Positions 1 through 64,000 of a DNA stretch of 64,000 nt are shown here, one piece after another; within the stretch, counting starts at the first letter, position 1, and each line of letters begins with the position of its first letter. The DNA lies in assembly GCA_049521795.1 (NCBI GenBank), contig JBEKOM010000003.1, positions 64,001-128,000 on the forward strand. The letters are read 5' to 3'. The notes below the pieces were generated by a model, which saw nothing but the letters and a program-made list of their open reading frames with translations, was not told where the DNA came from and ran no database searches. This DNA comes from Candidatus Bathyarchaeia archaeon. Lineage in GTDB: Archaea > Thermoproteota > Bathyarchaeia > Bathyarchaeales > Bathycorpusculaceae. A program made the translations under genes and the position numbers.

Positions 1-774
1 CCCCGTTCTTCTGTGCGGCTTCAGCACACCGATGTCCAAGACCCAGCCACATTTGGCGTTTTTTTCCGCATTGTATGACTCATATATACCTATGCCGATG
101 TAGCCAACGTGCTTCCCGTTCAAGATGGCGAAGAACCATTCTTGAATCTTGAAAAATGGGTCTTCTCGCACGAAATAAACCGTCCGCTCAAGAGGGCTAG
201 GTCGCCAGTTGAAGCCTTCCTTGAAGCACTCATTGTCGAGCCGATTAAGCATCTCCAAATCCTCATCTGCATCTCTTCGGAGGGGTTCCAACACGACTTC
301 CATGTTTTCCCCGATGTCAGATTGAAGCCCAACAAGCTCTCTAGCCATTAGGCTGAACCTGCGGACCAACTTGAACCCCCAGCTCTCCCATAGGCTAACG
401 ATGTCCTCTTCGTCACTTTCAGCTGAACTTTGAGCAACCGTCATCCCACGATTCTTCAGCTCTTCCAGAGCTGTTTCAGCGAGTTTTTCTTCTATCCCCT
501 GACCTCGAAACTCGGGAACAACTCCGAAATCATTCACGAAACCCTTCTTCTCCTCCCTGAACTTGTCGACATAAGCATGAACAATTCCCACAGGCTGGTT
601 ACTCAGCTCAGCGATGAATCTTCCTTCAGAATCAAAATCAGGCGACTTCTCAATAATCCTCATCTCATCTACCGTCATCGACGCCTGGCCCAAACGCACG
701 CCGTAAACCGCATTCCACACCCTAAGCCAGTCCGCCTCGTCCATCCCTAGAACGAAACGCCTAACCTTCAGCAA
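1..774 (-). CDS. GNAT-family acetyltransferase, tandem GNAT domains (partial, runs off window start; missing from ORF track)
   Basis: Own translation from TTG at 774: MLKVRRFVLG...FGVVPEFRGQGIEEKL...WESWGF...DIGVLKPHRRTG. Two acetyl-CoA-binding motif A segments; frame open to base 1. Confidence 0.85.
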   Translation of the reverse strand, partial: MLKVRRFVLGMDEADWLRVWNAVYGVRLGQASMTVDEMRIIEKSPDFDSEGRFIAELSNQPVGIVHAYVDKFREEKKGFVNDFGVVPEFRGQGIEEKLAETALEELKNRGMTVAQSSAESDEEDIVSLWESWGFKLVRRFSLMARELVGLQSDIGENMEVVLEPLRRDADEDLEMLNRLDNECFKEGFNWRPSPLERTVYFVREDPFFKIQEWFFAILNGKHVGYIGIGIYESYNAEKNAKCGWVLDIGVLKPHRRTG

Positions 775-1018
775 CCAGCTCCCTCCAAGTCTTCCGTAAC
801 GACTTAATGCACGCAGATTTAAACATAGCGCGCGCCTGTGTGTTTGTATATCTCACTCTCAAAGAGAGAGAAGAGAGGAGAAGGGAAAGAGAAGAAGATG
901 GAGATGTAGATGATTTGGGGTTTAGGGATAAAACTTTACCCGAAACTCAAACCACTATTTCAGATGGCATATTCCGATGTGTTTATTTACTAAGCGCAGT
1001 GCCCTAGGTCATGTCTGA

Positions 1019-1813
1019 CTACTTGCTTTTTGTGGCGATCAGCAATACGCTTTTGGCTTCGGCGAGCGGCGTATCTGGCGTTGTTTGGCGTAGGCCGCCT
1101 GTGACCGACTTGGTTGTCCAGCCAGTTCGATTGAACATCTCTCTGAGTTCGTGAATGCTCCACACGCGGTGGTCAATCGTGACCCTCTTGGTCTCAACAA
1201 ACCTTGCCTCGCCTTTTTGAATTAAATAAGTCCACGTGGACTTCATGCGCGACGTGTTGAAATCAAGATCTCTTTCTTCAAGAAGTATCATATTCTTGAA
1301 ACGTGTGAAATCGCTTGCTTGAAAATGCTTGATGAGATAGTCGCGGTTCACGATTTCTAAAGCAAAAAACCCTCCCGTTTTCACTAGCCCAGCGCATTGC
1401 CGCAGAATCTCGTCATTGGTTTCATCATCGTAGAAGCCAAAGGAAGTCCAAAGGTTTAGTATTCCATCGAAGGGTTTCTCATGAACCAATGCTGAGCCGA
1501 TCTTGCGCATGTCAGCCACCTTGAAGAGTGTATGGTCTTCGACGCCTTCTTTCTTTGCACGTTCCTTCGCGATCGTGATGTACAATGGTGAGAGGTCTGT
1601 TCCCACAACTTCAAAACCTCTTTTGCCAAGTTCGATCGAATGTCTTCCAATTCCACAATTCAGGTCCAGAATCCTTTGCACTCTGATCCTCTGTTCTTTG
1701 AGGTTCTGCAGAAGGAGGTCAACTTCGGCAGCAGATCGCTCAACAAGGCCTTCCAAGCTTGCAAGGAACAGTTCAGGGTCTTTTTGAAAAAGCTCTTTCG
1801 TCCAGTGAACCAT
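1019..1813 (-). CDS. Class I SAM-dependent methyltransferase
   Basis: ILDLNCGIGRH motif I; DMR; NLWTSFGF; LVKTGG. Confidence 0.9.
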   Translation of the reverse strand: MVHWTKELFQKDPELFLASLEGLVERSAAEVDLLLQNLKEQRIRVQRILDLNCGIGRHSIELGKRGFEVVGTDLSPLYITIAKERAKKEGVEDHTLFKVADMRKIGSALVHEKPFDGILNLWTSFGFYDDETNDEILRQCAGLVKTGGFFALEIVNRDYLIKHFQASDFTRFKNMILLEERDLDFNTSRMKSTWTYLIQKGEARFVETKRVTIDHRVWSIHELREMFNRTGWTTKSVTGGLRQTTPDTPLAEAKSVLLIATKSK

Positions 1814-1991
1814 GGTACTATCTAGGATCTAACTACTTATATGAATTCATGTAATGAGGAGGACACCCCACCCTTTCCGTGGAGAAACCTATCGGTGCGA
1901 AATCCGCGAACACAATTTTTTTATTTTATCGGATGTTTTTTCACAGAGAACTGCGCCACAGATCAGAGCTGTCAAAACTCCTTTGGTCTAA

Positions 1992-3419
1992 CTAAGAACC
2001 TGCTGCTAATCGTTTCCTTAAGTATTCGTCTATGGCTTTTGCAGCTTTTTTGCCGGCGCCCATGGCGCTTATCACGGTTGCTTCGCCCGTGACTATGTCT
2101 CCGCCAGCGTAGACGCCTTCAAGACTTGTTTTTCCATTCTCATCTGCCACAATCGTTCCCCATTTGGTGACCGCTAACCCTTCGGTTGTACTCTGCACGA
2201 TGGGGTTCGGCGTTCTTCCCACTGCAACTATCACTGTGTCGATGTCCATGATGAACTCTGAACCCTTAACTGGAACTGGTCTTCTTCTGCCAGACTCGTC
2301 TGGGGGGCCGAGTTCCATGCAGATGCACTCCATGGATTTGACCCAGCCTTTCTCGTCGCCGTAGAACCTGGTTGGGTTGGCTAGGAACTTGCACACTATG
2401 CCCTCTTCTTCAGCGTTCTCGATCTCCTCGTGTCTAGCAGGCATCTCTTCTCTCGAGCGGCGATAGACGATGCAGACTTCTTCAGCGCCTAGGCGTAGTG
2501 CGGACCGGGCAGAGTCCATGGCCACGTTGCCTCCGCCGATGACGACGACGTGTTTTCCGATCCTTATCGGCGTGTCGTACTCTGGGAACGCGTAAGCTTT
2601 CATCAGGTTCACTCGTATCAGGAACTCGTTGGCAGAGTAGATTCCGCCTAGGTCCTCTCCGGGCACGCCTAGGAAAGCAGGCAAACCGGCGCCTGTTCCT
2701 ATGAAGACGGCTTCAAAACCTCTCTCTTTGAGCAGCTCAGGAACCGTGTAAACTCTCCCGACGAGGTACCCCAGTCGAAGCTCGACACCTAATTTCTGAA
2801 CGTAATCAGCTTCTGCCTGAACTATTCTCTTCGGCAATCGGAACTCAGGAATGCCGTAGACAAGCACGCCTCCTGGCAAGTGGAGCGCTTCAAAAACAAC
2901 GACCTTGTGCCCGAGCTTTGCGAGGTCAGCTGCAGCTGTTAGTCCAGCTGGGCCAGCACCGATGACAGCGACTTTCTTGCCTGTGGCCCCTGTTTTCTCC
3001 GGGGCTTTGACGTTGCCTGTCTCTCTTTCCCAATCGGCCAGAAAACGTTCTAGCCTGCCGATGCTCACGGGTTCGTCGACTTTCCCGAGGACACAGGATT
3101 TCTGACACTGGTCTTCTTGTGGGCACACGCGCCCGCAGATCGCTGGCAGACTGTTTTTTTCCTTGAGCTTCTTTGCAGCCTCTTCGCATTTTCCTTCTCT
3201 GAGCAGCCTGATGAAGGCTGGTATGTCTATCTCTACTGGGCAGCCGGCGACGCACTGCGGTTTTGCGCATTGCAGACACCGGTTTGCTTCCGTCTTGGCC
3301 TGCTCCTCCGTGTAGCCCAGAGCAACTTCGTTGAAGTTTTTCCTTCGGACTTCCGGCTTCTGCTTGGGCATCGGCTCGGCTTCTTTCTTGACTCTTGGTT
3401 TCGGTTTACTTTCCGCCAC
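1992..3419 (-). CDS. nfnB: NADH-dependent reduced ferredoxin:NADP+ oxidoreductase large subunit (NfnB/SudA; GltD-like)
   Basis: RCLQC...CP, CGRVCPQEDQC, GAGPAG, YGIPEFRL, GGGNVAMD, AGGDIVTGEATV; overlaps nfnA. Confidence 0.9.
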   Translation of the reverse strand: MAESKPKPRVKKEAEPMPKQKPEVRRKNFNEVALGYTEEQAKTEANRCLQCAKPQCVAGCPVEIDIPAFIRLLREGKCEEAAKKLKEKNSLPAICGRVCPQEDQCQKSCVLGKVDEPVSIGRLERFLADWERETGNVKAPEKTGATGKKVAVIGAGPAGLTAAADLAKLGHKVVVFEALHLPGGVLVYGIPEFRLPKRIVQAEADYVQKLGVELRLGYLVGRVYTVPELLKERGFEAVFIGTGAGLPAFLGVPGEDLGGIYSANEFLIRVNLMKAYAFPEYDTPIRIGKHVVVIGGGNVAMDSARSALRLGAEEVCIVYRRSREEMPARHEEIENAEEEGIVCKFLANPTRFYGDEKGWVKSMECICMELGPPDESGRRRPVPVKGSEFIMDIDTVIVAVGRTPNPIVQSTTEGLAVTKWGTIVADENGKTSLEGVYAGGDIVTGEATVISAMGAGKKAAKAIDEYLRKRLAAGS

Positions 3420-4245
3420 ATGCGCAGCTTCCTTGCATTTCCCACACCAGTGAGCTCAGCCTCTCTTCTGGCAGGAACATCCTCTGCCTGTTTATCAGCT
3501 GGTCAAAATCCACCGCGTGCCCGTCAAATTCTGGCCCGTCAAAGCACCCGAACTTCATTTTTCCGTTCACTGTGACGCGGCACACTCCGCACATGCCCAT
3601 CCCGTCGATCATTATCGGCGACAAGGTGACAATCGTTGGCAAGCTGTGGGGTTTTGTCATTTCTGACACGTTTTTCATCATCACAACAGGTCCCCAAGCC
3701 ACGCAGCGGTCAAACTTCTCCTTTTCAAGAACACGCTTGAGAAAATCGAAGTCCTTAAAGCCCCTTGAGCCATCGTCGGTCGCCACGTAAGACTTGACGC
3801 TGAGGTTCTTCATCTCTTCCACATAGAAGAGCAGGTCGTTGATTCTCGCGCCGACGACCGTGGTCACCCTGTTACCCGCTTCGCGGAGCGCTTGAACGAG
3901 CAACAGCATCGGTGCGACCATCACGCCTCCCGAAACACATAGGACGTTACCGAACTTCCTTATTTCTGAAGGGTTTCCGAGCGGTCCGGTTATGCTCTGT
4001 ATACAGTCGCCTATTTTCAGGCATCCAAGCTGTTTTGTGGTTTTACCGACTTCGTTGAATGCGATGCTCACTGTCCCCTTCTTTGGGTCGTAGCCAGCTA
4101 TGTTTAGCGGTATGCGTTCGCCCTTTTCGTGTATCATGAGCATTATGAATTGTCCAGGGCGGGCCTTTTCAGCAATCTCCGAAGCGTGAACCTCAAAGAG
4201 CTTGATTTTCGGGGCAAGCTCTTTCTCTGATATGATTTTATACAT
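3406..4245 (-). CDS. nfnA: Nfn small subunit (NfnA/SudB)
   Basis: PGQF...GERIPL, GPLG, GP..MMK, DGMGMCGVC...CFDGPEFDGH Asp/Cys3 [2Fe-2S] motif. Confidence 0.9.
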   Translation of the reverse strand: MYKIISEKELAPKIKLFEVHASEIAEKARPGQFIMLMIHEKGERIPLNIAGYDPKKGTVSIAFNEVGKTTKQLGCLKIGDCIQSITGPLGNPSEIRKFGNVLCVSGGVMVAPMLLLVQALREAGNRVTTVVGARINDLLFYVEEMKNLSVKSYVATDDGSRGFKDFDFLKRVLEKEKFDRCVAWGPVVMMKNVSEMTKPHSLPTIVTLSPIMIDGMGMCGVCRVTVNGKMKFGCFDGPEFDGHAVDFDQLINRQRMFLPEERLSSLVWEMQGSCACGGK

Positions 4246-5458
4246 GGGCTTTTGCCTCTACTGATTCTAGCTTCAGAGGGGGCATCGCAGCTATCTTATC
4301 GTAGAACTCGTCCAGTCGCTTGTTGAATTCGCCGACGCATCGTGGAGAAGTTGTGAAAAGCTCAAAGCGTTCGAGTAGGCCCATCTTCTTTAAAGCGTCT
4401 TTCAGGACAGTGACGTTTCTTTCAGCCGTGTCTTTTCCTTCCTGAAGCTTGCAGTCTTCTGGTGAACACACGGCGGCGATTACTCCGTCGAAACCGTTTT
4501 GCAACGCGTTGATAACGTGAACCGGGTCGAGTGCTTTGAAGCAGGGGATCTCCATAGTTACCGCTTTTCTCTTGAATAAATGGTTTTCAAGACCATCCAA
4601 GGCTTGGAACTCTGACCATTGGCACGCGAAGACTAAGACCAGGGGCGAAATGCCTGCTTCTTTCAGCTTCTTGGCCGATTCCGTGTAGCGTTTCAGAACG
4701 TCTTCAAACTCGAAACCCTTGATTTCAATCGCTTCTTGTGGACAGACGAGAGCGCATGCTCCACAGCCCATGCAGCGTTCTTCAAGTATTCTCGGCGTTG
4801 CGAACGGTTCTGCCTCTATTGCTTTGTAGGGACAGATGAACACGCACTTGTCGCAGCCCACGCATTTTGTCGTGTCGTAAACCGCTTTCCTAGAGTGCTT
4901 TATCACTCTGAAGGCGTCTCTGGGCATGCCGAGCTGTTCAAGAACCTCCTTGCTGAGCAGCAGCTTTCTGGTGCTTATCTTGGTGCCCTCTTTGAAACGG
5001 CAGAAATCGTCTTCGCACTGAAGAGAAACTATATTCTTTATGCCACTCTTCAATACTCTGAATGCAAACTCGGCGGGGATTCGTCCAGCACAAGGCAGGC
5101 GCAGAGGGATGTACTTTTTCGTTTTCAAGCCTTGCTCTTTGAGGATTTCTTCAACATCGCACGTTGACGGCGAGTTTCCCCTGCACATCAGGACAAGCGT
5201 GTCGCTCCTGCATTTCTCCCTCATGTCCTTCACGTATTTGACGAGGCTGTCATAGTCATAGCAGACTATCTGTATCGCCATGACAGGACAGGCACTGTAG
5301 CATATGCCACAGACCTGACACTTTTGCAGGTCTATCTCCACTTTGCCCGTTTCCAAGTCTCGCTTTATGGCTTCGTAAGGACAGACAGAATGGCAAATGG
5401 AACACTTGCTACAGTAGTCTTGGTTGATCGTTACGGCGGACACGCATTTTTCACTCAT
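4238..5458 (-). CDS. Tandem (2x[4Fe-4S] ferredoxin + MvhD/FlpD-like [2Fe-2S]) x2 electron-transfer protein
   Basis: Four CxxCxxCxxxCP motifs. Two MvhD-like units: LMC...LPCAGRI...QCEDDFC and FACQWS...IPCFKALDP...GFDGV...VCSPEDC. Confidence 0.8.
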   Translation of the reverse strand: MSEKCVSAVTINQDYCSKCSICHSVCPYEAIKRDLETGKVEIDLQKCQVCGICYSACPVMAIQIVCYDYDSLVKYVKDMREKCRSDTLVLMCRGNSPSTCDVEEILKEQGLKTKKYIPLRLPCAGRIPAEFAFRVLKSGIKNIVSLQCEDDFCRFKEGTKISTRKLLLSKEVLEQLGMPRDAFRVIKHSRKAVYDTTKCVGCDKCVFICPYKAIEAEPFATPRILEERCMGCGACALVCPQEAIEIKGFEFEDVLKRYTESAKKLKEAGISPLVLVFACQWSEFQALDGLENHLFKRKAVTMEIPCFKALDPVHVINALQNGFDGVIAAVCSPEDCKLQEGKDTAERNVTVLKDALKKMGLLERFELFTTSPRCVGEFNKRLDEFYDKIAAMPPLKLESVEAKAHV

Positions 5459-5570
5459 TTCACTGTTTCTCCAGCGTTTGCCAGCGGTTCCTTGCGGTGT
5501 GGCTGGGAACGAAAGACCCTAGAAAGTTTGGAAAGGGTTTCGGGGAAATATATTGGTTTTGGGGCATTCT

Positions 5571-6503
5571 TTACCTTTTGTAGTATGGTCTGCGGATGAA
5601 AGCATACGCTTCGAGCGCGGCGGTTATGCCCTGCCCCACCGCTGTTCCAACCTGTTTAACAGGATGGTTTGTAATGTCGCCTGCCGCGTAAACTCCTTCA
5701 ATGTTCGTGTGCTGCAACCCATCGATTATTATGTAGCTGTCTTTGTCAGCCGCTACACCTGCCTCTCTGGCCTGCTGACTGTTCGGGGCTTCACCGATCT
5801 GGACGAACACGCCGTCAACCGGTAACTCCTCGGTCTTGCCGCTCTGCTTGTTAAGCAGACTGACTTTCCTGACCATTTTTTCGCCGATGATCTGCTTGAC
5901 CTCAGTGTTCATGAAAACTTCAATACTCTTCACGTTTTTCAGGCCCTGAACCAGGGCGTCCTCAGCGCGGAAGACACCTCTGCGATGTGCAACCTTGACT
6001 TCGCAGCCGAGATGAGCGAGATAAAGAGCCGTTATTAGGGCCGAGTTGCCGCCTCCTACGACCAAGACTGTTTTTCCCTTGAAAAAGGGTCCGTCACAGA
6101 GTCCACAATAGCTGACGCCTCTTCCTCGAAACTCTTTTTCACCCGGAATGCCGAGCTCGCGATAATAGCTTCCAGAAGCAATTATCACCGCCCCAACTTC
6201 GTAGCTTGCCTTTTCGGTTTCAACGGTCTTCTTGTCACCTCTAAGGCTAAGTCTCACGACTCTTTCAGACTCGTTGATCTTCACGCCTGAACTCTTGGCA
6301 TGAGCTACCATATTCTGCGCAAGCTCCGTTCCGCTTATGCTTTGAAACCCCGGGTAATTCTCCACCCACGGAGCGTCCGCAGTCGTGCCGCCGGCCATCT
6401 TCTCCTCCAGAATAAGAGTCTTAAGTCCACTTCTTGCCCCGTAGATCCCAGCTGACAAACCGGCAGCACCTGCACCGATTATTATCAAATCATAGCTCTC
6501 CAC
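5571..6503 (-). CDS. trxB: Thioredoxin-disulfide reductase
   Basis: GAGAAG, GRGVSYCGLCDG, GGGNSA, HRR, GVYAAGD. Confidence 0.92.
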   Translation of the reverse strand: MESYDLIIIGAGAAGLSAGIYGARSGLKTLILEEKMAGGTTADAPWVENYPGFQSISGTELAQNMVAHAKSSGVKINESERVVRLSLRGDKKTVETEKASYEVGAVIIASGSYYRELGIPGEKEFRGRGVSYCGLCDGPFFKGKTVLVVGGGNSALITALYLAHLGCEVKVAHRRGVFRAEDALVQGLKNVKSIEVFMNTEVKQIIGEKMVRKVSLLNKQSGKTEELPVDGVFVQIGEAPNSQQAREAGVAADKDSYIIIDGLQHTNIEGVYAAGDITNHPVKQVGTAVGQGITAALEAYAFIRRPYYKR

Positions 6504-7124
6504 GCCGAAGCCCTCTAAGAGAGGCTGATCTGCTTGTTGCCTGTTTATGAAGCATTCGCATCCTCAGCGTGTGCTCGTTTCGCTTGATGATTAACGTTTC
6601 TTCACAGTCACCAGGTTGGTCTTTCGTCTGGTCTCTGAGCAGCAGTTTGACTTCTATTCTAGGCGAGCATGCTTGTTCCTAAATTCAGTTCAAGAGCTGG
6701 CATGGCGTTTTCCGATGAAGGATTGTTACCGTCACAGTTCGAGCCGGGTGCTCTCTCGCTCTCACGCCCTCCCCCCCGGTATCCTATATGACCCAAATAT
6801 GATTGAAGAGCAGAATGGGCAGTGCAGGCTCTTTCCAAAGAGAGTTTGGAACACACTAGCGCGCTACCGTTGCAGTGTTCATCTGAGGGGGGAGATATCT
6901 TTGGCATGCCCTTAGCATTCCCTGTTTCGTGTTTTGTCTCGTCTAGTAAGGTCTGTTAGTAACACCGTTTCGTTGATGTCATCCTTTAAGGGGCGCTACT
7001 GAGGTCCTTTTGCCAGTTGGAGGCAATGTTACTAACGTTCAGAGTGGTGGAATCATGCAAATTGAGAGAGACAAAATGCTAAATAGTGGTTTGCAGAGGT
7101 AGAGAAGACGGTGGGGGGGTCGGT

Positions 7125-7358
7125 ATGAAGCTTAATGCTTTTGTGTTGATAAACGTGAACTTAGGCTGCGAAAGTGAAGTTTTGAAAGCCCTGAAGAGCG
7201 TTCAGGGTTTTGACGAAGCCTTCGTTGTTCTGGGTGACTACGATATAATTGCAAGAGTCACCGCAAGAACTATGGACGAGCTTAACCAGAGTGTAACGTG
7301 TATCAGAAAACTCCAGAATGTCAGGTCGACGGCGACGATGATTACGCGTGAGCCTTGA
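7125..7358 (+). CDS. Stand-alone Lrp/AsnC ligand-binding (RAM) domain protein
   Basis: ATG at 7125: AFVLINV...GDYDIIARV...IRKLQNVRSTATMI; no HTH. Confidence 0.85.
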   Translation: MKLNAFVLINVNLGCESEVLKALKSVQGFDEAFVVLGDYDIIARVTARTMDELNQSVTCIRKLQNVRSTATMITREP

Positions 7359-7467
7359 TTTGCTCGCTTTGAGCAGGCGGGTCACACCGGTTTTGGTCTC
7401 GATATAATTGATTGATCGCAGTCGTCATGGGAGCGAGTTTTTGTGCGTTGGCGATGGAAACGCCTCG

Positions 7468-8586
7468 CTACAGGGCAAGTGTGAGTAATTCTGCTATGTC
7501 CATTATCTGAATTTTTCCTTCGACGCCTGCGGTCTTTACGGCGTCTTCAAACGTTAGTAGGCAGTAGGGACAGGCTACGGCCAGGATGTCTGCTCCAGCT
7601 TCGACGGCGTCTTTCACTCGTGTTTCCGCTAAACGTTGGCCTGGGATGTCAACCCACATTCTGCCACCTCCGCCCTCGCAGCAGACGCTTCTGGCTCTGG
7701 AACGGTCAAACTCCAGCAGTTTGACGCCTGGAACGCATTCGATGACTTTTCTCGGCTCGTCATAGATGCCGTTTTGCTTGCCCAAGAAGCACGGATCGTG
7801 ATATATGACCTTCTTGTTGACCTCTTTGGAGAAGGTCAACTTCTTTTCGTCAATCAGCTTGGCTAGAAGTTGAGTGTGGTGAAGAGGTTCGAATGTTGTT
7901 TGGTTGTATCTGTTCTTAAAGGCGTGATACCCGTGTGGGCAGCTTGTTACAGCTTGTTTCACGTTGTACTTGTTGAACGTTTTCATGTTTTCTTCAACTA
8001 GGAATTCGAAGAGGCCCTTCTCACCCATGCCGTAAACTTCGCTTCCGCAGCAGTTCTCCTCGTCGCAGAGGATTCCGAAGTTCAGTCCTGCCTTTTCGAA
8101 GCATCTTGCGAGGCTTTTTGGCACGTTTTGGACGCGTGGATCGTAGGCTGATGTGCAGCCGACGAAGAAAAGGACTTCTGCACCCTGTGAGATGGGTTTG
8201 ATGTTCAGTCCTTGCATCCATTCAGAGCGTTTGTTGCGCATTCTTCCCCATGGGTTGCCGTTCTTGAATATGCTCTCCAAAGCGTCTCGAATCGTAGGAG
8301 CAATTTGCCCTTCTTCAACTGCCATCCCGCGGATGTCGATCAGGAATTCGTATGGGTTAAGTTCCTTGGGGCAGCGAACACCGCACGTGCTGCATGTTGT
8401 GCAGCTCCACAATTCATTCTGTGGGTGCTGGGTCAACCTACCTAGGGTAGCGACTTCGCGCATGTACTTTCTGACGTTCAAGTTGGCCTTCTTCGCAACA
8501 GGACAGCTTCCTGTGCACGTTCCACACTGAATACATTCAAGAAGTTTGTGTTTCTGAGTCAGCTCTTCAGCGTTCATGTGGTCCAT
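7468..8586 (-). CDS. HdrD/GlpC-like Fe-S oxidoreductase (2x[4Fe-4S] plus two CCG domains)
   Basis: CIQCGTCTGSCP, CTTCSTCGVRCP, ENCCG, SCPHG, YHDPC, CCEGGGG, ACPYC. Confidence 0.88.
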   Translation of the reverse strand: MDHMNAEELTQKHKLLECIQCGTCTGSCPVAKKANLNVRKYMREVATLGRLTQHPQNELWSCTTCSTCGVRCPKELNPYEFLIDIRGMAVEEGQIAPTIRDALESIFKNGNPWGRMRNKRSEWMQGLNIKPISQGAEVLFFVGCTSAYDPRVQNVPKSLARCFEKAGLNFGILCDEENCCGSEVYGMGEKGLFEFLVEENMKTFNKYNVKQAVTSCPHGYHAFKNRYNQTTFEPLHHTQLLAKLIDEKKLTFSKEVNKKVIYHDPCFLGKQNGIYDEPRKVIECVPGVKLLEFDRSRARSVCCEGGGGRMWVDIPGQRLAETRVKDAVEAGADILAVACPYCLLTFEDAVKTAGVEGKIQIMDIAELLTLAL

Positions 8587-8675
8587 CGCTTTTTGTTGAA
8601 ACGGAGCATAAGGTTATTAAAGCGTTTTCCCGTGAATCATCTAAAATCATTCATGAACGAGGTAGATTTCCGCCG

Positions 8676-11042
8676 ATGGAGAAGAAATCGCCTAGAATCG
8701 GCATTTTCGTGTGTGAATGCGGCGGCAACATAGGCGACGTTGTGGACGTAAAGTCTGTCGTTGAAACAGTCAAAAGTTGGCCTGACGTTGCAGTGGCCAA
8801 GTATCACAAGTATCTCTGTTCAAAGCCAGCTCAGGAACTGATACTCGACTCTGTGCAGAAGGAGAACTTGGACCGAGTTGTGGTGGCCAGTTGCACGCCG
8901 AGGATGCATCTTGCAACTTTTCAAGCTGTCCTGGAAAGAGCCGGATTGAACCCGTTCATGCTCGAGTTTGTGAACATCAGGGAACAAGACTCCTGGGTTC
9001 ACGGTCCTCACGCTTCAGCCGAGGCCACGAGGAAAGCTATAAGCCTGATTAGAGGCGGTTACGAGCGAAGCCAGCAGCTCGAAGCGTTGCAAACTATTAG
9101 CGAGAAGGGGTCTAGGGAGATTCTCATCGTTGGCGGAGGCATAGCAGGCATAACAGCCGCTCTTGAACTTGGTTATCTGGGCTACAAAGTTCATCTGGTC
9201 GAACGAAAACCGAGCATCGGCGGCAACATGGCAAAGCTGACGAAGGTTTTCCCAACACTGGACTGTGCGCAGTGCATCTTGACGCCGAGGATGGCCGAAG
9301 TGGGCAGGAACCCTAACGTTGCCCTTTACACCTACTCTGAAGTGCAGGAAGTTAGCGGCCGCCCAGGTAACTATGACGTGAAGGTTTTCATGAAACCTCG
9401 AGGCGTGGACTTGCAGAAGTGCAGAAGCTGTGGCGTCTGCGCCAAAGTTTGCCCGGTTTCCTGTTCAGACGAGTTCAATGAAGGCCTCTCGCAGAGGAAA
9501 GCAGCTTACATCGAGTTCCCACAGGCTGTGCCCTCAGCCTATACGATCGACTTTGAAGCGTGCACAAAGTGTGGAAAGTGTGAACAGCTTTGCCCAGCGA
9601 AGGCGGTAAGCTTGGCAGACAAGGGGTGCACGGTTGACTTGCACGTGGGAGGCATCATCATGGCAACTGGCTACCAGCTCTATGATGCCAAGAAGCTTGA
9701 GACTTTAGGTTACGGCAACTACAAAGACGTCATCACCATGATGGACCTGGAAAGACTCGTGTCCGCAACAGGCCCGACTAGCGGCTATGTCAAGAGGGCA
9801 GACGGCAGCGACGTCAAGAAGATCGGCATAGTGCTCTGCGCGGGCTCTAGGGATAAGAAATACATCCCATACTGCAGTCGCATCTGCTGCATGTACGCGT
9901 TGAAACAGGCTTTCGTGCTGAAGAAAATGCACGGGATCGATGTGACTATTTACTACACAGACATCAGGGCCACAGGCAAGGGTTACGAAGACCTCTACTG
10001 GCGTGACGAAGAGGCAGGGGTCAGTTTCATACGAGGCAAGGTAGCCGAAGTCTACAAAGATAGCAAAAGCGGCAAGCTCGTTGCAGTGGCCGAAGACACG
10101 ATAACCGGCGAAACGACAGAGGAGCAGTTTGACATGATCGCGCTGGCAACGCCGATGGTTCCGCCATCAGGACTCAAGGAACTGACCGAAAAAATGAAGG
10201 TCTCAATCGGCGAAGACGGTTTCATCACGGAGAAACATCCAAAGCTTGACCCAGTGGATTCGCTTGTAACAGGAATTTTCGCCTGCGGCTGTGCACTGAG
10301 CCCCAAAGACGTCCGTGACACGGTCTCAGACGGCTTAGGCGCATCGGCCAAAGCGGCTCTGTTCTTGAAGAGTGATTATGTCACGACTTCTCCTGAGAAA
10401 GCCTTTGTGATCTCTGACCTGTGCAATGGCTGCGGCGGCTGCGTGCCCATTTGCCCAGTGAACGCGATCAACATGCAGAACGGCAAGGCAACAGTCGACG
10501 CGTTCCAGTGCACAGGTTGCGGTGCATGCATACCTGCTTGCCCACAAGAAGCCATAGACTTCAAAAACGCGACTGCCAAGCAGATAATTGCTAGTCTCAG
10601 AGGAGTGTTGGAAGAAAAGCAGCCTGGCGAAGTCAGAGTGGTCGCTTTCGTCGACAAGAATGTTGGCTATACAGGCATGGACTTCCTTGGACTGGACCGC
10701 ACAAATTATCCGGATAACGTCAGGATTATTCCAGTTCCAACAACCGCCATTCTGGGCTTGAAACACCTGCTTTATGCCTTCGCATACGGTGCTGACGGTG
10801 TTCTGGTCGTTGAAGGAACGCAGGAGATCGATGAAAAGTTCACAAAGAAGAGAATGATTGACCTCGGAAAAGAACTGGCAAAATACGGAGTCGAAAACAT
10901 GCGCGTACGCTACAGCTACGTGCCGTTGCCAGTCTACAAGAAAGCTGCAGAACTGTTCAGCATGTTCACTGAGAGGATCAAGAAGTTCGGCCCGCTGCCA
11001 GATGAAAAGCGCAAGGTTCTAAGAGAGAAATTGTCTGGCTAG
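8676..11042 (+). CDS. hdrA: Heterodisulfide reductase subunit A with C-terminal degenerate MvhD-like domain
   Basis: CECGGNI, ASCTPRMH, NIREQDSWVH, GGGIAG, FPTLDCAQC, CAGSRD...CSRICC, HPKLDPV, two ferredoxin pairs; tail YPDNVRII...GADGVLV. Confidence 0.92.
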   Translation: MEKKSPRIGIFVCECGGNIGDVVDVKSVVETVKSWPDVAVAKYHKYLCSKPAQELILDSVQKENLDRVVVASCTPRMHLATFQAVLERAGLNPFMLEFVNIREQDSWVHGPHASAEATRKAISLIRGGYERSQQLEALQTISEKGSREILIVGGGIAGITAALELGYLGYKVHLVERKPSIGGNMAKLTKVFPTLDCAQCILTPRMAEVGRNPNVALYTYSEVQEVSGRPGNYDVKVFMKPRGVDLQKCRSCGVCAKVCPVSCSDEFNEGLSQRKAAYIEFPQAVPSAYTIDFEACTKCGKCEQLCPAKAVSLADKGCTVDLHVGGIIMATGYQLYDAKKLETLGYGNYKDVITMMDLERLVSATGPTSGYVKRADGSDVKKIGIVLCAGSRDKKYIPYCSRICCMYALKQAFVLKKMHGIDVTIYYTDIRATGKGYEDLYWRDEEAGVSFIRGKVAEVYKDSKSGKLVAVAEDTITGETTEEQFDMIALATPMVPPSGLKELTEKMKVSIGEDGFITEKHPKLDPVDSLVTGIFACGCALSPKDVRDTVSDGLGASAKAALFLKSDYVTTSPEKAFVISDLCNGCGGCVPICPVNAINMQNGKATVDAFQCTGCGACIPACPQEAIDFKNATAKQIIASLRGVLEEKQPGEVRVVAFVDKNVGYTGMDFLGLDRTNYPDNVRIIPVPTTAILGLKHLLYAFAYGADGVLVVEGTQEIDEKFTKKRMIDLGKELAKYGVENMRVRYSYVPLPVYKKAAELFSMFTERIKKFGPLPDEKRKVLREKLSG

Positions 11043-11061
11043 CTATCGCAGTCTTCGATTT

Positions 11062-11982
11062 CTAGCTGATTTCTGATGCGTGCAACGCGCAGTCTTGTGT
11101 AATTTCTCTAGTTGCGGTCATTCTGTAGAACAGCGTCAGCATACTCACAACGAGAGCGTTGCAGTTGGTCCAGAGAGCCGCCGTTTTACTTTTCTCTTTT
11201 CTTGCTCTTTCCTTGTCTTCACCTTTTTTGCGATAAACAATCAGCAGCTCTTCTCTGTCTGAGATCATGAAAAAGGGCAGTTCTTTCACTTCGTCAGTGC
11301 AATGTGTATTATTTGACCAACCGATCCTCTCGCAGAAGAATCGGCTGTTCAACGAGTCTTCAGTCAACAGATTAATCCTCACATCGTAAGAATGCTGCTC
11401 GAGATTATCCATGAAATCGCTATGGTACAATTGGGCTAGGTACTCCTCTGGAGCAAAAATCTGCAGTTCGGTCCGCGCTTTCCCAAGAAGGTCTTTGGCT
11501 TTCAGAATCACTTGAGATTCGCCTTCCAATATTTGGAACACTTCCTTTTTGCTGTTCTCGTTTCTTGGCTTTGGCATCGATGCCCAAAGATGGATCAAGT
11601 CGGCTTTTTCTTTTTCGTAAAGTTTGAGCTTTGTTTTTTCAGTTTCTATCAGTCGTTCGATTGCCTTGTCCAGAGGCACCGCAGTGAACTTCAACGGCTT
11701 TGAGAAAGTTGAGAATGCGATGCCTTTTTTTTCCAAGTCCCTAAGTATTCTGTAGGTTTCGGTTCGGTGAAGTGATATGGCTTCTGCGATTTCCGCTGCT
11801 TTCTTTTCGCCTGTTCTTGCGAGGTAAACGTACGCTTTTATTTCGTTCTGTGACAGCCCGTATCTTGCCAAGGCGTTTTCTATGATCTCCACCTGTTTCG
11901 CAGAACCCTTATCTTTACGAACGATCCTCCATGGGTCTGCCTTTTCGTCGTGTACTCTGATTAGATCGCTGCGTTCCATCAT
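11062..11982 (-). CDS. TrmB-family transcriptional regulator
   Basis: YGLSQNEIKAYVYL...AAEIAEAISLHRTETYRILRDLEKKG HTH; C-terminal FMISDREELL...WTN. Start placed at ATG 11982 (ORF track extends to 12174). Confidence 0.85.
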   Translation of the reverse strand: MMERSDLIRVHDEKADPWRIVRKDKGSAKQVEIIENALARYGLSQNEIKAYVYLARTGEKKAAEIAEAISLHRTETYRILRDLEKKGIAFSTFSKPLKFTAVPLDKAIERLIETEKTKLKLYEKEKADLIHLWASMPKPRNENSKKEVFQILEGESQVILKAKDLLGKARTELQIFAPEEYLAQLYHSDFMDNLEQHSYDVRINLLTEDSLNSRFFCERIGWSNNTHCTDEVKELPFFMISDREELLIVYRKKGEDKERARKEKSKTAALWTNCNALVVSMLTLFYRMTATREITQDCALHASEIS

Positions 11983-12264
11983 CGATAATGCCAGGTTTTT
12001 TGCCTTGGTGTTATTGATCGTGACGGGTTCTGATGAATGACATACTTTATGCTTATGAATACTGAATCTGAATTGAGGGTTCAAATCAATGGGAATCTGG
12101 CATGATGGCACGATTTGGTCATTCTTTCTCCGTTTGAACGTACGTTGACCGTCTGTCGCATCGTCTACGCACAAATCATTATTTCTGTTTTGTGTGCATA
12201 CCTTTGGTTTCGCGGCGAAAAAAGGCGGGCGCCTTTCACCGTTAAGAGTATGGAGGGACCTAGC

Positions 12265-12366
12265 ATGAACTGGAAACTAATAGCCTTGAGAACTTGGCCG
12301 TTTGTGTTTCTTGCGGTCTGTTTCTTCGTGTTGACCCTTTATGGGCAGTGTCCAGCCGTCTGTTAG
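12265..12366 (+). CDS. Putative 33-aa single-TM small protein
   Basis: GGAGG 8 nt before ATG; MNWKLIALRTWPFVFLAVCFFVLTLYGQCPAVC. Confidence 0.35.
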   Translation: MNWKLIALRTWPFVFLAVCFFVLTLYGQCPAVC

Positions 12367-12488
12367 GGGGCGACAATGTGGGGACCCCTGGACACCTTTC
12401 TTTTTTTAAAGATGTGAAAGAGCACCTTTTGGAAAATGAAGCGTTGAGGTTTCTCTTGTTCATAGAGAAAGTGCCGAAACACAGAGTC

Positions 12489-12659
12489 ATGGAAAGTATC
12501 AGCATCTTGTTTCTAGCATTCTTAAGTATTGGATGTTTTGCCGTAGGACTGGCCGGTTTCGTCGTTTGGGAGTATTATTCTTTCTTTGGAATTCTGTTCT
12601 ACTACGTTGTGGTGCTTTTGGTTCTGCTTGAGCTGTTGCACTGCCTCTTCGACAGGTAA
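12489..12659 (+). CDS. Putative 56-aa two-TM small membrane protein
   Basis: MESISILFLAFLSIGCFAVGLAGFVVWEYYSFFGILFYYVVVLLVLLELLHCLFDR; TTTTAAA upstream near 12404-12410. Confidence 0.45.
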   Translation: MESISILFLAFLSIGCFAVGLAGFVVWEYYSFFGILFYYVVVLLVLLELLHCLFDR

Positions 12660-12752
12660 CCACTTCGACTCATTTGCGAAGTAGAGGAGTTGAAGAGTTC
12701 TTTTATATCCTAAGCACAGAGTAGTATCAGCGAGGTGTGCGAGTTGAAGTCT

Positions 12753-13127
12753 ATGCAATGTCCTCTGTGCGGACTTGATTTGAAGAAGGAGAAAATCTAC
12801 TACGATGACAAGTCATTCTTAGTTTTAAGAACCAAAACCTTGAAGGGACACAAGGAGAGAATCATGATAGTGTACAAACAACACGAACACACCATACCCT
12901 ACAAGGCTTTTGAACGTGCCTTGGACCTGCTCTCTGACATAGGGAAAAGAGTCTTCAGCTACACTCCAAAGTTTGTGATAATGGACGCGACTTTTGCGAC
13001 GATAAACGATCATTGGCACCTTGTCGGAACAGACCTCGACCCTAAGAGCAAGGATTTTGACCAGATTCTCGCGACCAAATGGATCAAAGTCGTAGACAAC
13101 ACAGTGGAGAAGGAAAGCGAAGCCTAG
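12753..13127 (+). CDS. Hypothetical protein, HIT-like fold
   Basis: N-terminal CPLC, IYYDD, K.HEH, DHWHLV resemble the layout of Zn-binding HIT proteins. Confidence 0.55.
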   Translation: MQCPLCGLDLKKEKIYYDDKSFLVLRTKTLKGHKERIMIVYKQHEHTIPYKAFERALDLLSDIGKRVFSYTPKFVIMDATFATINDHWHLVGTDLDPKSKDFDQILATKWIKVVDNTVEKESEA

Positions 13128-13417
13128 TCTATGAATTGCAGATTTCGGTTGTTTTCTTCCATAAGACGCCCGAAAATGGTCTGCGAATACTGTAAGGCCT
13201 AAAAGAAGTGCGTGGGCATAATCTCTCCATTGGCGGCACCTTCTTTTCGGAACCATCCAAGCCTAATGTCTGCTAAAGCCACCAAAGCAGACAGATGTTC
13301 AGAGGCGGAGATAAGCGCGACCCGTAATTGCTAGATATCTGAAGCGCGCTCCGTCAGGCAAAGGTTATATGAAAACAAGTGTGAAAAAGACTCACCATAT
13401 AGGAGAGTCAAGTTGAC

Positions 13418-14206
13418 ATGGACATAATCGTATGCGCCAAACATGTTCCAGAGACAGCTGAGGCAGAACTGAAGATCGACGCCACAGGAAAGAGCATAGA
13501 CAGGACAGGCTTGGTCTTCGACATCAACGAGTGGGACGATTACGCTCTTGAAGAAGCCGTGCGGATAAAGGAGAAACAGGGCGGAACAGTCACGGCGATA
13601 ACATTAGGCAGCGAGGACTCTGACAGTACGCTTCGAAAATGCATGGCTCGGGGAGCGGACAAGGCGATCAGATTGACCGACCCGAAGTTCACCGGCTCCG
13701 ACGGTTACGCGGTCGCAAAGATTCTGCACAGTGCAATAAAGAACCTGCATTATGACTTGATCCTGACTGGAATGCAGGCAGGTGACGACGGAAGCGCAAC
13801 AGTTGGGCCGATACTCGCAGAACTGCTCAACATCCCCCACGCGACGATGGTGAAGAAAATCGAGCTAGGCACAGGTAGGGCTAAAGTCAACCGTGAACTT
13901 GAAGGAGGCTTGGAAGAGCAGGTCGAAGTTAAACTACCAGCGCTTTTCTCCGTGCAGACGGGGATAAACGAACCGAGGTATGTCTCGATAATGGGAATCC
14001 GAAAAGCCATGCAGAAAGAGATCAAGGTTATGGCGCTTGCCGATACAGGCTTAACTGAAAACGACGTTGGCCCAGCGGGTTCCTGGACAACTGTGGAAAG
14101 GATGTATGTTCCACCAGCAGCGAAACAGGCCGAGTTTCTGAAGGGAAGCCCAGAGGAGGTTGCGGCCAAGATTGCTGAAATTCTCAAGTCGAAGGGGTTG
14201 ATTTAA
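13418..14206 (+). CDS. etfB: Electron transfer flavoprotein beta subunit
   Basis: IIVCAKHVP, INEWDDYALEEA, GMQAGD, INEPRY. Confidence 0.95.
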   Translation: MDIIVCAKHVPETAEAELKIDATGKSIDRTGLVFDINEWDDYALEEAVRIKEKQGGTVTAITLGSEDSDSTLRKCMARGADKAIRLTDPKFTGSDGYAVAKILHSAIKNLHYDLILTGMQAGDDGSATVGPILAELLNIPHATMVKKIELGTGRAKVNRELEGGLEEQVEVKLPALFSVQTGINEPRYVSIMGIRKAMQKEIKVMALADTGLTENDVGPAGSWTTVERMYVPPAAKQAEFLKGSPEEVAAKIAEILKSKGLI

Positions 14207-14207
14207 A

Positions 14208-15203
14208 ATGGCAGAGATCTTCGTTTTAGTCGAACACAGACAGGGACAGATAAGAGACATAACCTTCGAAATGCTCACAAAAGCCAAGGAGCTCTCAAAA
14301 AAGACTGGTGCAGAGCTCAACGCTGTTCTGCTGGGAAAAACTGTAAGAGAACATGCTAAAAGTTTGGCAGAATATGCAGAGAAGGTGCTACTCATTGAAG
14401 ATTCCAAACTTGAGAACTTCAACTCCGAAGCTTACAGGAAAATCCTCTCAGCCCTGATCACCGCGCACAAGCCACTACTGGTGCTTATGGGTCACACTTC
14501 ATACGGCGTGGACCTAGCTCCAAGATTAGCGGCCGGCTTGAACCTACCCTTGGCCACAGACTGTATAGATATAGCTTTTGAAGGCGGAGGTTTCATGATT
14601 ACCAGACAGATGTACGGCGGCAAAGTGAACGTCCAGGCCAGCATCCGCAAGGCTGAAACCTACGTCGCGACCATCCGTCAAGCAACCTTCGCTGCTCAGA
14701 AACCGATGCCTCCTGTAAATGGACGAATAACGGAAATTCCCTCACAGCTCATGGAAGAAATACAAGAAAAACGGTTTCTACAATACGTTTTGCCACCTCC
14801 AGGCGGGGTTGACATCACAGCCTCAGACAAACTGGTCGGCATCGGCAGGGGAATAAAGGACGTGGCCAACATGCCAATAATGGAAGAACTCGCAAAAACC
14901 CTAGGTGCAGTTCTATCGTGCTCTCGTCCAATCGTAGACAAGGGTTGGCTTCCTACCGACCGCCAAGTCGGCACGTCTGGAAAAACTGTTAAACCCAAGC
15001 TCTACATCGCGGTCGGCATAAGCGGCGCCTTTCAGCATGTTCTGGGGATGAAAAGTTCAGACCTCATCATAGCCATAAACAAGGACCCCAAAGCACCCAT
15101 CTTCAGCTTCTCGGACTACGGCGTTGTCGACGACCTTTTCAAAGTGGTACCTGCATTGAAAAACAAAGTATATGAGCTTCAAACAAAGAAAACAACGTCC
15201 TAA
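14208..15203 (+). CDS. etfA: Electron transfer flavoprotein alpha subunit
   Basis: GRGI, CSRPIVD, QVGTSGKTVKPKLYIAVGISGAFQH, AINKDPKAPIF. Confidence 0.95.
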   Translation: MAEIFVLVEHRQGQIRDITFEMLTKAKELSKKTGAELNAVLLGKTVREHAKSLAEYAEKVLLIEDSKLENFNSEAYRKILSALITAHKPLLVLMGHTSYGVDLAPRLAAGLNLPLATDCIDIAFEGGGFMITRQMYGGKVNVQASIRKAETYVATIRQATFAAQKPMPPVNGRITEIPSQLMEEIQEKRFLQYVLPPPGGVDITASDKLVGIGRGIKDVANMPIMEELAKTLGAVLSCSRPIVDKGWLPTDRQVGTSGKTVKPKLYIAVGISGAFQHVLGMKSSDLIIAINKDPKAPIFSFSDYGVVDDLFKVVPALKNKVYELQTKKTTS

Positions 15204-15221
15204 ACGGGAGAAAAGAGGATT

Positions 15222-16376
15222 ATGGACTTCAAATTGAACGATGAGCAAAAGGAAATTGTGAAGGCTATCCGAGAATTCTGTGCGAAAGAGTTCACTCCGG
15301 AACTTGCATTGGAATTGGACCAGAAAGAAGAGTTCCCTATGGCCCTCTATAAGAAGGCTGCGCAGCTCGGTTTCACTAGCATGCGAATTCCTCAAGAATA
15401 TTGTGGACAAGGGTACGGAGTTTTCGAAGATTGCCTTGTGGTTGAGGAGATGTGCCGGGCAGATCCCGGCCTCGGAGTTGCTGTTTCGCTTGGAAATCTA
15501 ATGGTTCCGGACGTGCTCCTGAAACACGGGAATGAAGAGCAGAAGAAGAAATACATTACGCCGTTGGCAACAGGTGAGCACATAGCTGCAGCAGCCTTCA
15601 CAGAACCCGAACATGGCAGTGACATCACGCGAATGGATTCAACAGCTGTGAAGACAGGCAGCGAGTGGACAATAAACGGTGCGAAGGAGTTCATAACAAA
15701 CGCCACGACAGCCGACACTTTCATAATACTGTGTCAGTCAGATCCCAACGTGCAACCGTCGCACAGAGGACAAAGTCTGTTCCTGGCGGAAAAAGGGATG
15801 TGTGGCTTGGAGGCAACGAAGCTGCACGGCAAAATGGGCATCAAACCATGCGTCACCGGTTCGCTTTCTATGGCTGACTTGAAGGTTCCAGAAGCCAACG
15901 TCGTAGGCGAACTGTGCAAGGGCTTCTACTACACTCTTGAACTTTTCGACGGAACCAGAATCACGGTAGCCGCTCAAGCAGTCGGTATGGCGCAAGGCGC
16001 GTTCGAACGGGCCTTAAATTACGCGAAAACGAGAAAACAGTTCGGTCAAGCAATAATCAACTTCCAAGGAATAGGCTTCAAGCTTGCAGAGATGGCGATG
16101 AAGATAGAGTCAGCTCGGCTGATGATGTACAAGGCAGCTTGGCTCTACGACAAAGAGAAACCGAACGTTGTGGCAACCTCAATGGCCAAAGCGCATGCAG
16201 GCAGGGTCGCTATGGAAGTCACAGACGACGCGATCCAGATCTTCGGAGGCTACGGCTACCTAGCCGACTATCACGTCGAACGCTACCACAGATGTGCCAA
16301 AATAACCGAGATCTACGAAGGAACAAGTGAAATGCAGAAGTACACGATAGCGAACTATCTGATGAAACAGCAGTAG
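15222..16376 (+). CDS. Acyl-CoA dehydrogenase (paralog 1)
   Basis: FTEPEHGSD, NGAKEFITN, RKQFG, IFGGYGY, IYEGTSE. Confidence 0.95.
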   Translation: MDFKLNDEQKEIVKAIREFCAKEFTPELALELDQKEEFPMALYKKAAQLGFTSMRIPQEYCGQGYGVFEDCLVVEEMCRADPGLGVAVSLGNLMVPDVLLKHGNEEQKKKYITPLATGEHIAAAAFTEPEHGSDITRMDSTAVKTGSEWTINGAKEFITNATTADTFIILCQSDPNVQPSHRGQSLFLAEKGMCGLEATKLHGKMGIKPCVTGSLSMADLKVPEANVVGELCKGFYYTLELFDGTRITVAAQAVGMAQGAFERALNYAKTRKQFGQAIINFQGIGFKLAEMAMKIESARLMMYKAAWLYDKEKPNVVATSMAKAHAGRVAMEVTDDAIQIFGGYGYLADYHVERYHRCAKITEIYEGTSEMQKYTIANYLMKQQ

Positions 16377-16477
16377 CAAACTCACGTTCTTTTTCTGTTT
16401 TTCCAAAAATGGATCATGCATTCAAAAGTTTTATTACCCTTCTTCAAGCATTTCAATAAACGTTAGGAGGAACCCTT

Positions 16478-17665
16478 TTGGCATCTGAGAAACTGAAAAT
16501 GGCAATCATAGGTTCGGGAGCAATGGGCCACGGTATCGCCGAAATCCTTGCAATGACAGGATACGAAGTGACAATGGTCGACGTAAGCGACGACCTTCTC
16601 CAAAAAGGCAAGGAAAAAATCAAGTGGAGTTTAGACAAATTCGTTGAGAAGAAAAGAATCAGGGGAGAAGACGCCGACGCCGCGCTGGCAAGAATAAGAA
16701 CGACGACCAGCTTTGAACAAGCCGCCAAGGACATAGACATCGCCATCGAAGCGGTGCCAGAAAAAATGGAACTCAAGAAGAAAGTCTTTGCCACACTGGA
16801 CGCAACAGCACCTGCTAATGCAATACTCGCCTCCAACACATCAACGCTGAGCATAACAGAAATGGGCAAGGCAACCAAACGCCCAGACAAAGTCGCAGGA
16901 ATGCACTTCTTTAATCCACCAGTGTTTATGGCACTGATCGAAGTCATCAAAGGAGAAAACACCAGCCTGGAAACAATTGCCACGCTTTCCGAACTCGCTA
17001 AGAAACTCGGAAAAACTCCGATAGTCGTGAGAAAGGACGTGCGAGGCTTCATAGTAAACCGCGTGCTCTTGACCGTGTTAAACGAGGCGTTCTGGGCATA
17101 CAAGCGGGGAGAAGCAACCAAAGAAGAAATAGACTCTTCGGTCAAATATACGGGCGGCTTTCCAATGGGCTGGTTCGAACTGGCAGACTTTAGCGGGCTA
17201 GACGTAGGCTATGAAATTGGCAACATCCTGTACCAGGCCTACGGCGAACGCTTCAAGCCATGCTCAGAAGTCGTCGATCCCCTCATAAAGGAAAAGAAGT
17301 TCGGCCAGAAAACGGGCGTCGGATTCTACGACTGGACGAAGGGCCGACCGAGAATACCCTTCAACCTGTTGGACAAGTATGATGTCGAAAGGTCCTGGGC
17401 CGTTGCTGCAAACGAAGCTGCGTGGATCATTCACGATGACGCTGCCAACCCAGAAGACATTGACGTTGGAATGAAGCTGGGCACGTTCTGGCCTTCAGGT
17501 CCGTGCGAATATGCAGACCGCATAGGTCTGGACACAGTTGTCAACAGGCTTAAAGAGCTACATGGCAAGTACAACATGGAAATGTATACGCCGTGTCCAT
17601 TGCTCGAAGAGTACTTGAGCAAAGGCTGGACTGGGAAGAAAGTTGGAAGGGGGTTCTACAAGTGA
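16478..17665 (+). CDS. 3-hydroxyacyl-CoA dehydrogenase with duplicated C-terminal domain
   Basis: GSGAMGHGIA, EAVPE, ASNTS, GMHFFNP, GFIVNR; second C-domain ends GKKVGRGFYK. Confidence 0.93.
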   Translation: MASEKLKMAIIGSGAMGHGIAEILAMTGYEVTMVDVSDDLLQKGKEKIKWSLDKFVEKKRIRGEDADAALARIRTTTSFEQAAKDIDIAIEAVPEKMELKKKVFATLDATAPANAILASNTSTLSITEMGKATKRPDKVAGMHFFNPPVFMALIEVIKGENTSLETIATLSELAKKLGKTPIVVRKDVRGFIVNRVLLTVLNEAFWAYKRGEATKEEIDSSVKYTGGFPMGWFELADFSGLDVGYEIGNILYQAYGERFKPCSEVVDPLIKEKKFGQKTGVGFYDWTKGRPRIPFNLLDKYDVERSWAVAANEAAWIIHDDAANPEDIDVGMKLGTFWPSGPCEYADRIGLDTVVNRLKELHGKYNMEMYTPCPLLEEYLSKGWTGKKVGRGFYK

Positions 17666-18816
17666 AGTTTGACTTGACAGAGGAACAGCTCCACATCAAG
17701 AACGCTGTAAGAGAGTTCTGCCAGAAAGAGTTCAAGCCGGAATTTGCGCTGGAACTCGACAAGAAAGAAGAGTTCCCGATGGAACTGTACAAGCAAGCTG
17801 CCAAACTGGGTTTTACGAGCATGATGTTCCCGGAAGAATACGGTGGACAAGGCTTCGGCCTACTTGAAACCTGCATAGCGATCGAGGAAATGTGCCGCGG
17901 AGACTCATCGCTTGGCGTTGCTATCTCAAGCGGAAACTTCGGCAGCGAACTCATCATGACTCACGGAAACAAAGAGCAGAAGGAGAAGTACCTGCCTCCG
18001 ATATGCAGGGGCGACTTCATGTCTTCTGCAGCGTTCACTGAACCAAACGTCAGCGGAAGCGACATAAACCACATGGAAACCACGGCCACCAAGTATGGAA
18101 ACGAATGGTGGATAAACGGACCGAAGACCTTCATCACAAACGCAACTGTAGCAGATTTCACAGTTGTTCTGACTCAAACAGACACTAAGATCAGGCCTAC
18201 ACACCGTGGCGAAACACTGTTTGTGGTTGACAAGGGAACACCCGGCCTTGAAGCCACGAAATTGCACAACAAGATGGGAATCAGAGCATCCATAACTGGG
18301 GAGCTTAACTTCAGCAATGTGAAAGTGACAGACTGGAACATAATAGGAGAACTGAACAAGGGATTCTACTATTCCATGGAGTTCTTCGACAAGACCAGAG
18401 TAGGCGTTGCTGCACAGGCCGTTGGCATGGCGCAGGGAGCATGGGAAATCGCGTTCAAGTACGCCAAGCAGCGAGAAGCTTTCGGCATGCCGATAATGCA
18501 GCATGAAGCAATAGGGGTCACCTTGGCAGAGATGGCAACAAAGATCGAAGCTGCAAGGTTACTCACCCACAAGGCTGCAGTTTCGGTTGACGAGGGAAAA
18601 CTGGATGCTATGGCAACAGCCATGGCGAAATACTACGCAAGCCACGTTGCAATGGAAGCTACGAACTCGGCGATCCAAACGTTAGGAGGCTACGGGTACT
18701 TCGGTGAATACCGCGTTGAAAAATATCACAGAGACGCAAAAATAACTGAAATTTACGAGGGAACAAGTGAGATTCAAAAGCTGCAAGTACTCAAGTATCT
18801 TCTGAGCAAGTATTAG
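17662..18816 (+). CDS. Acyl-CoA dehydrogenase (paralog 2)
   Basis: GTG start overlaps upstream TGA (GTGA); FTEPNVSGSD, GGYGY, IYEGTSE. Confidence 0.93.
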   Translation: MKFDLTEEQLHIKNAVREFCQKEFKPEFALELDKKEEFPMELYKQAAKLGFTSMMFPEEYGGQGFGLLETCIAIEEMCRGDSSLGVAISSGNFGSELIMTHGNKEQKEKYLPPICRGDFMSSAAFTEPNVSGSDINHMETTATKYGNEWWINGPKTFITNATVADFTVVLTQTDTKIRPTHRGETLFVVDKGTPGLEATKLHNKMGIRASITGELNFSNVKVTDWNIIGELNKGFYYSMEFFDKTRVGVAAQAVGMAQGAWEIAFKYAKQREAFGMPIMQHEAIGVTLAEMATKIEAARLLTHKAAVSVDEGKLDAMATAMAKYYASHVAMEATNSAIQTLGGYGYFGEYRVEKYHRDAKITEIYEGTSEIQKLQVLKYLLSKY

Positions 18817-18867
18817 AGAAGCTACTTGAAGAAATCATATATGCAGATGAAACAAACAGAGAAATAG

Positions 18868-19662
18868 GTGAAAAGTTTGAGCAAAGCATACGAGGCCCTC
18901 AAAATAGAAAGGGAAGAAAACACGCTGTGGATCATACTGAACAGGCCTCAACGCCTAAACACTTTCAACGAAGTTTTGATCGAAGAGCTCTCCGACATGC
19001 TGAACACGGCAGAAGGTGACCCAAGCATCAAATGCGTCGTGATAACGGGCGAAGGCGACCGCGCCTTCAGCGCAGGCGCAGACTTAACCATGATGAAGGG
19101 AACTCCTGTCTACGCTGAAGAATTCTGCAGGAAAGGGCAGAAGACTTTTGGAAAGGTCGAAGAAATGTCCAAACCAGTCATCGCAGCAATAAACGGTTAC
19201 GCTCTCGGCGGTGGCCTCGAGCTTGCATTGGCGTGCGACCTCAGGATAGCAGCCGAACATGCCGAGCTTGGAAACACAGAGATCCTCCGGGGCTTGATCC
19301 CAGGATGGGGTGGAACGCAGAGACTTGTCAGGATAGTGGGTCTAGCGAGGGCTAAGGAAATGGTGATGCTTGGAAACATGATTAAAGCCGATGAAGCTCT
19401 GAAAATAGGTTTAGTGCACGGCGTTGTTCACTACGAGAAGCTCAAGGACGAGGTCAGGGCAATTGCCAAGAAGCTTGCTGATGGACCGCCGATAGCAATG
19501 AAATATGTAAAGCACGCGATGAACTTTGGAACACAGGTGCCTTTGGAAGTTGGGTTAAGGCTGGAGGCAGCACTCATGGCGCTATCAGCCTCAACAGAAG
19601 ATCTCAAGGAAGGTGTAGAAGCTTTCTTCTCCAAGCGAAAGCCCGAGTTTAAAGGCAAATAG
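18868..19662 (+). CDS. Enoyl-CoA hydratase (crotonase)
   Basis: LNRP, FSAGADL, GYALGGGLELALACD, GLIPGWGGTQRL. Confidence 0.93.
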   Translation: MKSLSKAYEALKIEREENTLWIILNRPQRLNTFNEVLIEELSDMLNTAEGDPSIKCVVITGEGDRAFSAGADLTMMKGTPVYAEEFCRKGQKTFGKVEEMSKPVIAAINGYALGGGLELALACDLRIAAEHAELGNTEILRGLIPGWGGTQRLVRIVGLARAKEMVMLGNMIKADEALKIGLVHGVVHYEKLKDEVRAIAKKLADGPPIAMKYVKHAMNFGTQVPLEVGLRLEAALMALSASTEDLKEGVEAFFSKRKPEFKGK

Positions 19663-19713
19663 CTTCAACATCCTTTTTCTTTCACTTAGGCGTCTTGAGT
19701 TAATGAGAAGGGT

Positions 19714-20892
19714 GTGTTTGGCGTGAAAAACGTGGCTGTCATAGGAATTGGCAACTCAAAGTTTGGAGCAAGAAACGATGTGACCATTTCTGAGCTGGCT
19801 TTTGAAGCTGTAAGACCGTCTCTTGAAGACGCAGGCTTAGCTGCGAGTGACATTCAGTTTGTCGCTCTTGGGTCTGTTGGGGCAGGAGCTTGGTATGAAG
19901 AGCTGCTTCCAGCAGTGGTTGTTTCAGAATACTGTGGAATGACAAAGGCAGGGCTCGTGCGATGCGAAGCAGCATGTGCAAGCGGCAGCGCAGCATTCTT
20001 CACGGCGTATTCAGCGATTGCCAGCGGTCAAGCAGACATAGCCATGGCGATGGGCGTCGAGAAGATGCGGGAAATCGACTCCGCAACGGCCATGGAATGG
20101 ATAGGCCGGGCAGGCTACTATCTCTGGGAGTTCCATAACTTCGGAGTAACCTTCCCAGCATATTATGCATTGTATGCAAACGCTCACATGGCCAAGTACG
20201 GAACAACCGAAGAAGACCTGGCGCTCGTAGCCGTGAAAAACCACAAATACGGGTCCATGAACCCAATTGCCCACCTTCAAAACAAAATTACAGTGGACGA
20301 CGTTCTCAACTCAATGGTCATCGCTTCACCCCTAAAGCTCTTCGACTGTTGCCCCTTGACGGATGGGGCGGCAGCGGTTGTTCTTGCGTCTGAAGAAAAA
20401 GTCAAAGAATTGAAAGTTGACACGCCGATATGGGTCGCTGGAATCGGCTATTCTTCAGGAACCGCAAACCTCAGCAAACGATCAAACTTTGTCAGTTTGG
20501 AAGCAAGCGTACTAGCTTCCCAAAGAGCTTACAAAACCGCCGGCATAACACCGGACCAAGTTGACTTCGCAGAAGTGCACGACTGTTTCACCATTGCAGA
20601 ACTCATGGCATATGAGGACATTGGATTCTGTGCGAGAGGCGAAGCAGTAAAATTTTTGCGAGAGGGACAGACCGAAATCGGCGGAAAAATCCCTGTAAAC
20701 ATGGACGGCGGGCTGAAATCGAAGGGACATCCCATCGGCACGACAGGCTGTTCAATGATGTACGAGCTCACAAAACAGTTGAGAGGAGAGGCTGAAAAAG
20801 GCAGGCAGGTGCCCCTCAAAACCAACATCGGCCTTGCACACAACGTAGGCGGAACCGGACACTACTGCTACGTGACTATCCTTCGGAGGTGA
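19714..20892 (+). CDS. Archaeal/SCP-x-type thiolase
   Basis: EAACASG, DCCPLTDGAAA, EVHDCFT, GGLKSKGHPIG, HNVGG. Confidence 0.93.
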   Translation: MFGVKNVAVIGIGNSKFGARNDVTISELAFEAVRPSLEDAGLAASDIQFVALGSVGAGAWYEELLPAVVVSEYCGMTKAGLVRCEAACASGSAAFFTAYSAIASGQADIAMAMGVEKMREIDSATAMEWIGRAGYYLWEFHNFGVTFPAYYALYANAHMAKYGTTEEDLALVAVKNHKYGSMNPIAHLQNKITVDDVLNSMVIASPLKLFDCCPLTDGAAAVVLASEEKVKELKVDTPIWVAGIGYSSGTANLSKRSNFVSLEASVLASQRAYKTAGITPDQVDFAEVHDCFTIAELMAYEDIGFCARGEAVKFLREGQTEIGGKIPVNMDGGLKSKGHPIGTTGCSMMYELTKQLRGEAEKGRQVPLKTNIGLAHNVGGTGHYCYVTILRR

Positions 20893-21335
20893 ACAGAATG
20901 TCCTCAATGCCATCGATAAAATCCAGAGAAATAAAGATTGTCCAAGAGATACCGATAAGCAAGAATCTGAAGTTCTACGAAGGCCTAAAAGAGGGAAAAG
21001 TCTACGGGACCAGATGCAAAGACTGTGGAAAAATCTATTTCCCGCCAAACGTCGACTGTGCTGAATGCTTATCCACGGGTCTAGAGTGGGTTCAGCTTAG
21101 CAGCGAAGCAGAAATTGAAACATTCACGCACGTAGTGGTGAGACCGACCACTTTCCAGCAAAACAAGCCGTACACCGTCGCTATTGGAAGGTTGAAGGAA
21201 GGTGTGAAGGTGCTTGCATGGCTAACGGGATTCAAGCTTTCAGAAGTAAAAGTCGGCATGAAGGCAAAGCTGGTGGCCAAAGTCACACCTGAAGGAAACT
21301 TAACTTACGAGTTTGTGCCCCTTCAACCGAGATAA
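20889..21335 (+). CDS. DUF35 Zn-ribbon/OB-fold thiolase partner
   Basis: CKDCG..FPP..DCAEC followed by OB fold; overlaps thiolase stop. Confidence 0.9.
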   Translation: MNRMSSMPSIKSREIKIVQEIPISKNLKFYEGLKEGKVYGTRCKDCGKIYFPPNVDCAECLSTGLEWVQLSSEAEIETFTHVVVRPTTFQQNKPYTVAIGRLKEGVKVLAWLTGFKLSEVKVGMKAKLVAKVTPEGNLTYEFVPLQPR

Positions 21336-21343
21336 CCGTTGCA

Positions 21344-22174
21344 CTAGAGACTTGCAGCTTCCACGTTTCTTATCCATTCCATTGTCTTGGCTACCAACTC
21401 ATCCTCTTTTCCTTCATAACCGTGATTCGCTCCTTTTATCACTAGGAGCGCTTTAGGATCATGTGCACATGAATAGACCTCTTGGGCCTCATCTAGGCCG
21501 TGTATGTTGTCCGCATCGCCAATGACGATCAGCACAGGCAAATTCTTCAGCTTCTGAATCACCTTACACTCGTCCAGTTTCATGAGTTTTCCACGGACAT
21601 CTCGCAAACGTAGATCTATTCCGAAGACTTCCATTTTGAATACTCGTGAGACGTTGAAAACTCGGTCAAGCTGAGAGAAGAGAAGAAACGCGTAAAGGCC
21701 CATTCTGCCCCTTGTGCGTCTAATGAACTTCTTAACGTTGAAGTCGTGGTTCTTAGGCGGAGACCACAATGCTAGGCCCTTGATTCGCGCGTCGTTCTGG
21801 ACAGCATAGAGCGACACTGCGGCGCCCAGGCTGTGCCCAACGACAAAGATGCTGTTAGGTAAAACTTCTTTTTTCGAGGCCAGATAACTCAAAGCGCATT
21901 TCACGTCCTGCTGCTCTCCCAAACCGTAATCAAACTGCCCACTGCTTTTTCCGACTCCGCGAAAATCAAAATTCAGAGACACAAACCCAGCTTGACAAGC
22001 AACCTCAGCTAGACGAGTGTAGATCCCGAGCTCGTGATAGCCTCGCGCATCCATGAAGTGGCAGACAAGCACAGCGGAGGCCGGGACGCTGGTAGGAATG
22101 TGCAATTGGGCGTACAGCTTTGCGTTTTCACACTCTATCCATGTTTCCTGTGTCTTCACTCGTTTTCCTTCCAC
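21344..22174 (-). CDS. Alpha/beta hydrolase
   Basis: FDFRGVGKS, GHSLG nucleophile, GDAD and GANH triad. Confidence 0.88.
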   Translation of the reverse strand: MEGKRVKTQETWIECENAKLYAQLHIPTSVPASAVLVCHFMDARGYHELGIYTRLAEVACQAGFVSLNFDFRGVGKSSGQFDYGLGEQQDVKCALSYLASKKEVLPNSIFVVGHSLGAAVSLYAVQNDARIKGLALWSPPKNHDFNVKKFIRRTRGRMGLYAFLLFSQLDRVFNVSRVFKMEVFGIDLRLRDVRGKLMKLDECKVIQKLKNLPVLIVIGDADNIHGLDEAQEVYSCAHDPKALLVIKGANHGYEGKEDELVAKTMEWIRNVEAASL

Positions 22175-22451
22175 CGAAAGGATTGTTTCTCTGAACTTAG
22201 GATTATCGCCGATCCAGCCCTTTTTTCCTTTTCTATCTGCGTCTTTGGAAGAGATGAGTGATGAATGAAGATGTTGCAGTTTTGACCTTGATCTATTCTT
22301 GACGAGGTGGCCCGGGGCGAGAGCAGAAGAGAACGGTTCTTTGCTGGCGCGTCATGGTTCTTTTCAGAAGCGAAAGGAAAAAATGTTACAGTGCCAAGCT
22401 ATCTTGGAAAACATTATTACCTCCTGACGTAGCCAATATCCAACAGTAGGG

Positions 22452-24188
22452 TTGGTTATGGCTTCTAAGAAAAAGAAGTCTGCAGAACAACCGGCCAAGC
22501 AGGAACCGGCTGAAAAACCGTGGTTTAAGTTTTGGCCTGAGGGAGTTCGGAAGCACATAGATTTTCCCGAAATTCCGCTTCACGGACTGCTTGAAGAGGC
22601 AGCGGAAAAATTCCCCGAGCACACAGCCATAGTCTATTTCAACAAGTTCATGACTTACCGAGATCTCAAACAATTTTCAGACAGGTTTGCGACCGCGCTG
22701 AACGGTTTAGGCGTGAAGAAGGGCGACAAGGTTGCCATTTTCTTGCCGAACATACCTCAATTCATCATCTCCTATTACGGCATCATAGAAATCGGGGCTA
22801 TCGAGACCGCTATAAGCCCGTTATACAAAGAGCGAGAAGTGGAACATCAGCTGAACGATTCTGAAGCAGAAACAGTAGTAGTCCTAGATGCACTCTACCC
22901 AATATTAGAAAAAGTCCTAGCAAGCACTAAGGTAAAAAGAGTGATTGTAACAAGTTTGAAAGAGTACATGCCTGCCGCCACAGCTTTTCTTGGGTCGCTA
23001 CTAAAGAAGATCCCTTCACACAGGGTTGAACGTGGACCTAATATTTACTTCTTCCAGGAATTGCTGAGCAAGTATGAAGCAAACCCGCCGAAGGTCGACA
23101 TCAATCCGAAGGAGGACATCGCAGCTCTTCAGTACACTGGAGGAACCACCGGCATCGCAAAGGGAGCAATGTTAACTCACATGAACCTTGTCTCGAACGC
23201 AGTCTGCTGCGCTGAGTGGCTTAGGGGAACAAGAAGCGGGGAAACGTTCCTGACCGCGTTGCCTCTTTTTCACATCTACGGAATGACAACGGGCATGAAC
23301 ACTCCGATCTATTTGGCTGGAGAAATGGTCATGCTACTGCGCCCTGACATGGTAAGCACGTTTCAGGCAATCCAGAGGCACAAGGTCACAGTCTTCTGCG
23401 GAGCACCGACGATGTACTCGATGCTGCTTGCTCATCCAGACTTTGAGAAGTATGACTTGAGGTCGGTTCGTTTCTGCATTTCAGGTTCGGCTCCTCTTGC
23501 GCCTGAGGTTCAGAAGAATTGGATGGAAGCGACGGGCGGCGTTCTCGTAGAGGGCTACGGATTAACAGAATCCTCTCCGGTCACGCACTGCAACCCGCTG
23601 GACAGGTCGATGAAAACCGTGAAAGTGGGCTCGATAGGCTTGCCCTGGCCTGATACGGACGCGAAGGTCATGGACATGGAAACTGGAGAGAAGGAGCTCA
23701 CGACGGGTGAGACTGGGGAAGTGGTGGTTAAGGGTCCGCAGGTTATGAAGGGTTACTGGAAAATGGCTGAAGAAACTGCCGCTGTTCTTCGAAACGGATG
23801 GCTCTACACGGGCGACATAGGTAAGATGGATGAAGACGGCTACTTCTACATCACAGACCGCAAGAAAGACCTGATCAAGTACAAGGGTTACAGCGTCTAC
23901 CCGAGAGAGGTTGAAGATGTCATCTATGAGCATCCGGCTGTGAAGCTCTGCGCAGTCGTAGGTAAGTTCGACCCTGTGGCAGGAGAAATCCCGAAAGCCT
24001 TCGTCGTGCTGAAAGAGGGAAAAACGGCAACAGCGGAAGAGATCAAGGAGTTTGTCAACAGCAAAGTGGCACCGTACAAGGCTGTCAGAGAGGTTGAATT
24101 CAGAACCGAGCTACCGATGACCCTCGTTGGCAAAGTGCTCAGAAGAGTGCTTCAAGAAGAGGAAAAGAATAAGCTCGAGAAAACCTGA
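22452..24188 (+). CDS. fadD: Long-chain fatty acid-CoA ligase
   Basis: YTGGTTGIAKG, EGYGLTE, WLYTGD, DRKKD, VGKVLRR. Confidence 0.92.
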   Translation: MVMASKKKKSAEQPAKQEPAEKPWFKFWPEGVRKHIDFPEIPLHGLLEEAAEKFPEHTAIVYFNKFMTYRDLKQFSDRFATALNGLGVKKGDKVAIFLPNIPQFIISYYGIIEIGAIETAISPLYKEREVEHQLNDSEAETVVVLDALYPILEKVLASTKVKRVIVTSLKEYMPAATAFLGSLLKKIPSHRVERGPNIYFFQELLSKYEANPPKVDINPKEDIAALQYTGGTTGIAKGAMLTHMNLVSNAVCCAEWLRGTRSGETFLTALPLFHIYGMTTGMNTPIYLAGEMVMLLRPDMVSTFQAIQRHKVTVFCGAPTMYSMLLAHPDFEKYDLRSVRFCISGSAPLAPEVQKNWMEATGGVLVEGYGLTESSPVTHCNPLDRSMKTVKVGSIGLPWPDTDAKVMDMETGEKELTTGETGEVVVKGPQVMKGYWKMAEETAAVLRNGWLYTGDIGKMDEDGYFYITDRKKDLIKYKGYSVYPREVEDVIYEHPAVKLCAVVGKFDPVAGEIPKAFVVLKEGKTATAEEIKEFVNSKVAPYKAVREVEFRTELPMTLVGKVLRRVLQEEEKNKLEKT

Positions 24189-24211
24189 AAGCCTGTGCTA
24201 CCTCAGTTCTG

Positions 24212-25741
24212 CTATGCTGGTTCGTTGATTTTCTTTCCTGTTTTCTTTGTCCATTCAGCGATGGGCACTGCAAATTGTCTCTCCACTTCCGGTCTGTGAA
24301 TGCTGTTGTACGTGCAGAAGCACCGTATTTTTCCGTCGGGAGTTGCGTAGTGGATGCCGCATTTCTGGACGCGGTCCAGGTCAATGTTCCACACGTCTTG
24401 AAAATGCATTATTCCGATCATGACGATGCGCCGCATCAATTCTCCCAGGGCCTTGTAGCTTCCCTTCGTCACGACATTCCTGATCAAGCCTCTGACAAAG
24501 TCCGATCTGGCCATGGGGAGCAGCTTGAGCATCTTCATCTTGGCCATCGTCTTCTTGCCCTTAGCTCCAGAATAGTAAACGTCCCAGAACACTTCGGCAA
24601 ACTTGTCAACATCCACGTAGTTCATGATAGGCTTGTAAGAGCCGTCTTTGTCTACGACTAGGAATGTTGCTGCTCCGCACATAGGATGCATGGTAAACTC
24701 TGGGTAAAGCTTGTTTTTCACTTGGCCCATTCCCTTTGAGATTGGGACAGGCCAGTTCACCGGTCTCCAGTCGAAACGACCTACTGCACCTTTCGTCTGC
24801 TTCTCAATCTCGTTAATGGTGTCAGGAATCGTTATCCTCATCTTGCGCATTTCTTCTTTTCTAGCTTTTCCTGCCATCGAAACAGGCTGAATGTTGACGC
24901 ACCTGACAACGTCATGGTTCTTGACGGCGAAATCGATGATCTCGCCAATGTCTTGGTCATTCACACCTTTCGCATAAGTAACCACTAGAACAATAGAGTC
25001 TAACCCGATTTTCCGCGCGTTTTCTAAGACCTTTAGTTTTATGGGAATCATGTCACCTCTGGCCCGAGTTTTCTTGTATATGTCTTCTCTTAGTCCGTCA
25101 AACTGAAGGTATAGTGTGCTCAACCCAGCGTCAAGCAACTTCTTGAAATAGTCAACGTCTTCTGCGATGCGGATACCGTTTGTGTTGACCTCAATATGCT
25201 CTATTCCTGCCTGCTGAGCTTCTCGGATCAAGTCGGGCAAGTCATTCCTCAAAGTTGGCTCACCGCCGCTGAACTGCAGAGCGTTACACGCCCAAGGGCT
25301 GTTGGCTCTGAGCAGCTTGATCATGTCCACAATCTGGCCGTACGAAGGCTCATAAACATAGTTTGCTACCCCAACGTAGGCAAAACAGATCGGGCAAGCC
25401 ATGTTGCACCTGTTTGTTACGTCTATTATGCCCAAGATCGTTGGCGTTCTGTGCTGGGGGCAGACACCGCAGTCAAAGGGGCATCCTTTAGCCGTCTTGG
25501 TGTGCGGGTTTTCCAGGCCACCACCCCAGTACCGGGCGTTGTACCAATTGTCATAAAAATACTTGAACAGTTCAGCGTCCCCCCAGTAAACATCCTCAAA
25601 CTTTCCATGCTCAGGACAGGTCTTTTCGAGATAGATGACGCCGCCTTGCTCGTAAATTCTCATAGGAATCCTCTGGAGACACTCTGGACACAAGCTTGTT
25701 GAGATTGTCTCAAACTTCTCAGATCCCTGGGTGTTCGTCAT
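24212..25741 (-). CDS. tes: Tetraether lipid synthase (Tes/GDGT-MAS, MJ0619 family radical SAM)
   Basis: N-terminal SLCPEC...CPEHG, GCPFDCGVCPQH, DVTNRCNMACPICFA, YLQFDG, HPMCG, C-terminal CGIHYATPDG...FCTYN. Confidence 0.87.
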   Translation of the reverse strand: MTNTQGSEKFETISTSLCPECLQRIPMRIYEQGGVIYLEKTCPEHGKFEDVYWGDAELFKYFYDNWYNARYWGGGLENPHTKTAKGCPFDCGVCPQHRTPTILGIIDVTNRCNMACPICFAYVGVANYVYEPSYGQIVDMIKLLRANSPWACNALQFSGGEPTLRNDLPDLIREAQQAGIEHIEVNTNGIRIAEDVDYFKKLLDAGLSTLYLQFDGLREDIYKKTRARGDMIPIKLKVLENARKIGLDSIVLVVTYAKGVNDQDIGEIIDFAVKNHDVVRCVNIQPVSMAGKARKEEMRKMRITIPDTINEIEKQTKGAVGRFDWRPVNWPVPISKGMGQVKNKLYPEFTMHPMCGAATFLVVDKDGSYKPIMNYVDVDKFAEVFWDVYYSGAKGKKTMAKMKMLKLLPMARSDFVRGLIRNVVTKGSYKALGELMRRIVMIGIMHFQDVWNIDLDRVQKCGIHYATPDGKIRCFCTYNSIHRPEVERQFAVPIAEWTKKTGKKINEPA

Positions 25742-25835
25742 GCAGTCTCTCCTTCAGATTTCGTCTATTACGTAAGCATGCAGGCCGTTATAAAGCATGA
25801 AGTAAGCGATCACACACCTAGTGAGAGCCAGCGAA

Positions 25836-27080
25836 CTAGGAAAGAGTCTGAATTGAACCATCGGTATGCGAGGAGCTTTTCTTGGGCTCTTCCAGCTTCA
25901 AATAGAACGGCAAGGCCGTAACAAACAGCAGGGCTGCGACCCCGCACGATACTATCGCGTCGGAATTGGTGGAATTCCAAACATAGCTTCCCGCACTGGG
26001 TCCGACAGTCAAACCGACTCCGTTGAGCGTCTGAGTAATCCCTGAAGCACTTGCCCGTCTATGCTCTGGAACTAGATCCATGAGCCAAGCCGAAATCGCA
26101 GGCGAGCTAATATTTCCCACTGCGCTTATTCCTCCCATTATCAAGGAGAAATCTAGAAGCGATCCGCTGAAACCCAAGAATACGGCCAAAGGCGCACCCA
26201 AGAAACCAAACAAGACGAGAGGCTTTCTTCCAAACTTGTCGGCAAGCTTCCCCCCTGGAAGTTGGACAAGCCCCGTAACAAGGCTGGATGACAACGACAG
26301 GACTAGACCGTACTCGGCAGGAGCAGCCGCAAGCTTGAACAGGAGCATGCCATTCAGCACCGGACTAATGAAGCCATTAAGCAAACCATTCAGAAGATTT
26401 GTTATGCCGAAGATGAAGATCACACGTCTAAAAGGTAAGCTCAGTTTAGAGCTGGCTTTCTCCCCTTCTCCGCCGTTCTTCTCAATTTTCTCCTTCTCGA
26501 CATTTTTTCCTTTCAGAGATGAAGCCAAGAACAAACCGATGATGCTGACGAGCGCCGCAACAACGAAGGGCGTCTGCAACGTCAAAAATTGGGCTGTGAA
26601 TCCAGCCAGCAATGGTCCAGCTATTCCGGCTGACACCCAGGAAAGGTTGAACACGCCATACGCCATCCCTCTGGAAGACTGTTCACTGCAGTCGGCAACC
26701 AAGGCCGAAATGGCCGGACTGGAGAGCCCGACCGCAAAACATTCGACAAGATTGGCGAGGAACAAGAAGTACAGGCTCGGGGCAACAGCAAACATTCCGC
26801 ATCCAGCGGCCAGAACTCCGAAGGAAATGAGTACAACCCTCCTCTTGCCCAAGGAATCTGCTGCAAAGCCTCCGAGAAAATATCCCACAGTGGTCGCCGC
26901 AAACCCAAGCGAAAGCATTAAGCCCAAAGCTTCCACGGTTGCAGCTTCAGCACCTCCCACAAACAATTTCGTCAAATAGGCTTTCGGTGTAGGAATGAGG
27001 TTGACGGAAAAAGTGAACATAAAGTTCACAGTCCACAAAACCAGAAAGACTCTGGATCTGTAGTCAAAACCGCTCTTCAA
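25836..27080 (-). CDS. MFS transporter
   Basis: About 12 TM; GFAADSLGKRR and GKLADKFGRKP motifs. Start placed at TTG 27080 (ORF track 27203). Confidence 0.88.
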   Translation of the reverse strand: MKSGFDYRSRVFLVLWTVNFMFTFSVNLIPTPKAYLTKLFVGGAEAATVEALGLMLSLGFAATTVGYFLGGFAADSLGKRRVVLISFGVLAAGCGMFAVAPSLYFLFLANLVECFAVGLSSPAISALVADCSEQSSRGMAYGVFNLSWVSAGIAGPLLAGFTAQFLTLQTPFVVAALVSIIGLFLASSLKGKNVEKEKIEKNGGEGEKASSKLSLPFRRVIFIFGITNLLNGLLNGFISPVLNGMLLFKLAAAPAEYGLVLSLSSSLVTGLVQLPGGKLADKFGRKPLVLFGFLGAPLAVFLGFSGSLLDFSLIMGGISAVGNISSPAISAWLMDLVPEHRRASASGITQTLNGVGLTVGPSAGSYVWNSTNSDAIVSCGVAALLFVTALPFYLKLEEPKKSSSHTDGSIQTLS

Positions 27081-27290
27081 GCCATTTGTGCTCCTACGAT
27101 ATTTTTCACAGTCTCTTTCGCTTTGGCAACGAACCCAAATCCATTTTCGTACTAGAGTTTTTGCGTTGCATTGAACGATTTTAGTCTTAAAAGGGAAACT
27201 CACACTGCGTACTCACAACTTGTTATTGCGGGCATTTCCTCAAAATGTATATGAATGCTAGTTCGCAGTAGACTGAAGAGATGAGCCAGA

Positions 27291-29570
27291 GTGCGCGTGA
27301 AGGTCAAGGTTACAGGCATCGTTCAAGGGGTAGGTTTCCGCCCCTTCATCTACCGAAGAGCGGTGCATCACTGGCTAACTGGATACGTTAGGAACCGCGG
27401 CGACGCTGGAGTAGAGATACTCTTAGAAGGCGAAGAGCAAGACATCAAGAACTTCTTGAAGGACCTGCAAGTGAAAAAGCCCCCGTTGGCCCAAATCCAC
27501 GAAATCATAGCGACGAAAATGGGGGGTAACAACGAATACCTGAGATTTGCAATCAAGAAAAGCTCTACCGAAACTGAGCTTGCGGGGTCAGTTATACCGC
27601 CTGACATAGCAATCTGTGACGACTGCCTGGGAGAGCTTCGAAACCCCGAAGACCCAAGATTCAATTACTTCTTTATCACGTGCACCAACTGCGGTCCAAG
27701 GTTCACGATAATCGAAAAACTGCCGTACGACCGAGAGAACACAACGATGCGCGAGTTTCCAATGTGCGGCTTTTGCCTGAAAGAATACGAAGACCCATTA
27801 AACAGGAGGTTCCACGCTCAAACTATAGCGTGTCCCGAATGCGGACCAAGAGCTTACCTGAAAACAGCGAACGGTAAACTCGTTGAACACAAGGACCCAG
27901 TTCGCGAAGCGGGCAGACTCTTGTCTGAGGGCAACGTCTTGGCAATCAAAGGTTATGGTGGCTTCCACGTTGCAGCGTCGACGACTGAAGAAAAACCCTT
28001 GGCTAGGCTTAGAGTGGTGAAGCATAGAAGCCAGAAACCCTTCGCCATAATGGCTCGAAGCATAGAGGCGATAAGAACCTTTGCAGAAGTAAGCAAGAAA
28101 GAAGAAGAACTGTTAACATCCTACTCCCGTCCAATAGTGCTTCTCAACAAGAAATATGATTTCCCTCTTTCTAACTTGCTTGCTCCTGAACTGCACAACG
28201 TCGGCGTGATGCTGCCCTACACGGGTCTTCACTACATGCTTTTCGACGACGTGAAAGATGCTGCGTTCGTGATGACAAGCGCGAACCCGCCTTACCAACC
28301 TATTATCAAAGACAATGATGCGGCCTTGAAAGGTCTATGTGGCACAGTCGACTATTTCCTGTTTCACGACCGACAGATAGCCCACAGATGCGACGACTCA
28401 GTACTGCGTACGCACGGTCAAAACACCGTTTTCATAAGACGCTCAAGAGGCTACGCCCCAGCCCCCTTAATGCTAAAAGAAAAAGCAAAGCACTGCGTGC
28501 TGGCGTTGGGAGGGGAACTGAACGACACCGCATGCGTGCTCAACGGGAACAAAGCTTTCATTTCACAACACATAGGCGATGCGGAAAACGTGGAGACCAG
28601 AAACTTCCTAGAAACAGCAGCTGAACATTTGATCCGCCTCACAAACAGTAAAGTCGACACTGTTGCTTGTGACTTGCACCCAAAGTTCACGACGACTGCG
28701 CTTGCTCACGAATTAGCTGCGGAAAAGGGTTGGAGACTGCTTCAGGTTCAGCATCACTACTCTCACATAGCCGGTTTGATGGTTGAAGGCAACGTAGAAG
28801 AAATGGTGGGCGTATGCTGCGACGGATACGGATTTGGTCCGGACGGCGAAGCATGGGGAGGCGAGATCCTGCTGTGCGCTAGAGAAGCCCCAGGGTTCAA
28901 ACGTTTGGCCCACCTTGAAAAACAGCCCTTAATCGGAGGAGACTTAGCCACTCATTACCCGCTGAGAGTTGCTGCAGGAATACTTCGTAGCAAAGCGAAC
29001 ATTGAAGATTGGCTCCTGCAGCGGAAACAGCACTTCCCACACGGAGAAAAGGAAATAGAAATAATCCTTCAACAACTCAAGAATCGAAAGGGCATAATCG
29101 AAACCACGAGCTGTGGCCGAGTGCTAGATGCTGTCTCAGCAGTCCTCGGCATATGCTACGAGCGCACTTATGAAGGAGAACCATCCATGAAACTTGAGTC
29201 CGTTGCAATGAAAGGCAAAGACGTGCTAAACCTGAACCCAATAATTGAAGGCGACACCCTGAACACGACACAAATTCTTGAAGAGATATTCGAAAACACA
29301 AGAAAGCATTCCAAACAAGATCTGGCTTACTCCACGCACGCCTACATAGCGAAAGGCTTGGCCGCGCTTGCTATAAAACAGGCAGACGAGAATGACGTGA
29401 GAACTATAGGGTTTTCAGGGGGAGTCGCATCCAACGAGATACTGACCAAGGCGATGCGAAAACAAGTTGAAGCTGCACACTTGCATTTTCTTGTGCATGA
29501 AATCGTTCCTCCAGGCGACGGAGGTCTGTCTTTCGGTCAAGCTGCCGTATCCGGCTTTTTTCAACCATGA
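27291..29570 (+). CDS. hypF: [NiFe]-hydrogenase maturation carbamoyltransferase
   Basis: GIVQGVGFRPF acylphosphatase domain, Zn fingers, RRSRGYAP, SQHIGD, QHH, PGDGGLSFGQ. Confidence 0.96.
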   Translation: MRVKVKVTGIVQGVGFRPFIYRRAVHHWLTGYVRNRGDAGVEILLEGEEQDIKNFLKDLQVKKPPLAQIHEIIATKMGGNNEYLRFAIKKSSTETELAGSVIPPDIAICDDCLGELRNPEDPRFNYFFITCTNCGPRFTIIEKLPYDRENTTMREFPMCGFCLKEYEDPLNRRFHAQTIACPECGPRAYLKTANGKLVEHKDPVREAGRLLSEGNVLAIKGYGGFHVAASTTEEKPLARLRVVKHRSQKPFAIMARSIEAIRTFAEVSKKEEELLTSYSRPIVLLNKKYDFPLSNLLAPELHNVGVMLPYTGLHYMLFDDVKDAAFVMTSANPPYQPIIKDNDAALKGLCGTVDYFLFHDRQIAHRCDDSVLRTHGQNTVFIRRSRGYAPAPLMLKEKAKHCVLALGGELNDTACVLNGNKAFISQHIGDAENVETRNFLETAAEHLIRLTNSKVDTVACDLHPKFTTTALAHELAAEKGWRLLQVQHHYSHIAGLMVEGNVEEMVGVCCDGYGFGPDGEAWGGEILLCAREAPGFKRLAHLEKQPLIGGDLATHYPLRVAAGILRSKANIEDWLLQRKQHFPHGEKEIEIILQQLKNRKGIIETTSCGRVLDAVSAVLGICYERTYEGEPSMKLESVAMKGKDVLNLNPIIEGDTLNTTQILEEIFENTRKHSKQDLAYSTHAYIAKGLAALAIKQADENDVRTIGFSGGVASNEILTKAMRKQVEAAHLHFLVHEIVPPGDGGLSFGQAAVSGFFQP

Positions 29571-29810
29571 ACCAGAACCGATGGCGCATCGGCAGGTCCG
29601 AAGATTCGAACAGCTACAGAGCAGAGACTCGTGTACACTTTGGAAGGTTTCCGGATTGGTAATCGTGTCTGTAGCGTTGACTCTCTTTGTAAGAGAGATT
29701 TTCAAGTCAAAAGAATAGACTTTAGAAGTAGAAAACCCTTCTTCAATGTCACTAACTTTATCAGCCTGCATCTTCCAACATTCATTGAACAAGAGTCTGA
29801 GAATCAAGAT

Positions 29811-30047
29811 ATGTGTTTGGCCATACCAGCTAAGGTTGTAAACCGCAAAGAAGACAAAGCTGAAGTTGACTTTGGTGAAGGAGTTCTGAGGGAAGTCAAC
29901 GTCACCCTTGTAGAAGCAAAAGTAGGAGACTACGTCTTGGTGCATGCTGGCTATGCAATCCAGGTTTTGGATGAGAAAGAGGCTTTGGAAACACTGCAAC
30001 TGTGGAATGAGATTCTTGGAGCCGAAGCCGTGACTGGGCAACGATGA
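29811..30047 (+). CDS. hypC: Hydrogenase chaperone HypC
   Basis: MCLAIPAKV...VGDYVLVHAGYAI; true start ATG 29811. Confidence 0.95.
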   Translation: MCLAIPAKVVNRKEDKAEVDFGEGVLREVNVTLVEAKVGDYVLVHAGYAIQVLDEKEALETLQLWNEILGAEAVTGQR

Positions 30048-30066
30048 GAAGCAAGTTGAAAAGACA

Positions 30067-31146
30067 ATGGCCGAAAAGTCAAGGTTCAGAGATCCAGAAC
30101 TCGCGAAGCAAGTTTCAGATAAGATAGGTGAAATCGCCCCCAAAGAAGGCACTGTCAAGATCTGCCACGTATGCGGTACGCATGAGTGGACAATTACGCA
30201 CTACGGACTGCGGAGTCTCTTGCCAAAGAACGTGGAAGTCATAGCCGGTCCAGGCTGTCCGGTTTGCATCGTTCCGGCTTCAGAGATAGATGAGGCAATC
30301 GAGCTCGCCTTGAAAGGAATAGTAATCACATGCTTCGGTGACCTTTTCCGTGTTCCAGGTTCAAAGATGTCGCTTCTGGATGCCAAATCGAGAGGTGCAG
30401 ACGTCCGAATCGTCTACGGCATCGGCGACGCAGTGCAAATGACCATAAACGAGCCTGACAAGGAGTTCGCGTTTTTCGCCGTAGGGTTTGAAACCACATC
30501 CCCATCAACAGCGGTCGAAATAGCTGGAAAACCACCGGAAAACATCAGCTTCTTGATTTCTCACCGCACGATCCCGCCGGCAATGAAACTACTGGTCGAA
30601 ATGGAAGACTTGAGCCTGAACGGTTTCATAGCTCCAGGCCACGTGAGCACGATAATCGGACTGAAACCCTACGAGATTTTCCCACAAGACTACGCTATGC
30701 CTGTTGTGGTGGCCGGGTTCGAACCCTTAGACCTCATGTTTGGAATCTACATGGTGCTAAAACAGTTGAACGAAGGCAAGCCGAAACTGGAAAACGAGTA
30801 CCTCCGAGCTGTGAACAGAGAAGGAAACTTAAGAGCGCAGGAAGTGATGGGCAAAGTTTTCTCCACAGTGGATGGCGCATGGCGTGGGCTGGGCACGATT
30901 CCCCTCTCTAAATACACGCTTAGAAACGAATATTCGAAGTATGACGCGCACGTGAAGTACGGCGTGCATGTGGAGAAGGGCGTCGACATGCAGCACGGCT
31001 GCAGATGCCACCTTGTCGTGATCGGAAAGATAAGACCGACTGAATGTCCACTGTTCATGAAGGCTTGCACTCCTCAAAGACCAGTGGGCGCCTGCATGGT
31101 CAGTGTTGAGGGAACGTGCAGGATATGGGCGAGAGCAGAATACTGA
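30067..31146 (+). CDS. hypD: Hydrogenase maturation protein HypD
   Basis: VCGTH, GPGCPVC, GFETT, PGHVS, GACMVSVEGTC. Confidence 0.96.
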   Translation: MAEKSRFRDPELAKQVSDKIGEIAPKEGTVKICHVCGTHEWTITHYGLRSLLPKNVEVIAGPGCPVCIVPASEIDEAIELALKGIVITCFGDLFRVPGSKMSLLDAKSRGADVRIVYGIGDAVQMTINEPDKEFAFFAVGFETTSPSTAVEIAGKPPENISFLISHRTIPPAMKLLVEMEDLSLNGFIAPGHVSTIIGLKPYEIFPQDYAMPVVVAGFEPLDLMFGIYMVLKQLNEGKPKLENEYLRAVNREGNLRAQEVMGKVFSTVDGAWRGLGTIPLSKYTLRNEYSKYDAHVKYGVHVEKGVDMQHGCRCHLVVIGKIRPTECPLFMKACTPQRPVGACMVSVEGTCRIWARAEY

Positions 31147-31214
31147 TTTTGTCGCTGTTGTCAAGAAAAGCTTTTATCGGAATAGGCTGAAAACTGCGTG
31201 TGAGGTAAAATCAA

Positions 31215-31847
31215 ATGACACTTGAGACAGACAAAAGCTTAGGCGGAGTAGGAGCAATACTGCTGGTCATCGGCACCATACCGTTCGCAGGGTTCTACAC
31301 AGGCATCCTCGCCATCGTCGGCCTAATACTTGTTCTAATATCTCTGAAGGGTTTATCAAGCTACTACAGCGAATCAGGCATATTCAACAATGCACTCTAC
31401 GCTTTTATCATAGCGATCGTCGGCGGAATTGTCTCCATCGTTGCAATCGTGACTGCAGCCATTGGGTTCTTGGATAAGATAGGATTCCACCCGTCCAATT
31501 GGACAGACCCGACGGTGTGGCGAAATTTCAACTGGTCAAACATCAGTTGGGACACCGTCTCGCCCTACATCGCTGCTATCGTGCTGAGTCTAGTGATGCT
31601 CTTTGTTTTCGCCATCGTCACAGCCATCTTCCTTAGAAGATCACTGAACAGTCTTTCATCAAAGAGCGGAGTCGGCATGTTTGGCACAGCAGGATTAATG
31701 ATCCTGATAGGAGCTGTCCTGACAATTATCCTAGTCGGTTTCATAATCCTCTGGGTTGCCATGATACTGCTGGCGGTTGCATTCTTCTCTATCAAAACTC
31801 AGGCCGCGCAGCCAACTGCACCTGGACCCCCACCCGCGCAACGCTAA
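31215..31847 (+). CDS. DUF996-type membrane protein
   Basis: LGGVGAIL...SLKGLSSYYSESGIFNNALY...LSSKSGVGMFGTAG; BRE/TATA GAAAAGCTTTTAT upstream. Confidence 0.75.
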   Translation: MTLETDKSLGGVGAILLVIGTIPFAGFYTGILAIVGLILVLISLKGLSSYYSESGIFNNALYAFIIAIVGGIVSIVAIVTAAIGFLDKIGFHPSNWTDPTVWRNFNWSNISWDTVSPYIAAIVLSLVMLFVFAIVTAIFLRRSLNSLSSKSGVGMFGTAGLMILIGAVLTIILVGFIILWVAMILLAVAFFSIKTQAAQPTAPGPPPAQR

Positions 31848-31908
31848 ACAAGCTATTCGCGTACATTTTCCCCATTTTTTAAAACCTGACTTACGTCTAC
31901 GTTTCACT

Positions 31909-32988
31909 CTAACATATTCTGGGAACAGGGTCTCCCAGAGGGCGAGATATGAATCTCTTGCCTCCGACTGCTGTCTGCATTGCCACGCCTTTCATATTGG
32001 CGACGACGCTGCCGATTATCTCAGCGTCTCTTCCTTCCTCAGTTTCCCTCAGCAAATGCAGGATCTCTAGGGCCTTTTCCTTCACAGCGCCGATGATCAT
32101 CTTTCCCTCGTTCCCAATCTCGAAGGGGTCCAACCCCAACATTTCACAGGCCACTCTCACATCTTCTCTGATGGGAACTTTGTCTTCACCAACAAGGATG
32201 CCGACGTGCGATTTTTCGCCAAATTCGTTGAGCGCGTCAGCCAAACCTCCTCTGGTCGGGTCTTTCATCGCCACCACTCCGCCCACCTCCTTGAGCACAC
32301 GCTGGACCAAACGGTTCAGAGGCTTAACATCAGACATTATCCCGCTGCCGAAGCTCAAGCCTTTTTGAGCAGACAAAACAGCCAAGCCATGGTCGCCGAT
32401 CGTTCCTGACAAGATTATCTTATCGCCAGCAGCAAGGTTTCCGTCTAGAATCCAGCGGGATTTGAAATCGTTCCTAAACTGTTTTACAACCTTCAGGTTC
32501 TCGTCCAACGCCGCGGTTCTTCGACCGATCCCCGAAGTGCTTATGACACAGCCCCCCAAGCTTCCCTTCTCAACAACCTTCGTGTCACCTGTAACGATGT
32601 TAACTCCGGCCTCCATGCACGCCTGCCGCATGCTGACTAAGATTCTTTCAAAATCACCTATAGCCAATCCTTCTTCCAGGATGAAACCACAAGCCAACGC
32701 AAACGGTTCGCCGCCCAGCATCGCAATGTCGTTCACTGTGCCACACACTGACAAACGTCCGATGTCGCCTCCGGGAAAGAATATCGGCTTCACAGCATGA
32801 GAATCACTCTTGAAAACTACGCCGTCTACAACAGCGGCGTCGTCCATGGCCTCAAGCGGCACCTCAATACCGCTTGCACCGCCAAAGTACTTGACAACAT
32901 AATTTTTGACCAAATCGTGCATGACCGTTCCGCCGGCACCATGCAACATAGTGATGCACTCATTTTTGTCTAACAAGCTTCCGTCCAT
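31909..32988 (-). CDS. hypE: Hydrogenase maturation dehydratase HypE
   Basis: HGAGG, FFPGGDIGRL, GDTKVV, DPTRGG, C-terminal PRIC. Confidence 0.95.
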   Translation of the reverse strand: MDGSLLDKNECITMLHGAGGTVMHDLVKNYVVKYFGGASGIEVPLEAMDDAAVVDGVVFKSDSHAVKPIFFPGGDIGRLSVCGTVNDIAMLGGEPFALACGFILEEGLAIGDFERILVSMRQACMEAGVNIVTGDTKVVEKGSLGGCVISTSGIGRRTAALDENLKVVKQFRNDFKSRWILDGNLAAGDKIILSGTIGDHGLAVLSAQKGLSFGSGIMSDVKPLNRLVQRVLKEVGGVVAMKDPTRGGLADALNEFGEKSHVGILVGEDKVPIREDVRVACEMLGLDPFEIGNEGKMIIGAVKEKALEILHLLRETEEGRDAEIIGSVVANMKGVAMQTAVGGKRFISRPLGDPVPRIC

Positions 32989-33223
32989 CCGTGAACTATG
33001 AGTTAGGTAACCTTAAGAGACAAACATAAACACATCGTAGGAAACGTCATCAAATAGGGCGTTTCGGAACGGGCTGAAAAAGGTAATGCCAAATGAAGGC
33101 GGCCTTCAACGTCAAGATCATCATCCGCTGCATCGTCCTCAGATTTGGAAAGGAAAATCCTTGAGGCAAAATAAAAGGGTCTGGCGGGTTTAAATTGATT
33201 TTGAACCGTTTATGTTGAAGGAA

Positions 33224-33236
33224 AACCATATAAATC
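33224..33236 (+). promoter_or_regulatory. Putative BRE/TATA of the ribosomal protein operon
   Basis: AAACCATATAAAT about 40 nt upstream of the rpl22 start. Confidence 0.5.
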
Positions 33237-33276
33237 ACTGTACCGCTGTTGAATTGCACAACTGGAGAAATATGAA

Positions 33277-33765
33277 GTGCCAAAATGGGGATACTCCATA
33301 GCAGAAGAAGAGCTGGATCCGGAGAAGACGGTGAAAGCAAGCGCACGAGAGATCAGAGTATCCCACAAATCGGCCCGAGAAGTATGTAAGACAATAAAAG
33401 GAATGATGCTGACTCAGGCTAAGCAGTACCTCAGAGATGTTATTGCTAAGAAGAAGCCTGTTCCCTACAGGAGGTTCACGAAGAAGCTGGGTCACCGCCA
33501 CGGCTTGGAAAAAGCTTTTGCGGGCAGATACCCCGTGAAAACAGCATCACAAATTCTCAAGTTACTTGAAGGGGCTGAGGCAAATGCCGAAAACAAAGGA
33601 CTAGACACGGATAGGTTGCGCATCATCCATGCAGCTACGAGTCAAGGGATGAAAGTGAAGCGGTTTCAGCCAAGAGCCCAAGGAAGAACGACGCCAGACT
33701 TTGACACTCCAACACACGTTGAAATAGCTCTTGAAGAGCAAGCGGAGAGGAGAGAACAAGCCTAG
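33277..33765 (+). CDS. rpl22: 50S ribosomal protein uL22
   Basis: MPKWGYS...VSHKSAREVC...GRYPVK...AENKGLD. Confidence 0.96.
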   Translation: MPKWGYSIAEEELDPEKTVKASAREIRVSHKSAREVCKTIKGMMLTQAKQYLRDVIAKKKPVPYRRFTKKLGHRHGLEKAFAGRYPVKTASQILKLLEGAEANAENKGLDTDRLRIIHAATSQGMKVKRFQPRAQGRTTPDFDTPTHVEIALEEQAERREQA

Positions 33766-34523
33766 TGTCCGTTGTCAAACACTTTATAACAGAGTCTATA
33801 AAGAAGACAGAAATCGACGAGTACCTGCAGAAGAAACTCGACAGAGCAGGATACGGCGGCGTAGCCATATCCAAGACTCCGCTTGGAACCCACATAGTAA
33901 TTTACGCGATGCGCCCGGGCCTTGTCATAGGCCGAGGTGGAGAAACAATAAGAGAGCTTGCAAGCTTCTTGGAAGAAAAGTTCAAAGTTTCAAACCCGCA
34001 GATTTCTGTTTCTGAGATCGAGGTTCCAGAGTTAAATGCTTACGTTGTTGCTTCTCGCGTCGCCTCAGCCTTGCAGAGGGGCGTGCACTTCAGACGCGCC
34101 GGTTTCTGGTCTCTGAACCAGGTCATGGAAGCAGGAGCCCTAGGCGCAGAGATAATAATCAGCGGCAAACTTAGGACCGAAAGAGCGAGATTTGAAAAAT
34201 TCCGAGCTGGCTACCTGGTGAAGTGCGGAGAACCGGCGCTGAAGTACATGCAGAGAGCGGAGGTTCATGTGCAACTGAAACCAGGCGTGTTCGGCGTGAG
34301 AGTCAAAATAATGCCTCCAGACGCGGTGTTTCCGGATAAGCTTCACATAATTGAAAATCTCCCACCAGAAGAGGAAACGACAGAAAAAGAGAGCGTGCAG
34401 GAAGCCAAGGTTGAAGAAGCGAAACCTGAAGAGGCGAAGACCGAAGAAGCAGAGACCGAAGAGCCAGGGGCCGAAGAAGCAGGTGCGAAAGACGTGGGAG
34501 AAGAAGGGGAGGCAGCTGAATAA
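33765..34523 (+). CDS. rps3: 30S ribosomal protein uS3 with acidic tail
   Basis: RAGYGG, RPGLVIGRGG KH domain, IISGKL, KPGVFGVRVKIM. Confidence 0.96.
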   Translation: MSVVKHFITESIKKTEIDEYLQKKLDRAGYGGVAISKTPLGTHIVIYAMRPGLVIGRGGETIRELASFLEEKFKVSNPQISVSEIEVPELNAYVVASRVASALQRGVHFRRAGFWSLNQVMEAGALGAEIIISGKLRTERARFEKFRAGYLVKCGEPALKYMQRAEVHVQLKPGVFGVRVKIMPPDAVFPDKLHIIENLPPEEETTEKESVQEAKVEEAKPEEAKTEEAETEEPGAEEAGAKDVGEEGEAAE

Positions 34524-34762
34524 TGCCCTTGATCCGAGTCAAAGAAATACGGGACATGTCCTCAGAAGACAGGTCTAAGAGACTCGGTGAGTTCAGGACA
34601 GACCTTCTGAGGTTGAGAATCATGATCAAGGCGGGTGGCACGATCGAAAACCCCGCCCGAGTGAAAGAATTACGCAAAGCGATAGCCAAGATACTCACGA
34701 TAGAACAAGAACAGAAGCTCGGGATAAGAAAAGCAGAGTCTGAGAGGAAGAAAAAGAAATGA
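34523..34762 (+). CDS. rpl29: 50S ribosomal protein uL29
   Basis: KEIRDMS...ENPARVKELRKAIAKILT. Confidence 0.94.
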   Translation: MPLIRVKEIRDMSSEDRSKRLGEFRTDLLRLRIMIKAGGTIENPARVKELRKAIAKILTIEQEQKLGIRKAESERKKKK

Positions 34763-35040
34763 AGGTGACGCCAGACATCATCCGATGCGAGTTCATCGGA
34801 ACTGAAGCCGAGGTTGGCAAGAGCAGCCATAACGGATACGTCGGAATATCTGGCCAAATAATAGACGAAACTCGGAACACTTTCACGATCGCGTGTCATG
34901 GAAAAAGAAAGGCTGTTCCAAAGGGCTCAAGCACCTTCAGATTTGAGTTTACTGACGGTACGGTTGTTGAAATCGAAGGAAGAATCCTTGTCGGAAGACC
35001 TGAGGACCGGTTGAAGAAACGTGTTAGGAGATTATGGTAA
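34759..35040 (+). CDS. rnp1: RNase P protein Rpp29/POP4
   Basis: EFIG, GQIIDETRNT, VPK, GRPEDRLKK; conserved operon position. Confidence 0.92.
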   Translation: MKVTPDIIRCEFIGTEAEVGKSSHNGYVGISGQIIDETRNTFTIACHGKRKAVPKGSSTFRFEFTDGTVVEIEGRILVGRPEDRLKKRVRRLW

Positions 35041-35357
35041 TGTCGCTGACTTTTAAGAAGCCTAAGAAGACCTGCGACGACATAAACTGTCCGTTCCATG
35101 GAGAACTGCCGATAAGAGGCCACGTTCTGGAAGGAGTCGTAGTCAGCGCAAAAATGGACAAGACGATTGTCGTGGAACGCGATTACCTTTTATACGTGCC
35201 CAAGTTCAAGAGGTACGAAAGAAGACACAGTCGCATTCCATCACACAAACCACCGTGCATCGACGTTAAAGAAGGAGACCACGTGATCATAGCAGAAAGC
35301 CGCCCGATAAGCAAGACAGTTGGATTTGTGGTAGTTGAAAAAACAGAGGAGAAGTAG
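35034..35357 (+). CDS. rps17: 30S ribosomal protein uS17
   Basis: [24 protein letters not shown]. Confidence 0.96.
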
Positions 35358-35359
35358 GG

Positions 35360-35800
35360 ATGGCTGCAAAGGCAAAGCAAAGGGCGCTCGTCGCAAGAGG
35401 AATGCTCGGGCACGGGCCCAAGCTGTCAAGAGGGCTTCAGCCGCCGGCCATGTTGAAATGTGCTGACAACACGGGTGCAAGGATGCTTCGGCTGGTTCAG
35501 GTCATGGGCTACAAGGGCAGGCTTAGGCGTTACCCATCCGCAACAGTAGGAGACAAGATAACCGTCTCTGTGAGACACGGAACTCCGGACATGAGGAAGA
35601 AGATCTTCCAAGCAGTGATCGTGAGACAGAGGAAGCCATTCCGAAGGGTCGAGGGAGTCTGGGTTCAGTTTGAAGACAATGCAGCGGTTATAATAACTCC
35701 TGAGGGGGAAATGAAAGGTTCAGAGATTCGCGGTCCCGTGGCAAAAGAGGCTGCTGAGAGGTGGCCACGGATTGCCAGCGCCTCCAGCATAATAGCCTAG
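35360..35800 (+). CDS. rpl14: 50S ribosomal protein uL14
   Basis: [26 protein letters not shown]. Confidence 0.96.
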
Positions 35801-35811
35801 GAACGTAGAAC

Positions 35812-36489
35812 ATGCAAACACCAAAACCATTGACGAAACCAACAAAGCAAAGAAAAATGCTACGTGACGCGCCGGCTCATGTACGGCACAGGCTTCTTGC
35901 AGCGCATCTTTCCCAGAGCCTCAGGGCCCAACACGACGTCAGGAGCCTTGCAGTGAGGAGCGGAGACACAGTTCGCGTTATGAGAGGAGACCATCGAGGA
36001 GTCGAAGGAAAGGTCACCCGCGTGAACTTAGCAAAATACAGGGTCTACGTTGAAGGGTTGACACGCGAAAAAGTTGACGGAACAACAGTGTTCCTTCCAG
36101 TGCACCCGTCCAAAGTTATAATCACACGTTTGAACCTCGACGACAAGTGGCGAAAGAAAATCTTGGAGACAAAGAGGGAAGGACGAAAGAAGCCAGAAAA
36201 GGCCGTGGAGGAGCCAGAGGCTAGACCTGCAGAAGAGCCGAAGGAAGTTGCGAAAGTGGAGGAAGCTGTGAAAACGGTGGAAGCGGTGGAAGAGAAGCCG
36301 GCTCCTAAGGAGAAAGCTCCTAGGAAGAGAATCACGAGGACAAAGAGGAAAACACCTGCAAAGAAGGTCTCAGAAAAGACGAAGCCCGAAACCATAGTGA
36401 CTAAAGAAGAAGAGAAGCCGAAACCAAAGAGAAAAACCACCCGCAGCCCACGCAAGACTGCCAAGAAAACTGAAGAAGAGGGACAATGA
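35812..36489 (+). CDS. rpl24: 50S ribosomal protein uL24 with long charged tail
   Basis: KQRK..AP.H.R, RSGDTVRVMRGD, VHPSKVII. Confidence 0.94.
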   Translation: MQTPKPLTKPTKQRKMLRDAPAHVRHRLLAAHLSQSLRAQHDVRSLAVRSGDTVRVMRGDHRGVEGKVTRVNLAKYRVYVEGLTREKVDGTTVFLPVHPSKVIITRLNLDDKWRKKILETKREGRKKPEKAVEEPEARPAEEPKEVAKVEEAVKTVEAVEEKPAPKEKAPRKRITRTKRKTPAKKVSEKTKPETIVTKEEEKPKPKRKTTRSPRKTAKKTEEEGQ

Positions 36490-37250
36490 GCATGGGCGGA
36501 AAGGAGAAGTCTTCAGGACTGAAACGCAAGCCGGCCCCAAGGTTCTGGCCGATTCACAGGAAAGAGTTTGTATGGGCCGTGAACCCCGCGTCAGGGCCTC
36601 ATTCACTCGAAGGATGCATGCCCCTAGCAATTGTTTTACGCGATGTTCTAGGATTCGCCGAAACGCGGAAAGAGGCGAAGACGATTGTCGCTCAAGGGAA
36701 GGTCTACGTAGACGGAAAAGTGAGGCGAAGAGACGATTTCCCCGTCGGCTTGATGGACGTTATTTCAGTGCCTGAAATGGGCAAGAGCTTCTGCACGCTG
36801 CCTTCTTATAAAGGCCTGATCCTGAACCCGATCAACGATGAAGAGGCGAAGTTCAAGCTTTTCCGGATAGAAGACAAGACGGTTGTCAAAAGGGGACAGG
36901 TGCAGCTTCACCTTCATGATGGCTCAAACCTGATGATCCAGGTTGCTGACCAAAAAAACCCGAAGGAAGACGTTTTCGGTACACTTGACACGCTGAAGTT
37001 AAGCGTTCCAGAGAAGCAGATACTCGAACACGCAAGGATGAAAGAAAAAGCGTACGCGATCATAACCGGTGGAAAGAACGTTGGAAAGTTCGGGAGAATA
37101 GTTGAGATCGAAAAGTCAGAAGGAAAAAAGCGTAGGAACGCGCTTGTGACGATCGAGAATGCGAAAGGGGCGCGCTACCAAACAACGCTGGATTTCGTCT
37201 TTGCGCTAGGTGAGGCACAGCCTCTCGTCTCGTTGCCGGAGGCAGACTGA
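36486..37250 (+). CDS. rps4e: 30S ribosomal protein eS4
   Basis: LKRKPAPRFWPI, GPHS, FPVGLMDVIS, GGKNVG. Confidence 0.96.
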   Translation: MSMGGKEKSSGLKRKPAPRFWPIHRKEFVWAVNPASGPHSLEGCMPLAIVLRDVLGFAETRKEAKTIVAQGKVYVDGKVRRRDDFPVGLMDVISVPEMGKSFCTLPSYKGLILNPINDEEAKFKLFRIEDKTVVKRGQVQLHLHDGSNLMIQVADQKNPKEDVFGTLDTLKLSVPEKQILEHARMKEKAYAIITGGKNVGKFGRIVEIEKSEGKKRRNALVTIENAKGARYQTTLDFVFALGEAQPLVSLPEAD

Positions 37251-37251
37251 C

Positions 37252-37794
37252 TTGTCCGAAGACGAGGTTCGCAAGAAATGGGAAACGCAGCCAATGCTCA
37301 AACCAAGGATAGAAAAAGTCGTGGTCAACATCAGCGTTGGAAAGTCTGGTGAACCTCTGGAGAAAGCCGTAAGAGTCTTGAAGGAAATAACGGGTCAAAC
37401 TCCGTGTAGGAGAAGGGCGAAGGACAGTGTAAGAGACTTTGGCATCAGAAAAGGAGAATCGATAGCCTGCATCGCAACGCTGAGAAAAGAAAAAGCGATT
37501 GAATTCTTGAACAAGGTCTTGCCGGTCGTTGACAAGAAGCTTTCCAGCAAGAGTTTCGACAGACAGGGCAACTTTTCCTTCGGTCTAAAAGAACACATTG
37601 AGCTGCCAGGAGTAAAATACGACCCCGACGTCGGAATATTCGGCATGGACATCTGCGTGTCGGTCATCCGGCCAGGCTACCGAGTTAAGACAAGAAGGAA
37701 ACAAAGGAGCAAGATTGGCGCCAGGCACGTTCTGACACCCGAGGCCTCTATCGTGTTCGCCAAGGATACCTTAGGCGTGGAAATCACTGAATAG
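37252..37794 (+). CDS. rpl5: 50S ribosomal protein uL5
   Basis: [35 protein letters not shown]; TTG start at 37252. Confidence 0.95.
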
Positions 37795-37805
37795 GTGGAC
37801 GGCAA

Positions 37806-37970
37806 ATGGGAAAACAGAAACCTAAGAAGGAAAAAAAATTAGGGAAAGGTGCAAGGCCGTGCAGCAGATGCGGGTCTTATGGTCCAATCATCCGACGTTA
37901 CAATTTATATCTGTGCCGGCACTGTTTTAGGGAAGTAGCCAAAAAACTCGGCTTCAAAAAATACGAGTGA
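37806..37970 (+). CDS. rps14: 30S ribosomal protein uS14 (Zn-binding; not in ORF track)
   Basis: Own translation: [54 protein letters not shown]. Confidence 0.96.
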
Positions 37971-37982
37971 CAGAGGAAAAGC

Positions 37983-38369
37983 ATGATGGACACCTTGGCA
38001 AACGGGTTGACAACAGTCATCAACAACGAAATGCGAAACAAGCACGAATGCATAATCAGCCCAGCCTCTAAACTCTTAGGCCGAGTCCTGAGAATCATGC
38101 AACTGAACGGTTACATCGGTGAATTCGAGTTCATAGACGATGGCCGCGCTGGAAAATTCAAGGTTCAGCTGCTTGGAAGAATAAACAAGTGTGGAGCCAT
38201 CAGGCCACGGTTTTCACTCAAAGCAGACCAGTTTGAAGAATGGGAAAAAGAGTTCCTCCCGTCGAGAGAAGTGGGCTTGCTAGTCGTCTCAACTCCTGCT
38301 GGCGTGCTGTCACACAAGGACGCGAAGGAAAAACGCGCTGGAGGTAAACTGCTAGCCTTCATTTACTAA
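37983..38369 (+). CDS. rps8: 30S ribosomal protein uS8
   Basis: GYIGEFEFIDDGRAG, GRINKCGAI, GGKLLAFIY. Confidence 0.96.
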   Translation: MMDTLANGLTTVINNEMRNKHECIISPASKLLGRVLRIMQLNGYIGEFEFIDDGRAGKFKVQLLGRINKCGAIRPRFSLKADQFEEWEKEFLPSREVGLLVVSTPAGVLSHKDAKEKRAGGKLLAFIY

Positions 38370-38382
38370 GGGATGTTCAAAA

Positions 38383-38931
38383 ATGCGAGTCCCAAAAAAG
38401 TCCGAAACCATTCAAGTCCCAGAGGATGTCGAAGTAGGCCTTGAAGGAAGAAAAATCACGGTGAAAGGTTCGAAAGGAACACTGACACGCGACTTTTCTC
38501 ACGAGCCTATTTCAATCGAACTTGACGGCAAAACGATTCGGGTTTCGGCTGAATGGCCTCGAAAAAGGGAAGCGGCACTCGTGGGCACAATTCGTTCGCA
38601 CATTCAGAACATGATCACAGGCGTCAGGAAGGGTTTTACTTACAAGCTCAAAATCGTCTTCTCACACTTCCCAGTCTCAGCTAAGCTCAAGGAAAGGACA
38701 GTTCTTGTTGAAAACTTCACTGGCGAGCGAAACCCAAGAAAGGCCAAAATAATGGGTAACGTTGAAGTCAACATCCAAGGAGAAGACATCCTCGTTCGCG
38801 GAATAAACCTGGAAGACGTGAGCCAGACTGCAGCAAACATTGAACAAGCTACGAAGGTGAAGAGGAAAGACCCGCGCATCTTCTTAGACGGGCTTTACGT
38901 TTACGAACAAGCCGAAGGGATGGAAGGATGA
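38383..38931 (+). CDS. rpl6: 50S ribosomal protein uL6
   Basis: SHIQNMITGV, SHFP, NFTGE, KDPRIFLDGLY. Confidence 0.96.
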   Translation: MRVPKKSETIQVPEDVEVGLEGRKITVKGSKGTLTRDFSHEPISIELDGKTIRVSAEWPRKREAALVGTIRSHIQNMITGVRKGFTYKLKIVFSHFPVSAKLKERTVLVENFTGERNPRKAKIMGNVEVNIQGEDILVRGINLEDVSQTAANIEQATKVKRKDPRIFLDGLYVYEQAEGMEG

Positions 38932-39500
38932 CAGAGCCAAACGCGGTCACACGTAAAAGAGCTCTGAAACTGAGAGAGCGCGTTAAGAAAGGAAAACCAA
39001 AGTTTGCGAGGCCAGAGAGCTGGCGATACGTGCGTCTGAAGGAAAACTGGCGCAACCCACGAGGCTTGGACAACAAGGTCAGAATGTACATCAAAGGCTG
39101 GCCTCCACCAGTGAGTTCTGGATACGGAGGGCCGCGGGTTTCCAGGGGTCTTCACCCCTCAGGCTATGAGGAGATCCTGGTTTACAACGTTGAACAGGTC
39201 AGCAAAGTAACACCGAACACTCAGGCAATGCGCATCGCCCACACAGTTGGCAAAAGAAAGCGAACCAAAATCCTTGCAGAAGCAAGAAAAAGGAAAATAG
39301 TCGTTCTCAACCTGAGGCAGACCAGAGAAACAGCTGGGAAGAAGTCGGCAGAAGAGAAGGAAGAGAAAGAAGAGAGAGAAGAGGAAGGAGCCGAAGAAGC
39401 GCAAGGGCAACCCAAAGAAGCGGAAGAAACCCGCGCAACAGAGAAAGCACAGTCGGAAGAAAAGACCAAGAGACGTAAAGGGAAGGCGAAGGAGCAATGA
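38928..39500 (+). CDS. rpl32e: 50S ribosomal protein eL32 with charged tail
   Basis: KPKFARPESWRY, WRNPRGLDNK, RGLHPSG. Confidence 0.95.
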   Translation: MTEPNAVTRKRALKLRERVKKGKPKFARPESWRYVRLKENWRNPRGLDNKVRMYIKGWPPPVSSGYGGPRVSRGLHPSGYEEILVYNVEQVSKVTPNTQAMRIAHTVGKRKRTKILAEARKRKIVVLNLRQTRETAGKKSAEEKEEKEEREEEGAEEAQGQPKEAEETRATEKAQSEEKTKRRKGKAKEQ

Positions 39501-39952
39501 CAGGCCTCCGAATTCAGCGCCGCCTTGCGGCTCAAATAATGAAGGTTGGGCGAAACCGCGTCTGGATAGACCCTGAAAGAACGGTTGACGTGGAAACCGC
39601 GATGACTCGTGACGAAATCAGAAGACTCGTCCACCAAGGCACCATAAAATCACTGCCCGTAACGGGTGTGAGCCGTGCGAGAGCCCGAATCCTGCACGAA
39701 AAGAAAAAGAAGGGAAGACGAAGAGGTCCTGGGAGCAGAACCGGCTCTGCGAAGGCAAGAGTTTCAAAGAAAGAGGCCTGGATGAGCAAGATTAGGGCTT
39801 TAAGAAAGAGGCTTCAAGAACTAAAAGCGAAAAAGGTCTTCCCTGAAAGTGCCTACCAAAAACTTTACAGAATGGCGGGCAGCGGCAGGTTTGAATCGGT
39901 TGCTGACTTGGAGCGCTACCTGAAGGCGCATGAGCTCTGGAGGAAACGTTAA
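39497..39952 (+). CDS. rpl19e: 50S ribosomal protein eL19
   Basis: QRRLAA, RVWIDP, GRRRGPGSRTG. Confidence 0.96.
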   Translation: MTGLRIQRRLAAQIMKVGRNRVWIDPERTVDVETAMTRDEIRRLVHQGTIKSLPVTGVSRARARILHEKKKKGRRRGPGSRTGSAKARVSKKEAWMSKIRALRKRLQELKAKKVFPESAYQKLYRMAGSGRFESVADLERYLKAHELWRKR

Positions 39953-40560
39953 TGGCGAAAAACGCACGCTACTGCACCAAATTCCGTCGCAGAAGAGAAG
40001 GAAAAACGGACTACAGGGCTAGAAAAGCCTTCATACTTTCTGGCAAACCTCGGCTGGTGACTCGCACAAGCATCAACAACACGACTGCCCAGATAATCGT
40101 CGCCAAGCCGAGAGGAGACCAAGTTCTCATCTCAGCCCACAGCAGGGAACTTGCCAAGAAGTACGGATGGAAAGCCCCTCGGGGGAACCTTCCAGCAGCA
40201 TATCTCACCGGCTTCTTGTGCGGCCTGAAGGCCAAGGCTCACGGGATAGGAGAAGCAATCCTAGACATAGGACTCTATCCGCCTTCCAAGGGAGCAAGAG
40301 TTTTCGCCGTGCTCAGGGGAGTCTTGGACGCAAAGGTAAACGTCCCCCACAGCGAGGAAAAATTGCCCGATGAAAAGAGAATCGGAGGCGAACACATCGC
40401 CAAGTACGCAGAAGGCCTTGCGACCAACGCTGAAGAGTATCAGACAAGGTTCTCAAAATACTTGGAGCAGAAAATTCGACCAGAAACTCTTCCGAAACAC
40501 TTCGCAAAAGTCAAGTCGGACATGGTTGCCGCATTCAAAAGCAGAGGTAAGAAGAATTGA
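39952..40560 (+). CDS. rpl18: 50S ribosomal protein uL18
   Basis: FRRRREGKTDY, NLPAAYLTG, AILDIG. Confidence 0.96.
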   Translation: MAKNARYCTKFRRRREGKTDYRARKAFILSGKPRLVTRTSINNTTAQIIVAKPRGDQVLISAHSRELAKKYGWKAPRGNLPAAYLTGFLCGLKAKAHGIGEAILDIGLYPPSKGARVFAVLRGVLDAKVNVPHSEEKLPDEKRIGGEHIAKYAEGLATNAEEYQTRFSKYLEQKIRPETLPKHFAKVKSDMVAAFKSRGKKN

Positions 40561-41231
40561 CGTTCAGAGGCCGTAGGAGAGACAATAGGAGAGACCGTGC
40601 GAGAGAATCGTCAGAAAGGATGGAGCATTGGGTTCCAAGAACTCGCTTAGGAAAGATGATTCAAGAGGGCAGAATCACCTCGATCGAAGAAGTTTTTATG
40701 GCAGGTCTGCAGGTGCGCGAGTCTCAGATTGTTGATGCTTTGATACCGGACCTCCAAGAAGAAGTCATAAACATAAACCTGGTTCAAAAACAGACCGATG
40801 CAGGCGAAAAATCTAGGTTCAAAGCAATCGTTGCGGTTGGAAATAGAGACGGCTACATAGGCTTGGGCTCGGGAAAAGCCAGCCAGGTGCGGAACGCAAT
40901 AGAAAAAGCGGCCACAGACGCCCGGTTGAAGATCGTTCCGGTCAGACGCGGATGCGGAAGCTGGGAATGCGGGTGCGGAAGACCACACTCGATACCCTTC
41001 CAGATCGAGGGTAAAACCGGCGGAGTGAGAGTGATTTTTGTCCCCGGCCCCAGAGGCTTAGGCATCGTGGCAAGTGAAGTGTCAAAGGTGATACTCGGCC
41101 TATCAGGCGTGAAAGACTGTTGGACCCGAACCTACGGTTCAACAAGAACCATTCCCTCATTTGCGTACGCGGTTTTTGACGCGTTGAAGCAGACGTATGG
41201 TCTCATAACTCCGACAGACTGGGTGAGATAG
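40557..41231 (+). CDS. rps5: 30S ribosomal protein uS5
   Basis: WVPRTRLG, QKQTDAG, RRGCGSWECGCG, PGPRGLG. Confidence 0.96.
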   Translation: MTFRGRRRDNRRDRARESSERMEHWVPRTRLGKMIQEGRITSIEEVFMAGLQVRESQIVDALIPDLQEEVININLVQKQTDAGEKSRFKAIVAVGNRDGYIGLGSGKASQVRNAIEKAATDARLKIVPVRRGCGSWECGCGRPHSIPFQIEGKTGGVRVIFVPGPRGLGIVASEVSKVILGLSGVKDCWTRTYGSTRTIPSFAYAVFDALKQTYGLITPTDWVR

Positions 41232-41720
41232 TTGGCTCAAGAAACCAAGGAAAGAAAGTGCATCGCAGTCGTGAGAATTCGCGGAACCGTTAGCGCTTCG
41301 ATGCAGGCTAGAGAAACCCTGCAGATGTTGCATTTGACGAGGAACAACTATGCCGTGCTGATCGATGACAGACCGTCATATCTTGGGATGCTGAAAACCG
41401 CTCGGGACTACATAACGTACGGCGAACCTTCGAAGGAACTTGTCACCATGATGATAAGAGCGAAAGGAAGAGTCGCCGGTGACAAGAAACTGACGGACGA
41501 ATACGCACAGAAGACTGGTTTCAAGTCCCTTGATGATCTGGCAGAAGCAACTCACACCTGCCGCTTCGAATACTGGAAACTGCCCAGCATACAGCCCGTC
41601 TTCAGGCTCCACCCGCCAACCAAGGGTTTCAAGGGAAAGATCAAAAGAGGATACGGCTCAGGCGGGGAGCTGGGATACCGCGGAGAGAAAATCAACGAAC
41701 TCATGAGAAGAATGCTCTAA
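41232..41720 (+). CDS. rpl30: 50S ribosomal protein uL30
   Basis: VVRIRG, TYGE, FRLHPPTKGF, GELGYRG. Confidence 0.95.
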   Translation: MAQETKERKCIAVVRIRGTVSASMQARETLQMLHLTRNNYAVLIDDRPSYLGMLKTARDYITYGEPSKELVTMMIRAKGRVAGDKKLTDEYAQKTGFKSLDDLAEATHTCRFEYWKLPSIQPVFRLHPPTKGFKGKIKRGYGSGGELGYRGEKINELMRRML

Positions 41721-41811
41721 GACTCCGCGGCTGCACTCGTTTTTTGCGTTCCGTTTGCGATACGTTTTATAGTTGCTTTTCAGATGCCATGTATGCGAGG
41801 GGAGGACAAAG

Positions 41812-42267
41812 TTGAGCGCGAGATGGCGGAGAAACAAAAAAAGGTTGAGAAAATTCAACATCTTCAAAGTCTTCAACAAGGTTAAAGAAAAAAGTCCTCC
41901 TAGAACATTTCGCGTCAAGAGTTCAACTTCCAAGCGGCGCGCAGTCGCGTCCAGATACAAGGTTGAAAAAATACCTGAGGAAAAGTTGAAGGACCCCAAG
42001 CCGCTGATCGACATCGTTGAAGAAGACGAAGAGATAGCAGTTTTCGCAGAGTTCGCAGGTTTCAACAGAGAAAACCTGAGAATCAACGTTAAAAACCAGA
42101 AGCTAACCCTGTCCGCTAGGACTTCGGACCGCAAGTACCACAAAAGCTTAAATCTTCCAAAAAGAGTGATTCCCGACACTATATGCACAACGTATAAGAA
42201 TGGCGTTCTCGAAATACGATTAAAAAAGGCTGTTGAAGAGAAGACAATAAACAAAGTGGCTGGTTAA
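41812..42267 (+). CDS. Hsp20/alpha-crystallin family protein
   Basis: PLIDIVEEDEEIAVFAEFAG...RKYHKSLNLP...YKNGVLEIRL; GGAGG before TTG 41812; TTTTATA at 41765. Confidence 0.85.
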   Translation: MSARWRRNKKRLRKFNIFKVFNKVKEKSPPRTFRVKSSTSKRRAVASRYKVEKIPEEKLKDPKPLIDIVEEDEEIAVFAEFAGFNRENLRINVKNQKLTLSARTSDRKYHKSLNLPKRVIPDTICTTYKNGVLEIRLKKAVEEKTINKVAG

Positions 42268-42270
42268 ACG

Positions 42271-42720
42271 ATGCCGCACAAGCTGAGAAGAACTAGAAAG
42301 AGACGGGGTTCAAGAACTCAAGGCTGGGGTAGGGTAGGTCAGCACAGGAGAACAGGATCGAAGGGCAGCCGCAACCCTGGTCGACACAAGGCGCTGTGGT
42401 CCTACATCATCAAGTACGAGCCAAATTATTATGGGAAAAACGGCTTCACATCTGCCAAGAGTCTCAGGGAAAAAGTGAACGTAATAAACGTTGGGACACT
42501 CGACGGAATGGCTGAAAAGTTCGCCGTGGAGAAGGAGGAAGGCAAGTCTTTCATCGATTTGGAAAGCCTCGGCTACACGAAGCTTCTTGGCACCGGCAAG
42601 ATAAGCAAGGCCCTCGTCGTGAAAGTGCCAGCGTTTTCAAAGTCAGCGGCTGAAAAAATAAAGTCTGCCGGCGGGCAAGTCTTGGAAGTAGAAGAAGAGA
42701 AACAGGAAACTGGAGCGTAG
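42271..42720 (+). CDS. rpl15: 50S ribosomal protein uL15
   Basis: RKRRGSRTQGWG, GKNGF, KLLGTG, KIKSAGG. Confidence 0.95.
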   Translation: MPHKLRRTRKRRGSRTQGWGRVGQHRRTGSKGSRNPGRHKALWSYIIKYEPNYYGKNGFTSAKSLREKVNVINVGTLDGMAEKFAVEKEEGKSFIDLESLGYTKLLGTGKISKALVVKVPAFSKSAAEKIKSAGGQVLEVEEEKQETGA

Positions 42721-42730
42721 CGATTAGCCC

Positions 42731-44206
42731 ATGGTCGGTAGGTTTCTCTCGATATTCAAGCCTATTGCAAGAGTCATACCAGAAATAAAACTTCCAGAAC
42801 GCAGGGTCCGGTTCAACGAAAAAATCTTCTGGACCGGGCTTGTCCTGATAATCTTCTTAATCATGTCAGAGGTTCCTCTCTACGGAATTCAGACGAGCGC
42901 ACTGGGACAGCTTGCAGCTCTAAGGATCATTTTTGCCTCAAGCCGCGGCAGCCTCATGGAGCTTGGAATAGGCCCAATAGTGACTGCAGGGTTGATACTG
43001 CAGCTCCTCGCCGGCTCAAACATGATTGAAGCCGACATGAGCAACCCTGAAGACAGGAGCCTGTTCACAACAGCAAGCAAAGTCTTCTCCATTGCTCTCA
43101 CAGGCGTTCAAGCAGCAGCTTACATAGTCGGCGGCATGTACGGCACCCTGCCAGGAACTACGGCAGTTATCGTCTTCCTGCAATTAGTCGCGGCGGGAGT
43201 CGTTGTGCTATTAATGGATGAGCTTGTCCAGAAAGGATGGGGGTTCGGCAGCGGAATAAGCCTGTTCATCATGGCAGGCGTCGCACAGCGCATCTTCTGG
43301 CAGTCCTTCTCGCCTGCACCTGCCATCGGTCAAACGGGAGCCTACGGATTCTTCGTTCAATTAGGTGAATCCCTGTCTTCAGGTCAATCGCTATCGAACC
43401 TTTGGCTTAGACAATACGTGGACACCACGGGCAAGGTAGTCTCATCAAACCCAACGCTGCTAGGATTCATAGCCACGGTCATCGCTTTCTTGATAATAAT
43501 CTACATGGAAGGCGTCAGAGTCGAACTGCCTTTATCCTACGCTGGCTACAAGGGTTACCGCAGCAGATACCCGATAAAACTCTTGTACGTGTCGAACCTG
43601 CCAGTTATTTTCGCTTCCGCCCTTTTCGCTAACGTTTACTTCTTCTCGCAACTCTTCTGGAGCATGAACCACCAGCCGGTCCCAGGGGCAAACCCATGGC
43701 TTGACATTCTGTGTCAGTTCACGGTCGTGCAGCCTCCTACTGGGTCAACTGCGCAGCCAACGATAACGCCCTCAGGAGGCATCGTCTACTACGTGCTGGC
43801 ACCAACCAGCTTCACAAGCGTCATGCAAGACCCGTGGAAGGCCCTTGGTTATCTCGGAATTCTCATCGCCTTTTGCGTCATCTTCTCGCTCACCTGGCTT
43901 GAGGTCGGCGGTCTAGGGCCGTCTACAGTTGCACAACAGCTCGTGGATGCTGGCATGCAGATTCCGGGATACAGACGATCAGGAAAGGCCATAGAATCGA
44001 TACTCAAACGTTACATTCCGGCCGTCACTGTGCTCGGCGGAATAGCAGTCGGACTTGTCGCAGGGCTCACGGACTTCTTCGGAGTCTTCGGTTCAGGGAT
44101 CGGCATTCTGCTATCCGTAGGAATAATTTACCAGTACTACGAATCGCTGATGCAGGAAAGAGCAGCTGAAATGTATCCGGCGTTCAGGCGCATATTCGGA
44201 GAATAG
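42731..44206 (+). CDS. secY: Preprotein translocase SecY
   Basis: GSLMELGIGPIVTAG, KGWGFGSGISLFI, YPIKLLYVSNLP, QIPGYR. Confidence 0.97.
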   Translation: MVGRFLSIFKPIARVIPEIKLPERRVRFNEKIFWTGLVLIIFLIMSEVPLYGIQTSALGQLAALRIIFASSRGSLMELGIGPIVTAGLILQLLAGSNMIEADMSNPEDRSLFTTASKVFSIALTGVQAAAYIVGGMYGTLPGTTAVIVFLQLVAAGVVVLLMDELVQKGWGFGSGISLFIMAGVAQRIFWQSFSPAPAIGQTGAYGFFVQLGESLSSGQSLSNLWLRQYVDTTGKVVSSNPTLLGFIATVIAFLIIIYMEGVRVELPLSYAGYKGYRSRYPIKLLYVSNLPVIFASALFANVYFFSQLFWSMNHQPVPGANPWLDILCQFTVVQPPTGSTAQPTITPSGGIVYYVLAPTSFTSVMQDPWKALGYLGILIAFCVIFSLTWLEVGGLGPSTVAQQLVDAGMQIPGYRRSGKAIESILKRYIPAVTVLGGIAVGLVAGLTDFFGVFGSGIGILLSVGIIYQYYESLMQERAAEMYPAFRRIFGE

Positions 44207-44209
44207 CTC

Positions 44210-44797
44210 ATGAACAGGACGATAATCGTTACTGGAATACCTGGAACTGGAAAGACCACGGTCTGCAGTTTCATCGAGAAGCTTGCAGAAAAAGCCGGCG
44301 TTGAAGTCAACGTGATAAACTATGGAACAGTCATGATGGAGATCCTTCATAAATCCGGGAGACCCATGGAAAGAGACGCGATGAGGAAGGACAGCGTAGA
44401 AACTCAACGCAAACTGCAGAGACAGGTCGCCGAGATAGTTGCTCAGAGAACAACGGCGTTCAAGGGCCTAACAGTCATCGACACGCACATGTCGATAAAG
44501 ACTCCTGAAGGATATTTTCCAGGTCTCTCGTGCAACAACCTGCCGCTGTTGAAGCCTGAAATGCTCGTGCTTGTTGAAGCCCAGCCAAGCGAAATATCTT
44601 CAAGAAGAATGAAGGACGCTGGCAGAAAAAGAGACACTTCCTTAGAGGATTCTGTTAAGGAAGAGCTCACTTTTTCACGGGCAATTGCTGGCGCGTGCGC
44701 CGTATTTATGAGTGCGCCTGTAAAAATAGTTGTAAACGCTGAGGGAAAACCTCAAGAAGCCGCGAAGGACATACTCAGGGCTATGGGAGTCGTGTAG
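44210..44797 (+). CDS. adkA: Archaeal adenylate kinase
   Basis: GIPGTGKTT, INYG, RDAMRK, IDTH, TPEGYFPGL. Confidence 0.94.
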   Translation: MNRTIIVTGIPGTGKTTVCSFIEKLAEKAGVEVNVINYGTVMMEILHKSGRPMERDAMRKDSVETQRKLQRQVAEIVAQRTTAFKGLTVIDTHMSIKTPEGYFPGLSCNNLPLLKPEMLVLVEAQPSEISSRRMKDAGRKRDTSLEDSVKEELTFSRAIAGACAVFMSAPVKIVVNAEGKPQEAAKDILRAMGVV

Positions 44798-44935
44798 ATG
44801 TGATGCAAGTGTTGTTGGCGGTACTTGTCCCGACATGTCTAAATATGACTAGAGGATACAGCATTACAAACGGAGCCTTTTCTGTCACGTCTTCCACATC
44901 AATAGGACAAATATGCAAAGTGGCGATATCATACT

Positions 44936-46072
44936 ATGCATGTTACTAAGGGAATGTCAGCTCTCCTAATAATCTCTGTTCTTGTCCTATCTTTATTTAT
45001 ATATTTTATTTCCATATCAAAAGTTGAAGCTGCTAGTGTCAACGAGGGAATATTACAAGACACAGCAGTAAACTATGGAAATCCAGCAACAAATTATGGA
45101 GATTCAGATCCATCAACTGGAGCTCTAGGGAACTTCACAATTACAGCCAATGGCACAGTATCTTTTTCTAGGCTTCTAATGGATCTAAACTTTTCTGGGA
45201 TAAGCCCATCATATACATTAAGTGATGTGACTTTGAACATGTATCTAGGTGCAGATAATCTAAGCACTTCTCCAGATTACTTTTACATAACTGCATATGA
45301 TTTACCATCTTCATTCAATGAAGGTACTGTTACATGGAATAGCATGCCTTCTTATAATACAAGTCTTTATTCAAACACGATCACAATTAATGATTCCACA
45401 TCTGGATGGCAGACCCTAAATATAACCAGTATGTGCTCAACCGTGTGGGCAGCAAATCCACAAATCACTGATATATACATAGTCTTAATTCCGCTTAACA
45501 GCAATGCTTCAGCTAGCTATATGGACAGTTTCTTGATTTATGGGCAAGACATTTCTAATTCATCACTAGCTCCATATGTTACTATAACATATAACATTCC
45601 GCCTATATTGAAGGAGATTCCTCAATCGACACTTTTCATACTCGGCTTAGCCTCATTGATATCGGTATTGACGACTTCTGTGAACCGTCTGCTTACAGAC
45701 CCCCAGAAGACAAAATCTGCACGAAAAGAGGTTACAGAATGGAACAAAGAACTGCGCCAGGCGCAACGCGACAAAGACAAAAAAACCGTCGAAAAACTGA
45801 TGAAAAAGCAACAGTACGTCATGTCGCTTCAAACTAAGATGATGTGGCAATCGATGAAAGTGTCACTGCTGTTTCTGGTTCCACTGCTCCTTATGTGGCA
45901 AGTTCTGGGTGGATTCTACAGCGGGCGAGCCGTAGCTTATCTTCCAGGAATCGGCGCTAATCTTCCATTACCGATTTTCAGCTATTCTCTCATCTGGTTT
46001 TATTTGCTTTGCTCACTCCTATTCGGTACAGCTTTTTCACACGTTTTTGGGTTGATTGAGGTGAGCGAGTAA
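44936..46072 (+). CDS. DUF106/EMC3/TMCO1 (Oxa1-superfamily) protein fused to an N-terminal signal peptide and DNRLRE-like extracellular domain
   Basis: C-terminal ~160 aa: TM, charged coiled coil, QTKMMWQSMK, two TMs ending WFYLLCS, at the canonical secY-adk-DUF106-L34e-cmk position. N-terminal part: DTAV...P.TNYG, R.L.., FNEGTVTWNSMP, GW..LNIT, P.VTITY. Confidence 0.8.
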   Translation: MHVTKGMSALLIISVLVLSLFIYFISISKVEAASVNEGILQDTAVNYGNPATNYGDSDPSTGALGNFTITANGTVSFSRLLMDLNFSGISPSYTLSDVTLNMYLGADNLSTSPDYFYITAYDLPSSFNEGTVTWNSMPSYNTSLYSNTITINDSTSGWQTLNITSMCSTVWAANPQITDIYIVLIPLNSNASASYMDSFLIYGQDISNSSLAPYVTITYNIPPILKEIPQSTLFILGLASLISVLTTSVNRLLTDPQKTKSARKEVTEWNKELRQAQRDKDKKTVEKLMKKQQYVMSLQTKMMWQSMKVSLLFLVPLLLMWQVLGGFYSGRAVAYLPGIGANLPLPIFSYSLIWFYLLCSLLFGTAFSHVFGLIEVSE

Positions 46073-46073
46073 C

Positions 46074-46340
46074 ATGCCGAGACCTGCTGAGCGCACGCGG
46101 AGCAGAAAACGCACGCCCAAACCCCTACCGGGCGGAAAGACTGGCACACAGTTCAGGTATGAGATGGCTGCTCGGCCAATCTGCAGCCGCTGTGGCCGGC
46201 AGTTAGCAGGCGTTTCAAACAGCTCTCCGAAAGTCAGGAAGCTCAACCGAAGCGCAAGGAGAGTTCAGCGTGTCCACGGAGGGCAGCTCTGCCACGACTG
46301 CATCAAGAATGCTTTGAGACAGGCTGCCAGGGCCCTCTAA
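46074..46340 (+). CDS. rpl34e: 50S ribosomal protein eL34
   Basis: MPRP..R, PGG, CSRCG, GGQLCHDC. Confidence 0.92.
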   Translation: MPRPAERTRSRKRTPKPLPGGKTGTQFRYEMAARPICSRCGRQLAGVSNSSPKVRKLNRSARRVQRVHGGQLCHDCIKNALRQAARAL

Positions 46341-46362
46341 GCTGCGTTTCCGAGGTAAGCAG

Positions 46363-46962
46363 ATGGCTCGGTCACAGAAGACTGAGAGAGGACACTCAGC
46401 GCACGTGACAATATGCGTAGGCGGTATGGCGGGAAGTGGAAAAAGCACGCTGGCAAAGAAAATCGCTGAGAAGTATGGGCTCAACTATTTCTCGGGTGGA
46501 GCTGCGTTGATGGCGCTGGCCGTTGAAGAGGGGTACAGGCCTGTTGAACGTGGATGGTGGGAAAGCGGAGAAGGGATGCGGTTTCTGGAAAAGAGAGGTA
46601 GAGACCCTCGGTTCGACCAGGCTGTTGACAAGAAACTCTTGCAAATAGCACAGCAGGGCAACGTGGTCTTAGACAGTTGGACCATGCCGTGGCTTCTCAA
46701 GAAGGGCTTCAAAATATGGCTTGAATCGTCAGCAAAAAAGAGGGCTGAAAGAATATCTGGAAGAGACAAGATAAGCTTCAAAGAGGCTCTTGAAGCGTTG
46801 AAACGCAAAGAGAGGCAGACAAAGGTCATCTACAAGAAAATGTATGGTTTCAATCTGGGAGACGATTATGCTCCGTTCAATTTCATTCTAGACACGGACA
46901 TCCTGAACGAGGAAGAAGTGTTTCAGATCTCGTGCATGGTTTTAGAGAGTCTGGTTCTGTGA
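46363..46962 (+). CDS. cmk: Cytidylate kinase
   Basis: GGMAGSGKST, SGG, D..VD, RAERISGRD; conserved position. Confidence 0.92.
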   Translation: MARSQKTERGHSAHVTICVGGMAGSGKSTLAKKIAEKYGLNYFSGGAALMALAVEEGYRPVERGWWESGEGMRFLEKRGRDPRFDQAVDKKLLQIAQQGNVVLDSWTMPWLLKKGFKIWLESSAKKRAERISGRDKISFKEALEALKRKERQTKVIYKKMYGFNLGDDYAPFNFILDTDILNEEEVFQISCMVLESLVL

Positions 46963-47092
46963 AAGTCATCAGAAAGAGAGACGCGGAATTCTGGCTTCAG
47001 ACAGGTAAAGGGGTTTTCTCGCGCATTAAGACTTAAGTCGCCCCGCAAAATATTTAAACAAATCAAAACTTAGAACAGCTACGATGTACTAG

Positions 47093-47218
47093 ATGGGCGA
47101 TCACGAACTGTTCCAGCTCGAAGACAATGACATCAAACAAACATCTAGAGACTTGGTGCTCGTGTGGAGACAGTTTGATCGCTTGATTGACATCGAAGCA
47201 CCTGTCGAAAAAAAATAG
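47093..47218 (+). CDS. Putative 41-aa small protein
   Basis: CGCAAAATATTTAAA BRE/TATA about 35 nt upstream; MGDHELFQLEDNDIKQTSRDLVLVWRQFDRLIDIEAPVEKK. Confidence 0.35.
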   Translation: MGDHELFQLEDNDIKQTSRDLVLVWRQFDRLIDIEAPVEKK

Positions 47219-47249
47219 ACAGCTGATTTTCCGTCGCTGTTTGGGCCCA

Positions 47250-48332
47250 TCAATGGGATGCAAGCGGCGGTTTCTTCAGAAAAAGTCTCGCGTTCCTCCA
47301 TTGTTCTTGCGCGATCTGAAGGTTAGCGAGAACGCTTCCGTGGAGAGAATAGAAAATGTAGCACATATACGTGCATTGGCTGCACTTGCTGTATTTCCTG
47401 CGCAGGGCCTTGAGTTGCGGAGTATTCCACACTCTGGGAAGATCGAATATCGTGGTTGTCGGTTCCTGCAAGTGACACCCAGCCACCCTGCCAACGTGGT
47501 CGATAATGAAGAAGTTCTGAAGTGCACGGCACTTCCATGGTCTTTCACCGGTCAAGTAGAGGTTCTTTACTGCCTTCAACAACTTTGAGGTCATAATGAT
47601 GTTGCTGTTTTTCTTCCTCATCGCTATCAACGAGTCACACGTTTTGACCATGGCGTTCCCGTCAACGATCGTGAACTCATCATTCTTCTTCCCTATTCCG
47701 AAAAGATGGCTCTGTTCGCCCGTTGAGTCGGGTGAGTCGGCTCTTTCGGGTGAGTCGTATGAGTAAATACTGTACCACACTGGAATGTCCCTACTCGTGA
47801 AGTATCTCGTGAGATCCAAGATTTCGTAGAGGTTGAACTGAGATATTGTCGGAGCCACACCGACTGAGATGCCGTTTTTGTGAAGTTCTTCAACAGCCTG
47901 CATCGCAGTGCTCCACGCGCCTTTAACACCCCTTATGTAGTCGTTCTTCTCAGGGTTCAAGCTGTCAATCGAGATTGCAACAAAGTCTGCGTGGCGCAGG
48001 GCTTCGATTTTCTCAACGGCCATACTGCCGTTGTCGTAGACCGTTGTTATGAAGGATTCCGAGGCGTGCCTTATGATTTCGCCTATGTCGTCTCTCAGAA
48101 GAGGGTTACCGCCGGAGAGCACAAGGTCTACTACGCCAAGTTCCCGAAGGATGTTCAAGCCTTTCTTCACTTGTTCTGTCGACAGCTCTCGGGGGTCTTG
48201 CTGCTGCCAGACTGAGCATCCTCTGCAACGGAAGTTACATTTTCTGGTGAGCATCCATTGAGCATGGCGCGGTCTGTTAGGCGTGAAGCTTCGAATTGCA
48301 ATGCTGCGAGCTTTCTTAAGAGACATGACCAA
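47250..48332 (-). CDS. Radical SAM protein with C-terminal SPASM/twitch-like domain
   Basis: CNFRCRGC, SGGNPLLR, ISIDS, C...G.V.GC...CSQCTYMC. Confidence 0.88.
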   Translation of the reverse strand: MVMSLKKARSIAIRSFTPNRPRHAQWMLTRKCNFRCRGCSVWQQQDPRELSTEQVKKGLNILRELGVVDLVLSGGNPLLRDDIGEIIRHASESFITTVYDNGSMAVEKIEALRHADFVAISIDSLNPEKNDYIRGVKGAWSTAMQAVEELHKNGISVGVAPTISQFNLYEILDLTRYFTSRDIPVWYSIYSYDSPERADSPDSTGEQSHLFGIGKKNDEFTIVDGNAMVKTCDSLIAMRKKNSNIIMTSKLLKAVKNLYLTGERPWKCRALQNFFIIDHVGRVAGCHLQEPTTTIFDLPRVWNTPQLKALRRKYSKCSQCTYMCYIFYSLHGSVLANLQIAQEQWRNARLFLKKPPLASH

Positions 48333-48484
48333 ACGCGCAGGCGCCTCGTCCTTCTTCCTAGTTTACACAAACCACTGTCTTTTTTGACATGAGCGAAATA
48401 TGAGGAAACCCTATATAAAGGTAGACTCCTTTGGAACACGAGTTGTTCAGCGACTTCGAGACTTCAAAATGTGATGGCCCGCTT

Positions 48485-49255
48485 ATGATTCGAACGAACT
48501 CGAACCAGGTCGACGTCGTAGTGCTCACAAAAAACAGTGAAAGAGTCCTGGAGAGATGCTTCAACTCGATTTTCGCAAACGTGCCTGTGAACCGCTTGAT
48601 AGTGGTGGATGGGTACTCAACTGATTCCACTCTGGCGATAGTTCGGAAATTCAGCGACGAACATGGCAACGTGGTGGTAATCAAGGACGGCGGCACACGG
48701 GGCAGCGCAAGAATGAGAGGAATAGGCGAAGTCAAAACTAGGTGGTTCCTGTTCGTCGACAGTGATGTCACTCTGAGCGACAACTGGTATGAAAAGGCGA
48801 AGAACTACGTGGACGATGACGTCGGCGCCGTTTGGGGAACGGAAGTATGGGCTGGGATGCGCGCTCAGAAGGTCTTGAAACTTTTCCTGATTGTCACCAG
48901 AAGAATTTTTGAAATGAGAGGCGGAACCCATGACCTCCTCGTTCGCTATGAAACGGTCAAGGACATAAGTATCCCAAAGAACCTGCATGTTCTCGAAGAC
49001 GCACTTATCAAAGAATGGATAGTCAAGAAAGGGTACAGAGTAGTTCCCACTTATGATCCTTTCTGCATACACTATAGACCCCAGTCTGTTTGGACGTTGA
49101 AAGGAAGCCAAGGCCTAGTTGTGGAGACCTTGAGATACGGCTCGCTCAAAAAGATGCCGAGCTATCTTCTTGCGTATCCGTTCTACACCGTCTACGTCGT
49201 GTACAGAAGTCTGACTCGAAAATTGAAGGGACCAAGCGAAAGGATAGAAGTGTGA
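48485..49255 (+). CDS. Glycosyltransferase family 2
   Basis: VVVLTKNSE, VVDGYSTDST, FVDSD, ED; ATG 48485 preferred given TATA at 48412. Confidence 0.9.
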   Translation: MIRTNSNQVDVVVLTKNSERVLERCFNSIFANVPVNRLIVVDGYSTDSTLAIVRKFSDEHGNVVVIKDGGTRGSARMRGIGEVKTRWFLFVDSDVTLSDNWYEKAKNYVDDDVGAVWGTEVWAGMRAQKVLKLFLIVTRRIFEMRGGTHDLLVRYETVKDISIPKNLHVLEDALIKEWIVKKGYRVVPTYDPFCIHYRPQSVWTLKGSQGLVVETLRYGSLKKMPSYLLAYPFYTVYVVYRSLTRKLKGPSERIEV

Positions 49256-49264
49256 GATAAGGCT

Positions 49265-50080
49265 TTGGAAACGTCAGTTGTCATTCGAACGAGAGACAAG
49301 GAAAGATATTTTGATCCTCTGCTTGAAAGCCTAACCTCGCAGACGGTTCAGGCATCAGAGCTTGTTATAGTTGACAACTTCTCGAGTGAAGAAAAGAAAC
49401 AGGGCTTAAGAATCGGCCTTGCCGAGAAGGTGAGAAGCGGCTTCTGGAAAGGAAAAGTCAGCGTCAAGCTTGTCACTCTCTCAGATGATGAGTTCTCTCA
49501 TGCATACTCAACCAACGTAGGCGTAGCCGCCGCTGAGAACCAATTAGTCTGCATAACGAACGCACATTCTCTTCCGTCATCCCGACACTGGCTACAAGAG
49601 GGAACAAAGCACTTTGCAGACCGCAACGTTGCTGGTGTCAGCGGGTTTTTCATCCCTCATCAGGAAGGAACCGCTATCCGAAGGTTTGACAAGGCTGTCT
49701 ATCAGTTCACTCAAAGAGCGATCCTGCGCCAAGACTGGTGCTCCACCATAAACTGCATAATCAGAAAATCTTCATGGAGAGCTTACCCTTTTGACGAGAA
49801 CCTGCCCAAAATCATTCCTGAAACAAAAAAATATGGTCTTGAAGATTACGATTGGAGCAAAGAAATGTTGGCCCGCGGCTTCAGGATCGTAGTCGATCCA
49901 ATGTTCAACGTATATCACTCGCACGGAAGGGTTCTTAACGAAACCGCAAGAAACCTGAAAGGCTATTTCGTCTACAGGCAGATTCAACAAAAAATAGACA
50001 TGCTCAACAGGCCTCGAGTATCTTTCAGCAGGGTTTCCCAAGCGGACCCGCATGAGTCTGCCATAGAACTACTCTCTTAG
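49265..50080 (+). CDS. Glycosyltransferase family 2 (rhamnosyltransferase-like)
   Basis: SVVIRT, IVDNFS, FSHAYSTN, NAH, EDYDW, VYHSH. Confidence 0.85.
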   Translation: METSVVIRTRDKERYFDPLLESLTSQTVQASELVIVDNFSSEEKKQGLRIGLAEKVRSGFWKGKVSVKLVTLSDDEFSHAYSTNVGVAAAENQLVCITNAHSLPSSRHWLQEGTKHFADRNVAGVSGFFIPHQEGTAIRRFDKAVYQFTQRAILRQDWCSTINCIIRKSSWRAYPFDENLPKIIPETKKYGLEDYDWSKEMLARGFRIVVDPMFNVYHSHGRVLNETARNLKGYFVYRQIQQKIDMLNRPRVSFSRVSQADPHESAIELLS

Positions 50081-50081
50081 C

Positions 50082-51092
50082 CTACCGTTTTGCAAGAGCT
50101 ACCCACAAGTGGTCGCAAATGGGCCTAGCGAGTTTTTCCTTGGCACCGTTTTTTCGTTTTATAATTCGGTCTTCTGAAGAAGGCAAGAATTCGCCAACGA
50201 CACTTGCCTCTATTCTACTTTTGATCAAGCTTTTTTTAATCTCATCTGTAGCGCCTTTTCTAGCTGCTATCAGCATGCTTCCTGAAGCAATCAGATAAAG
50301 CGGGTCAATTTCAAACGCTCCGCATATTTCTACAGTCTCTTTGGCCACGGGGATTCTCTCCTCGAAGATTCTGAAGCCTAGGTTTGACGCGTCTGCGATC
50401 TCGTGTATTCCCCCGGCTATTCCGCCCTCTGTCGGGTCATGCATAGCGTGAACACCGCCTGTCTTGAAGGCTACTGCCGCCTCTTTGGCCACGCTTATCA
50501 TGGTGAAGAATTCCCTAGCCCTCTTCAACGTTGAGGACCTGATGGTTTTCCTCAGCTTTTCCTCCCTGTCTGTCGCTAGAATGGCAGTGCCTTCTAGGCC
50601 CGCGGTTTTGGTTATCATAATCTTATCTCCTGCTTTGGCTCCCGCGGCTGTCACGTAATTTCCCTTTTCTGCCATGCCCATAGCACAGCCCACAACTATC
50701 GGGTTTGTCAGTCCCGGAGTGGATTCGCAATGTCCTCCGACGATAGCCATTCCCAAACCCTTCGTAGCCTTATCCATCTGGGAGCTGATGGTCTCAATGG
50801 TCTTTCTGTCCGCCTCTTCGGGAAGCAGAATACACGACAAGAAGAAGGCTGGATCGACACCAAATGTGGCGACATCGTTTGCGTTAACGTTGACTGCAAG
50901 CCAGCCGATTCTCTCTAGCGCTCCTGTGATCGGGTCCATAGATACTATGAGCGATTTACTTCCAACGTTTATCACGGCGCCATCGATTCCTGCCGCAGGA
51001 CCAAGCGCAACCTCATCGCGATGGACACCCAGATTCTTGAATATGACCTCTTTCAAGAGGTCAACAGGTATCTTTCCAGGTGGTAGTGTCAT
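50082..51092 (-). CDS. AIR synthase/PurM-like (HypE-related) protein
   Basis: DPITGA, NDVAT, GGHCE, HDPTEGG; lacks the HypE C-terminal PRIC end. Confidence 0.85.
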   Translation of the reverse strand: MTLPPGKIPVDLLKEVIFKNLGVHRDEVALGPAAGIDGAVINVGSKSLIVSMDPITGALERIGWLAVNVNANDVATFGVDPAFFLSCILLPEEADRKTIETISSQMDKATKGLGMAIVGGHCESTPGLTNPIVVGCAMGMAEKGNYVTAAGAKAGDKIMITKTAGLEGTAILATDREEKLRKTIRSSTLKRAREFFTMISVAKEAAVAFKTGGVHAMHDPTEGGIAGGIHEIADASNLGFRIFEERIPVAKETVEICGAFEIDPLYLIASGSMLIAARKGATDEIKKSLIKSRIEASVVGEFLPSSEDRIIKRKNGAKEKLARPICDHLWVALAKR

Positions 51093-51122
51093 CTTGGGCC
51101 CTTCTAGAAAGTTGTTGCTGTT

Positions 51123-51683
51123 TTAGCTTTTAAGCTGTGGCAAAAGCCTTCGTATCTCGTTAGTATCATTTGCCTTTACCGGCTTCAGGATTTCTGGGAG
51201 TCTCTTGCGGATGATTAAGGCTATTGGCAAGCCAACGAGTCCTCCAACTACTATCTGCAGCATGTTTGCTGGCACTTCGCCCAACGCTGCCCATCCTTCT
51301 TGAAGCGGGAAGAATTCGGCTAGGAAGTAGCCAGTTATCATTTCTGCTCCTGCAATGATCACGGCAAGAACGTCTCGTCGATAGCTGATTCTGTTGGAGA
51401 TTAATCCTGCAATGACGCCTTCTACGCCTTTTACCACTAAGGTAGATGGGGCAAAATAAGCATAGCCTCCAAGCACGTCTGATATGGCCGATCCGACCCC
51501 GCCAGCAAAACCCCCTACTACAGGGCCAAAGGTGAGCGCGCTTACAAAGATCATGATATCGCCGAAGTTTAGATATCCCCTTGTTGCTGGGATGTAGATT
51601 TGCACAGCAAAGGTTGTCACGGCCACGAGCGCCGCCATGACCCCCATCAGCGCGGCAGTTATTATCGAGAATCTGCTTTCCAT
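51123..51683 (-). CDS. ECF transporter S component (COG4720-like)
   Basis: AALV, GYLNFGD, GGVGSAISD, VKGVEG, N..Q; multiple TMs. Confidence 0.88.
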   Translation of the reverse strand: MESRFSIITAALMGVMAALVAVTTFAVQIYIPATRGYLNFGDIMIFVSALTFGPVVGGFAGGVGSAISDVLGGYAYFAPSTLVVKGVEGVIAGLISNRISYRRDVLAVIIAGAEMITGYFLAEFFPLQEGWAALGEVPANMLQIVVGGLVGLPIALIIRKRLPEILKPVKANDTNEIRRLLPQLKS

Positions 51684-51727
51684 TTGGATCGTGCTCCATG
51701 CTTTCTCGCAGTCGATCGTAGGTCTAG

Positions 51728-51743
51728 TATAGTTGCAACTATA
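51728..51743. promoter_or_regulatory. Perfect 16-bp palindrome, candidate operator of the ECF operon
   Basis: TATAGTTGCAACTATA lies between the minus-strand TATA (51758-51764) and the start codon. Confidence 0.6.
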
Positions 51744-51962
51744 ATGGTGGATGACCGTTTATAAGCGCGCGCACTGTCTTTCGCCGGATCAAGTTGAAAT
51801 TCTGAGGTACGTTGGAGGCATTTGAGTATCATCGGTTCCACTCTGCTGGACCAGTGTCAACAGTCAATCTTCTAGTGGACCTTTTTAATGTTTACATCAA
51901 TTGGTCGACGAGATGGGAAAACCTAAATGTGAGTCCAGCAATGATAGGTAGCGAGTTGTGAG

Positions 51963-52352
51963 TTGACGGTCATGAGTCAAGAAGTGAAAGATGACCCCGT
52001 GAGAATGCATAGAGAGGCAATCACTCTTTTCGAGACAGGCAAATATAAGGAGGCCGAAGAAATCTTCTTGAAAACGGCTGAATTATATCATAAGGTGCAG
52101 AACTTCTTCTACTCGTCAGAGATGTACTACAAGGCCGGCGAGTGTGCCTACGCACTGAAAGAGTATGAGAAAGCAGTTGAGCATTTCACGAAGTCGGCAG
52201 AGCTGTCCTTCCAGAAGGGGTTTGACCGGTTCGGAGTCAGCGCCCTAGAGTACGAGAGAGACAGTTACAAGGCCTTACACAAGAATGCAAAGGTCAAGGA
52301 TTTAGACAAGAAAATTCAAGAAGTGAAGAAGAAACTGGAGACTACGTTCTAA
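51963..52352 (+). CDS. Small TPR/SNAP-like helical repeat protein
   Basis: Repeated A..Y.KAAE patterns (EAEEIFLKTAELY, YYKAGECAY, KAVEHFTKSAEL). Confidence 0.7.
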   Translation: MTVMSQEVKDDPVRMHREAITLFETGKYKEAEEIFLKTAELYHKVQNFFYSSEMYYKAGECAYALKEYEKAVEHFTKSAELSFQKGFDRFGVSALEYERDSYKALHKNAKVKDLDKKIQEVKKKLETTF

Positions 52353-52462
52353 ATACGCCGCCGACACTATGCTGCTCTTTTTTGGACTGAACAGGCCTGA
52401 AACAACGTTTATCTCTTAAGCTGATAAATGAGAAGCTGAGCATGTTTTAAGGGTCAACATCT

Positions 52463-54157
52463 ATGCCTACTCCTTTCAAGGCTCTTGCAGAATTAGGGGA
52501 AAAACTGGAAGCTACAACCAAACGTCTCTTGATGGTGGACCTTGCAGCAAGTTTCTTGATGAACGTAGAGTCTGATGAGACGGAACCCGCGGTTTCGATG
52601 ATTCTCGGGAGGCCTTTTCCAAGATGGGATCAGCGAACTCTTGAAGTGAGCTGGGCTACTCTTAGCGAAATCATAAAGTGCATAACGGGCGTTGATTGGG
52701 ACGTCTTCACAGAAGTCTTCAGCAAGACGGGCGACATCGGCGCGGCCACCAAGACGATCTTTGAAAACAGCAAAGTTAGAAAACAAACTGCCCTTTTTCG
52801 CACTCCGCTAACCATAACTGAAGTCAGGCGTAACCTGCAGACCATAGCAGAAACTTCTGGGTCAGGCTCAAGAGAGAGAAAAGAACGCATGATTGAAGCA
52901 CTTCTGAGTCAAGCCTCGCCGGTTGAGGCAAAGTATCTGGTCAAGATCTTCATCGGTGAGATGCGCACCGGTTTTCACGAAGGGCTGATGGAACAAGCAG
53001 TTTCTAAGGCCTTTCAAGTTCCACTGCGAGCCGTTCAAGAGGCAAGCATGATCACAGGCGACATCGGAGAGGTAGCGCACATCGCTAAGAGTGACGGTAA
53101 GCAAGGGCTGTTGAAGATAGGCTTCAAGGTTTTCAGGCCGGTAGGCCCTATGCTGGCCCAGATGGCTGACAGCGTAGCGCAGGCGTTGGAAGAGCACGAT
53201 GGCAAGACGGCGCTTGAGTACAAGTATGACGGTGCCAGAGTTCAAATCCACAAGTCAGGCGGCGACATCAAGATTTTCAGCCGCAGACTAAAAGACGTGA
53301 CGGACAGCTTACCAGAGATAGCGGACTTGGCAAGAAACAACTTGAAGGCAGAGGAAGCTATCTTGGAAGGCGAGGTTGTGGCCGTTGACAGTCAGGGTTA
53401 CCCGATTCCTTTCCAGCATCTGATGCGGAGGTTCAGAAGGGTTCATGGAATAGCGGGCGCAGCCGAAAGAATTCCTCTGAGGCTTTACCTTTTCGACGTC
53501 CTGTATCTCAACGGGCAAAACCTGATTTCCACGTCATACGTCCAACGGAGGCAAATACTTGCTGCAAACGCTGGCGGAATACCTATGACTTCGCAGATGG
53601 AGACGAGCGATGTTCGAGAGGCGGAGCAGTTTTTGAAGCAGGCCATGGACGCGGGGCATGAGGGTCTGATGGCCAAGAGGCTTGACAGCTTGTACACGCC
53701 TGGTATCCGCGGAAAACGTTGGCTAAAAATAAAGCCGATCCTCGAACCCTTAGACCTTGTCATAGTGGCGGCTGAGTACGGTTATGGACGGAGGCATGGG
53801 TGGCTTTCAGACTATTACTTGGCGGCACGCGATGCTGACACCGGCAAGTTTCTCACGGTAGGTAAGACCTTCAAAGGGTTGACAGACGCCGAAATAATCG
53901 GAATGACAAAACGTCTCAAAGAACTGACGATAAATCGCTCACCTAGAAGTGTGAGTGTGGTTCCGAGAATAGTTGTTGAAGTCGCATACAACGAAGTTCA
54001 GAGAAGCCCGAAATATGAATGCCATATGGCTCTGCGGTTCGCGAGGATCACGCGTATCAGAGAAGACAAAGCACCGGAGGAAGCGGACACGATTCAACGG
54101 GTCAGGCAAATCTATGAGGCACAGTTCCAGAAAAAAGGCAGATATACAACCGATTGA
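52463..54157 (+). CDS. lig: ATP-dependent DNA ligase
   Basis: PMLA, EYKYDGARVQIH, EGEVV, FDVLY, EGLMAK, WLKIK, ALRFAR. Confidence 0.96.
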   Translation: MPTPFKALAELGEKLEATTKRLLMVDLAASFLMNVESDETEPAVSMILGRPFPRWDQRTLEVSWATLSEIIKCITGVDWDVFTEVFSKTGDIGAATKTIFENSKVRKQTALFRTPLTITEVRRNLQTIAETSGSGSRERKERMIEALLSQASPVEAKYLVKIFIGEMRTGFHEGLMEQAVSKAFQVPLRAVQEASMITGDIGEVAHIAKSDGKQGLLKIGFKVFRPVGPMLAQMADSVAQALEEHDGKTALEYKYDGARVQIHKSGGDIKIFSRRLKDVTDSLPEIADLARNNLKAEEAILEGEVVAVDSQGYPIPFQHLMRRFRRVHGIAGAAERIPLRLYLFDVLYLNGQNLISTSYVQRRQILAANAGGIPMTSQMETSDVREAEQFLKQAMDAGHEGLMAKRLDSLYTPGIRGKRWLKIKPILEPLDLVIVAAEYGYGRRHGWLSDYYLAARDADTGKFLTVGKTFKGLTDAEIIGMTKRLKELTINRSPRSVSVVPRIVVEVAYNEVQRSPKYECHMALRFARITRIREDKAPEEADTIQRVRQIYEAQFQKKGRYTTD

Positions 54158-54179
54158 CAGCAGAATAGAATAGTGACGT

Positions 54180-55229
54180 GTGTTCATGCGTAGAACGAGC
54201 AAGTTTCCCTCATTCAACGAGTACTACAGTCGCCAAACCGTGCTGAAGGAGCTCGGAAAAAAGGGGCAGAGAAAACTTGCCCAGTCAAAGGTAGCCGTCG
54301 TTGGACTAGGTGGCCTGGGAACAGCTTCATCACTTTATCTAGCGCTCGCCGGAGTCGGCCACCTGCGCCTGATAGACCAGGATACGGTTGAGCTCGCTAA
54401 CCTGCACAGGCAGATCCTTTACGGTCTAGAAGATCTGCACTATCCGAAGGCTGAGGTCTCAGCCAAAAGACTGCGAAAGATGAACCCGCTTGTGAAAGTC
54501 GAGCCTGTCTCAGAGAATGTGAACATCAACAACGTTGAAAAGCTCCTAGCCGGCGTGGACTGCGTCGTTGACGGCTTGGACAACATGCGCACGCGTTACC
54601 TGGTCAACCGCGCGTGCGCAAAGCTTAGGATTCCGTATGTTTTTGGAGCGGCCATAGGAATTGAAGGCAACCTTTCAGTCTTCGCCGTGCCTGAAACACC
54701 ATGCTTGGAGTGCATCTTGCCAAGTGTTAAGGATAACAATTTAGAGACGTGCGACCTGAGAGGCGTGCTCGGCGCCACGGCCGGCATAATTGGCACGATG
54801 CAAGCTATGGAAGCGATAAAGGTGTTGACTGGCATAGGCTCGCCGCTTAAGGGTAAGCTGATGATCTGCGATTTCGCTGACATGTACTTCACCACGATAG
54901 ACGTTTTCAGAAGACCCGGCTGCCCAGCGTGCCAAGGCAACGTTGGCATGCCGAAAAGTAAGGAAAAACTTGCCTGGCTCTGTGGAAGAGACACGGCGAA
55001 CATTAACCCTGAAGAGCCGATGAAGATGGGCCTCAGCGAAGCCTATCAGCTCATCAAGCCGCATTTCAAAGTGCGAATAAAGTCCAGACTTGCAATAATA
55101 TTCAGTTACATGACCTTTGAAATCACTCTGTTCAACGGCGGACGGATGTTGATAAAGAACGTCAAGAATGAGAAGTCGGCCCTAGACGTTTACAGAGACG
55201 TAAGAAAGAAGCTCGATGAGGGCCGATAA
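54180..55229 (+). CDS. ThiF/MoeB/UbaA-family E1-like adenylyltransferase
   Basis: YSRQ, GLGGLG, NLHRQ, DN, PCLEC, CPAC. Confidence 0.92.
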   Translation: MFMRRTSKFPSFNEYYSRQTVLKELGKKGQRKLAQSKVAVVGLGGLGTASSLYLALAGVGHLRLIDQDTVELANLHRQILYGLEDLHYPKAEVSAKRLRKMNPLVKVEPVSENVNINNVEKLLAGVDCVVDGLDNMRTRYLVNRACAKLRIPYVFGAAIGIEGNLSVFAVPETPCLECILPSVKDNNLETCDLRGVLGATAGIIGTMQAMEAIKVLTGIGSPLKGKLMICDFADMYFTTIDVFRRPGCPACQGNVGMPKSKEKLAWLCGRDTANINPEEPMKMGLSEAYQLIKPHFKVRIKSRLAIIFSYMTFEITLFNGGRMLIKNVKNEKSALDVYRDVRKKLDEGR

Positions 55230-55263
55230 ACCTATTTACCCGAGTTTCAGCGATCTCTAGATT

Positions 55264-55336
55264 GCCGGGGTGGCCGAACGGTTCAGGCGGTTGCCTGCAG
55301 AGCAGCTATATATGGGTTCAACTCCCATCCCCGGCT
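55264..55336 (+). tRNA. tRNA-Cys(GCA), intronless, CCA not encoded
   Basis: Acceptor stem GCCGGGG/CCCCGGC, anticodon arm GTTGC-CTGCAGA-GCAGC, T arm ATGGG-TTCAACT-CCCAT, discriminator U. Confidence 0.95.
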
Positions 55337-55493
55337 CTCAGATTTTGGTGTGTTGAGAAGTCTTATCTGGTGGGCTCCAGGAACCTACCCCTCCTAGGTT
55401 TCAATGTACCATGAATATTTGGATCCAAATATGCCTACATCAAAAGGCGCGCGCGCCTAAGTGCATGAATGGCTCAGCTTTTGTCGATCCAAT

Positions 55494-57431
55494 TTATGGA
55501 ATGGTACCGTACGCGCTCTTGGCCAGAGGCTTTGGCTTGATCAGCAACAGCAAAGCGGAATTGATTACTACTGATATGCATCCGGCTTCTGCAAGAACAA
55601 CGGCTAATACTGGATTCAGGATGCCAAAGGCGGCTAAACTCAATGCGACAATGTTCCAGATAAACGCGTAAACTATGTTCCCCTTCATTCTGTTAAACGC
55701 CTTTCGACTCAGACTAATCGCGTATTCAACCTTTGTCAAGTCGTCTCCAAGCAGAGCCACGTCAGCAGTCTCTACAGCCACATCGCTGCCAGCCGCGCCC
55801 ATCGCAAACCCAACATCCGAATTGGCCAACGCGGGAGCATCATTCACACCATCACCAACCATCGCAACAACATTGCTCTTTCTCAGTTCCTCAATGACCG
55901 AGACTTTTTGTTCAGGCAGAAGCTCAGCATGGTACTCATCAATCCTGATCTGCTCAGCTATAGATTTGGCAGTCCGCATGTTATCGCCAGTTAACATGAC
56001 AGTTTTGACTCCTAAACGCTTAAGCCTCAGTATAGCTTCCAAAGAATTCTCCCTGACTGTGTCAGCCACAACGACGACGCCAATTACATTTTTGTCAAGT
56101 GCCACGGGAATAGCTGTTTTCCCCTCGCTTTCAACCCGATTCATCAATTGATTCGCTTCTTCTGAAATCTCCGTTTCCATCATCTTAGTTCCAATCAGGA
56201 TATGCTTGTTTCCATAATGGGCATCCACGCCATGCCCTGGAATAATTTTGAAGTCTGTAGGGTCAGGAATATTCATGTTCATCTCAGTTGCCTTAGCGAT
56301 GATGGCTTTAGATAAGGGGTGTTCTGAGAATTTCTCAGCAATTGCTGCATACTTAATTACGTCTGCCTCAGAGCAATTACCCAAAGTTTTTATCCCAACA
56401 ACCTTGGGTTCGCCAAGGGTTAACGTGCCAGTTTTGTCGAAGGCCACCAGGTTAACGTCCTTTAGCTTTTCGATGTGTGTGCCACCCTTGATTATTATGC
56501 CGTTCATGCTAGCATTACCGATAGTGCCTGCAACGGCGACGGGAACAGCTATCGAAAGAGCGCAAGGGCATGCGACTAAGAGAACAGTCACGGTTCTAGC
56601 AAGTGCCACGTCAAAACCAAGTGCGAAATAACTGACGGCAAAGACAGAAGATGCCAAAACTGCCATGATTGGTAAGAAGTAAGTGGTAAACCTGTCTGCA
56701 ACGTTCTGTATTGGTGCTTTTTTCTCTTGAGCTTCTTCGACAAGTTGGATGAGGTGAGCGAGTGTAGTGTCTTCAGCGATTTTTTCAACTCTAATTTCTA
56801 ATGCTCCATGTTCATTGAGTGTGCCAGCAAATGTGCGGTCCCCTATTGTCTTTTCTACTGGAATTGACTCGCCAGTTATAGTTGCTTGGTTAACGGTGCT
56901 CTGTCCGGAAACTACTGCTCCGTCAACGGGTATCTTGTCACCTGGTTTGACTAAGACGATTTCGCCTATCTTGACCTCGTCTACGGGTACTTCAACTTCT
57001 GCGCCGTCTCGACGTATGCGAGCTGTGCTGGGGCTCATGTTTATGAGCTTCTCAAGCGCGCCTCTGGTTCTGTGGATAATGTAATCTTCAAGGGTCATAC
57101 CTGCAAGTATTATGAACGCCACTATCGCTGATGCTGTAAGGTAACCAACTGCTTCTGCCGTGCCAGTGGCTGATGCTGAAGGTAGTACGAGACCCGCCAC
57201 TACTGAAATGAAAATTGCAATTGTTGCAAACAATTGGGCAGTAACGTTCCCATGCAGAAGGGATCGAATGCCGTGCACATAGATGCGGTAGCCTAAGGCA
57301 ACAGCGATCAAAGTCAAAGCAATGCTAATTTCATGCGCGCAAGTCACTTGAGTCCCAGAAATTAGGGCACCTGCTAAAGCGAATAGCCCAAGTGAAGCGA
57401 CTAGAACTACACCTTGAACATGTTCTCTCAT
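55494..57431 (-). CDS. Heavy-metal P1B-type ATPase, atypical metal-site residues
   Basis: TGES, CPC, DKTGT, SEHP, GDGVNDAP; no N-terminal HMA domain. Confidence 0.93.
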   Translation of the reverse strand: MREHVQGVVLVASLGLFALAGALISGTQVTCAHEISIALTLIAVALGYRIYVHGIRSLLHGNVTAQLFATIAIFISVVAGLVLPSASATGTAEAVGYLTASAIVAFIILAGMTLEDYIIHRTRGALEKLINMSPSTARIRRDGAEVEVPVDEVKIGEIVLVKPGDKIPVDGAVVSGQSTVNQATITGESIPVEKTIGDRTFAGTLNEHGALEIRVEKIAEDTTLAHLIQLVEEAQEKKAPIQNVADRFTTYFLPIMAVLASSVFAVSYFALGFDVALARTVTVLLVACPCALSIAVPVAVAGTIGNASMNGIIIKGGTHIEKLKDVNLVAFDKTGTLTLGEPKVVGIKTLGNCSEADVIKYAAIAEKFSEHPLSKAIIAKATEMNMNIPDPTDFKIIPGHGVDAHYGNKHILIGTKMMETEISEEANQLMNRVESEGKTAIPVALDKNVIGVVVVADTVRENSLEAILRLKRLGVKTVMLTGDNMRTAKSIAEQIRIDEYHAELLPEQKVSVIEELRKSNVVAMVGDGVNDAPALANSDVGFAMGAAGSDVAVETADVALLGDDLTKVEYAISLSRKAFNRMKGNIVYAFIWNIVALSLAAFGILNPVLAVVLAEAGCISVVINSALLLLIKPKPLAKSAYGTIP

Positions 57432-57715
57432 GGAATCCCTCTGGATTCAATCTCGACTCGATAGCCTAGTCTTACCAAGCGCTCAGCAAATTTAGAGTAG
57501 CTGATTTTTTGTGAGTCGTATTCTATTGTAACTTTGCCTGTTACTTCATCAACCTTGACTTTTGACACCCCATTCAACCTTGCAAGTGCATGCCTCATGT
57601 TTTCCGCCGCATAATCAGTTGCGCATGTTTTGCATCCAGCGCACTCCATTTTTTGAGTCCTTAGCACTATTTTCTCCATGGCCATGTTCAGAATCTCCTT
57701 TTTTTCATGAGGCAA
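57428..57715 (-). CDS. HMA-domain metallochaperone with CxxCxxC
   Basis: KMECAGCKTC...ALARLNGVSKVKVD...VTIEYD...LGY; real start may be 57685 or 57679. Confidence 0.8.
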   Translation of the reverse strand: MPHEKKEILNMAMEKIVLRTQKMECAGCKTCATDYAAENMRHALARLNGVSKVKVDEVTGKVTIEYDSQKISYSKFAERLVRLGYRVEIESRGIP

Positions 57716-57835
57716 TTGTGAGTCTATTCTTGATATTCGCTGTCTGCAGTTAAATGCTAGAACGTATTCAAATATTTAAATCTGTTGTTTTGAATTTGCC
57801 TTACTTTGCGAGAATCTAAAGGTTTCTTATGAACG

Positions 57836-58222
57836 TCAAAGAATGCTCAGTTTGCGCATACCCTTGATAAGCTCGATATTAGCTATGCCGTAGAAAACCC
57901 ATTTGCCTTGTTTTCTATCCTTCACCAGTTCAGCATTTTGCAATATTCCCAGATGATGAGATGCGGTCGGCTGAGTAAGATTTAAAGCAGCCGTGACCTC
58001 GCAAACGCACATTTCTCGAACCAACAATAGCCCCAGAATTCTCAGCCTTGTCGAATCTGCAAGAGCTTTGAAGACTTTGCTCTTTCTTGAGGCGTTTTCT
58101 TTGCTCATGTTCTTGTTAGCTAGTTTCTCTAGTTCGGCAGCATATTCTGAAGCACTTTCACTGGAACAAATGCCTGCATCGGCTAGTCGTTGCAGTCTTC
58201 TCTCTATTTTTGATGTTGGCAT
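57836..58222 (-). CDS. ArsR/SmtB family repressor
   Basis: FKALADSTRLRIL, MCVCEV (alpha3 CxC), QPTASHHL, GKWVFY. Confidence 0.92.
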   Translation of the reverse strand: MPTSKIERRLQRLADAGICSSESASEYAAELEKLANKNMSKENASRKSKVFKALADSTRLRILGLLLVREMCVCEVTAALNLTQPTASHHLGILQNAELVKDRKQGKWVFYGIANIELIKGMRKLSIL

Positions 58223-58244
58223 GAGACTTCAATTGAGTGATGGC

Positions 58245-58270
58245 GAATAACATATTTAAATGCGTTGTTC
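58245..58270. promoter_or_regulatory. Imperfect inverted repeat centred on TTTAAA, divergent arsR/arsC promoter-operator
   Basis: GAATAACATATTT|AAATGCGTTGTTC (10 of 13 pairs); near-copy at 57772-57789. Confidence 0.55.
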
Positions 58271-58290
58271 TATGCTTCAGTGAGAGGTGG

Positions 58291-58692
58291 ATGAAAATGA
58301 AGAGAGTACTTTTTGTGTGTGTCGAAAACGCTGGCAGGAGCCAGATGGCAGAAGCCTTTACCAATCATTATGGAAAGGGAAAGTTCACAGCCTCTAGCGC
58401 AGGTATCAAGTTAGCCGAGAAGGTGAATCCTGTAGTTGTTGAAGCCATGAAAGAGAAGGGCATCGACATCTCAATGAACCTGCCGAAACTGCTGACTCCA
58501 AAGATGTTGGAAGAAGCAGATCTGATCGTGACGATGGGCTGTGGCGCGGCAGACCTGTGTCCAGGTCCTTTTTTCAAAGCAACTGTGGATTGGGGACTCG
58601 AAGATCCAAAGAGCAAACCGATAGAGAAAGTCCGGGAAATCAGAGATGAAATAGAAAGAAGAGTGAGAACATTGATTGACCAAAGCATCTGA
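58291..58692 (+). CDS. arsC: Arsenate reductase ArsC (LMW-PTP/thioredoxin type)
   Basis: CVENAGRSQMAE P-loop, MGC...CP, DWGLEDP, VREIRDEI; GAGGTG before ATG 58291. Confidence 0.9.
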   Translation: MKMKRVLFVCVENAGRSQMAEAFTNHYGKGKFTASSAGIKLAEKVNPVVVEAMKEKGIDISMNLPKLLTPKMLEEADLIVTMGCGAADLCPGPFFKATVDWGLEDPKSKPIEKVREIRDEIERRVRTLIDQSI

Positions 58693-58790
58693 TAGCGCGC
58701 GCATACTGACCTATCACTTTTTTATGAACAAAAGATGTGTATTTTTGAATGACGTGATCTGGGAGTGAACGTCCGACAGAAGGTCCAGAA

Positions 58791-61222
58791 TTGGCCGAGA
58801 AGACCGTAGACTATAGTCAGATGACGACGGAGAATACAATCAAATCTCTGCAGTCGAATCCAAGCCTTGGACTTGCAACGGGCGAGGTTGCGACCCGACT
58901 GAGGCAATATGGGCACAATGAAATCCCAGAGAAAAAACCTAACCCACTGAGGATGTTTGCAAGCAAGTTCTGGGGTCTCACCGCATGGATGCTTGAGATC
59001 ATAATGGTTCTTTCAGGGCTCCTCCACAATTACTCAGACCTGTACATCGTGACAGGGCTTCTTGTCTTCAATTCGATACTGGGTTTTGAAGAAGAACAGA
59101 GAGCATCAAGCGCAGTGGAATCACTGAAACTAAAGCTACAAGTTAACGCGAGAGTCCTCAGAGACGGCTCTTGGACAAACGTGACCGCGCGAGAATTGGT
59201 CCCGGGGACATAATCAGAACGCGGTCCGGAGACTTCGTGCCAGCCGACGTGAAGATAACAGATGGCGAATTAGGCGTCGACCAATCAGCCTTGACGGGTG
59301 AGTCAATGACAATAGACAAGAAGCCAAGTGATATTCTGTATTCTGGCTCCATTGTCAAGAGAGGCGAATCGAACGGCATCGTCGTATCAACAGGGTTGAA
59401 AACGTATTTTGGAAGAACTGTCCAGTTGGTGCAGCTTGCAAGGCCAAAACTACACATGGAAGAAGTCATTTCCAACGTGGTCAAGTGGCTTCTGATCATA
59501 GTTGCTTCGTTGATCATAGTGGCCGTCACCCTTTCAGCATATGATAGAATCAGTCTTCGGGACGTGCTGCCCATAGCCCTAGTCCTGTTATTGTCTGCGA
59601 TACCCGTTGCCTTGCCCGCGATGTTCACTGTCAGCATGGCTTTGGGCTCCATGGAGTTGGCCAAGAAAGGCGTACTTGTAACCAGACTCAGCGCTTCTGA
59701 AGATGCGGCCACGATGAGTGTGCTCTGCGCAGACAAGACGGGCACAATAACAGTGAACAAGCTTTCAGTGGCAAACGTAATCCCCCTGAACGGGTTTACT
59801 GAAAAAGACGTAGTACTTTACGGTGCCCTGGCTTCTCAAGAGGCTAACCAAGACCCTATAGACAACGCCTTCATCGCCAAAGCCAAACTGGAAAATCTGC
59901 CCATTTCTTCGTTTGTACAGAAAGGTTTTGTTCCCTTTGACGCGAAAACACGGAAAACTGAAGCCTTGGTGCAAGGAGATAACAATGAATTCAAGGTTAT
60001 GAAGGGAGCTGTTAGCGTCATAGCCAAAGCATGTGGGCTTCAAGAGGACTCTGTAAGAGACTTAGAATCGCGGATGAGCATGTTTGCCGAAAAAGGGTAC
60101 AGAACTCTGGCAGTCGCGAGAGCACATGATCACAAGTCTCAGGATATCGTCGGTCTGGTGGCTCTTTACGACATGCCTAGAGCTGATTCAAAGCAGCTGA
60201 TACAGGAGCTCAAGCACTTAGGGATATCAGTGAAGATGTTGACAGGAGACGCTCTTGCAATAGCGAAGGAAGTTGCAGCTGAAGTGGGGCTGGGCGAACG
60301 GGTAATTAGAGCTGCGGAGCTGAAAGAATTCGTAAGAGAAAACGCGATAGAGGCAGCGCAGGCGGCCGAGAAGAGTGATGGGTTCGCGGAGATATATCCT
60401 GAGGACAAATATGCGATCGTCAAGAGTCTTCAGGCCGCAGGGCAGGTTGTGGGCATGACGGGTGACGGTGTGAATGATGCACCAGCGCTGAAACAGGCGG
60501 AAGTCGGCATAGCCGTGAACACTGCAACAGATGTAGCCAAGGGCGCAGCTAGTGTCGTCCTGACTAATGAGGGTTTGACCAGCATTGTCGATTTGGTTCG
60601 GAATGGAAGAGTGATCTATGAAAGAATATCTGCATGGGTATTAAGCAAGATAGTGAGAACTCTGCAGACTGCCATCTTCGTGGTATTAGCCTTTATCTTG
60701 ACGGGTAGTTACGTCGTGTCGGCGTTCGCCATAGTGCTTCTCTTCTTTATGACCGACTTCGTCAAAATAGCATTATCCACAGACGATCTGAAATGGTCAC
60801 AGAAACCTAACACTTGGAACGTAGCCGGCATAGTAAAAACGTCCCTCGTGCTCAGCACGCTGATCGTTATCGAATCATTCGGGCTGCTGTACGTGGGACT
60901 CAACGTGTTCCATTTAAGTGCAGCCGACGAAACCCTGTACACGTACAGTTTTGAAATACTATTCTACTCCGCCATGTTCCTGATATTCAACGTAAGAGAA
61001 AGAGGGCATTTCTGGGAGTCAAGACCAAGCAAGACCCTGCTGACAGCAATGATACTGAGCATGATTGCCGCAACAATAGTGGCGACGACGGGAATCCCAG
61101 GCCTCAAACCTCTACCCTTAGCTGAAACTCTGCTTGTGGCATTCTGCACTGCAACGTTCTCACTAACACTCAATGATCTGGCCAAGTTCCTCTTTGTGAA
61201 GAGGACGAAAACAGAATGGTAA
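58791..61222 (+). pseudogene. P3A-type plasma-membrane H+-ATPase split by a -1 frameshift at about 59207
   Basis: 5' part: YGHNE, WMLE, RDGSW...ELVPG. 3' frame: GDII, DQSALTGES, IPVALP, DKTGT, GDGVNDAP, TDF. Confidence 0.8.
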
Positions 61223-61437
61223 TACTATACTGAAAATCCAGGCTGCTTCGATTCCTTTGCGTGCGCTGTGCGTGTAGTCGACCTTTTGTAGCATGCGCTA
61301 ATAAAATGAACAGGAGCCAAGGGCTCGGCATGAACGAGCGTATCACCCGCCAAGAGACTAGGTACGTTGTGCTGTAACATGAGAGTCACAAGTGCTTTAA
61401 TATCGCAAAACGTCAAATCATCAGTGGAGAGACATGG

Positions 61438-62256
61438 ATGAACGTTATGGCTGCGCCTCCAGAACAGGTTCCAGAGCAGCTTCCAGAACAGCCTCCTACT
61501 GAGAGGAGAAGAACCGCTCCCATGGTTCTGCTGATTGTTTTGCTGATTTCTTTGCTTCTCCTCACTCTGGTCATTGTCTTTCCGCTTCTTACAAATCTGC
61601 GGAATCAGCACTTGACCAGCTCCGACTGGTCGGGCTATACTGTCGCCTCAAACTTGAATCACCCTCAACCGAAGGTCACGAGCGTCAATGGGTCTTGGAC
61701 GGTTCCCACAGTCAACGTTTCACTAGAAGACTCTTTCTCAGCGGCGTGGATTGGAATTGGCGGACAATTTGACCGCACGTTGATCCAGGTAGGAACTGAA
61801 CATGACTCAACAAGATACGGACAAGGAAAATACTGGGCTTGGTATGAACTGATCAGTTTCAGCGCGGTCACGATCGATTCAATGACCATAACGCCAGGAG
61901 ACAAGATCACAGCTTCAATTTCGCTCTTGGACCCGATTACGAGCGCCTGGTCGATAGAGATTCATGATGTCACAAATGAACAGTCGTTCCAGAAGAACGT
62001 TCTTTATCCTTCCTCGATGCTCTCTGCAGAATGGGTTGTGGAGCGACCAACGATAAACGGCGTTCTTATGACTCTAGCTGACTTTGGTCAAGTAACATTC
62101 ACAGGTTGCACAGCGACCGTAAGCAGCACGGTTGGAACGGTAGGCAGTTTTCCTCACAGCCAAATCATAATGTACGGTCGTCCAAACACGCCACTGGTGA
62201 GCGTTTCACCCTTAACTTCGAACGGCTCCTCCTTCGCGGTCAACTACCTAGACTAG
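61438..62256 (+). CDS. Membrane-anchored G1 (eqolisin) glutamic peptidase
   Basis: N-terminal TM; SSDWSGY, AAWIGIGG, LIQVGT (catalytic Q), AWYE, SAEWVVERP (catalytic E). Confidence 0.85.
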   Translation: MNVMAAPPEQVPEQLPEQPPTERRRTAPMVLLIVLLISLLLLTLVIVFPLLTNLRNQHLTSSDWSGYTVASNLNHPQPKVTSVNGSWTVPTVNVSLEDSFSAAWIGIGGQFDRTLIQVGTEHDSTRYGQGKYWAWYELISFSAVTIDSMTITPGDKITASISLLDPITSAWSIEIHDVTNEQSFQKNVLYPSSMLSAEWVVERPTINGVLMTLADFGQVTFTGCTATVSSTVGTVGSFPHSQIIMYGRPNTPLVSVSPLTSNGSSFAVNYLD

Positions 62257-62401
62257 TGTTCATTACTTCTGAGCGTGAACCAATGTCTTCTTCGTGCTCG
62301 CATTTTCAAGCATTTTTCATTTCGCCCAGGGTTCCTTTGTCCTGTAGTCCTAGAAGAAGGTCGTCCTTGTCACGCTTTTCTTACACAAGATGGGCTTACG
62401 G

Positions 62402-62818
62402 TTACAGCACTTTCTTGGAAAGGGCTCTGATCGTTTCGTAGATTGATGTTGCCGTTGCAATGATGATAACTCCGAGAGCAAATACGTATTCTCTTGTTAG
62501 GATGGGCGGTCTAAGAAAAACTATCATGAATATCAATGAAGTTACCAAGAAAATCGTATAGAAGAAATTCCGCGGGATCAAAAACCTTCTGAAACGAACG
62601 AGGTTTTCAAGGACTATTCGATCCGCAACATAACCGCCTAACTCCTTTTTTATCAGCCCGGCCTCTTCCAGCTTGTTTATGTGATAAAGCGCTAGGGTCG
62701 GACTGCTCAGATTCAGCGCCCTCTGAACCTCGCGGATTCCGATCGGCCTATCGCTCTTCAATATGAACTTGTAAACCTTTAGTGTGAGCCCTCTCAGAAC
62801 GTCCTTCGATTCGCTCAC
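62402..62818 (-). CDS. Winged-HTH regulator with two C-terminal TM helices
   Basis: GLTLKVYKFIL...IGIREVQRALNLSSPTLALYHINKLEEAGLI followed by two hydrophobic segments. Confidence 0.82.
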   Translation of the reverse strand: MSESKDVLRGLTLKVYKFILKSDRPIGIREVQRALNLSSPTLALYHINKLEEAGLIKKELGGYVADRIVLENLVRFRRFLIPRNFFYTIFLVTSLIFMIVFLRPPILTREYVFALGVIIIATATSIYETIRALSKKVL

Positions 62819-62856
62819 AGCTTTTCCGTCTCCATATGAGAAAGCAACCGCATTAC

Positions 62857-62903
62857 ACTATTTGAAACATCGGTGTTCAAACTATTTGTACACATGTACA
62901 AAA
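62857..62903. promoter_or_regulatory. Tandem inverted repeats, candidate operator pair
   Basis: ACTA-TTTGAAACA-TCGG-TGTTCAAA and ACTA-TTTGTACA-CA-TGTACAAA, 24 bp apart. Confidence 0.55.
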
Positions 62904-62949
62904 ACGTAGAATTAAATTTTTCACTGACTATTCATTACGTTGATGCCTC

Positions 62950-64000
62950 ATGAACTCCAACAAGGAAGTCCTCGCAGCGTCAATCCTGGCAATCGGCCTA
63001 GCACTCGGGCTTGGGACAGCAAGCTACGGGCTGTTCTCTGGAACTCCAACTCCTACGAAGCTTGAAACAGTCTTAGATGTTTTCACGCAGAAAGGCGGAA
63101 TAGGAATCAACGTATCCGGCGGAAACTTTGAACCTTTCGATAACGTTTCTATCCTTGCTTATCTCACTCAGGGAGGCATCAAACTAGAAAACCGCACAGT
63201 GACATTTTCAATTCAAAAGCCAGATGACACGCACACAACCTGGACAGCCTCAACAAACGACTCAGGTCTTGCTGAAACAGATGTATCCCTTCTTCCCTCT
63301 GAGGGCCACATGATAGGAACATGGCACGTCCTCGCTAACGCGACGGTAGACAATGAAGCCGTGAATGATACGCTTGACTTCAAATGCGAATCCCAAAGCG
63401 CTCAAATTGACCTCTTTTCTGAAAGGAACGGGGTTCCCAGCATCTCCTTTCTCCCAAACGAAACAGTTCTCCTCGAGGCCCAACTGTCGTACAGAAATGC
63501 CTCAATCGCTGGAACCACGGTCACCTTTGCTGCAATGACTGCAAAGCACACTGAATTCCTTCTGCAAAATGTGACGACGAACAGCCTTGGAACTACAAAC
63601 GTTACCTTCCGGATTCCGTGGCCCTCAGACCTCTCCCTAGGAATCTGGCAATTATCGGCTGCGAGCGAAGTGTACGGACAGATTTTGAACGCCACGATGA
63701 GCTTTGGATGTTACTTGCAGCCGCAGGTAATAGATGTTTTCACTCAAAAGGGCGGCGTTGGACCGAACGCGTCAGGGGGAAGTTTCGCACTTAATGAAAC
63801 TGTAGTTCTCTACGCCGAAGTTCGAGATGAGCTCAACCAGACAGTGTCTTATCAAGTGGTAGGGTTTTACCTCAAAGAACCCAACGGAACAGACTTTGCC
63901 TTTCTGACTCAGACGACGAACTCTTCAGGAATGGTAAACGTGACGATTCGAGTACCGCCAGATCCTACGTACGTTGGGACTTTTGAAGTCTACGCAAGGA
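62950..64000 (+). CDS. Secreted/surface glycoprotein with ~110-aa beta-rich repeats (partial; not in ORF track)
   Basis: Own translation: N-terminal hydrophobic segment, repeats DVFTQKGG.G.N.SGG.F...TN..G...G.W, 17 N-x-S/T sequons in 350 aa; open to window end. Confidence 0.85.
   Translation, partial: MNSNKEVLAASILAIGLALGLGTASYGLFSGTPTPTKLETVLDVFTQKGGIGINVSGGNFEPFDNVSILAYLTQGGIKLENRTVTFSIQKPDDTHTTWTASTNDSGLAETDVSLLPSEGHMIGTWHVLANATVDNEAVNDTLDFKCESQSAQIDLFSERNGVPSISFLPNETVLLEAQLSYRNASIAGTTVTFAAMTAKHTEFLLQNVTTNSLGTTNVTFRIPWPSDLSLGIWQLSAASEVYGQILNATMSFGCYLQPQVIDVFTQKGGVGPNASGGSFALNETVVLYAEVRDELNQTVSYQVVGFYLKEPNGTDFAFLTQTTNSSGMVNVTIRVPPDPTYVGTFEVYAR

What the first reader, a model, noticed from the sequence alone, without database searches (positions are those of the whole stretch)
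44936..46072. Archaeal Oxa1-superfamily insertase (DUF106/EMC3) fused to a secreted DNRLRE-like domain: a YidC-like architecture
Seen: at the conserved secY-adk-DUF106-rpl34e-cmk position the DUF106 protein is 378 aa. About 220 extra N-terminal residues are in frame with it. They comprise a signal-peptide-like helix (possible cleavage VEA/AS) and an S/T/N-rich domain with DNRLRE/disaggregatase-like motifs (P.TNYG, E..VTWN..P, P...ITY) and 9 N-x-S/T sequons. Established: archaeal DUF106 (Ylp1) proteins are small 3-TM Oxa1/EMC3/Get1 homologues with the N-terminus outside. Gram-negative YidC has a TM plus beta-sandwich P1 domain at the same topological place. Inference: the insertase has gained an extracellular glycosylated beta-sandwich domain. 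It could chaperone surface proteins, bind glycan, or anchor the insertase to the S-layer, converging on the YidC P1 layout.
Basis: partly seen in the sequence, partly recalled or inferred. Interest (0 to 1): 0.85.

Follow-up and report, generated by a model that had tools for sequence, protein, structure and literature searches.

The report
Archaeal insertase fused to secreted sugar-binding-type domain
A peat archaeon's only YidC-like membrane-protein insertase has recently picked up a signal peptide and a secreted beta-sandwich-type domain at its outward-facing end, and similar add-ons turn out to recur in related archaea, although what the extra domain does is still unknown.

Summary
ORF 44936-46072 (+, 378 aa) lies between adk and rpl34e. 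It reads signal peptide, CBM96/DNRLRE domain, then DUF106/Ylp1 core.

It is not a misassembly. Five sequence variants exist, one on a 2.35-Mb single-contig chromosome, and contigs from two other studies bridge both junctions.

It arose from a roughly 0.77-kb low-GC insertion into codon ~10 of the ancestral short gene. The old start survives as a 48-codon upstream ORF.

The N-domain is under purifying selection (dN/dS 0.24-0.37). The fusion is the only PF01956 match found in G000 and G001.

The allele is patchy among five close species, interleaved with short alleles.

Other Bathyarchaeia carry different N-terminal additions on DUF106: IPT-like, Ig-like and other domains, or a signal peptide plus S/T-rich linker.

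The YidC-P1 comparison holds for topology only. There is no P1 homology, and the founding CBM96's basic sugar groove cannot be conserved: the domain has 0 Lys and 1 Arg.

Function is unresolved. No RNA data exist.

I rate it a new variant of a known kind, of moderate interest.

The parts
44210..44797 (+). adk (archaeal-type adenylate kinase), the upstream neighbour. In short-form relatives the DUF106 start lies within 5 nt of its stop.
   Evidence: Pfam AAA_17, E 6e-28. The start codon lies 2-5 nt after, or overlaps, the adk stop in G002, G010, G003, G036 and G025.
44803..44949 (+). Relic upstream ORF of 48 codons plus stop. Its first ~8 codons (44803-44826, MQVLLAVL) are the stranded ancestral DUF106 start. 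Its TAA stop overlaps the new ATG by 14 nt.
   Evidence: The DNA aligns to the G002 start region. The frame is open in all 3 DNAs (48, 67 and 66 codons), while the other two frames hold 1-4 stops. The indels between them are 60 nt and 3 nt, both multiples of three. No Pfam hit.
44827..45595 (+). Inserted low-GC segment, about 0.77 kb here and about 0.83 kb in G001 and the metagenome variant. It holds a spacer, an SD-like motif, the new start, the signal peptide and the CBM96 domain. Boundaries are good to a few nt.
   Evidence: Homology to the short allele of G002 stops after ...TACTT and resumes at CCGCCTATA. GC3 is 0.273 against 0.559 +/- 0.048 for 41 ORFs of >= 200 aa in the window. This is the lowest-GC 660-nt stretch of the window.
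44920..44927 (+). Shine-Dalgarno-like GTGGCGAT, 8 nt before the ATG.
   Evidence: The block GTGGCGATATCATAC is identical in all 3 DNAs. rpl34e has GAGGTGA at a similar distance. The anti-SD consensus is recalled from memory and was not checked in this genome.
44936..46072 (+). Fusion CDS, 378 aa plus stop.
   Evidence: The frame is kept in 5 variants, and the indels between them are in frame.
44936..45031 (+). Signal peptide or signal anchor, residues 1-32: n-region MHVTKG, a ~22-residue hydrophobic core, then V-E-A before AS.
   Evidence: Strongest hydropathy peak, with window centres at residues 10-26. Small residues at -3 and -1 are kept in the 4 full-length proteins (VEA, VKA, VKA, AKA), and L028 also reads VKA. 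dN/dS is about 1.1 over residues 1-33, as is usual for signal peptides. An archaeal signal peptidase I gene is present in G000 (TIGR02228, 64 bits). Cleavage itself was not tested.
45056..45589 (+). CBM96/DNRLRE-type domain, residues 41-218. It is acidic (pI 4.05), has 0 Lys and 1 Arg, and carries 9 N-glycosylation sequons.
   Evidence: A profile of this domain plus its relatives hits the solved structures 8wab_A (E 9.5e-18) and 7vbo_A (E 2.1e-13).
45596..46069 (+). DUF106/Ylp1 (Oxa1-superfamily) core, residues 221-378.
   Evidence: Pfam EMC3_TMCO1. MJ0480 (PDB 5c8j), E 4.2e-8, aligning query 214-352 to chain residues 10-148. It is 83% identical to the short G002 protein.
45620..45682 (+). TM1 of the core, about residues 229-249. 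It would act as stop-transfer and anchor for the ectodomain. Only about 10 residues separate it from the last beta-strand-like stretch, YVTITY.
   Evidence: Hydropathy peak at 237-241. N250 and R251 are invariant in alignment A1.
45683..45835 (+). Cytoplasmic basic coiled-coil region, residues 250-300, with 14 K/R against 7 D/E.
   Evidence: It aligns to the same region of MJ0480.
45848..46045 (+). TM2 and TM3 region, about residues 305-370.
   Evidence: Hydropathy peaks with window centres at 315-320 and 352-367.
46074..46340 (+). rpl34e, the downstream neighbour, starting 1 nt after the fusion's stop.
   Evidence: Pfam Ribosomal_L34e, E 6.7e-15.

Best explanation
SHOWN
- This is a real chimeric gene.
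- A foreign-looking low-GC segment of about 0.77 kb was inserted at about codon 10 of the ancestral short DUF106/Ylp1 gene. The segment carries its own start codon, a Sec-type signal peptide and a CBM96/DNRLRE domain without a stop codon.
- The result is one 378-aa reading frame. It is the only Oxa1-family (PF01956) gene detected in this genome and in the closed genome G001.

INFERRED MECHANISM
- The signal peptide sends the nascent chain to SecYEG.
- The acidic, Lys-free domain of about 190 residues is exported and probably N-glycosylated.
- TM1 of the insertase core stops transfer and tethers the domain about 10 residues above the membrane.
- The cytoplasmic coiled coil and TM2-TM3 then form the usual insertase core, which keeps working.
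- The insertase's own biogenesis therefore changes from a short, Sec-independent N-tail to Sec-dependent export. The same holds for E. coli YidC with its TM1 and P1 domain.

MOST LIKELY ROLE OF THE ECTODOMAIN (about 45%)
- It is an autonomous cell-surface module, probably binding envelope or environmental glycan.
- It has swapped the C-terminal transmembrane anchor that such modules normally have in these archaea for TM1 of Ylp1.
- It is tolerated and kept by selection, but is not part of the insertion mechanism.
- The allele is young and moves or is lost by recombination among close species.

The confidence given (0.5) is for the whole statement. The shown part alone I would put above 0.9.
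For: REAL AND IN FRAME
- The 5.8-billion-protein search lists four fusion proteins, one of which is this window's own. A fifth variant was read from two metagenome contigs.
- One variant lies on a single-contig 2,346,764-bp chromosome.
- Contigs of runs from other studies match with 0 differences across both junctions: X2 covers 44600-45114 and 45147-45701, X4 covers 45517-46041, and X3 covers 44774-45181.

INSERTION
- The ancestral start and about 8 codons remain directly after the adk stop, and homology to the short allele resumes at residue ~222.
- GC3 of the N part is 0.273, against 0.503 for the core and 0.559 +/- 0.048 for 41 ORFs in the window.

SELECTION
- dN/dS of the N-domain is 0.37, 0.24 and 0.29 in three pairs. 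The core gives 0.33, 0.23 and 0.19.

SOLE COPY
- There is one PF01956 match each in G000, G001 and G002.

TOPOLOGY
- Published topology is N-out/C-in (PMC5868721).
- The exported part has 0 Lys and 1 Arg, whereas the TM1-TM2 loop has 14 K/R.
- Genes for signal peptidase I and an STT3/AglB homologue are present in G000.

ANCHOR SWAP
- All 3 stand-alone CBM96 proteins I read in this class are signal peptide + CBM96 (+ Ig) + C-terminal TM anchor: the G000 paralogue, G009 and G038.
- The Ig-like domain of the independent fusion P0068 sits just before a C-terminal anchor in larger surface proteins.
- The same Ig-like domain is fused in the same way to BacA/UppP (Pfam BacA E 7e-67 in G384). Three more frames, in G392, G377 and G366, look the same.

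PATCHINESS
- The flank tree interleaves fusion and short alleles, with G001_fus + G010_short at 100% support and G000_fus + G002_short at 74%.
Against: - No RNA or protein evidence exists. No RNA run holds the stretch.
- Cleavage, glycosylation and export are inferred, not shown.
- No 3D model could be made, so the geometry of the domain relative to the groove is unknown.
- Recurrence may point to an advantage of having something on the outer end of the insertase itself, which favours the rival reading. DUF106 in Bathyarchaeia carries at least four different folded N-terminal domains plus a linker-only form. An earlier scan note describes a loop insertion in DPANN.
- The linker to TM1 is very short, and the fusion replaces the start of the N-terminal peripheral helix H0 described in PMC8675477. 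A pure passenger would not need that.
- Low GC3 also marks the other CBM96 gene (0.324) and three of four other ectodomain fusions. It may partly be a property of surface-protein genes rather than proof of foreign origin.
- The flank tree rests on 2166 columns, and two of its nodes have support of 58-74%.
Confidence: 0.5

Rival explanations
1. P1-like coupling. The ectodomain works in cis with the insertase. It would sit over the outer end of the hydrophilic groove. There it could hold or fold translocated tails of substrates, dock the insertase to SecYEG or SecDF-like partners, or tie it to the S-layer or glycan layer. This would be a functional convergence on Gram-negative YidC.
For: - The layout matches that of E. 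coli YidC.
- There are about 10 residues between the domain and TM1, and the start of helix H0 is replaced.
- It is the sole insertase copy, so any interference would be costly.
- The domain is under purifying selection.
- N-terminal additions to DUF106 arose repeatedly and independently. In family f1, 5 of 134 genomes with a match carry one, in 5 genera and with at least 3 domain types. P0068 is a further case. In genus g113, 7 of 9 genomes read have a signal peptide plus S/T-rich linker. An unchecked earlier scan note reports a DPANN-wide Ig-like insertion in the outer loop.
Against: - There is no sequence relation to P1.
- The add-ons are of unrelated folds, and one is only a linker. No specific binding function is shared.
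- The alleles are sporadic among congeners instead of fixed.
- The same kind of module is also fused to BacA, so the habit is not specific to the insertase.
- Per the review passages read, a large deletion in E. coli P1 still leaves YidC able to insert Sec-dependent substrates.
Confidence: 0.3
2. Biogenesis or expression device. What is selected is the signal peptide plus a glycosylated spacer, which makes insertion of the cell's only Oxa1-type insertase depend on SecYEG rather than on pre-existing Ylp1. The particular fold attached is incidental.
For: - The common denominator of all the variants I read is a signal peptide followed by a sequon-rich or S/T-rich exported stretch placed directly before TM1.
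- In genus g113 the addition is only that, a signal peptide plus 40-60 S/T/N-rich residues.
Against: - A signal peptide alone would be enough for this purpose.
- Yet 185 residues of folded domain are kept under purifying selection (dN/dS 0.24-0.37).
- Most relatives manage without any addition: 37 of the 40 other genomes searched match the DUF106 part only, and 129 of 134 do in family f1.
Confidence: 0.1
3. Two products, or only the short one. Translation or transcription restarts near the junction, for example at the in-frame TTG of Leu225. The cell would then make a normal short Ylp1, and the long form would be minor or absent.
For: - The codon for Leu225 is TTG in all 3 fusion DNAs but CTG in the short allele of G002.
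- No expression data exist to exclude this.
Against: - There is no SD-like motif before that TTG, whereas the ATG at 44936 has a conserved one.
- A start at Leu225 would leave only ~4 residues before TM1.
- The N-domain frame is kept, with in-frame indels and dN/dS well below 1, in five variants. That is not expected for an untranslated leader.
- The ancestral start has been cut off from the core.
Confidence: 0.07
4. Assembly or binning artefact that joined a surface-protein fragment to DUF106.
For: - There is a sharp GC step at both borders.
- G000 is a 69-contig assembly with 4.37% estimated contamination.
Against: - The same junctions are found in a single-contig chromosome, in a further metagenome and in contigs of two other studies, with 0 differences.
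- The variants differ by 14-25% in protein sequence but share the junction.
Confidence: 0.01

Closest known systems
Archaeal Ylp1 / MJ0480 (DUF106, Pfam PF01956; PDB 5c8j), the YidC-like insertase of Methanocaldococcus jannaschii
   Same: - The C-terminal 158 residues are a clear homologue (E 4.2e-8 to 5c8j; Pfam above cut-off).
- It has the same three hydrophobic segments and basic TM1-TM2 region.
- It sits at the same locus next to secY and adk as the short forms of relatives.
   Different: - About 220 extra residues (signal peptide plus CBM96-type domain) precede TM1.
- The first ~9 residues of the ancestral N-terminus are replaced.
- The usual forms are 150-196 aa open frames: 130 of the 136 matches in family f1 are <= 211 aa.
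Gram-negative YidC (E. coli: TM1 signal anchor + large periplasmic P1 domain + conserved core)
   Same: - Same order of parts and same sidedness: hydrophobic N-terminal export signal, a large exported non-catalytic domain, then the groove-forming core (PMC7618853 passages).
- In both, the added domain makes the insertase's own N-terminal export a Sec-type task. This point is inferred.
   Different: - The core is the 3-TM archaeal/eukaryotic type (PF01956), not the 5-TM bacterial 60KD_IMP.
- The ectodomain is CBM96/DNRLRE, with no match to YidC_periplas.
- It is probably cleaved rather than doubly anchored.
- It is sporadic and recent, not a phylum-wide feature.
- That P1 has a beta-supersandwich fold is recalled from memory, not taken from a call.
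CBM96 / DNRLRE domain (founding member TM6-N4 of alginate lyase Dp0100, PDB 7vbo; DNRLRE protein 8wab)
   Same: - HMM matches above the curated cut-offs over the whole domain.
- A profile including this domain finds both solved structures.
- The family fold is a Ca-binding beta-sandwich (PMC9971899).
   Different: - It is only 24-37% identical to any of 62 representatives among 1.84 billion.
- The Lys/Arg-lined groove that binds alginate in the founding member cannot be conserved, because this domain has 0 Lys and 1 Arg with pI 4.05.
- It is fused to a polytopic membrane protein rather than to an enzyme or an S-layer protein.
Stand-alone CBM96 surface proteins of the same genus (G000:C3:60044-60529, 277 aa; G009 orthologue, 249 aa)
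   Same: They share the signal peptide, the DNRLRE domain (75.2 bits), placement directly before an N-out/C-in transmembrane helix, and low GC3 (0.324).
   Different: - Their helix is a terminal anchor (VPEF + TM + basic tail), not TM1 of an insertase.
- Only a 38-residue stretch is 39% identical to the fusion's domain, so they are not the donor.
Other ectodomain-bearing DUF106 forms: IPT-like (G358, G413, G248), another domain (G160), Ig-like (P0068), signal peptide + S/T linker (genus g113), and a DPANN loop insertion from an earlier scan note
   Same: - Same principle: an exported addition on the outer side of the sole Ylp1, joined about 10 residues before TM1.
- Two of them sit at the canonical locus. 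G248 lies after secY and G358 lies before cmk.
   Different: - The domain families are unrelated to CBM96. N-parts are 22-32% identical over short stretches, at chance level.
- The DPANN case is an insertion between TM2 and TM3 and was not checked here.

Membership tests
Oxa1 superfamily, archaeal Ylp1/DUF106 (PF01956) | Significant match to the family HMM above the curated cut-off | tested here: met
   EMC3_TMCO1, 45.8 bits against 27.1, residues 233-372.
Oxa1 superfamily, archaeal Ylp1/DUF106 (PF01956) | Homology to the structurally solved archaeal member MJ0480 | tested here: met
   phmmer against PDB chain 5c8j_I, E 4.2e-8, query 214-352 aligned to chain residues 10-148.
Oxa1 superfamily, archaeal Ylp1/DUF106 (PF01956) | [quoted passage not shown] | tested here: met
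   Hydropathy peaks near residues 237-241, 315-320 and 352-367, and 14 K/R in residues 250-300. This was done by hydropathy only. No topology predictor or structure model was available.
Oxa1 superfamily, archaeal Ylp1/DUF106 (PF01956) | Conserved position in the secY-adk-...-rpl34e-cmk cluster, as the orthologue of relatives' short gene | tested here: met
   The core is 83% identical to the short G002 gene at the same place.
Oxa1 superfamily, archaeal Ylp1/DUF106 (PF01956) | Ribosome binding and insertase activity | not testable with these tools
   Needs biochemistry. [quoted passage not shown]
CBM96 / DNRLRE domain | Match to the family HMMs above the curated cut-offs | tested here: met
   Pfam CBM96, 37.7 bits against 26. 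NCBIfam NF033679, 46.8 bits against 34, covering profile positions 1-164 of 164.
CBM96 / DNRLRE domain | Beta-sandwich fold like 7vbo and 8wab | tested here: inconclusive
   Supported only through sequence-profile homology: 8wab_A E 9.5e-18 and 7vbo_A E 2.1e-13, using a profile dominated by other CBM96 members.
CBM96 / DNRLRE domain | Basic ligand groove of the founding alginate-binding member (Lys10, 22, 25, 27, 31, Arg36, Tyr159) | tested here: not met
   Residues 34-218 contain 0 Lys and 1 Arg, with pI 4.05. The residue list is from PMC9971899. The single Arg lies in the FSRLLMDL motif.
CBM96 / DNRLRE domain | Carbohydrate binding | not testable with these tools
   Needs recombinant protein and glycan arrays or ITC.
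Bacterial YidC with P1 domain (PF14849 YidC_periplas + PF02096 60KD_IMP) | Homology of the ectodomain to P1 and of the core to the 5-TM bacterial family | tested here: not met
   Neither family is among the 8 Pfam families listed at E <= 1.
Bacterial YidC with P1 domain (PF14849 YidC_periplas + PF02096 60KD_IMP) | Order of parts: N-terminal export signal or anchor, large exported domain, groove-forming core | tested here: met
   Seen directly in the sequence and hydropathy profile. Sidedness is inferred from the published Ylp1 topology.
Sec-type signal peptide | n-, h- and c-regions with small residues at -3 and -1, and a signal peptidase I in the genome | tested here: inconclusive
   The pattern MHVTKG / 22 hydrophobic residues / V-E-A|A is present. 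Small -3/-1 residues are kept in the 4 full-length proteins and in L028. TIGR02228 is found in G000 at 64 bits, whereas PF10502 found nothing. The long h-region would also fit an uncleaved signal anchor. No SignalP-type tool was available.

The most novel reading that the evidence does not exclude
Archaeal YidC-like insertases repeatedly and independently capture secreted, glycosylated beta-sandwich modules on their outer face. In Bathyarchaeia these are CBM96, IPT-like, Ig-like and other domains, and possibly an Ig-like loop insertion in DPANN. The reading is that an outer 'cap' next to the groove exit gives a selectable benefit to membrane-protein or surface-glycoprotein biogenesis. That would be a true functional convergence with the P1 domain of Gram-negative YidC. 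It would also make the cell's only insertase dependent on SecYEG for its own assembly.
Probability: 0.28. Interest if true: 0.8.

Novelty: new variant of a known kind. Interest (0 to 1): 0.6.

Why it matters
Archaeal Ylp1 is the least studied branch of the Oxa1 superfamily. A passage of PMC8675477 states that no biochemistry in archaeal cells has been published.

Natural variants with an exported domain welded about 10 residues from TM1 have three uses:
- They show that the outer N-terminus tolerates large, Sec-exported cargo.
- They give natural 'tags' for topology and interaction studies.
- They pose a testable question: does an outer domain modulate insertion, as proposed for YidC P1?

The case is also a clean, datable example of gene birth by insertion. 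The old start codon is left behind as an upstream ORF, and the new allele spreads or is lost among sister species.

If the domain is only a passenger, the finding is a modest curiosity about how surface modules find membrane anchors.

Tried and rejected
NOT OBTAINED
There is therefore no model and no Foldseek or VIA search.
- Expression: no RNA holder was listed for 44600-46100.
- PMC4558205 (Borowska 2015, the MJ0480 structure paper) is not held. Statements about it come from passages in papers that cite it.
- Supplementary files of papers were not consulted.

DONOR SEARCH FOR THE N-DOMAIN
- The word-index search found only the fusions.
- The exhaustive representative search gave 62 hits at 24-37% identity and none at E <= 1e-30.
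- The viral contig scan found no relative.
- The genome scan found only G001.
- The paralogue in the same genome is not the donor.
- The closest relatives are tandem CBM96 proteins with T9SS tails, one of them named as Bacteroidia. That says little.

MOBILE-ELEMENT SIGNS AT THE BORDERS
- Repeats are only 9-20 nt and of chance quality.
- There is no tRNA gene and no Rfam match.
- A possible duplication of ...CTT CCG... at both ends is too short to call.

OTHER NEGATIVE OR UNINFORMATIVE RESULTS
- ESM Atlas scores were 0.79-0.86, which count as leads only.
- PF10502 for signal peptidase found nothing in G000. The archaeal model TIGR02228 did.
- Several long open frames turned out not to be extensions: G164, G108, G119 and G090. 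G363 is a frame joined to a bacterial DnaE-like frame, probably chimeric.
- The internal start at Leu225 is judged unlikely, but it cannot be excluded without RNA or protein data.
- Literature: searches for DUF106 (40 papers, 25 listed), for DUF106 + archaea + Oxa1 + YidC and for 'archaeal YidC'/EMC3/Get1, plus the passages read, showed no description of N-terminal ectodomain forms of archaeal DUF106. I read passages, not whole texts.
Full report
WHAT IS THERE

The window holds one ATG-started ORF at 44936-46072 (+) of 378 aa. It lies in the conserved cluster L15, SecY, adk, X, L34e, cmk (Pfam). Three domain matches define it:
- Pfam EMC3_TMCO1 (DUF106) at residues 233-372, 45.8 bits against a cut-off of 27.1.
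- Pfam CBM96 at residues 41-177, 37.7 bits against 26.
- NCBIfam DNRLRE at residues 41-218, the whole 164-position profile, 46.8 bits against 34.

The core is a homologue of the solved archaeal YidC-like protein MJ0480 (5c8j, E 4.2e-8). A profile of the N-domain with its relatives finds the two solved CBM96/DNRLRE structures, 8wab (E 9.5e-18) and 7vbo (E 2.1e-13). The founding CBM96 is a Ca-binding beta-sandwich (PMC9971899, passages).

Residues 1-32 form an n/h/c pattern ending V-E-A before A-S. There are nine N-x-S/T sequons, all between residues 66 and 208, against 4.8 +/- 1.8 in shuffles.

IS IT REAL?

Among 41 genomes of the same order (G000 included), 40 gave a match and G004 gave none.
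- Only G000 and G001 match over residues 1-378.
- 37 match the DUF106 part alone, in open frames of at most about 195 aa.
- G017 matched only a CBM96-like stretch elsewhere in its genome.

G001 is a single-contig chromosome of 2,346,764 bp. The 5.8-billion-protein search lists four fusion proteins: the window's own, plus three at 82%, 78% and 75% identity. A metagenome scan added a fifth variant at 86% identity on two contigs, L028 and L029, that meet inside the N-domain. It has the same neighbours.

Contigs assembled from other runs in other studies match with no differences across both borders. X2 covers 44600-45114 and 45147-45701. X4 covers 45517-46041. X3 covers 44774-45181. An assembly artefact is excluded for practical purposes.

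HOW IT AROSE

In the short-form congener G002, the DUF106 start (TTG ATG CAA GTG TTG...) follows the adk stop by 2 nt. In G000, G001 and the metagenome variant the same start and about eight codons are still there, directly after adk. Homology then breaks off and resumes about 770-830 nt later at CCG CCT ATA, residue 222.

The piece in between is the lowest-GC stretch of the 64-kb window. Its GC3 is 0.273. The core has 0.503, and 41 ORFs of >= 200 aa in the window have 0.559 +/- 0.048. I found no convincing terminal repeats, tRNA or RNA family at the borders and no close donor anywhere.

The stranded start now opens an upstream ORF of 48, 67 and 66 codons in the three DNAs.
- It is open in all three, while the other frames carry 1-4 stops.
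- The length differences between the three are 60 nt and 3 nt, both multiples of three.
- Its stop overlaps the new ATG by 11-14 nt.
- Shuffles leave it open in 10%, 2% and 3% of trials, but the three sequences are related. I treat translational coupling from adk as a possibility, not a finding.

A conserved SD-like GTGGCGAT sits 8 nt before the new ATG.

IS THE ADDED PART USED?

In three pairwise comparisons the N-domain has dN/dS of 0.37, 0.24 and 0.29. The core has 0.33, 0.23 and 0.19. adk and cmk have 0.08-0.18 for the same genome pairs. All indels among the variants are in frame. The signal-peptide stretch evolves at dN/dS of about 1.1 but keeps small residues at -3 and -1.

The fusion is the only PF01956 match found in G000 and in the closed genome G001. 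The core must therefore still supply whatever Ylp1 does. N250 and R251 in TM1 and 100 other core positions are invariant between the fused and short forms.

G000 also encodes an STT3/AglB homologue and an archaeal signal peptidase I.

TOPOLOGY AND MECHANISM (INFERRED)

[quoted passage not shown] 2 legend and text passages). The charge pattern fits this. The N-domain has 0 Lys, 1 Arg and pI 4.05, whereas the TM1-TM2 segment has 14 K/R.

A folded domain of about 190 residues cannot follow the short-tail route, so the signal peptide is the necessary companion of the domain. I infer the following sequence:
1. Sec-dependent export of the domain.
2. Probable cleavage after VEA, and N-glycosylation.
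3. Stop-transfer at TM1.
4. Normal formation of the core.

Only about 10 residues (NIPPILKEIPQS) separate the last beta-strand-like stretch YVTITY from TM1. The fusion replaces the beginning of the N-terminal peripheral helix H0 described for the SecY/Oxa1 fold (PMC8675477, passage).

DISTRIBUTION

A maximum-likelihood tree of the flanking genes (secY 3' end, adk, L34e and cmk; 2166 columns) gives ((((G000_fus,G002_short)74,(G001_fus,G010_short)100)58,meta5_fus)100,outgroups). Long and short alleles are therefore interleaved among five close species.

All fusion alleles share LKEIP at the junction, where short alleles read LQTIP or LQNIP. Synonymous divergence of the N-domain is about half that of its neighbours in the three fusion-fusion pairs. 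Together these observations suggest that one fusion allele spread, or was replaced, by recombination after the species split. Repeated precise loss is not excluded, and two nodes of the tree are weakly supported.

A WIDER PATTERN

A search restricted to long relatives of the core found P0068 (320 aa, 58% identical core). It reads signal peptide + an Ig-like domain of about 100 residues + DUF106, joined at the same place. It is seen in two records.

I then searched 141 genomes of the same family with the core. 134 have a match, 136 matches were listed, and nearly all open frames are 150-196 aa. Six frames are >= 280 aa. On inspection:
- G358, G413 and G248 are signal peptide + IPT/TIG-like domain + DUF106.
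- G160 carries a different domain.
- G363 is an artefactual frame.
- The sixth is G000 itself.

That makes 5 of 134 genomes, in five genera, whose sampled congeners mostly have short frames.

In another family, 7 of 9 genomes read in genus g113 have a signal peptide plus a 40-60-residue S/T/N-rich linker before an intact N-terminal helix.

The habit is not limited to the insertase, however. The same Ig-like domain with a signal peptide is fused to BacA/UppP in G384 (Pfam BacA E 7e-67). Frames in G392, G377 and G366 look the same.

In ordinary surface proteins of these archaea, both that Ig-like domain and CBM96 sit directly before a C-terminal transmembrane anchor.

WHAT IT MOST LIKELY DOES

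Two readings remain.

(a) Anchor swap. A surface module that normally ends in an N-out/C-in anchor has taken TM1 of Ylp1 as its anchor and works on its own. The evidence for this is the architecture of stand-alone relatives, the BacA fusions, the sporadic distribution and the foreign composition.

(b) P1-like coupling. The evidence is the number of independent captures on this one protein, the very short linker and the fact that it is the sole insertase copy.

I put (a) at about 45% and (b) at about 30%. A signal-peptide or biogenesis explanation gets about 10%. A restart near the junction that makes mainly the short protein gets about 7%.

The domain is unlikely to bind polyanionic sugars in the way the founding CBM96 does, because the basic groove is absent.

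COMPARISON AND NOVELTY

The core is a member of the Ylp1/DUF106 family, and the N-domain is a divergent CBM96/DNRLRE member. The protein is not a member of the bacterial YidC/P1 families, although it is laid out like them.

NCBI already names the G001 protein 'EMC3/TMCO1 family protein' and JGI names two others 'DUF106 family', so the sequences are public. In my literature searches and the passages I read, I found no description of N-terminal ectodomain forms of archaeal DUF106.

I class it as a new variant of a known kind. Interest is moderate (0.6). The fusion is real, datable and part of a recurrent pattern, but its function is open. No structure model (tool unavailable) and no expression data could be obtained.

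Noticed in passing
window 44803-44949 (+); L002 1308-1511; L029 2724-2924: The stranded ancestral DUF106 start opens an upstream ORF of 48, 67 and 66 codons. The frame is open in all three fusion DNAs. It differs between them only by in-frame indels and ends 11-14 nt inside the new gene. Translational coupling from adk is possible. It has no Pfam match.
   Followed up: partly
G000:C3:60044-60529 (-), = L021 1345-2178 (-), about 4 kb before the window start: This is the second CBM96/DNRLRE gene of the genome (277 aa). It reads signal peptide + domain + 'VPEF' + TM helix + basic tail, which from memory resembles a PEF-CTERM-type sorting signal. NCBIfam reported no such model at E <= 1. It also has low GC3 (0.324). 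An orthologue is present in G009 (L045 438-1187).
   Followed up: partly
P0068 / P0069 (320 aa, metagenome proteins): An independent fusion of signal peptide + Ig-like domain of about 100 residues + DUF106, with the junction at the same place (...LQETPFSTLF...). The domain has no Pfam match. No DNA context could be fetched.
   Followed up: partly
L048 98-916 (-) G358; L050 46-876 (-) G413; L051 258-1073 (+) G248; L049 148-1065 (+) G160: Four more DUF106 genes carry a signal peptide and an N-terminal ectodomain. Three are IPT/TIG-like and homologous to each other (39-59% identity), and one is different. G248 lies after secY and G358 lies before cmk. Congeners mostly have short forms.
   Followed up: partly
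L025 263-967 (-) G255; also L037-L042 (G272, G316, G322, G266, G213, G183): In genus g113 of another Bathyarchaeia family, DUF106 is 225-242 aa. It has a signal peptide and a 40-60-residue S/T/N-rich linker before the usual N-terminal helix. This holds for 7 of the 9 genomes read; G304 and G290 lack it.
   Followed up: partly
L031 700-1977 (-) G384; similar frames in L032, L033, L034: Signal peptide + the same Ig-like domain fused to the N-terminus of BacA/UppP, the undecaprenyl-diphosphatase family (Pfam BacA E 7e-67 in G384). N-terminal ectodomain capture by polytopic membrane proteins is therefore not limited to the insertase.
   Followed up: partly
L011 (G009:C13:140242-140746): The DUF106 gene of congener G009 matches in two different frames of 69 and 127 aa. 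It may be a frameshift or a sequencing error.
   Followed up: no
L047 (G363:C9:900-2400): A 315-aa frame joins a bacterial DnaE-like reading frame to the last ~107 residues of DUF106. It is probably a chimeric contig in that MAG.
   Followed up: no
window 47250-48332 (-): A 360-aa ORF downstream of cmk carries a CNFRCRGC motif near its N-terminus. From memory this looks like a radical-SAM-type cluster motif. It is conserved next to the cluster in G001, G002 and the metagenome contig.
   Followed up: no
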